A stretch of 16,510 nt of DNA from Candidatus Wukongarchaeum yapensis. GTDB lineage: Archaea > Asgardarchaeota > Wukongarchaeia > Wukongarchaeales > Wukongarchaeaceae. The notes under the pieces were generated by a model. The model was not told the origin of the DNA, ran no database searches, and worked only from the letters and a program-made list of their open reading frames with translations. Below are positions 1-16,510 of this stretch, piece by piece (within the stretch, counting starts at the first letter, position 1; every line of letters starts with the position of its first letter). The stretch covers positions 1 through 16,510 of the forward strand of contig JAEOSI010000024.1 in the NCBI GenBank assembly GCA_016840425.1. The letters are read 5' to 3'. A program made the translations under genes and the position numbers.

Positions 1-13
1 GTGATAAAAGAAA

Positions 14-301
14 ATGAAGGCTAGGAATAGAATGGTTGAGAAAATGCAGAAAAGAGACAGAATAAGGCAACAAGAACGCGAGCGAGAAGATAAGCAGAAC
101 ACTAACCCTATAGTTGAGTGTTTGAAAACGTGGATAGGGCGTAAAGTGGTCGTTACTTCGACGGAAAAAGAAGTTGAAGGCACTCTTACGGCGGTTTCTT
201 ACACGCATCTAAATCTATTAGTAAAAACGGATAACGGCGAGATCGTTTTCAGAAATTTTAGTTCTGTAAGGCTTACTCAAAACAACCAAAAACCAAGCTA
301 A
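14..301 (+). CDS. Sm/LSm (Hfq-like) fold protein with a charged N-terminal helix
   Basis: C-terminal half LKTWIGRKVVVT...VEGTLTAVSYTHLNLLV...GEIVFR fits the Sm1/Sm2 pattern (helix, G-x-x-V-x-V, G-x-L, H-x-N-L, G-x-I-V-x-R). In-frame stops at 2-7 show the ORF is complete. Confidence 0.55.
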   Translation: MKARNRMVEKMQKRDRIRQQEREREDKQNTNPIVECLKTWIGRKVVVTSTEKEVEGTLTAVSYTHLNLLVKTDNGEIVFRNFSSVRLTQNNQKPS

Positions 302-320
302 AAAGGAGGTGATATGAAAA

Positions 321-485
321 ATGAAGTGGTTTAGAGTAGTAATAAAATATGAAGACTTAGTACAAGCGGAAGATGAAAAAGACGCTATATTTGAAATCGT
401 TAAAGAGCTTTCCTCAAAAGGCATTGATACTATAAAGTTAGATGAAGGAGAAGCTCAAGAAGTAGATGTAATTAACAAGGTTTAA
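321..485 (+). CDS. Hypothetical 54-aa protein MKWFRVVIKYEDLVQAEDEKDAIFEIVKELSSKGIDTIKLDEGEAQEVDVINKV (below the ORF-track cut-off)
   Basis: Manually translated. Perfect SD GGAGGTGA at 305-312, 8 nt before ATG 321; followed by T-tracts at ~490-515. Confidence 0.65.
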   Translation: MKWFRVVIKYEDLVQAEDEKDAIFEIVKELSSKGIDTIKLDEGEAQEVDVINKV

Positions 486-602
486 GGGTGTTTTTTTAAA
501 GCCGTTTATTTTTTGCCTAACAGGAGACCGAGAGAAAGATCCTCAGAGTTTCTTGGATAGGAAGAGTAGAAAACCGAAATAAAAAGGAGGCTTGATAGGT
601 AA

Positions 603-740
603 ATGAGCGAACAAAAACAAGAAACAATCGAAGAGATAGTAGAACATATTAAAAAAATCGAGAAAAACGTGGAAAACATGGAAAAAATTATTGAGGAAAT
701 GAAAGCGATTCTTTCCTCTGATTCTGACTCTGAAAAATAA
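603..740 (+). CDS. Hypothetical 45-aa coiled-coil peptide MSEQKQETIEEIVEHIKKIEKNVENMEKIIEEMKAILSSDSDSEK
   Basis: Manually translated. GGAGG at 586-590; heptad pattern; similar to the 782-904 peptide. Confidence 0.55.
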   Translation: MSEQKQETIEEIVEHIKKIEKNVENMEKIIEEMKAILSSDSDSEK

Positions 741-781
741 AGGCTTCGAGTAAAATAAAAAACCGATAAAAGGAGAGTAGG

Positions 782-904
782 ATGAACAGTGAAGAAAAAC
801 GCTGGAAAAGGCTAGAACAAAGAGCTGAAAAAATAGAGAAAAACATGGAGAAAATATTTCAAAGAATAGAGAAAATAGAAGCTATTCTAACACCAGTAAA
901 ATAA
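782..904 (+). CDS. Hypothetical 40-aa coiled-coil peptide MNSEEKRWKRLEQRAEKIEKNMEKIFQRIEKIEAILTPVK
   Basis: Manually translated. AGGAG at 771-775; shares KIEKN..MEKI...AIL with 603-740. Confidence 0.55.
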   Translation: MNSEEKRWKRLEQRAEKIEKNMEKIFQRIEKIEAILTPVK

Positions 905-1004
905 AGAAAAAACGTGTTTCTGGTCTTTTAAAAAAGCGCGGTATGAGGTGTTTTACGAGGAAAGCTTTTAATTTTTTCGACTAAAACGCTGATAGAAACG
1001 CGTT

Positions 1005-1030
1005 AAACAAAAATAAAAACAACAAAAAAA
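1005..1030 (-). terminator. U-tract intrinsic terminator of the integrase gene
   Basis: The minus strand reads tttttttgttgtttttatttttgttt starting ~14 nt after the integrase stop; archaeal intrinsic terminators are oligo-U tracts. Confidence 0.4.
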
Positions 1031-1043
1031 GGGGGGAGGTTTG

Positions 1044-2219
1044 TTATTGTTTTTCTTTTTTCAGTTCTTTGATCTCTTTCATCTCTCTTATCATTGCTTG
1101 GAAGTCTCTCCGCATTTCTTCCATTTCTTCCCTCATTTGTTCTACTTGTTCCTGCAGGAATTCTTTTTCTTGCTTGGTTTGTTTTAGTTCTCTTTCTATA
1201 CCGTTTAACCGAGAAACGCCTTCACGCGACCAATTGGCTTTTTGATATTGTTTCACTAAGTTTTCAACGTCGTTAGGGTCGAAATAAGCCCCGTCAGAAT
1301 TTGAAGGATTGTGTCCTAGAAAATGGGTTATGAAGTTTTGCTGTATCCCTGCTTTTACCAAGTTCATGTTGAACGCTTTTCTAAAGCAGTGAGCGGTTAT
1401 GTTTTCTGGATCTAGACCGATTGCTCTTGCTGAGGCTTTTATTATGTAGCTCGGCACGTTTTTACCGAGTGGTTTACCGCGCTTCGCTTTTTCATGGGCT
1501 TCTGTGACAAAGATCTTATCATCGTCTTTCGGTTGCCAGCCTTCAATGTTTTTTCTGTAATCTATGTAAGCTTTCAGGGCTTTGCCAGCTTCTTCATTAA
1601 GAAAAGTGTGATATGCGCCAAAACCGTAACTGCTTATTTTAGAGTCGTATTTAGCAGTAATTTTCAAAGCTATGTATCCTTTCTCATCCAGCGTTTCAAG
1701 ACCGTCTTTTACTAAAGCGTAATCCCAACTTCTGATGCAGTTATTTCTTACTCCAGATTGCCATAAGCATAAGAGAAACGCTCTGTTTCTCGTTGTTCTC
1801 GCGCTGTCAACCATAGTATAGATTTCTTCATTGCTTGGGATGTGTTGTTGTGCAACCCTGTTCATTGCTAAAACGTGATACTTTCTTTTCTCTTTTCTCT
1901 TCCATTTAATAGGCTTGTTGTGAAAGTTTAGAAAACTGTTAATCGTGTTGAAAACTCCGTGAACCATACCCTGCCTGCCTTGTTTCTGTTTCTTGTTTAG
2001 GTATTCTTTAACGATCTTTTTTAGCTCTTCTCCGTCCATTTCTAAAAGCTGGTCTGGTGACAGTTTTGAATATCTGAGAAAACTTGCAAACCTGTACATG
2101 TAGGGTTTTATTGTTTTTTGAGATCCTAGATCGTCAAGCCATTCCGTGATTGCTTCGTATTCCAAGTATCTCTGATATTTAGGAGGTTTTTTTTCAAACA
2201 GGTTGTTTTTTCCCGCCAT
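1044..2219 (-). CDS. Tyrosine recombinase/integrase (phage integrase family) with a C-terminal coiled-coil tail
   Basis: Catalytic set in order: R (SGVRNNCI), K (TAKYDSK), H-x-x-R (HCFR), H (LGH), Y (DGAY). N-terminal core-binding helical domain; E/K/Q/M-rich heptad tail after residue ~335. Confidence 0.92.
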   Translation of the reverse strand: MAGKNNLFEKKPPKYQRYLEYEAITEWLDDLGSQKTIKPYMYRFASFLRYSKLSPDQLLEMDGEELKKIVKEYLNKKQKQGRQGMVHGVFNTINSFLNFHNKPIKWKRKEKRKYHVLAMNRVAQQHIPSNEEIYTMVDSARTTRNRAFLLCLWQSGVRNNCIRSWDYALVKDGLETLDEKGYIALKITAKYDSKISSYGFGAYHTFLNEEAGKALKAYIDYRKNIEGWQPKDDDKIFVTEAHEKAKRGKPLGKNVPSYIIKASARAIGLDPENITAHCFRKAFNMNLVKAGIQQNFITHFLGHNPSNSDGAYFDPNDVENLVKQYQKANWSREGVSRLNGIERELKQTKQEKEFLQEQVEQMREEMEEMRRDFQAMIREMKEIKELKKEKQ

Positions 2220-2243
2220 GTTGCTTACCTGTAAAATATATTC

Positions 2244-2262
2244 GTTTTATAATATTTAAAAC
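2244..2262 (-). promoter_or_regulatory. Integrase promoter (TATA box) inside an imperfect palindrome; probably a leaderless mRNA
   Basis: The minus strand has ttataaaa at 2252-2245, 26 nt before ATG 2219, embedded in the inverted repeat gtttta-taatatt-taaaac. Confidence 0.45.
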
Positions 2263-2266
2263 ATTC

Positions 2267-2455
2267 CTATTCGCATAGTCGAGTTCTTTTAAGCATTCCT
2301 ATAAGTTTTCCAGCTCCTTTTGCACTTTTATCTAATGTTTGTGCCTTTTGTTCCTCGGTTAATTTTAACTTAGAAAGAACGGCTAAAACTAAAGGAGAAC
2401 CGGCAAAAATAGCAATCAAGTATCCGATAAAATATACTAATAACTTTGATAACAT
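2267..2455 (-). pseudogene. Probably truncated membrane protein of the DUF3307-like type that usually follows satD
   Basis: One N-terminal TM helix, then GAGKLIGMLKR, resembling the family motif AGKxIGxLER, and then an immediate stop with none of the expected C-terminal helices. Lies 4 nt downstream of satD and abuts the integrase promoter. Confidence 0.5.
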
Positions 2456-2459
2456 GGAG

Positions 2460-3134
2460 TTAACCTTCCATTGTTGTCTTAACGCGGTAAACCGAATTTG
2501 GTTTACTTTGCTCTAATCGTTTTAAATAATTTTCAACTAATTTTTCGGCGTTTCTAACAGCTCTCCATCCAGCAGTCCGGATCATCTTTGATATAGCCTG
2601 CTTTGAAACTTGAAACTTTTTAGCAACATCAGACAACTTAATATTTTCTTCTGATTCTAGAAAACTTATTCTCTCTCTTTGCTTTTTTGTCCATTTGCTC
2701 TTAACGTGTAAAATAAGCCTCATAACGGAATTTAAGAGAAAATCGATTTCTCCACTATGAGACTTAAAGACCAGTTCTATATTCCTCTTTTTAGCTTCTT
2801 TCAGTGCTCCACGTGAATGATGGAAAGCAGAGCCGTCCATTTCACTTGGTTTTTCACTCAGGGAAGTTTCAATGTAACCTATACCTACTCCGCAATAAAA
2901 CCCTACAGGTAAATTTCTTTTAACATACTTGTAAATGTTCAAGATAACACTTGTTGTTTTTAAAACCCCTTGGAATTCATCTCCCAAGGTCATCATAAAG
3001 TCTGCAATCAAAAAGCTATTGAATTCTTTATTTAAACTACTAAGTAGATTTAGAATTTTGTTTTGAACTTCAGCCCTATTTTTAAGCTTTTTAGAACCTT
3101 TTATATCGACCGTGATAACGCAAGCAAGATACAA
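2460..3134 (-). CDS. satD: SatD family protein (nucleotide-cyclase-like fold plus C-terminal HTH)
   Basis: Motifs ITVDIKGS, TLGDEFQG, GVGIG, MDGSAFHHSR; HTH LSDVAKKFQVSKQAISKMI. TTG start ~27 nt after a minus-strand TATA (tttataat, 3168-3161). Confidence 0.85.
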   Translation of the reverse strand: MYLACVITVDIKGSKKLKNRAEVQNKILNLLSSLNKEFNSFLIADFMMTLGDEFQGVLKTTSVILNIYKYVKRNLPVGFYCGVGIGYIETSLSEKPSEMDGSAFHHSRGALKEAKKRNIELVFKSHSGEIDFLLNSVMRLILHVKSKWTKKQRERISFLESEENIKLSDVAKKFQVSKQAISKMIRTAGWRAVRNAEKLVENYLKRLEQSKPNSVYRVKTTMEG

Positions 3135-3188
3135 GGTAAACCACTTAAAGTTTACTAATAATTATAAACCTTATAAGGTTTACCTTTA

Positions 3189-4001
3189 TTACTGAAGTAA
3201 TATTTTTATTTCTCCCTTATTTTTCTTTTTGAATGCTCTTATTTTTTTAGGCCTAAACGCTGAAAGCTTAGCTTCTCTAATGAATGGTCCTATGTCCTTT
3301 ATCAGACCAGGAGCATTTGTCCCATATTTACAGACAACGACATTTTCAAGTAATCCTAAGCGCTCTATCGCCACAATATCTTTTAAATGACCGCTTTTTA
3401 TAACAGCTTTTCTAACCCGCTGTCTTGTAATATCTGTAACTACTATACGATCCAACCTATCTTGAATCCATTTTTTGAATAAATTAATTTGTCCCTCGCT
3501 TAACTCTGCTTCTATCTGTTTTACTCCTTGGTCAATTTTTAATATTTTCAATTGCAATGGGAAATAATCTATAAAACCATAAAGATTAACAATGTTTTTC
3601 GTTGAAACCTTTTCACCGTTTACAAGTTGCTCGCGAACCTTAAATAACGGTATTAATGTTTCCGTATATGGATCCACCACCCCTGTATCTACGAAAAGGC
3701 CAAAACCCACCTTCCCAACACTTTTTAACCATCCCTTACGAACTTCTCCTTCCTTTAAATCATAAAAAGACCTAGGGCTCTCATATAACCAACATAAATA
3801 ATTTCTTGCAGCTTCTAAATCCATCCCTTCTAAAGTTATTTCCGGATATCCATATCTTATTATATCAATATTACTTATTTCAACATTAAGACCTTTTAAT
3901 TCTTCAAATAAAAGATTTTTTAAAGCTTTCAATTTATCTCCTTTATGACTACCATAAATAGGTATTAAGAGGGTAAATCTCTCCAAATGAAAAATCACCA
4001 T
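3189..4001 (-). CDS. DUF2110 family conserved archaeal protein
   Basis: Motifs GKVGFGLFVDTG, YGFIDYFPL, IERLGLLE..VVCKYGTNAPGLI..IG; typical position next to tfe. Confidence 0.8.
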   Translation of the reverse strand: MVIFHLERFTLLIPIYGSHKGDKLKALKNLLFEELKGLNVEISNIDIIRYGYPEITLEGMDLEAARNYLCWLYESPRSFYDLKEGEVRKGWLKSVGKVGFGLFVDTGVVDPYTETLIPLFKVREQLVNGEKVSTKNIVNLYGFIDYFPLQLKILKIDQGVKQIEAELSEGQINLFKKWIQDRLDRIVVTDITRQRVRKAVIKSGHLKDIVAIERLGLLENVVVCKYGTNAPGLIKDIGPFIREAKLSAFRPKKIRAFKKKNKGEIKILLQ

Positions 4002-4021
4002 ATATTAATAAAAATTACCCA

Positions 4022-4540
4022 TTATTTTTCTTCTAAGCTCTTTTCTAATTTTCGGATTTCTTTTTTAAGTGCTTCAATAATCTGACTATTATCAATTTGA
4101 GTCAAAGGTGCACCACAGTTTTGACATGTAAATCCAACATCAAACGCCTCATCAAAGTTCAAACGTCTACAAGATTCATTTCCACACTCAAAAAAAACAT
4201 TGTTTTCTTCAAAATTAAGACGCTGTTTGAGAACTTTAATCACAAGACGTGTTTTCCTCGAGGCAAATTCATAAATTTTATTTTTTTCTAATTGCCAATA
4301 GTATACAAACCAACCAGTTTCACTATCTCTAACTCTTCTGTACGTTGCTAATCGAGCATCATAAAGCCTATATAACACCTTACGTATTTTATTAAGATTT
4401 AACTCCGTCTTTTGAGCAAGCTCTTCATCGGTCATAGAAGATTTTTGAGCAAGTAGCTTAACCACTTTTACCCCTTCTTCCCCTGCAACCTCTCTTGCAA
4501 GCCCATCAAGCGTCTCTACAATAGAAAAGAGGCTAGTCAT
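4022..4540 (-). CDS. tfe: Transcription factor E alpha
   Basis: Winged helix (MTDEELAQKTELNLNKIRKVLYRLY, ETGWFVYYW) and Zn ribbon (C-x4-C...FTCQNCGAPL). Confidence 0.96.
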   Translation of the reverse strand: MTSLFSIVETLDGLAREVAGEEGVKVVKLLAQKSSMTDEELAQKTELNLNKIRKVLYRLYDARLATYRRVRDSETGWFVYYWQLEKNKIYEFASRKTRLVIKVLKQRLNFEENNVFFECGNESCRRLNFDEAFDVGFTCQNCGAPLTQIDNSQIIEALKKEIRKLEKSLEEK

Positions 4541-4631
4541 CCTTTAGATACCCTCTTAACAATTATTTACTATATTATTAATTATTTACGCCATCATCAT
4601 ATAAATAAAATGTCGTATTATTATTTTAAAA

Positions 4632-5180
4632 TCATGTCTTTTCTTTCTTCTTTATTAATTTTTTATCTGAACTTGGTATCACTTTTATTTTTACATTTTC
4701 AAACTCTTTTTTTAATTCCTCGCCTTGAAAAAGATGATCTAAAAATACTGCTAATGCCGCTATCTCTGAATGCGGCTGATTCGTTATACTAACATTGAAA
4801 TCAGCCATTTTATAAAGTCTTTTTGGCACTTTCTCTCCTCCCATCACCACCAAAAAATCACTTTCATTAAAGACCCTTCTAAGACTATTAACAACCTCAA
4901 ACAAAGGTTCTCCATACATAGTTAAATGTATCACTTTCGCTCCCTTCTTCTCTTTCCAATCCCTTATAATTTTCTTCCAGTTTTTCCCTCCATACCTCGC
5001 TTCAAACCCCCCTCCCCAAAGTCCTACAAGTTTATTTATAGTTTCAATAACTCCTTCGTCCCTTTGACCACAAAAAATCATAGAATTAGCACCAAACGCC
5101 CTAGCTACAAGTCCTACATGAGTAGTAACCCTCTGATCTCTAATAATTCTATGCCCTAATCTTAATACTTCTACCTTCAC
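4632..5180 (-). CDS. trm56: tRNA (cytidine(56)-2'-O)-methyltransferase (SPOUT family)
   Basis: VLRLGHRIIRDQRVTTHVGLVARAFGA, HLTMYG, GGEKVP, NVSITNQPHSEIAALAVFLD. Confidence 0.96.
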   Translation of the reverse strand: MKVEVLRLGHRIIRDQRVTTHVGLVARAFGANSMIFCGQRDEGVIETINKLVGLWGGGFEARYGGKNWKKIIRDWKEKKGAKVIHLTMYGEPLFEVVNSLRRVFNESDFLVVMGGEKVPKRLYKMADFNVSITNQPHSEIAALAVFLDHLFQGEELKKEFENVKIKVIPSSDKKLIKKKEKT

Positions 5181-5187
5181 AAAAACC

Positions 5188-6480
5188 TTACCTCAATTCT
5201 ATAATGGAAGTTCCACCACACTTCTCTACTAGTTTTCGTATTTCCGCTACAGGATGTTCCGCTAATTCAAGTTCAAAAACCGTTTCACAATTTTCTATCT
5301 TTCTATTTTTTACAAGAGATAAAGTATAGATCCTATGAATTGCATACGAGGATAAAGGTGAGTTTAGAGGTATACGAACCATCATCTTTTTGTGCGGCGG
5401 CAAAATTTCAGCTATATTTCGGGAAAAAGCATCAAAATTTTCCCTGGTTTTTGCACTAATTGACACTACTTTACAACCATAATTTTTTAGCATGATAATC
5501 GCTTTTTCCACTTTTTCATTTGGTACCAAATCTGTCTTATTAAGGGTGATTATTTTTGGTATATTTCCTGCCCCAATATTCACAAGAATCTTAATACAGG
5601 TATCCACCTTCTCTTTTATTTCATTTAACGGATCACTAACATCAACAACAATTACCAATAAGTCAGCGTTTAAAGTAGCTTCCAAAGTAGCCGTAAAAGA
5701 TTCAATTAATTCAGGGGGTAAATCGCGGATAAAACCTATACTATCAGTACAAAGAACCTTTCTACCATCCACTTTGATAGGGCATGTAAATGTGTCGAGT
5801 GTTGTAAAAAATTCGTCTCCAACCCGAGTTTCACAGTCTGCTAAACTATTTAAAAGCGTGCTTTTTCCTGCGTTTGTATAACCTACAAGACATATCTTAT
5901 TAATCCCTCTATCCCTTCTAAGATCCTCTAAAGATCTCCTTTTTTTCTTAATCTCTTCCAACTTTTTTTGAAGTCTCGCAATTTGCTTTCTTACACTTCT
6001 CCCATAAATATCGATCTCATAATGACCCAGCCCTGAAAATCCTGTTCTCTCTCCCATCCTCCTTCTCTTCACAAACTCTTTAAAAATCGGTAAAAGATGT
6101 TTTTTTCTCGCAATCTCAATCTGCAATTTAGAAACATGATCGCTTGCATGAATTTCAAATATTTCCAGTATAAGCATATATTTATCAATAACTTTGCAAG
6201 AAAGAAACTGTTCAAGGTTTAATATTTGTTTACTGGTAAGATAATTTCCAAATATGATGGTTTCTACTTCTCTTTCTTTTAGAATATCTTTCAATTCTTC
6301 CAATTTTCCTTTTCCTATTTCAAAACGAGGATCCCGCTCCCTTTCCTGCTCAAGGAAAGCTAAAACCTTATAACCTGCGGTTTTACACAATTCAAAAAGC
6401 TCACGTGTAACAGTTTGTCTACTTTTGTCATCATCATTGTTGTGCCTTATAACTAAAATTGCTTGATTGAGCATATTCAT
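5188..6480 (-). CDS. hflX: GTPase HflX
   Basis: EIGKGKLEEL, LILEIFEIHA, KLQIEIAR; G1 GYTNAGKST, FTTLDT, G3 DSIGF, G4 NKTD, G5 SAK. Confidence 0.96.
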   Translation of the reverse strand: MNMLNQAILVIRHNNDDDKSRQTVTRELFELCKTAGYKVLAFLEQERERDPRFEIGKGKLEELKDILKEREVETIIFGNYLTSKQILNLEQFLSCKVIDKYMLILEIFEIHASDHVSKLQIEIARKKHLLPIFKEFVKRRRMGERTGFSGLGHYEIDIYGRSVRKQIARLQKKLEEIKKKRRSLEDLRRDRGINKICLVGYTNAGKSTLLNSLADCETRVGDEFFTTLDTFTCPIKVDGRKVLCTDSIGFIRDLPPELIESFTATLEATLNADLLVIVVDVSDPLNEIKEKVDTCIKILVNIGAGNIPKIITLNKTDLVPNEKVEKAIIMLKNYGCKVVSISAKTRENFDAFSRNIAEILPPHKKMMVRIPLNSPLSSYAIHRIYTLSLVKNRKIENCETVFELELAEHPVAEIRKLVEKCGGTSIIELR

Positions 6481-6501
6481 AGCCTTTTTTTATTTTTCTA
6501 C

Positions 6502-7050
6502 TTATTCTTTTTTCTTTTTTATGACAACTATGTCCCCTAAAGTGAGTTCTTTCGACTTTCTTTTACTGTTTTTTTGTGTTTTCTCGAGGGAGGAGGCAAG
6601 AGGTACTTCTTCTTTAAGACTTATTTTCAAGGTTTTTTCAAGCTTTTTTATTTGGGCCTCTGTGGGTACTATATCTCCCCGTTCTATGTGGGCAATTGTA
6701 CTTTCTCTTTCACCGATCAAAGACCCTAATTGTGCCCTTTTAATGCCCATTTTTTGCCTTGCATTTGCAATACGTTTATTGTAATCCGTTGCCAGAATCC
6801 ATTTCCCCTCATCTAACGCATCTTTTGGCGGTCTTTTCGCTTTTCGAGTAACTCTTTTTGGGCTTTTTTTATCTATTCTATAACCGGTGGAGTTTTTCCA
6901 TTTAAGGGCTTGTTTTTTCAAAATTTTCTTGGGGGAAAGCGGAGTACCTAACGATGCACAATTAGCACAAGCTTCTACTATAGCTCCTTCAACGTTCACT
7001 TTTTTGAGCTTAACAGCTTTTTTGCCACAAATTTCACATTCAGGCGCCAT
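6502..7050 (-). CDS. mbf1: Archaeal multiprotein bridging factor aMBF1
   Basis: N-terminal Zn ribbon CEICG...CANC, Cro-like HTH (IANARQKMG...IAHIERG), C-terminal LTLGDIVVIK; next to hflX and divergent from pan. Confidence 0.93.
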   Translation of the reverse strand: MAPECEICGKKAVKLKKVNVEGAIVEACANCASLGTPLSPKKILKKQALKWKNSTGYRIDKKSPKRVTRKAKRPPKDALDEGKWILATDYNKRIANARQKMGIKRAQLGSLIGERESTIAHIERGDIVPTEAQIKKLEKTLKISLKEEVPLASSLEKTQKNSKRKSKELTLGDIVVIKKKKE

Positions 7051-7235
7051 AAAAACACCCTTCTGATATTTCTTATTACTTATTTGTTTTTAAAATATTC
7101 ACAATTTTCAACCCATTAATTTTTAATCAAAATTGAAAAGTAAATCTTTTTAATGCCCGATGGAAGATTTAAGAATGTAAATAAACTTTATTTGTAATAG
7201 CGAATAAACAAGTAATAAGCAAGATCAGCGGTATT

Positions 7236-8480
7236 ATGAGGAAACTAATTATTGAACGGGGATATCGTATTATGTCAGATAGTGAAGGAGAATCGGGTGA
7301 TAAGCAAGATCAGCAATATTATGAGCAAGCTAATTATTTAGTAAATTATTCTAAACACTTGGAAAGAAGGTTAAGGGCTCTTGAAACGGAGAAACAATTG
7401 CTTGATGCTGAAAGAATGCGTTTAGAAAGGGAACTACAAGTTATTCGATCAGAACTTGAAAAACTGAGAACCCCTCCGCTTCTTGCTGGATACGTTATCG
7501 AAGTTTTAACAGACGGGAGGGCTATTGTTAAAAGTTCAACAGGTCCACAATTTGTAGTTCAGGTGGCAAGATCCCTAACAGATAAAATATCCTCGGGTTC
7601 AAAAGTAGCTCTAAATCAACGAAACTTTGCCCTAGTAGAACTTCTTCCTGCTTCTGAAGATCCTGCTGTTCGTGCTATGGAGGTGGAAGAACGCCCATCC
7701 GTATCCTACTCGGATGTAGGCGGTTTAGAAGAGCAAATACGTGAGTTAAAAGAAGCCGTGGAATTGCCTCTTTTAAGACCCGAACTTTTTGAACAAGTAG
7801 GAATAGAACCGCCAAAAGGTGTTTTATTGTATGGAGCACCAGGGACCGGCAAAACCCTTCTTGCCCGCGCGGTAGCCCATGAAACAAAAGCAACCTTCGT
7901 AAGGGTTGTTGGAAGCGAACTAGTAAGAAAATATATAGGCGAAGGAGCAAGGCTTGTAAGAGAAATATTCGAATACGCAAGGAAGAAAAAACCGACGATA
8001 CTTTTTATAGATGAGTTGGATGCTATCGGAAGTAAAAGAATTGATCTTGCTACAAGCGGCGATAGGGAAGTCCAAAGAACATTAATGCAACTCCTATCAG
8101 AAATGGATGGATTTAACCCGCGGGGAGACGTGAAACTGGCAGGAGCAACAAACAGGCCCGATATCCTAGACCCCGCACTTTTAAGACCTGGAAGATTTGA
8201 CAGATTTATTGAAATATCAATGCCAGATGAAAAAGCAAGGTTTGAAATATTCAAAATACATGCCAGAAAAATAAACAAGAAAGACGTTGATTTTAATAAG
8301 TTGGCAAAAATTACCTTGGACACAACAGGTGCAGATATACGAAGCATATGCGTAGAAGCAGGAATGTTTGCCATAAGAAAAGAAAAAGAATATGTAACTC
8401 AAGAAGATTTTATCAAAGCTGTTCAAAAAGTTATGACTCAAAAGGCCAAAGCAGGAAGCGAACCAACACATTATGTATAA
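7236..8480 (+). CDS. pan: Proteasome-activating nucleotidase (AAA+); real start may be ATG 7272
   Basis: Coiled coil plus OB domain, Walker [20 protein letters not shown], Walker [30 protein letters not shown]-terminal HbYX motif (HYV). Confidence 0.97.
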
Positions 8481-8554
8481 TTGAAAAAATTGAATAAAAT
8501 AGCAGATTTCCCATTTTATTAATAATTCTTTTACATTCTCCTACCTCCCTTATT

Positions 8555-9439
8555 TTGTCGCATTATCGGGGATTAAGTTTGGGATCAAAACTTAAACCTA
8601 AATTAATTAGATATTTAAAAGGTACAATACCTGAACCACTTTTAGGTTTTTTACCCCGTGGCTATGCGAAGATTGGGCATGTTATGATTGTAAATATTCC
8701 TGAAATCTTGAAGAATTACGAGGTGGAAATTGCAGAAATTCTTTTGAAAATGGGGGCTTTTTCTGGTATTAAAACTGTGGCAAAAAAAGCAGGACGTACT
8801 AAAGGAATTTACCGAATGCCACAAATTAAAGTTTTAGCGGGAGAAAAACAAACAGAAACTCTCCATAGAGAAAATGACACAATGTTTAAGTTAGATCCTG
8901 CAAGAATAACTTTCTCTCCTGGTAACCATAATGAAAGGAAACGTATGATAGATATTGCAAATAACTACGAAACTATCGTTGATCTATTTGCATGTGTAGG
9001 AAATCTTTCATTGCCTATTGCAGTTCATAAGAACGTCATTATATATGCTATCGAAAAAAATCCAGAAGCCTATAAATATCTTTTAGAAAATATAAAAATA
9101 AACAAATTAGAAAATAGAGTGATACCCCTTTTTGGAGATAATAGAGATGTGACTCCTAAAAATGTCGCTGATAGAGTTATAATGGGTTACTTATATCCGA
9201 CAATAGATCAATTAGAAATAGGGATTAAAGCTCTCAAGAATATTAAAGGGGGATGGATACACTTCCATATAGCTAAACCATTGAACAAATTAAAAGAACC
9301 AGAAACACTGGTAAAAAAAGTTTCAAATAAACTTGAATACGACGTATGTTACATTAAAAAATTGCGTGTAAAACATTATGCCCCAAGTATAGAGCATCTA
9401 GTTTTAGATGTAAATTTAAAACCAAGAACAACAATATAG
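8555..9439 (+). CDS. taw2: Trm5/TYW2-family class I SAM enzyme, most likely Taw2 wyosine aminocarboxypropyltransferase
   Basis: FKLDPARITFSPGNHNER, VDLFACVGNLSLP, AIEKNPEAYKYL, RVIMGY, WIHFH. Assignment to Taw2 rather than Trm5 rests on the MGY and HxH motifs. Confidence 0.75.
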   Translation: MSHYRGLSLGSKLKPKLIRYLKGTIPEPLLGFLPRGYAKIGHVMIVNIPEILKNYEVEIAEILLKMGAFSGIKTVAKKAGRTKGIYRMPQIKVLAGEKQTETLHRENDTMFKLDPARITFSPGNHNERKRMIDIANNYETIVDLFACVGNLSLPIAVHKNVIIYAIEKNPEAYKYLLENIKINKLENRVIPLFGDNRDVTPKNVADRVIMGYLYPTIDQLEIGIKALKNIKGGWIHFHIAKPLNKLKEPETLVKKVSNKLEYDVCYIKKLRVKHYAPSIEHLVLDVNLKPRTTI

Positions 9440-9440
9440 G

Positions 9441-9830
9441 TTAATCTTTTTTGCTTCTTAGTGCTAAAATGGCCTTTGCTGGTTCACCTTTTGCTTCTTC
9501 CAATGCTCGATGCGCTTCTTCCATTGATACGCCTGTTTGTTGAGCCACGAGTTTAATATCTTCTTCAGGGATCTCTACTATCTCTTCTTCATCGGAAGAT
9601 ACCGTAGCAGTATCTAAAGCTTCAGCCGGTGTGCTTTTTTGCAAAGTTACTGAAGCGCCAGTTATTTGAAAGATCTCTTGAGGTCCCATGCGAACTCTCA
9701 CAACCTGCGGGTTAGAAATTACAATCTCATCCCCGCTCATTAATCTAATAATAACTTCCAAGGCTCCCTCAATTGGTTCAGTTTTAGCTTTCTTCATCAT
9801 TTTTTTCATCATACGGCGATCTCTACGCAC
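9441..9830 (-). CDS. nac: Nascent polypeptide-associated complex protein (aeNAC)
   Basis: RMMKKMM, NAC barrel (EVII...IVISNPQV...FQITG), UBA domain EEDIKLVAQQTGVS.EEA..ALEEAKGEPAKAIL. Confidence 0.95.
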   Translation of the reverse strand: MRRDRRMMKKMMKKAKTEPIEGALEVIIRLMSGDEIVISNPQVVRVRMGPQEIFQITGASVTLQKSTPAEALDTATVSSDEEEIVEIPEEDIKLVAQQTGVSMEEAHRALEEAKGEPAKAILALRSKKD

Positions 9831-9984
9831 GATCCTTGTCCCCCAAATTTCTTATAAAAATTTACAGAATTATTGAATTGATTTAATGTTTTAAGGGCTT
9901 AATGTTGCCCTTATAACAAAAAAGTGATAAAAAGCTCTTTTTGTCTTCCTCTAGGCGGTTTTTTGATTTCTTTTGTGTTTTTTA

Positions 9985-10734
9985 TTATTCCTTTTCTTTC
10001 TTGGGCACTAGTTCAGTTACCATGGAGATCTCTGGAGTTAGTTCTATCTCCTCTTCGCCGAGTTTTTTCCCTTTTTTCTCTAATTTGGCTTTTATTTTCT
10101 TCAATCTTGTGAATGATTGTCTTTCTTGTTCTGATAGTTGTAACTGAATATAGTTTATAGTGGTTACTAAACGAGGTATCATGATGTAATTTAAAGCGTT
10201 CACTCTGCGCCTAGTTTCACTAATTTCTCTCGCCAAGCGTATCAAGGCACCTTGAACTTCTGCAAGTTTAACTATTTGATCCATCGCCTTCCTAAATCGC
10301 TCTATTGCCTCATCTAACTTCACAGAAGTATCGACAAAACTATAAAATAACTTCTCTTCTTCTTTTTCTCCGCTTAAAAATCTTAATAATGGCACTCGTA
10401 CACCCATTATGCTCTTAGTTTGAACTGAAACCTCCGCGATATGTGGCGCAGAAAGTGCTATTTCTCGTATCTTCATTGGACCTAAGACCATCTTCGCTTC
10501 AGTTAGTGCCAGAAAAGCTTCTTGTAATCCTTCCTGAACCGATTTTCTAACCTTATCAAAATCCTCAAGAATCTCAAAAAAATGCATAATCAAAGCATCC
10601 ATTTTTTCACGGAGTAAATCATGTCCTTTTTGAGCAAGATTTCGCCTAATCTTTAAAGCAAGCAATTCCATCCTTGTTGCTTGTACTCCTTCTATTACTT
10701 CGCTACTCAAAAGTAAATCCCACCAATTATCCAC
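9985..10734 (-). CDS. atpD: A/V-type ATP synthase subunit D; real start probably TTG 10710
   Basis: ATRMELL..K......KGHDLLREKMDAL, SIMGVRVP, ETRRRVNALNYIMIP, EQERQSFTRLKKIK. An SD-like GGTGGGA precedes TTG 10710. Confidence 0.95.
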   Translation of the reverse strand: MDNWWDLLLSSEVIEGVQATRMELLALKIRRNLAQKGHDLLREKMDALIMHFFEILEDFDKVRKSVQEGLQEAFLALTEAKMVLGPMKIREIALSAPHIAEVSVQTKSIMGVRVPLLRFLSGEKEEEKLFYSFVDTSVKLDEAIERFRKAMDQIVKLAEVQGALIRLAREISETRRRVNALNYIMIPRLVTTINYIQLQLSEQERQSFTRLKKIKAKLEKKGKKLGEEEIELTPEISMVTELVPKKEKE

Positions 10735-10823
10735 CAGATCTTATCAGATTATTAAGAAATTAAACTGTTGATTTTGAAATGTTTTTTAATAAAAATTACC
10801 CTTTATAAAATTGTTTCACGTTA

Positions 10824-10833
10824 TTTTTAAAAA
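10824..10833 (+). promoter_or_regulatory. Candidate original TATA box of the tRNA-Leu gene
   Basis: tttttaaaaa ends ~35 nt upstream of the tRNA-derived 14-mer at 10868. The region is AT-rich, so support is weak. Confidence 0.3.
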
Positions 10834-10867
10834 CGTTTTGTCATTATTATCTTATATGAAGCTAGGC

Positions 10868-10881
10868 GCGGGGGTGGCCGA
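10868..10881 (+). repeat. Left copy of a 14-bp direct repeat gcgggggtggccga (= tRNA-Leu nt 1-14)
   Basis: Exact match to 13116-13129 with no extension on either side; a GC-rich island in an AT-rich context. Confidence 0.93.
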
Positions 10882-11176
10882 TTTTTCTTTGAGTTGTTTT
10901 CTATTGTGTTTTTGTTGTTTTTCTTCTTTTTCCGCTGTGTTTTTTCGTTTTTCTGCTTTGAAAACGGGTTTTTGATTTTGATACCTTTCTTATAATGCGT
11001 TTATTTTTGTTTTTATTTTTTAGGAGTGTTTTCGTTTTACATGATTTTTTAATGGTTTGTGGATTTCTCTTATTTCGTGTTTTTTTGATTTTTTCCTCGT
11101 TTTTTGCTCTTTTTTGATCTCTTTTTTTCTTGTTTTATGCTTGGAAAACAGGTTGTTTTTCGTTTTTCATTTTTTT
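10882..11176 (+). other. Low-complexity, strand-biased T-rich tract (~60% T on the + strand)
   Basis: Counted 35/60 T in 10921-10980 and 36/60 T in 10981-11040, with many T4-T7 runs. Starts at the first base after the left direct repeat. Confidence 0.85.
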
Positions 11177-11210
11177 AAAGCCTAATATATTCACTTTTAC
11201 CCCCTCTCCA

Positions 11211-11261
11211 TAAAGTTTATATATGGCATATAGTATATGTATGATCTATCTTTAATGGGGT
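11211..11261 (+). promoter_or_regulatory. Promoter and SD of the TnpB-like gene
   Basis: TATA tttatata at 11216-11223 preceded by purine-rich taaag; SD ggggt at 11257-11261, 7 nt before ATG 11269. Confidence 0.55.
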
Positions 11262-11268
11262 AAAAATT

Positions 11269-13116
11269 ATGCGAAGAACGGTAACAGAATTAGTGTGTTT
11301 AACCTTTCAAAGCAAACTTTTGGAGGTAGCAGAAAAAGAAAGAGTTAAGATTGATGATCTTATGAGACGTTTTCAATCCGCTAAAAGAACCGCTTTCAAA
11401 AGGCTCGTAGAAGGTTTGAAAAAGAGCAAGGAGATAGAAAAAGAGCTTGTAGAGAAATTTATTCTAAATTCTGGATTTGCAAGGTCTGCTATTTCTGATG
11501 CGAAAGCTATAATGGATAGTCAAAAGGAACTACTATCTTACTATGTTCAAAATTATGAGGGAAAGATAAGAAAGAGCAAGAAAAAGCTGGAAAAATGTCG
11601 TTCTGAACTGAAGGGGAAGGGTTTACTTTCCAGAATAATGAAGTATGAGGGGAAGAGAGATCTCCTAAAACAGCATTTAGAGAATGAGACTATTCCTAAG
11701 ATGATTTTTGGGAGGAGAAGTAATTTTGAGCTTCTTTTAAAGGGAAAGATTTCGAGGGAAGAATGGAGAGAATTGAGGATAAACCAAGTTTACAGCAAAG
11801 GCAATGCTTATCACAAAGGTAACCGAAACTTGAGGGTTACTTATGAAGAAAGTGAAAAACAGTTTTTTCTATGTATAAATTATCCTCCCAAAGAAAGGGG
11901 GAAAAGGGGTATAAAGCAGAGATACAAGCTTTTTGTTCCAGAGTTTTTTAAACCTTATATCTTATCCAGTCTTGAACTCGTGAAAAAAGTTGTTGGAAAA
12001 AAGAAAGAGATTGTTTATGCTACTAAAAAACCGCACACAGTAAGAGTGATTCGGAAGAAAGGAGGGGAGTATTATGTTTATATAACAATAGAGATTTCTT
12101 GTCCAGATGAATCCCTCTCAAATGCTAATGAAAAGGGCTTGTTGGGCTTAGATCTTAATGCTAAGGGTATAGGAGCAGTAATAGTTCTGCCCAAAGGTAA
12201 CTTAAAAGCGCACAGATGGTTTCCGTGTCACGAACTTTTATACGCAAGAAGTGAAAAACGTTCTAACTTGATAGGAAACCTCGTGGTTAAGGTTTTCAGG
12301 TGGGCTAAAAGATTCGGCGTAAATACTGTTGTTTCTGAAAGTTTTAACCCGTTTAAAAAAGACCACGATACCAATGTAAAATACAACCGTGCAACAGTCA
12401 ACTTTTGCAAAGAGAAAATGGTTAAAACCGTTAAGAGTAGAGCCGCAAAAGAGAGTTTTGTTCACATAGAAGTTTTTTCCGCCTATAGCTCTATAATAGG
12501 GGAGATAAAATATCAAAAAATGTACGGCTTGAACGGTCACGAAGCTGCTGCTTTTATTATCGGGAGAAGGGGATTAGGATACAACAAAGAAAACATCCCG
12601 AAAGAGTTTAAAAAGAGTTTAAAGCCAGAGGGGCGTCGCCGATGGAAGGATGACGCTGATCCTTTGGCGAGCATCTGCCGCCAGTGGGGCGGTCTATGGA
12701 AACAAGTTTCGAAGATAAAAAACAGTTTCTTCGAAACAACAGGGGAGATACCTTTTAACCTTCGCCGGTTCTTTAGGCATCTCCTAATTAAGAGTAGTGG
12801 CGCTAACAGCGCGCTTCAGCTCGCGCTCTCCTACATTGTGAAAAAAGGAGAGACGGAAGTAGAGGATATAACCGACCCGTCTTCGGGATTCCGATCCTAC
12901 CTCGACGACTTACTAGCCTGTTCGATTCTCGAAAACGCTGAAGAACTACGTGAGAATCGTAGCACTAGGCGCAAACAGCTACTATGCGCTGTCGTAGACT
13001 TTATAAAGAATGAAGGACTTTTTGCCTTCAAACGTCTACGATCCGAAGAAAACACCCTCAAAGGATCAAAGCCTCTAAAACGCCTCGTAGAGGCTTGTGT
13101 GGGCGTTTTTGAGTAG
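11269..13116 (+). CDS. tnpB: IS200/IS605-accessory TnpB-related RuvC protein (Cas12f/TnpB superfamily), 615 aa with a long C-terminal extension
   Basis: Family motifs DLMRRFQSAKRTAFKRL, PKMIFG, YSKG...KGNRNLR, YVYITIE; RuvC-I GLDLN; LLYARSEKR; RuvC-II VVSESF; AYSSIIG; RuvC-III HEAAAFIIGRRG. No Zn-finger cysteines between RuvC-II and RuvC-III. Confidence 0.88.
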   Translation: MRRTVTELVCLTFQSKLLEVAEKERVKIDDLMRRFQSAKRTAFKRLVEGLKKSKEIEKELVEKFILNSGFARSAISDAKAIMDSQKELLSYYVQNYEGKIRKSKKKLEKCRSELKGKGLLSRIMKYEGKRDLLKQHLENETIPKMIFGRRSNFELLLKGKISREEWRELRINQVYSKGNAYHKGNRNLRVTYEESEKQFFLCINYPPKERGKRGIKQRYKLFVPEFFKPYILSSLELVKKVVGKKKEIVYATKKPHTVRVIRKKGGEYYVYITIEISCPDESLSNANEKGLLGLDLNAKGIGAVIVLPKGNLKAHRWFPCHELLYARSEKRSNLIGNLVVKVFRWAKRFGVNTVVSESFNPFKKDHDTNVKYNRATVNFCKEKMVKTVKSRAAKESFVHIEVFSAYSSIIGEIKYQKMYGLNGHEAAAFIIGRRGLGYNKENIPKEFKKSLKPEGRRRWKDDADPLASICRQWGGLWKQVSKIKNSFFETTGEIPFNLRRFFRHLLIKSSGANSALQLALSYIVKKGETEVEDITDPSSGFRSYLDDLLACSILENAEELRENRSTRRKQLLCAVVDFIKNEGLFAFKRLRSEENTLKGSKPLKRLVEACVGVFE

Positions 13117-13139
13117 CGGGGGTGGCCGAGCCCGGTCAA
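12630..13139 (+). ncRNA. Putative omegaRNA-like scaffold (to 13115) plus tRNA-derived guide
   Basis: GC shift and a dense set of perfect stems (12923-30/12952-59, 12992-99/13034-41, 13011-16/13025-30, 13069-77/13088-96, 12808-13/12822-27), located where TnpB omegaRNAs lie. The 5' boundary is uncertain. Confidence 0.55.
13116..13129 (+). repeat. Right copy of the 14-bp direct repeat (start of the intact tRNA-Leu)
   Basis: Identical to 10868-10881. Confidence 0.93.
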
Positions 13140-13256
13140 AGGTGTTGTGGGTCAGATGCTGGCTTTAGGCGCCAGACTTAAGATCTGGTGGCGTAGACAC
13201 GCCATTAAAACGAAACGTGGCGCAAGCCTCCGCGGGTTCAAATCCCGTCCCCCGCA
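13116..13256 (+). tRNA. tRNA-Leu(TAA) with two non-canonical introns: 13140-13166 (position 21/22) and 13197-13225 (variable-arm loop); 85 nt mature, CCA not encoded
   Basis: Acceptor GCGGGGG/CCCCCGC, A73; anticodon arm CCAGA-CT-TAA-GA-TCTGG (anticodon 13179-13181); T arm GCGGG-TTCAAAT-CCCGT. Both introns fold into BHB motifs. Confidence 0.92.
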
Positions 13257-13372
13257 TTACATATTATTATAATAGGAAAACTTAGTAAAATGCAAAAAAC
13301 TAAAAACTGGTGGAAAAGCTCGGTAAGAAAAAGGAAAGATTTTAACAAATTAAAAACTATTTATTACTGGTT

Positions 13373-13473
13373 GCCCCGGTAGCTCAGCCTGGTTAGAGCG
13401 ACTCCTTGGTATTAAATAAAATATAAAATTAGCAAAAAGGAGTAGGTCGTGGGTTCGAATCCCATCCGGGGCT
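13373..13473 (+). tRNA. tRNA-Thr(GGT) with a canonical 37/38 intron (13412-13437, 26 nt)
   Basis: Acceptor GCCCCGG/CCGGGGC, U73; D arm GCTC/GAGC; anticodon stem ACTCC/GGAGT; T loop TTCGAAT; relaxed BHB (one mismatch in the central helix). Confidence 0.93.
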
Positions 13474-13505
13474 TTACTCCTATTTTTGATTTATATTAAC
13501 TATTT

Positions 13506-14105
13506 CTAACTGTCTAAAACTCCTTTGTAGAAAAATGGTTCAAAAGGAAAGGGGTTTTTTACAGCCATCATAAAGGTAACAAAAAATGCCGCTGTCCAAA
13601 GAATGTATACAATTGCTGGCGTTTTTGTAAGTGTAATCGAGTCGCCCAATAGTCCCGGTATGCCTGAAAATCCCGTATAAATCCATATTTCCGACCTAAC
13701 GCAAACAAACTCAAAAAACACACTATATATCCCTGACATAAACGCGCCTAAAACTCCAACTTTTAAATAACCCTCATCTAAGTCTCTTACAATTTTATAA
13801 GCTACCATCGCAAATAATGCAAAAAGGAATCCCCAACCAAAAGCAATGCACAAAGGCGAAGAAAAGTAATAATCTTCAGGAATATGAGGCTTTGGATAAT
13901 AAAACGCCTTTATATAAAGCCCCGCTAAACACTCTAGAAAAAACCCTAACATAGTTCCATAAACGAAAACATTAAACAAAAAATTTTTAATTTTAATAGA
14001 TACACCGCCTAAAAACAAGATTACTAATAATGTTAAGATCCATCCTCCATAGATAATAAAATCCAAAAGAAAATTTACTGTAGTTCCATCCATAACATAA
14101 TCCAC
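13506..14105 (-). CDS. Multi-pass membrane protein with an internal two-fold repeat, possibly CruF/DUF422- or DUF2878-like
   Basis: About 5-6 hydrophobic segments; the unit F-x-E...[FW]-x-Y...P-x5-W occurs twice. Confidence 0.5.
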   Translation of the reverse strand: MDYVMDGTTVNFLLDFIIYGGWILTLLVILFLGGVSIKIKNFLFNVFVYGTMLGFFLECLAGLYIKAFYYPKPHIPEDYYFSSPLCIAFGWGFLFALFAMVAYKIVRDLDEGYLKVGVLGAFMSGIYSVFFEFVCVRSEIWIYTGFSGIPGLLGDSITLTKTPAIVYILWTAAFFVTFMMAVKNPFPFEPFFYKGVLDS

Positions 14106-14135
14106 CTAAAAATAAACAAGAATTTACGATTTTTA

Positions 14136-14861
14136 TTACTCATAATTCCAATTTTTCAAAATTCGGAATTTACATCCTGAAAATCCTTCAGAAACACACT
14201 CAATTTCTTCAACGATAAATTTGCAACCAAAGCTCTCAAAAACTCCTTCAGCAAAGCCGTTTACTGCGTTGCATGCATATGCTATCTTCGAATAGTAATG
14301 ACCACTAGGAACCAAAACAATATAACCAGCAGGGACCCGTTTAATCTTTATTCTGTTGTGTAGTAATCCGTAAGGAAAAGCAAATTTTATCAGATCTTTT
14401 TCATCCTTTATCCGATAATTTATTGGCATCATTTCCCTTGCAACAAAAGCCGTTACTAAAGTTGCTGGAATTAATCCTACTAAGTAAAACTTTGGCTCCC
14501 AAAACATAAGCGTTACTAACATCATCCAAAGATATGCCAAAAGAATGAAAAAATATCGATGTTTTTTAATAGAAAAGTTATGTCTTACCCATGCTTTTCC
14601 CGCATTAAAACCAGAATTTTTTATTTTTTTTCTTGGAGAATCCTCGATTATTAACGGTATGTGCTCAAATAAGGCAATAATTTGCGGTGCCACCGCATTT
14701 TTAAAAGGAGTCTTATAAGAAAACATAGGGTTATGTAACAATTGTATAGAAACAATAATAGCCAAGGTTAAAAGAAAAGAAATTGTAATAATTAAGCCGT
14801 AATCTAAACCCCTAATTTTTTCTTCAAAACTATCAATCATTTTTATTCCTCCAATCTCCAT
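14136..14861 (-). CDS. Membrane protein with a C-terminal V4R-like domain; real start probably ATG 14840
   Basis: Three TM segments; C-terminal C-x4-G-x2-EG-x-F...EEIEC-x6-CKF V4R signature; GGAGG precedes ATG 14840. Confidence 0.7.
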   Translation of the reverse strand: MEIGGIKMIDSFEEKIRGLDYGLIITISFLLTLAIIVSIQLLHNPMFSYKTPFKNAVAPQIIALFEHIPLIIEDSPRKKIKNSGFNAGKAWVRHNFSIKKHRYFFILLAYLWMMLVTLMFWEPKFYLVGLIPATLVTAFVAREMMPINYRIKDEKDLIKFAFPYGLLHNRIKIKRVPAGYIVLVPSGHYYSKIAYACNAVNGFAEGVFESFGCKFIVEEIECVSEGFSGCKFRILKNWNYE

Positions 14862-14862
14862 A

Positions 14863-15441
14863 TCAAAGATAATTCCAATCTATCTTAAAGACGCATGTCT
14901 CCTGTTTATTTGCCCTACAACTAATCTCTTTTACAGAAATATCTGCTTCGCTAGAAATATGCTTCTCAAAAACCCCCCCAAAAATTCCTTCAGGAATTGC
15001 GCAAATAGGTCGATCGCTAACCCTAATCTCTCCCTTACAATCTAAACACCATATACAATTTTCTATTTTTACCACGGCAACACCTCCATTTTCTTTTTCG
15101 TTAAATCTAATAAGCTCTCCAAAGGATCTATTCATCGTACAAAAAGGAATTGCCCCTTCAAGCATTATTTTAAGGATAAACTTTTCATCAAACTCTTTTT
15201 CACCAAAACCCATTTTTTTACCAGCTAAATTAAAATATATGTGACCTGCCTGTCTTCCTATCGCTTTTAGAGCCGTGTAGCCTACCTCTTCTTCTTCCAG
15301 AAAAATCTCAGTTAAAGACCTTCTAAGAAAATCTTCAGCTGAATTACCTTTTTCACCAATAATTCCCGCCAATGAAGGAAATACAGCCTTAATAATTTTA
15401 ACTAATACCTTATCACGAAATACCAATTCAACCCCTTCCAT
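14863..15441 (-). CDS. V4R domain protein
   Basis: IENCIWC...ICAIPEGIFGGVF...VKEISCRANKQETCVFKI is the V4R (4-vinyl reductase) Cys signature. Confidence 0.85.
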   Translation of the reverse strand: MEGVELVFRDKVLVKIIKAVFPSLAGIIGEKGNSAEDFLRRSLTEIFLEEEEVGYTALKAIGRQAGHIYFNLAGKKMGFGEKEFDEKFILKIMLEGAIPFCTMNRSFGELIRFNEKENGGVAVVKIENCIWCLDCKGEIRVSDRPICAIPEGIFGGVFEKHISSEADISVKEISCRANKQETCVFKIDWNYL

Positions 15442-16330
15442 ATTCTAATTTAATAGCGCCCTGAGAGTAAAGTTTCAAAAAATATCTGCAAATATCACTC
15501 AAAGAATGCCACCTTTTTAAATCAAAATAGAACTTTAGAACTGTTTTTGGTAGGTTTAAATAAGATAAAGCCAATCTTTCTCCAAATTCCTCTATAAGCG
15601 CTTTTGAATTCCTCAAAATTTTCCTAACGTCAACAACTCTCCCTATAACGCTTTGAGGATAAAAAAAGATCAAAACCCCCATAGCAAAAACATCAGGCAA
15701 GGCTCCCTCAACCAACGTCATAAGCGACTCTACCCCCTCCTTTAACTTAACATAATCCTCATCAGCTTCTTTTTTACTATTTTCAAGCACTATTACAACA
15801 GAAACCTTCCCAACATTCAAAACAAACAAATCTCTCGTTAACATGATTTCATTTGATAATTTAGAAAACCTAGTCACATCATTTTTACCCGGGATATTTT
15901 CGACAATCTCATTTAGTAAAGCAGTAGATGGCAAAGTTTCACATAACTGACTCGCTATCTTTCCCCCCTGAATAAACAAGATACACCCCGCCCCAGAGGG
16001 TTTTTGACCTTTAAGATTCAAAAAAAGCTCTATAACTTCTCTTTTTTCACATTTTTTATCAATACCCATCACTGGACGTTTTAGAGACGTAAATTCTTCT
16101 CTCTCTTCTGAAACAGTTTTTAGTGCAGTCCTAGAATCCCTGACCGCGCCATTTTTATCCACTAAAAGAAACAACGAATGATCAGGAGCATGCTCATAAA
16201 TAAATTCTGCTAACCCTCTTTCCTGGGCTTTTTCTAACACAACAGGAGGAATTTGCACCTCTAAAGTTTGCACACAAATATCACAACGAACCCATGCTCT
16301 AATAAAACCTACCCTCGATTCCCTTAACAA
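15428..16330 (-). CDS. Hypothetical protein: N-terminal C-x2-C...H-x3-H metal-binding module, central alpha/beta domain, possible C-terminal winged helix
   Basis: RCDIC...EHAPDHSLFLLVDKNGAVRD; translationally coupled to both neighbours (14-nt and 7-nt overlaps). Confidence 0.65.
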   Translation of the reverse strand: MLRESRVGFIRAWVRCDICVQTLEVQIPPVVLEKAQERGLAEFIYEHAPDHSLFLLVDKNGAVRDSRTALKTVSEEREEFTSLKRPVMGIDKKCEKREVIELFLNLKGQKPSGAGCILFIQGGKIASQLCETLPSTALLNEIVENIPGKNDVTRFSKLSNEIMLTRDLFVLNVGKVSVVIVLENSKKEADEDYVKLKEGVESLMTLVEGALPDVFAMGVLIFFYPQSVIGRVVDVRKILRNSKALIEEFGERLALSYLNLPKTVLKFYFDLKRWHSLSDICRYFLKLYSQGAIKLEYGRG

Positions 16331-16509
16331 CCATCTTTCCTCCCTTTAATGATCAAATCAAGCAACCTCATAAAAGGCTCTTCCACATTATATCCCAAAA
16401 CCGAAGAACAAAGCATATGCTCCTTCAAAGAAAACTGATCCATAAAATCCCTCAAAGTTTCTTCATCGACCTTATTCTCAAAATCAATTTTTGTTCCGAC
16501 AAGCAACTC
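16324..16509 (-). CDS. C-terminal part of a Ras/Rab-like small GTPase (5' end outside the window)
   Basis: G4-like LLVGTKID and G5-like CSSVLGYNVEEPF..L; the frame stays open to the window edge. Confidence 0.8.
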   Translation of the reverse strand, partial: ELLVGTKIDFENKVDEETLRDFMDQFSLKEHMLCSSVLGYNVEEPFMRLLDLIIKGRKDGC

Positions 16510-16510
16510 G

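Follow-up and report, generated by a model that had tools for sequence, protein, structure and literature searches.

TnpB is the ancestor of Cas12 and a widely used compact genome editor, and most of what is known of its biology in nature comes from IS200/IS605 elements, whose insertion follows a short motif. Omega-RNA overlaps the 3′ end of tnpB together with the right end of the element, a pseudoknot is conserved in TnpB and Cas12 guide RNAs, cleavage falls 15-21 and 21 nt from the TAM, and double mismatches within positions 1-12 abolish cleavage by ISDra2 TnpB (PMC10097598). For IS605 TnpB, a homing-type role is described: the RNA-guided nuclease cleaves sites that lack the element, which is thereby copied back into them (10.1101/2023.11.20.567912). 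Members of the RIIIr-4 clade have His in place of the RuvC-III Asp, are without the C4 zinc finger and are predicted to be active (PMC10691335).

The element analysed here lies in a window of 16,510 nt from Candidatus Wukongarchaeum yapensis (GCA_016840425.1, JAEOSI010000024.1:1-16510), the whole stretch to which all coordinates refer. With IS200/IS605 elements such as ISDra2 it has in common the RuvC nuclease fold, a putative RNA scaffold over the tnpB 3′ end and right end, and a pseudoknot (PMC10097598). The tRNA start occupies the position, immediately beyond the right end, from which those elements would be expected to take their guide. IS200/IS605 elements have a Y1 partner and a TAM-adjacent left end, both of which are missing here; they insert 3′ of a 4-5-nt motif without duplication, whereas comparison of empty and filled alleles gives a 10-14-bp duplication; and their flank after the motif is arbitrary, whereas that of the window family is a tRNA 5′ end. 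The features of the locus are as follows.

10868-10881, + strand: left copy of nucleotides 1-14 of tRNA-Leu, a target-site duplication or remnant; perfect repeat of 13116-13129, absent from the empty allele of the same-genus genome G002
10882-11268, + strand: T-rich left-end module beginning TTTTTCTTTG, with a likely tnpB promoter TTTATATA (11220-11227) and a GGGGT ribosome-binding site; repeated beside remnants in the genome
11269-12620, + strand: core of the TnpB-like gene (amino acids 1 to ~450), RIIIr-4 type, with D295, E357, H424 and E441 and no zinc finger; from AlphaFold2, Foldseek and 44 homologues
12621-13115, + strand: GC-richer 3′ part of the open reading frame, a right-end RNA-like module; low pLDDT and no codon-position bias
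12968-12990, + strand: hairpin H2 (12968-12973 paired with 12985-12990), whose loop hexamer 12978-12983 (GCTACT) pairs with 13112-13117; from alignment A2
12991-13042, + strand: long stem H3 (12991-13002 with 13031-13042) around hairpin H4 (13013-13016 with 13025-13028); from compensatory changes
13073-13080, + strand: TATA-like box CTCTAAAA, 36-43 nt upstream of tRNA +1; conserved motif at fixed distance
13112-13117, + strand: 3′ strand of the pseudoknot, made of the element's final 4 nt (AGTA) and tRNA nucleotides 1-2 (GC); from covariation
13116-13256, + strand: gene for tRNA-Leu(UAA), interrupted by two introns at 13143-13169 and 13194-13222, target and presumed guide source; orthologue without insert in G002

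The insert comprises 2234 bp (10882-13115) between a 14-nt copy of nucleotides 1-14 of tRNA-Leu(UAA) and the complete tRNA gene. The two copies of the direct repeat, GCGGGGGTGGCCGA at 10868-10881 and 13116-13129, agree at 14 of 14 positions with a spacing of 2248 nt, and a 14-mer would match by chance at two given junctions with a probability of ~4^-14. One long open reading frame (11269-13116, 615 amino acids) is the only gene content, the G of its TAG stop being G1 of the tRNA. Neither a transposase nor an integrase gene was found within 10882-13115, nor were terminal inverted repeats found at the ends of this interval, in agreement with the preliminary description of the locus. That description had also read the structure as an insertion with target duplication, and the insertion proves real, as the orthologous site in G002 is an empty allele with one tRNA, lacking tnpB, the 14-nt repeat and the insert alike. 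The window element is a recent insertion that duplicated nucleotides 1-14 of tRNA-Leu, and because this copy is missing from one of the three sampled lineages, the family has been mobile recently. Among the contigs of three DNA runs, we found neither a joint that skips the element (the empty allele) nor one that connects its right end to its left end (a circle).

An assembly artefact or chance repeat might be suspected, since the genome is a metagenome bin of 277 contigs, which often break in the repetitive element. However, a second, independent assembly (GCA_976602455.1) contains the same insert and repeat, the junctions are spanned by metagenome contigs of three studies, the pattern recurs at five more loci, each with its own tRNA start, and the site in the relative is cleanly empty, leaving a negligible chance that the structure is spurious.

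ARAGORN called no tRNA on the window and Rfam at gathering score also misses 13116-13256, the former because of the introns in the tRNA-Leu gene and not because a tRNA is absent. After 13143-13169 and 13194-13222 are taken out, ARAGORN reports an 85-nt tRNA-Leu(UAA), so that the complete tRNA-Leu previously placed after the right junction is indeed present; Rfam gives a weak class-II tRNA-like match at 13116-13255. The anticodon arm of 13116-13256 is unique in the genome, this being the sole tRNA-Leu(UAA) gene found, and its native promoter is now 2.2 kb away, displaced by the insert. An A-rich YTYTAAAA-like motif is present at a fixed distance in 15 of 15 copies, including two in which the surrounding hairpin has been lost, and the TATA-like box of the window copy is a candidate promoter that may keep the displaced tRNA expressed. 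At the other end, 11072-11240 is common to the left end and to a canonical TnpB family on contigs C109 and C180, and the left end may act as a promoter and terminator array. The end sequences of the element are sharply defined, with a T-run then CTTYG on the left and ..YSAG+NN on the right.

The fold bears out the earlier proposal that the protein is TnpB-like. AlphaFold2 gives a pLDDT mostly above 90 for amino acids 10-450, the model of the core has the WED-REC-RuvC fold of the TnpB/Cas12 superfamily, and the top Foldseek matches are Cas12f, Cas12k, Fanzor2 and ISFba1 TnpB (probability 1.0; TM up to 0.53 by target). Sequence searches were far less informative, with no match to Pfam OrfB_IS605, just 13.8 bits to NCBIfam guided_TnpB and nothing useful from Pfam and PDB searches with the protein. 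Across 44 homologues the RuvC-I Asp (D295) is invariant, the RuvC-II Glu (E357) occurs in 43 and E441 is also conserved. The RuvC-III Asp position is held by an invariant His424 in the motif H-x-AAA-x-VI-A-RRG, and the zinc-finger motif TSQxCxxCG is replaced by AYTSxIG, so that both marks of a typical TnpB of the IS200/IS605, ISDra2-like kind (RuvC-III Asp and C4 zinc finger) are missing. Replacement of the RuvC-III Asp by His in the window protein would count against a nuclease reading, and the activity of the clade is a predicted one.

By motifs (Asp to His, no zinc finger) and not by a tree, the protein fits the RIIIr-4 clade of the IS607 lineage, and a long 3′ region possibly holding the guide RNA is a further likeness (PMC10691335). 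The word tRNA does not occur in the paper describing that clade and target duplications are unmentioned there, whereas both are seen in the window family (PMC10691335). Outside the genus, the closest homologues (41% identity) are encoded directly behind an IS607-type MerR-resolvase TnpA gene. IS607 elements combine TnpB with the serine recombinase TnpA, have minimal target specificity and make no target duplication (PMC6188088, PMC4058570), whereas no serine recombinase was found in the window genome or its congener and the window element duplicates 14 nt. More distant homologues in other Asgard genomes (26-33% identity) are mostly without a tRNA downstream; one additional instance of a right end beside a tRNA start was seen in a different Asgard family, L022. 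One full copy, on contig C110, has a 73-aa RHH gene directly upstream (11305-11523), in the manner of the RHH/MazE-TnpB arrangement reported for RIIIr-4 (PMC10691335); no RHH or AbrB gene is found directly upstream of tnpB at the window copy or the G002 copies.

The preliminary description spoke of a 615-aa protein. The open reading frame has this length, but the conserved protein stops near amino acids 450-490: homologues in other genomes end at about amino acids 455-490, pLDDT falls below 50 for amino acids 453-615, and substitutions at codon positions 1/2/3 number 97/74/336 for amino acids 301-450 vs 59/61/73 for amino acids 551-615. Judged by these codon positions, the protein core is under purifying selection and the last ~125 codons evolve like noncoding sequence; what remains of the open reading frame overlaps the RNA-like module.

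Within that module the last 200 nt (12916-13115) form the unit conserved in all copies. In an alignment of 15 right-end copies (A2), 93.9% of cells are paired, compared with 38-45% when partners are slid, and 11 pairs have changed on both sides, a number reached in 0 of 500 shuffles. Three of the both-side changes are in H2 and three in the pseudoknot, and H3 and H4 have compensatory changes at A2 columns 84/125, 88/121 and 104/113. The dinucleotide before the tRNA (TA, CA, CG, CT or AG) covaries with loop positions, extending to a site on contig C77 where the flank CC is matched by loop GG. Many pairs are G-U, one of them invariant, and the structure therefore belongs to the sense strand; minimum-free-energy z-scores are alike on both strands. 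For the closing stem two alternatives fit equally, AAAACGC with GCGTTTT or AAAACACCC with GGGCGTTTT, and no Rfam family matches the right-end RNA. One metagenome contig, L181, was left out, as its loop hexamer mismatches its terminus and it looks chimeric, through assembly or recombination. By its covariation, the right end is a conserved sense-strand structure whose pseudoknot closes on the boundary between element and tRNA. It has the features of an omega-RNA: structure on the sense strand, a pseudoknot, and overlap with both the 3′ end of tnpB and the right end.

Besides the window copy, the genome has ten right-end copies, and nine of its tRNA genes, all beginning GC[CG]GGGGT, carry the ~200-nt right end at the tRNA start. 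The right end stops 0-2 nt before +1 of the tRNA gene in this genome, in G002 and in metagenome contigs, as expected if homologues abut tRNA 5′ ends. All tRNAs linked to a right end begin GC[CG]G[GA]GGT, compared with 0 of 22 Rfam-detected tRNAs without one; in all ten genes of this 5′ class the acceptor stem is fully complementary and a T arm is present, and their starts differ at nucleotide 3 and from nucleotide 9 on. The C77 site, which is not a tRNA gene and has a tRNA-like start (CCGAGGTAG, 9 matching nt), was also entered, which points to recognition of sequence and not of tRNA function.

Duplications of the tRNA start of about 10-14 nt are found at six independent loci (14 nt on C189, 11-13 on G002:C1, 10-12 on C3, 11 on C268, 9-10 on C77, and 12 nt, ancestral, on C89 and its orthologue G002:C121). 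Most copies retain only a left and a right end, or just the ~200-nt right end, and there are mini-elements that have the two ends and a duplication of their own, one at a non-tRNA site. Most insertions are common to both species, and orthologous solo right ends are 88-94% identical, no higher than the neighboring DNA. Similarity of right ends correlates weakly with that of tRNA starts (Mantel r 0.35, p 0.03, n=10, with C77 dropped post hoc; r 0.29, p 0.08 with C77 kept), a signal that gene conversion between similar tRNA loci could produce. A 32-nt degenerate right-end pattern run over genome contigs found only G002 and five metagenome contigs, and a 15-nt pattern gave only chance matches in unrelated bacteria; the element family has so far been seen only in this Hodarchaeota genus.

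The sequences that precede seven remnants and the empty site show no common motif, and a classical TAM is not evident; TAGGC, put forward in the preliminary description as a TAM, recurs neither at the other copies nor at the empty allele. The idea that the insertion point marks the nuclease cut is not supported either, given that the right junction invariably falls at tRNA +1 and 10-14 nt are duplicated, which published cuts do not yield. Three origins of the duplicated sequence were discarded. Staggered TnpB cuts at published positions would not place the joints at -1/+1 and nucleotides 10-14; IS200/IS605 peel-and-paste after a motif would require the target to hold the tRNA start twice in tandem, whereas a single start is present in the empty allele; and an element carrying its own tRNA start, discarded as the main model, would at every locus need a carried piece equal to the insertion depth (10, 11, 12, 13 or 14 nt). 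Contrary to this last model, each right copy fits the tRNA to which it belongs.

Outside the TnpB elements, type V-K Tn7-like elements make 5-bp duplications, casposon direct repeats are 14-15 bp, and Ty3 and TRE5 also target tRNA genes or start sites, reading the transcription machinery. The common feature of the window family, unlike that of Ty3 and TRE5, is an 8-nt DNA sequence. Type V-K elements resemble it in their TnpB-derived protein and tRNA target, Cas12k with a dedicated tRNA-matching guide directing adjacent insertion (10.1101/2021.02.06.429022), but they use TnsB, TnsC and TniQ and insert downstream of the guide match, whereas the window element has no transposase and abuts tRNA +1. 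Likewise, casposons and archaeal integrative elements have tRNA gene targets and ~14-bp direct repeats. However, casposons have Cas1 and terminal inverted repeats, whereas no Cas1 was found in the window genome or G002 and no integrase or inverted repeats at the window element, and these elements use the 3′ part of the tRNA gene and the window family its first 10-14 nt. Dada elements, as cited in PMC13565253, are confined in their insertion to tRNA genes and share the "safe haven" logic with unrelated enzymes and hosts.

The reading that we favor, with a probability of about 0.55, is a transposase-less TnpB/omega-RNA element specialised on tRNA 5′ ends, with the tRNA start as its guide. By analogy with described TnpB elements, the right end would be the omega-RNA scaffold and the guide would come from the adjoining DNA, here tRNA nucleotides 1 to ~16-20. 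The TnpB-RNA complex would recognise element-free copies of that tRNA gene, and cutting or binding of a vacant copy would favor retention of the element and its copying into vacant or look-alike tRNA starts, with the first 8-10 nt common to the class as a seed restricting the tRNA genes that can be reached. The TATA-like box ~40 nt before +1 would keep a single-copy tRNA expressed after displacement of its promoter and the T-rich left end would block transcription entering from the old promoter; bare right ends may persist before tRNA genes because of this proposed combination of promoter and stop. The mechanism does not account for the step that makes the 10-14-nt duplication. A T4-T5 run 6-10 nt upstream of the junction counts against the guide reading, which is further weakened in that RNase P would remove the guide from the scaffold and that, if the TATA-like box is the promoter, tRNA transcripts would begin downstream of the scaffold. 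In the one RNA library, of which a small share was covered, as contigs, a single contig joins a right end to a tRNA start; it has low depth, derives from a related copy and is possibly DNA carry-over. Since the tRNA starts within the class differ and ISDra2 TnpB is intolerant of mismatches, the guide would be inefficient in driving hops from one class member to another.

A recombinase or transposase, acting in trans or unrecognised, could instead read GC[CG]G[GA]GGT, making this a site-specific insertion sequence or integrative element in which TnpB and its RNA are accessory or passenger; the duplication would then arise from 10-14-bp staggered cuts or from an att-like core shared by the element junction and the tRNA start. 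Duplications of this length and sharp ends are typical of strand-transfer enzymes or att recombination and not of known TnpB, the missing TAM and the short target core (8-10 bp, with only 9 matching nt at the C77 pseudo-site) suit such an enzyme, and exchange of the left-end module with a different TnpB family suggests that the ends act as modules. We nonetheless consider this explanation unlikely, though it carries some weight. No Cas_Cas1 or Resolvase domain match is found in the genome or G002 (92% and 87% complete), the one Y1 transposase gene in the genome is unlinked to the element and is of a type whose chemistry makes no duplication, terminal inverted repeats are lacking, the version with a carried tRNA start is far less economical than duplication, and a covarying RNA that closes on the element/tRNA boundary would be left unexplained. 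It is improbable, too, that the RIIIr-4 TnpB and right-end RNA are the insertion machinery itself, an RNA-guided integrase-like enzyme with an Asp-Glu-His site and a lost zinc finger. Such an enzyme would find the tRNA start through its guide (seed ~8-12 nt) and join at -1/+1 on one strand and at nucleotides 10-14 on the other, producing the duplication without a transposase; with every insertion the copy would gain the tRNA start found there as its guide, and the family would walk through seed-sharing tRNA genes.

A largely domesticated family, in which the right end is a tRNA promoter and leader and the few intact TnpB genes encode TldR-like RNA-guided regulators of tRNA genes or RHH-checked toxins, the latter as proposed for the RHH/MazE-TnpB branch of the clade, strikes us as a doubtful alternative to the tRNA-guided element. 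Nine tRNA genes, among them single-copy tRNA-Leu(UAA), would rely on in-element sequence for transcription, and the TATA-like box at fixed distance in all copies, the insertions common to two species, the RHH gene upstream of the C110 copy, reminiscent of RHH/MazE-TnpB in RIIIr-4 (PMC10691335), and the replaced RuvC-III Asp are in keeping with it. Against domestication stand the recent mobility implied by the lineage without the window insertion, the mini-elements with their own duplications, the window copy without an RHH gene and the conservation of D295, E357 and H424 over 44 homologues in a clade predicted to be active. A promoter, moreover, requires ~60 nt and not a 200-nt covarying structure.

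TnpB elements tied to tRNA gene starts, or a duplication of this kind, were not found described in the literature. The preliminary description had recognised no described system in the locus, which holds for the tRNA association and the duplication but not for the homing principle, described in 10.1101/2023.11.20.567912, or for the RIIIr-4 clade (PMC10691335), which gains a concrete, assayable candidate target. We have here a TnpB lineage linked to one class of essential genes, whose presumed guide is the first tRNA nucleotides, and a 10-14-bp duplication that none of TnpB's known partner transposases makes, and neither of two genomes from the genus yielded a partner. Should the guide reading be true, this would be a natural RNA-guided nuclease aimed at a multicopy, sequence-related gene family, and direct tests of seed-match spread between paralogous sites would be possible; if the protein itself joins DNA, a single protein would make up an RNA-guided insertion system. 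For the organism, roughly one in four of its identified tRNA genes (9 of at least 32) now lie behind transposon-derived sequence, which probably provides their promoter.

The 14-mer GCGGGGGTGGCCGA flanks the 2234-bp element as a perfect direct repeat, and the window sequence bears out the 14-bp duplication and the layout that the preliminary description had reported for 10868-13139. The features concerned are:

10868-10881: upstream copy of the 14-mer
10882-13115: the element, a 387-nt T-rich stretch followed by one ORF
11269-13116: the ORF (615 aa), whose TAG stop codon has tRNA G1 as its final base
13116-13129: downstream copy of the 14-mer, the start of the tRNA gene
13116-13256: tRNA-Leu(UAA) gene, with inserts at 13143-13169 and 13194-13222
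13373-13473: a second tRNA gene, beginning GCCCCGG, with a 28-nt anticodon-loop intron (Rfam 57 bits) and without an element in front

No terminal inverted repeats were found at the element ends in the window sequence. The tRNA gene at 13116-13256 was called neither by ARAGORN nor by Rfam at gathering score because of the two inserts within it; once these are taken out, ARAGORN returns an 85-nt tRNA-Leu(UAA), and Rfam scores the full span weakly as a class-II tRNA-like sequence. ARAGORN found no tRNAs in the window at all, as every one contains introns. The anticodon arm of tRNA-Leu(UAA) occurs once in the source genome (G000; 2.16 Mb in 277 contigs, the window being contig C189), indicating that this tRNA has only this gene. 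A 13-nt perfect inverted repeat links 10731-10743, upstream of the old tRNA promoter, to 13179-13191 in the anticodon arm; with ~0.05 chance matches expected in the stretch and no conservation in the same-genus genome G002, it is probably due to chance.

The orthologous atpD-tRNA region of G002, at 94% identity, holds a single tRNA-Leu(UAA) without the 14-mer copy, T-rich tract or ORF, while a third assembly, L168 (GCA_976602455.1), carries the same insert and the same 14-nt repeat at 97% identity. An insertion with an empty allele in a relative, as the preliminary description had envisaged, is thus seen directly. Its two reservations, that the repeat might be present without the gene or be an assembly artefact, are answered by the absence of both from G002, by the insert in L168 and by metagenome contigs, from three separate studies, that span the junctions. 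Directly before the left repeat the empty allele reads ..gaatctaaa and the filled alleles ..gaagctaggc and ..gaaactaggc; 3-4 changes between window 10858-10867 and the empty allele (L042, ~2372-2381) cluster in the 5 nt before the repeat, and the next 60 nt contain two differing positions only. A scar left by repair, or a change allowing escape, could account for the cluster.

Eleven places in G000 match the protein or its 3' part, and they include several kinds of reduced copy.

Family copies in G000 besides the window, by DNA comparison
C110: second full copy
C89: internally deleted copy
C77, C137, C3, C268: mini-elements consisting of left end and right end
C123, C232, C259: bare right ends of ~200 nt

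At nine of ten places the right end is followed by a variable dinucleotide and then by +1 of a tRNA gene, a different tRNA each time. These tRNAs include five Leu isoacceptors, Asn and Cys (anticodon arms judged by eye), and all start GC[CG]GGGGT, with G002 contributing one that starts GCCGAGGT; none of the 22 other Rfam-detected tRNA genes has a start of this type. In all nine, as in a tenth gene with this type of start on C70, the T arm is followed by a perfect 7-bp acceptor complement, and four reach the Rfam tRNA threshold. The sole non-tRNA site, C77, has a flank starting CCGAGGTAG, which resembles a tRNA start. The C70 gene has no more of the right end in front of it than the terminal 11 nt (TTTTTGAGCG); it is a tRNA-Leu(CAG) (reverse strand, 4479) with its first 25 nt identical to the C268 tRNA and AT-rich, native-looking DNA upstream, possibly a gene conversion that took in the leader. 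Most insertions are common to G000 and G002. The Asn tRNA is preceded by a full gene in G000 and by a bare right end in G002, indicating that bare right ends arise by deletion. At C232, C259 and C268 the right ends start 196-197 nt before the tRNA, within 1-2 nt of one another and beside unrelated sequence, as if a discrete ~200-nt unit had been kept or moved.

Five metagenome contigs add one further tRNA target. The metagenome contig L181 (Ga0209427_10152503) combines a right-end 5' part identical to the window copy with the terminus and tRNA of a C259-type locus, and its loop hexamer is mismatched to its own terminus; it reflects either recombination between copies or chimeric assembly. The expectation that homologues would abut tRNA 5' ends holds for the nine loci in G000, for further ones in G002 and the metagenomes, and for L022, a distant homologue whose right end adjoins +1 of a tRNA-Gly gene, but not for distant homologues generally (26-33% identity, other Asgard genomes), which have different right-end motifs and mostly unrelated flanks. 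L022 (G095:C20), L018 (G125:C194) and L020 (G042:C22) belong to another Asgard family with ~34% identity in the RuvC part and a right end at GTAAGGGYTTGAGTACYARG; in L022 this adjoins an intron-bearing tRNA-Gly(UCC), whereas the 30 nt next to it in L018 and L020 match a tRNA 5' part in reverse complement.

In front of every retained left end stands a copy of the first nucleotides of the tRNA that lies behind the right end.

Copies of the tRNA start before retained left ends
C189 (window): 14 nt, perfect
G002:C1: 11-13 nt, perfect
G002:C121: 12 nt, one change
C89 (orthologue of G002:C121): 10 nt, a different change
C3: 10-12 nt
C268: 11 nt, one change
C77: 9-10 nt

Differences among the copies mirror exactly those among the tRNAs, showing that the copies derive from the target, and the differing changes in the two orthologues point to decay after insertion. 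IS200/IS605 and IS607 elements, in contrast, make no such duplication (PMC13565253, PMC6188088). The left end invariably opens with a T run and then CTTYG, and the right end invariably closes with GGGCGTTTTYSAG and a variable dinucleotide. The proximal left-end module with the likely tnpB promoter (window 11072-11240) is ~86% identical to the upstream region of a canonical TnpB family (G000:C109:1-200 and the end of C180; protein start MKIGYQVISYKFRLYPT) whose mini-elements follow TTTAA. The ends are thus modular, and left-end modules are exchanged between TnpB families. In G012 relatives the right end stops at GCAGAAAACCAACCCT, and the homologous motif lies 75-95 nt before the boundary in the window family, which therefore has a 75-nt 3' extension. 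Two such relatives (L014 and L035, from the complete G012 genome) show 32% identity, a ~300-nt GC-rich 3' region and unrelated flanks past GCAGAAAACCAACCCT.

The extension contains a TATA-like box. This YTYTAAAA-like box lies 36-43 nt before tRNA +1 in all copies, including two without the surrounding hairpin, and a start ~13 nt before +1 would suit archaeal spacing. As the native promoter is 2.2 kb away behind the T-run tract and this tRNA has a single gene, its transcription must rely on a promoter within the element; the box is a candidate for it, and the T-rich left end may be a terminator array.

Pfam and PDB sequence searches with the 615-aa protein gave no match, and NCBIfam gave sub-threshold hits to the N-terminal domain of putative OrfB transposases and to guided_TnpB. 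An exhaustive profile search found 1172 relatives, typically 480-520 aa, aligned to residues 10-455. The AlphaFold2 model (from 44 relatives; confident for aa 10-450, poor past 453) is matched by Foldseek to Cas12f, Cas12k, Fanzor2 and ISFba1 TnpB (probability 1.0). All 44 homologues share D295, N297, H424 and R433, and almost all share E357 and E441; the cysteines of the zinc finger are missing, and His424 occupies the expected RuvC-III Asp position. By motif this is the signature of the RIIIr-4 major clade of Altae-Tran et al. (RuvC-III Asp to His, no zinc finger), which is predicted to be active and includes archaeal RHH/MazE-TnpB pairs (PMC10691335). The C110 copy (L002) has this arrangement, with a 73-aa ribbon-helix-helix-like ORF directly upstream of tnpB (G000:C110:11305-11523); the window and G002 copies lack a counterpart. 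A homologue at 41% identity lies behind a MerR-resolvase gene, as in IS607 elements. Searches of two genomes of the genus, 92% and 87% complete, found no serine recombinase and no Cas1, and the one Y1 transposase gene is unlinked to the element. Across four diverged full copies, substitutions in aa 1-450 fall mainly at third codon positions (97/74/336 in aa 301-450), indicating that the core is a protein under selection. In aa 501-615 they are spread evenly over codon positions (47/44/58 and 59/61/73) and non-synonymous changes dominate; judged by these counts, the last ~125 codons behave like non-coding sequence despite the open frame.

The right end has a conserved RNA structure in an alignment of 15 copies (last 200 nt plus 20 nt of flank, 84% mean identity), assembled from RNAalifold long-range pairing and hairpins spotted by eye, with pairs then counted. 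Pairing holds in 93.9% of cells versus 38-45% with partners slid, 11 pairs have changes on both sides versus 2-7 in the slid controls, and 0 of 500 shuffles reached the observed values. The best-supported parts are:

12968-12973 with 12985-12990, forward strand: hairpin H2
12991-13042, forward strand: long stem H3 with inner hairpin H4
12978-12983 with 13112-13117, forward strand: pseudoknot of the H2 loop hexamer with the last 4 nt of the element and tRNA nt 1-2

In almost all copies the loop matches the variable dinucleotide before the tRNA (TA, CA, CG, CT or AG), and at C77, with flank CC instead of GC, the loop has GG in place of GC. G-U pairs are frequent, one being invariant, and place the structure on the strand of the gene. 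TnpB omega-RNAs share this layout, with a pseudoknot-containing scaffold that overlaps the tnpB 3' end and the right end, and take as guide the sequence just past the right end (PMC10097598); by analogy, the guide of the window element would be the tRNA 5' end.

The best-supported reading, with a probability of about 0.55, is a TnpB/omega-RNA element guided by the tRNA start. We propose that the TnpB-RNA complex would find tRNA starts that are vacant or resemble its target, with the 8-10 nt common to the tRNA class at their 5' end serving as seed. Right-end likeness correlates with tRNA-start likeness (Mantel r 0.35, p 0.03 with C77 left out; r 0.29, p 0.08 when it is included), in weak agreement with such guidance, though gene conversion could also produce this correlation. 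Some observations speak against the reading. Sequence upstream of the remnants has no TAM-like motif in common, so TAGGC, the candidate TAM of the preliminary description, is not supported, the empty allele reading ctaaa. RNase P would cut off the guide, and members of the tRNA class differ at nt 3 and from nt 9 on; cleavage by ISDra2 TnpB is abolished by double mismatches in positions 1-12 (PMC10097598).

Placing the insertion point near a nuclease cut is also not supported, as cutting where TnpB is reported to cut (at 15-21 and at 21 nt from the TAM; PMC10097598) would not duplicate nt 1-14 and leave the right joint at +1. To produce this duplication, one strand must be joined at -1/+1 and the other at nt 10-14, a pattern typical of strand-transfer enzymes or of recombination via a short core that both partners share. 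Two explanations could account for such joints: insertion by an unrecognised or trans-acting recombinase, which we consider possible, if unlikely, and joining by the rearranged TnpB itself, which seems improbable. It is likewise improbable that the family is largely domesticated as a promoter with a regulator or toxin, given the recent insertion in the window and the mini-elements with duplications of their own.

In the literature searched we found no TnpB family tied to tRNA 5' ends, no target duplication produced by such a TnpB element and no transposon right ends placed before an entire tRNA gene class. Cas12k transposons, whose cargo includes Tn7 genes, are described as homing to tRNA genes under the direction of a guide (10.1101/2021.02.06.429022). 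Also known already are the protein clade, the principle of the omega-RNA and homing via the cutting of vacant sites, and there is a small chance that the tRNA-associated family goes beyond a variation on these known systems.

What the first reader, a model, noticed from the sequence alone, without database searches (positions are those of the whole stretch)
12630..13115. A ~490-nt highly structured RNA hidden in the open C-terminal extension of the TnpB-like ORF
Seen: after RuvC-III the sequence becomes GC-richer and full of stems: tcgcc/ggcga (12636-40/12666-70) enclosing aggat/atcct; gccgcc/ggcggt (12677-82/12688-93); agcgcg/cgcgct (12808-13/12822-27); cccg/cggg (12876-79/12884-87); cgattctc/gagaatcg (12923-30/12952-59); gcgca/tgcgc (12969-73/12985-89); tcgtagac/gtctacga (12992-99/13034-41) enclosing tgaagg/ccttca; aagcctcta/tagaggctt (13069-77/13088-96). 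The loop of the last hairpin (aaacgcc, 13078-84) is complementary to ggcgttt (13102-08), 7 nt before the tRNA. Established: omegaRNAs overlap the tnpB 3' end and have a pseudoknot next to the guide. Inference: an unusually large scaffold that also stays in frame for well over 100 extra codons, i.e. dual coding.
Basis: partly seen in the sequence, partly recalled or inferred. Interest (0 to 1): 0.75.

Follow-up and report, generated by a model that had tools for sequence, protein, structure and literature searches.

The report
Guide-RNA scaffold inside TnpB reading frame
The last ~490 bases of this Asgard-archaeal TnpB-like gene are a conserved, folded RNA (the guide-RNA scaffold of the mobile element) that the protein reading frame runs straight through, ending exactly at the first base of a tRNA gene; overlap of this kind is known, but not at this size or in this setting.

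Summary
From about 12620 to 13117 (+) the sequence is under nucleotide-level, not codon-level, constraint. Synonymous divergence falls 3-4 fold, folding is more stable than shuffles, and helices covary.

The RNA is homologous to the right-end RNA of bacterial (Bacillaceae) relatives, where it lies after the stop codon. It ends in the canonical omegaRNA pseudoknot, a hairpin loop (12978-12983) paired with the last bases of the element (13112-17).

The protein is a TnpB/Cas12-fold protein of the RIIIr-4 type (RuvC-III His, no zinc finger).

The frame through the RNA is kept: 0-1 stops against 10-16 in the other frames, and in-frame indels. In a 40%-identical sister lineage all landmark spacings differ by multiples of three. 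No folded domain is predicted for the tail.

The element (10882-13115) sits in the 5' end of tRNA-Leu with a 14-nt target duplication. Nine of ten copies in this genome abut tRNA genes.

Verdict: a real omegaRNA-type scaffold, unusually large and truly dual-coding, and a new variant of a known kind. Earlier reports of this scan found the same family on other DNA of this genome. No RNA data exist, so expression and guide use are inferred.

The parts
10868..10881 (+). Left copy of the 14-nt target duplication GCGGGGGTGGCCGA (tRNA-Leu positions 1-14)
   Evidence: Exact repeat of 13116-13129. The same-genus genome G001 has the uninterrupted site.
10882..11268 (+). T-rich, ORF-free left end of the element. 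It starts with oligo-T and has TATA-like boxes near 11178-11192 and 11213-11226.
   Evidence: Sequence. Solo and joined copies of 11100/11155-11240 occur elsewhere in the genome. Promoter function is inferred.
11269..13116 (+). 615-codon ORF of a TnpB-family protein (RIIIr-4 type). The core is residues 1 to about 450, with D295, E357, H424 and no CxxC. The tail is residues 451-615.
   Evidence: Foldseek finds Cas12f/Cas12k/TnpB at E 1e-9. PF27229 SSO2105_N is recorded on near-identical proteins. TIGR01765 scores 1.4e-8. AF2 pLDDT is 70-94 for the core and 31-53 for the tail.
12620..13117 (+). Structured RNA (omegaRNA-type scaffold), about 495 nt, wholly inside the ORF
   Evidence: Third-codon-position identity jumps from about 0.6 to 0.8-0.93 at codon 451. 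dS is 0.24-0.30 here against 0.8-0.9 upstream. See also z-scores and covariation. G-U pairs outnumber A-C 97 to 13 on the + strand.
12632..12655 (+). M1 hairpin, stem GCGUC/GACGC with conserved loop GCCGAUGGAAGGAU
   Evidence: The loop motif is conserved in G002/L053 and, after the stop codon, in Bacillaceae, where the stems differ but pair.
12798..12810 (+). M2 hairpin GCGCU-AAC-AGCGC
   Evidence: It is GCGGU-UAC-ACCGC in L053/G002, a compensatory change. It is UCGCU/AGCGA, CUC.../GAG... in Bacillaceae.
12946..12962 (+). M3 hairpin CUACG-UGAGAAU-CGUAG
   Evidence: 100% paired in 21 archaeal and bacterial sequences. 34 cells have changes on both sides, against 10.0 +/- 2.3 in shuffles.
12968..12990 (+). 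Pseudoknot hairpin GGCGCA...UGCGCU; its loop 12978-12983 (GCUACU) is the 5' strand of the pseudoknot
   Evidence: Helices 3 and 4. This loop is the most variable segment of the module.
13112..13117 (+). 3' strand of the pseudoknot (AGUAGC): the last 4 nt of the element plus tRNA G1 and C2
   Evidence: 5 of 6 pairs show compensatory changes in 15 copies (CG 9/UA 4/AU 1; GC 11/AU 2/UA 2). The same architecture occurs in Bacillaceae (loop CUUGGUU x terminal AACCAGG).
12991..13042 (+). Long hairpin (GUCGUAGACUUU.../...GUCUACGAU) carrying the conserved GUAGAYUUUAUA motif and the inner stem UGAAGG/CCUUCA
   Evidence: Helices 5 and 6 (AU to UA, UA to CG changes). The motif is shared with Bacillaceae.
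13048..13110 (+). Terminal domain: AAAACACCC x GGGCGUUUU enclosing the hairpin 13069-13096
   Evidence: Helices 7-9.
13116..13255 (+). tRNA-Leu(UAA) gene with introns. G1 is the last base of the ORF's TAG stop. 13116-13129 is the right copy of the duplication.
   Evidence: Rfam tRNA-clan hit of 27 bits, cut by introns. The acceptor stem can be read from the sequence. The orthologous uninterrupted gene is in G001. ARAGORN misses it.

Best explanation
Window 12620-13117 (+) encodes the guide-RNA scaffold (omegaRNA) of a 2,234-bp TnpB-family element (10882-13115). The element is inserted in the 5' end of tRNA-Leu.

The scaffold is the archaeal, enlarged version (about 495 nt against about 270 nt) of the right-end RNA of the nearest bacterial relatives. 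It shares three hairpins with conserved loops, a GUAGAYUUUAUA motif, and a pseudoknot between a hairpin loop and the last bases of the element. That pseudoknot is the hallmark of TnpB guide RNAs.

In this archaeal lineage the tnpB frame has no stop after the nuclease core. It is translated through the scaffold to within 0-70 nt of the tRNA. The same bases therefore serve RNA structure, which is the dominant constraint, and a weakly constrained, probably unstructured protein tail whose frame is nevertheless conserved.

Shown here: RNA-level constraint, covariation, homology, frame conservation and element borders.

Inferred: that the RNA is cut from the tnpB transcript and bound by the protein; that the bases after the scaffold (the start of the tRNA) act as the guide; and that the tRNA, cut off from its own promoter, is made by read-through from the element.
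For: RNA constraint:
- dS is 0.24-0.30 in codons 456-615 against 0.81-0.90 in codons 1-455.
- Substitutions are spread evenly over codon positions (18:20:24; 25:20:25) against 73:58:161 upstream.
- The onset is at codon 451, about 12620.

Stability: z is -4.1 against dinucleotide shuffles and -4.5 against codon shuffles for 12589-12828.

Covariation in 15 copies:
- 94.7% of cells are paired.
- 14 pairs have compensatory change, against 6.6 +/- 1.7 in shuffles (0/500).
- Slid controls are 38-49% paired.
- The pseudoknot shows compensatory change in 5 of 6 pairs.

Cross-domain homology: the M1, M2, M3, pseudoknot-hairpin and GUAGA motifs are collinear with Bacillaceae loci, where they follow the stop codon. 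M3 is 100% paired across 21 sequences.

Orphan copies lacking the gene still show compensatory changes.

Protein: Cas12f/TnpB fold; D295, E357, H424 and no CxxC, matching RIIIr-4 as defined in PMC10691335.

Frame:
- The ORF frame has 0-1 stops against 10-16 in the other frames.
- All indels of the intact copies before about 13047 are multiples of 3.
- New stops against the consensus number 5 in the ORF frame against 17 and 9.
- The G002/P0010 lineage also reads through its RNA, and landmark spacings differ by 42, 60 and 6 nt.

Borders: empty site in G001 and the 14-nt repeat.
Against: - There is no transcript evidence; no RNA run holds the sequence.
- The 5' half (12620-12920) has only 8 close copies, so most of its helices are invariant rather than covarying.
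- The RuvC-III aspartate is histidine, so nuclease activity is assumed from clade conservation, not shown.
- RNase P would cut exactly between scaffold and tRNA and so remove the presumed guide.
- The 10-14-nt target duplication is not what IS200/IS605 transposition gives.
- Within the last 200 nt, orphan copies gain no more stops in the ORF frame than in the other frames. C110 and L055 shift frame after about 13047. The last 20 or so codons are therefore not protein-constrained.
Confidence: 0.8

Rival explanations
1. The structured RNA is real but is not a TnpB guide scaffold. It would be a cis-acting leader of the tRNA (processing, stability or promoter function) that tRNA genes retain after the element decays.
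For: Nine of ten copies abut a tRNA gene. Short remnants of 195-215 nt are kept next to tRNAs, three of them with the same 5' border at 12921 although they are not close kin. One such remnant is a deletion derivative of a full element at the orthologous site. The insertion separates the tRNA from its own promoter.
Against: The same RNA motifs and pseudoknot occur at the right end of Bacillaceae and G002 relatives that are not next to tRNAs. The architecture matches published omegaRNAs (pseudoknot between a hairpin loop and the transposon end: PMC12558985; PMC13565253). The two roles are not exclusive.
Confidence: 0.1
2. The covarying helices act at the DNA level, as single-stranded right-end hairpins and cleavage-site pairing recognised by a transposase, as in IS200/IS605 ends. 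They would not be RNA.
For: The pairing between an internal, highly variable segment and the very end of the element resembles guide/cleavage-site pairing at IS200/IS605 ends (general knowledge). Minus-strand folding is as stable as plus-strand (z -5.0).
Against: About 495 nt of constrained structure is far more than any known end needs. G-U pairs outnumber A-C 97 to 13 on the + strand. No Y1 or other transposase lies in the element, and no Cas1 is in the genome. The internal partner lies about 130 nt from the end.
Confidence: 0.05
3. Residues 451-615 are an ordinary C-terminal protein domain, and the RNA structure is a by-product of its composition.
For: The frame is conserved. dN/dS is 0.29-0.58, below 1. 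A WxLW motif is shared across the family.
Against: Synonymous sites are the most conserved, not the least. pLDDT is 31-53. There is no Pfam hit for residues 440-615. The motifs lie in non-coding DNA in Bacillaceae. Gene-less copies keep the structure.
Confidence: 0.05

Closest known systems
TnpB-omegaRNA (OMEGA) systems of IS200/IS605-type elements, e.g. ISDra2; archaeal sotRNAs of Halobacterium
   Same: The RNA starts inside the 3' part of tnpB and runs to the element's right end. It has a multi-helix scaffold and a pseudoknot between a hairpin loop and the last bases of the element next to the flank. Gene-less derivative copies keep the scaffold.
   Different: The scaffold is about 495 nt and lies wholly inside the reading frame (about 165 codons, against some tens of codons). 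No TnpA is in the element. There is a 10-14-nt target duplication. The flank is always the first bases of a tRNA gene. There is no Rfam match.
RIIIr-4 clade of TnpB (Altae-Tran et al. 2023, PNAS, PMC10691335)
   Same: The RuvC-III aspartate is replaced by histidine (H424) and the C4 zinc finger is absent. RuvC-I D and RuvC-II E are kept.
   Different: Placement in that tree was not computed here. The paper does not describe a tRNA context or an ORF running through the RNA (0 occurrences of 'tRNA' in its text).
Right-end RNA of the Bacillaceae relatives (Anoxybacillus, Parageobacillus, Neobacillus, Bacillus cereus group; loci L066-L129)
   Same: Collinear M1, M2, M3, pseudoknot-hairpin and GUAGAYUUUAUA motifs. 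Proteins are 33-38% identical over residues 16-457.
   Different: There the RNA is about 270 nt and starts about 25 nt after the stop codon. It ends in UUAGUAACCAGG. The flank is usually a few bases upstream of a protein start codon, not a tRNA.
IStrons (group I intron plus TnpB; Zedaveinyte et al. 2024, from memory and as cited in PMC12558985)
   Same: One stretch of transposon RNA serves two competing roles, and the fate of the transcript decides which role wins.
   Different: There is no intron here. The competing roles are mRNA tail, guide scaffold and tRNA precursor.

Membership tests
TnpB / Cas12 RNA-guided nuclease family | RuvC-containing TnpB/Cas12 fold | tested here: met
   The AF2 model (core pLDDT 70-94) matches Cas12f, Cas12k and ISFba1 TnpB at probability 1.00, E down to 1.2e-9. 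TIGR01765 scores 1.4e-8; NF040570 is only 0.025.
TnpB / Cas12 RNA-guided nuclease family | Canonical D-E-D catalytic triad | tested here: not met
   D295 and E357 are invariant. The RuvC-III position is H424 (GHEAAAF); D is found there only in 4 of 13 aligned relatives.
RIIIr-4 clade of TnpB (PMC10691335) | RuvC-III Asp replaced by His | tested here: met
   H424. The definition is read.
RIIIr-4 clade of TnpB (PMC10691335) | No C4 zinc finger between RuvC-II and RuvC-III | tested here: met
   There is no CxxC anywhere in P0001.
RIIIr-4 clade of TnpB (PMC10691335) | Phylogenetic placement within the clade | not tested
   The reference tree and its sequences are not at hand.
omegaRNA (TnpB guide RNA) | Conserved structured RNA overlapping the tnpB 3' end and reaching the element's right end | tested here: met
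omegaRNA (TnpB guide RNA) | Pseudoknot between a scaffold hairpin loop and the last bases of the element | tested here: met
   12978-83 x 13112-17, with 5 of 6 pairs covarying.
omegaRNA (TnpB guide RNA) | The RNA is expressed, bound by TnpB, and its 3' flank-derived part guides DNA cleavage | not testable with these tools
   No RNA run is listed. There is no biochemistry.
IS200/IS605 transposon | Y1 (or serine) TnpA, and insertion without target duplication | tested here: not met
   The element holds a single ORF. Direct repeats of 14, 13 and 10 nt of the target tRNA flank three copies. A TnpA elsewhere in the genome was not searched for.
Rfam RNA families (including sotRNA RF02656/RF02657) | Match to a curated covariance model | tested here: not met
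   Only the two tRNAs match in the window at E <= 1.

The most novel reading that the evidence does not exclude
One transcript has three overlapping products: the TnpB tail, the guide scaffold and a tRNA.

The guide would be the first 16-20 bases of the tRNA itself, so the element homes to, and spreads among, tRNA genes with similar 5' ends.

The choice between RNase P cleavage (tRNA plus a guide-less scaffold) and protein capture of the uncut junction (a guide-bearing RNA) would set the balance between host tRNA supply and element activity. The pseudoknot reaches into tRNA G1-C2.

The frame would be kept open so that translation carries transcription through to a tRNA that has lost its own promoter.
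Probability: 0.25. Interest if true: 0.8.

Novelty: new variant of a known kind. Interest (0 to 1): 0.6.

Why it matters
It gives a clean natural case in which the scaffold of an RNA-guided nuclease and about 165 codons of its own gene occupy the same bases. The relative strength of the two constraints can be measured. A bacterial outgroup shows the un-overlapped ancestral layout.

It also documents a roughly two-fold expansion of a TnpB guide RNA in an Asgard archaeon. The scaffold is placed directly against tRNA genes. This raises testable questions about how guide maturation, translation and tRNA processing share one transcript, and about how a TnpA-less TnpB element chooses its sites.

Tried and rejected
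- Cas1/casposase as the source of the 13-14-nt duplication: no PF01867 match in the 92%-complete genome.
- RNA evidence: no RNA holder is listed among the public runs.
- Laying DNA contigs of four runs showed only repeat-broken contigs and the known deletion copy. No empty-site joint appeared.
- The metagenome scan with the loose M3 pattern returned chance matches only. None had a paired stem together with the other motifs.
- M1-M3 motifs were not found in the more distant relatives below 30% identity.
- Pfam finds nothing in residues 440-615, and BLASTP of the tail against tails of relatives finds nothing.
- ARAGORN finds no tRNA in the window because of introns.
- An internal promoter before 12630 (TTTAAAAA at 12604-11) is not conserved in other copies and was dropped.
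- Three short copies share the border 12921 but do not cluster. Spread as a 195-nt unit is therefore not supported, and the shared border stays unexplained.

Full report
**What is there**

The window comes from a Candidatus Hodarchaeota (Asgard) genome. Near-identical proteins carry that name. The ORF 11269-13116 (+) encodes 615 residues. GC content rises from about 0.36 to about 0.50 at 12600-13115. The ORF's TAG stop shares its last base with G1 of an intron-bearing tRNA-Leu(UAA) gene at 13116-13255.

**The stretch is under RNA-level constraint**

I compared this copy with three other full copies, one in the same genome and two in the same-genus genome G001.

| Codons | dS | dN/dS | Substitutions by codon position |
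|---|---|---|---|
| 1-455 | 0.81-0.90 | 0.14-0.17 | strong third-position excess (e.g. 73:58:161) |
| 456-615 | 0.24-0.30 | 0.29-0.58 | almost even (18:20:24; 25:20:25; 13:13:30) |

Third-position identity jumps from about 0.55-0.65 to 0.8-0.93 at codon 451, which is window position 12619.

Folding is more stable than controls:
- z is -4.1 against dinucleotide shuffles for 12630-13115.
- z is -4.5 for 12589-12828 against shuffles that keep the protein and codon usage.
- z is -1.8 to -2.4 for the later windows.
- z lies between -1.6 and +0.7 across the nuclease core.

**Copies and covariation**

The 3' part occurs ten times in this genome and six times in G001, at 78-95% identity. An alignment of 15 copies of the last 200 nt (A1) gives:
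- 94.7% of cells paired;
- 14 pairs with changes on both sides, against 6.6 +/- 1.7 in shuffles (0/500);
- 32 such cells, against 8.6;
- slid controls only 38-49% paired.

The best-supported helix is long-range. The loop of hairpin 12968-12990 (GCUACU, 12978-83) pairs with AGUAGC at 13112-17. That strand is the last four bases of the element plus tRNA G1 and C2. Five of its six pairs show compensatory change.

This is the pseudoknot type described for TnpB guide RNAs, a hairpin loop paired with the transposon end (PMC12558985; PMC13565253).

G-U pairs outnumber A-C pairs 97 to 13 on the + strand, so the folded strand is the strand of the ORF. The structure was predicted on that strand, so this check leans its way.

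**Homology to a non-coding RNA in bacteria**

The nearest relatives outside the genus are in Bacillaceae, at 33-38% identity over residues 16-457. Downstream of their stop codons lies a roughly 270-nt conserved region that ends in UUAGUAACCAGG. It carries, in the same order:
- a hairpin with loop CCGAUGGAAGGA (M1);
- the hairpin GCUAACAGC (M2);
- a hairpin with loop UGAGAAU (M3);
- a hairpin whose loop CUUGGUU can pair with the terminal AACCAGG;
- the motif GUAGAUUUUUAUAGA.

In the window these motifs sit at 12632-55, 12798-810, 12946-62, 12968-90 and 12994-13006. M3 is paired in all 21 archaeal and bacterial sequences, with at least eight different stems.

A sister archaeal lineage (G002 = L018, and P0010 = L053, 40-44% identity) keeps M1 and M2, and M2 carries a compensatory change there. 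More distant relatives lack the motifs. The RNA in the finding is therefore the family's right-end RNA, enlarged by about 220 nt of lineage-specific helices. Rfam has no model for it.

**The protein**

AlphaFold2 models residues 1-450 with confidence. Residues 451-615 score pLDDT 31-53. The model matches Cas12f, Cas12k and TnpB structures.

D295 and E357 are invariant, the RuvC-III position is H424, and there is no CxxC. These are the two stated hallmarks of the RIIIr-4 clade (PMC10691335). I checked the two features but not the tree.

**Is the overlap really coding?**

Four observations say the frame is maintained.
- The ORF frame has 0-1 stops in about 500 nt, while the other two frames have 10-16 each in every intact copy.
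- In the intact copies, every indel before about 13047 is a multiple of three (A3).
- Relative to the consensus, new stops number 5 in the ORF frame, and they lie mostly at the natural end. The other frames gain 17 and 9.
- The G002 lineage also reads its ORF through its RNA. The spacings M1-M2, M2-AACGCUG and AACGCUG-GCACUAG differ from the window's by 42, 60 and 6 nt, all multiples of three.

A WxLW motif at residues 473-477 recurs in tails across the family.

Against a functional domain:
- no fold is predicted and there is no Pfam hit;
- the last 20 or so codons shift frame in two copies;
- stop positions vary from 0 to about 70 nt before the tRNA.

I conclude that the frame is under selection and the tail's sequence hardly is. 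Why the frame is kept is not shown. One inference is that translation up to the junction helps transcription reach the tRNA.

**Context**

G001 has the uninterrupted tRNA-Leu locus. Comparison with it sets the element at 10882-13115, flanked by the 14-nt repeat GCGGGGGTGGCCGA. Two other copies have 13- and 10-nt repeats of their own tRNA's start.

Nine of the ten copies here, and the full copies in G001 and in a JGI contig, end 0-3 nt before different tRNA genes. Short copies are deletion remnants, and one is orthologous to a full copy in G001. Most insertions predate the split of the two species, since orthologous pairs are 85-95% identical.

The left end begins with oligo-T directly after the duplicated tRNA fragment. 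Earlier reports of this scan (e1-5394055, e1-5394169) reached the same reading of tRNA targeting from other copies. I re-derived it independently here.

**Limits**

- No RNA data exist for this organism.
- The 5' half rests on eight close sequences and two distant ones.
- Nuclease activity, guide identity and the mode of transposition are all inferred.

Noticed in passing
window 13373-13473: There is a second tRNA gene with a 28-nt insertion in the anticodon region (Rfam 57 bits). ARAGORN finds neither tRNA of the window.
   Followed up: partly
G000 contigs C268, C232, C259 (loci L008, L040, L041): Three gene-less 195-nt remnants start at exactly the same base (window equivalent 12921). They are only 82-88% alike and do not cluster together. 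The reason for the shared border is unexplained.
   Followed up: partly
G000 C77:465-800 (L006): A deletion copy joins the left end (11155-11209) to 12826-13110. It is the only copy not followed by a tRNA. Its flank, ACCGAGGTAGTACC, resembles a tRNA 5' end (11 of 14 bases match the start of the tRNA next to the G001 C1 copy) and precedes a protein gene.
   Followed up: partly
Bacillaceae loci L066-L129: The right ends (UUAGUAACCAGG) usually sit 5-12 nt upstream of an ATG, so the element's end may supply the ribosome-binding site. A segment just after the stop codon (ACCUGGUUACUAA) is complementary to the same right end.
   Followed up: no
loci L127, L134, L136, L138, L141; proteins P0013, P0014: Distant family members (Aquificales, Caldanaerobacter, Anaerolineae) also have 100-150 open codons beyond the conserved core. 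They share a short motif (SPLK..L.SGD.GR) there. The ORF-through-RNA layout may be widespread in this clade.
   Followed up: no
L060:1717 onward (G001 C39): At the site orthologous to the C259 remnant, G001 carries a different insertion whose end looks like the C-terminus of an IS5-type transposase. The assembly breaks there.
   Followed up: no
window 10882-11268: The left end is extremely T-rich (AT skew down to -0.74), with repeated GTTTTTC-like units, and it begins with TTTTT right after the duplicated tRNA fragment. That would stop transcripts from the tRNA's own promoter.
   Followed up: no
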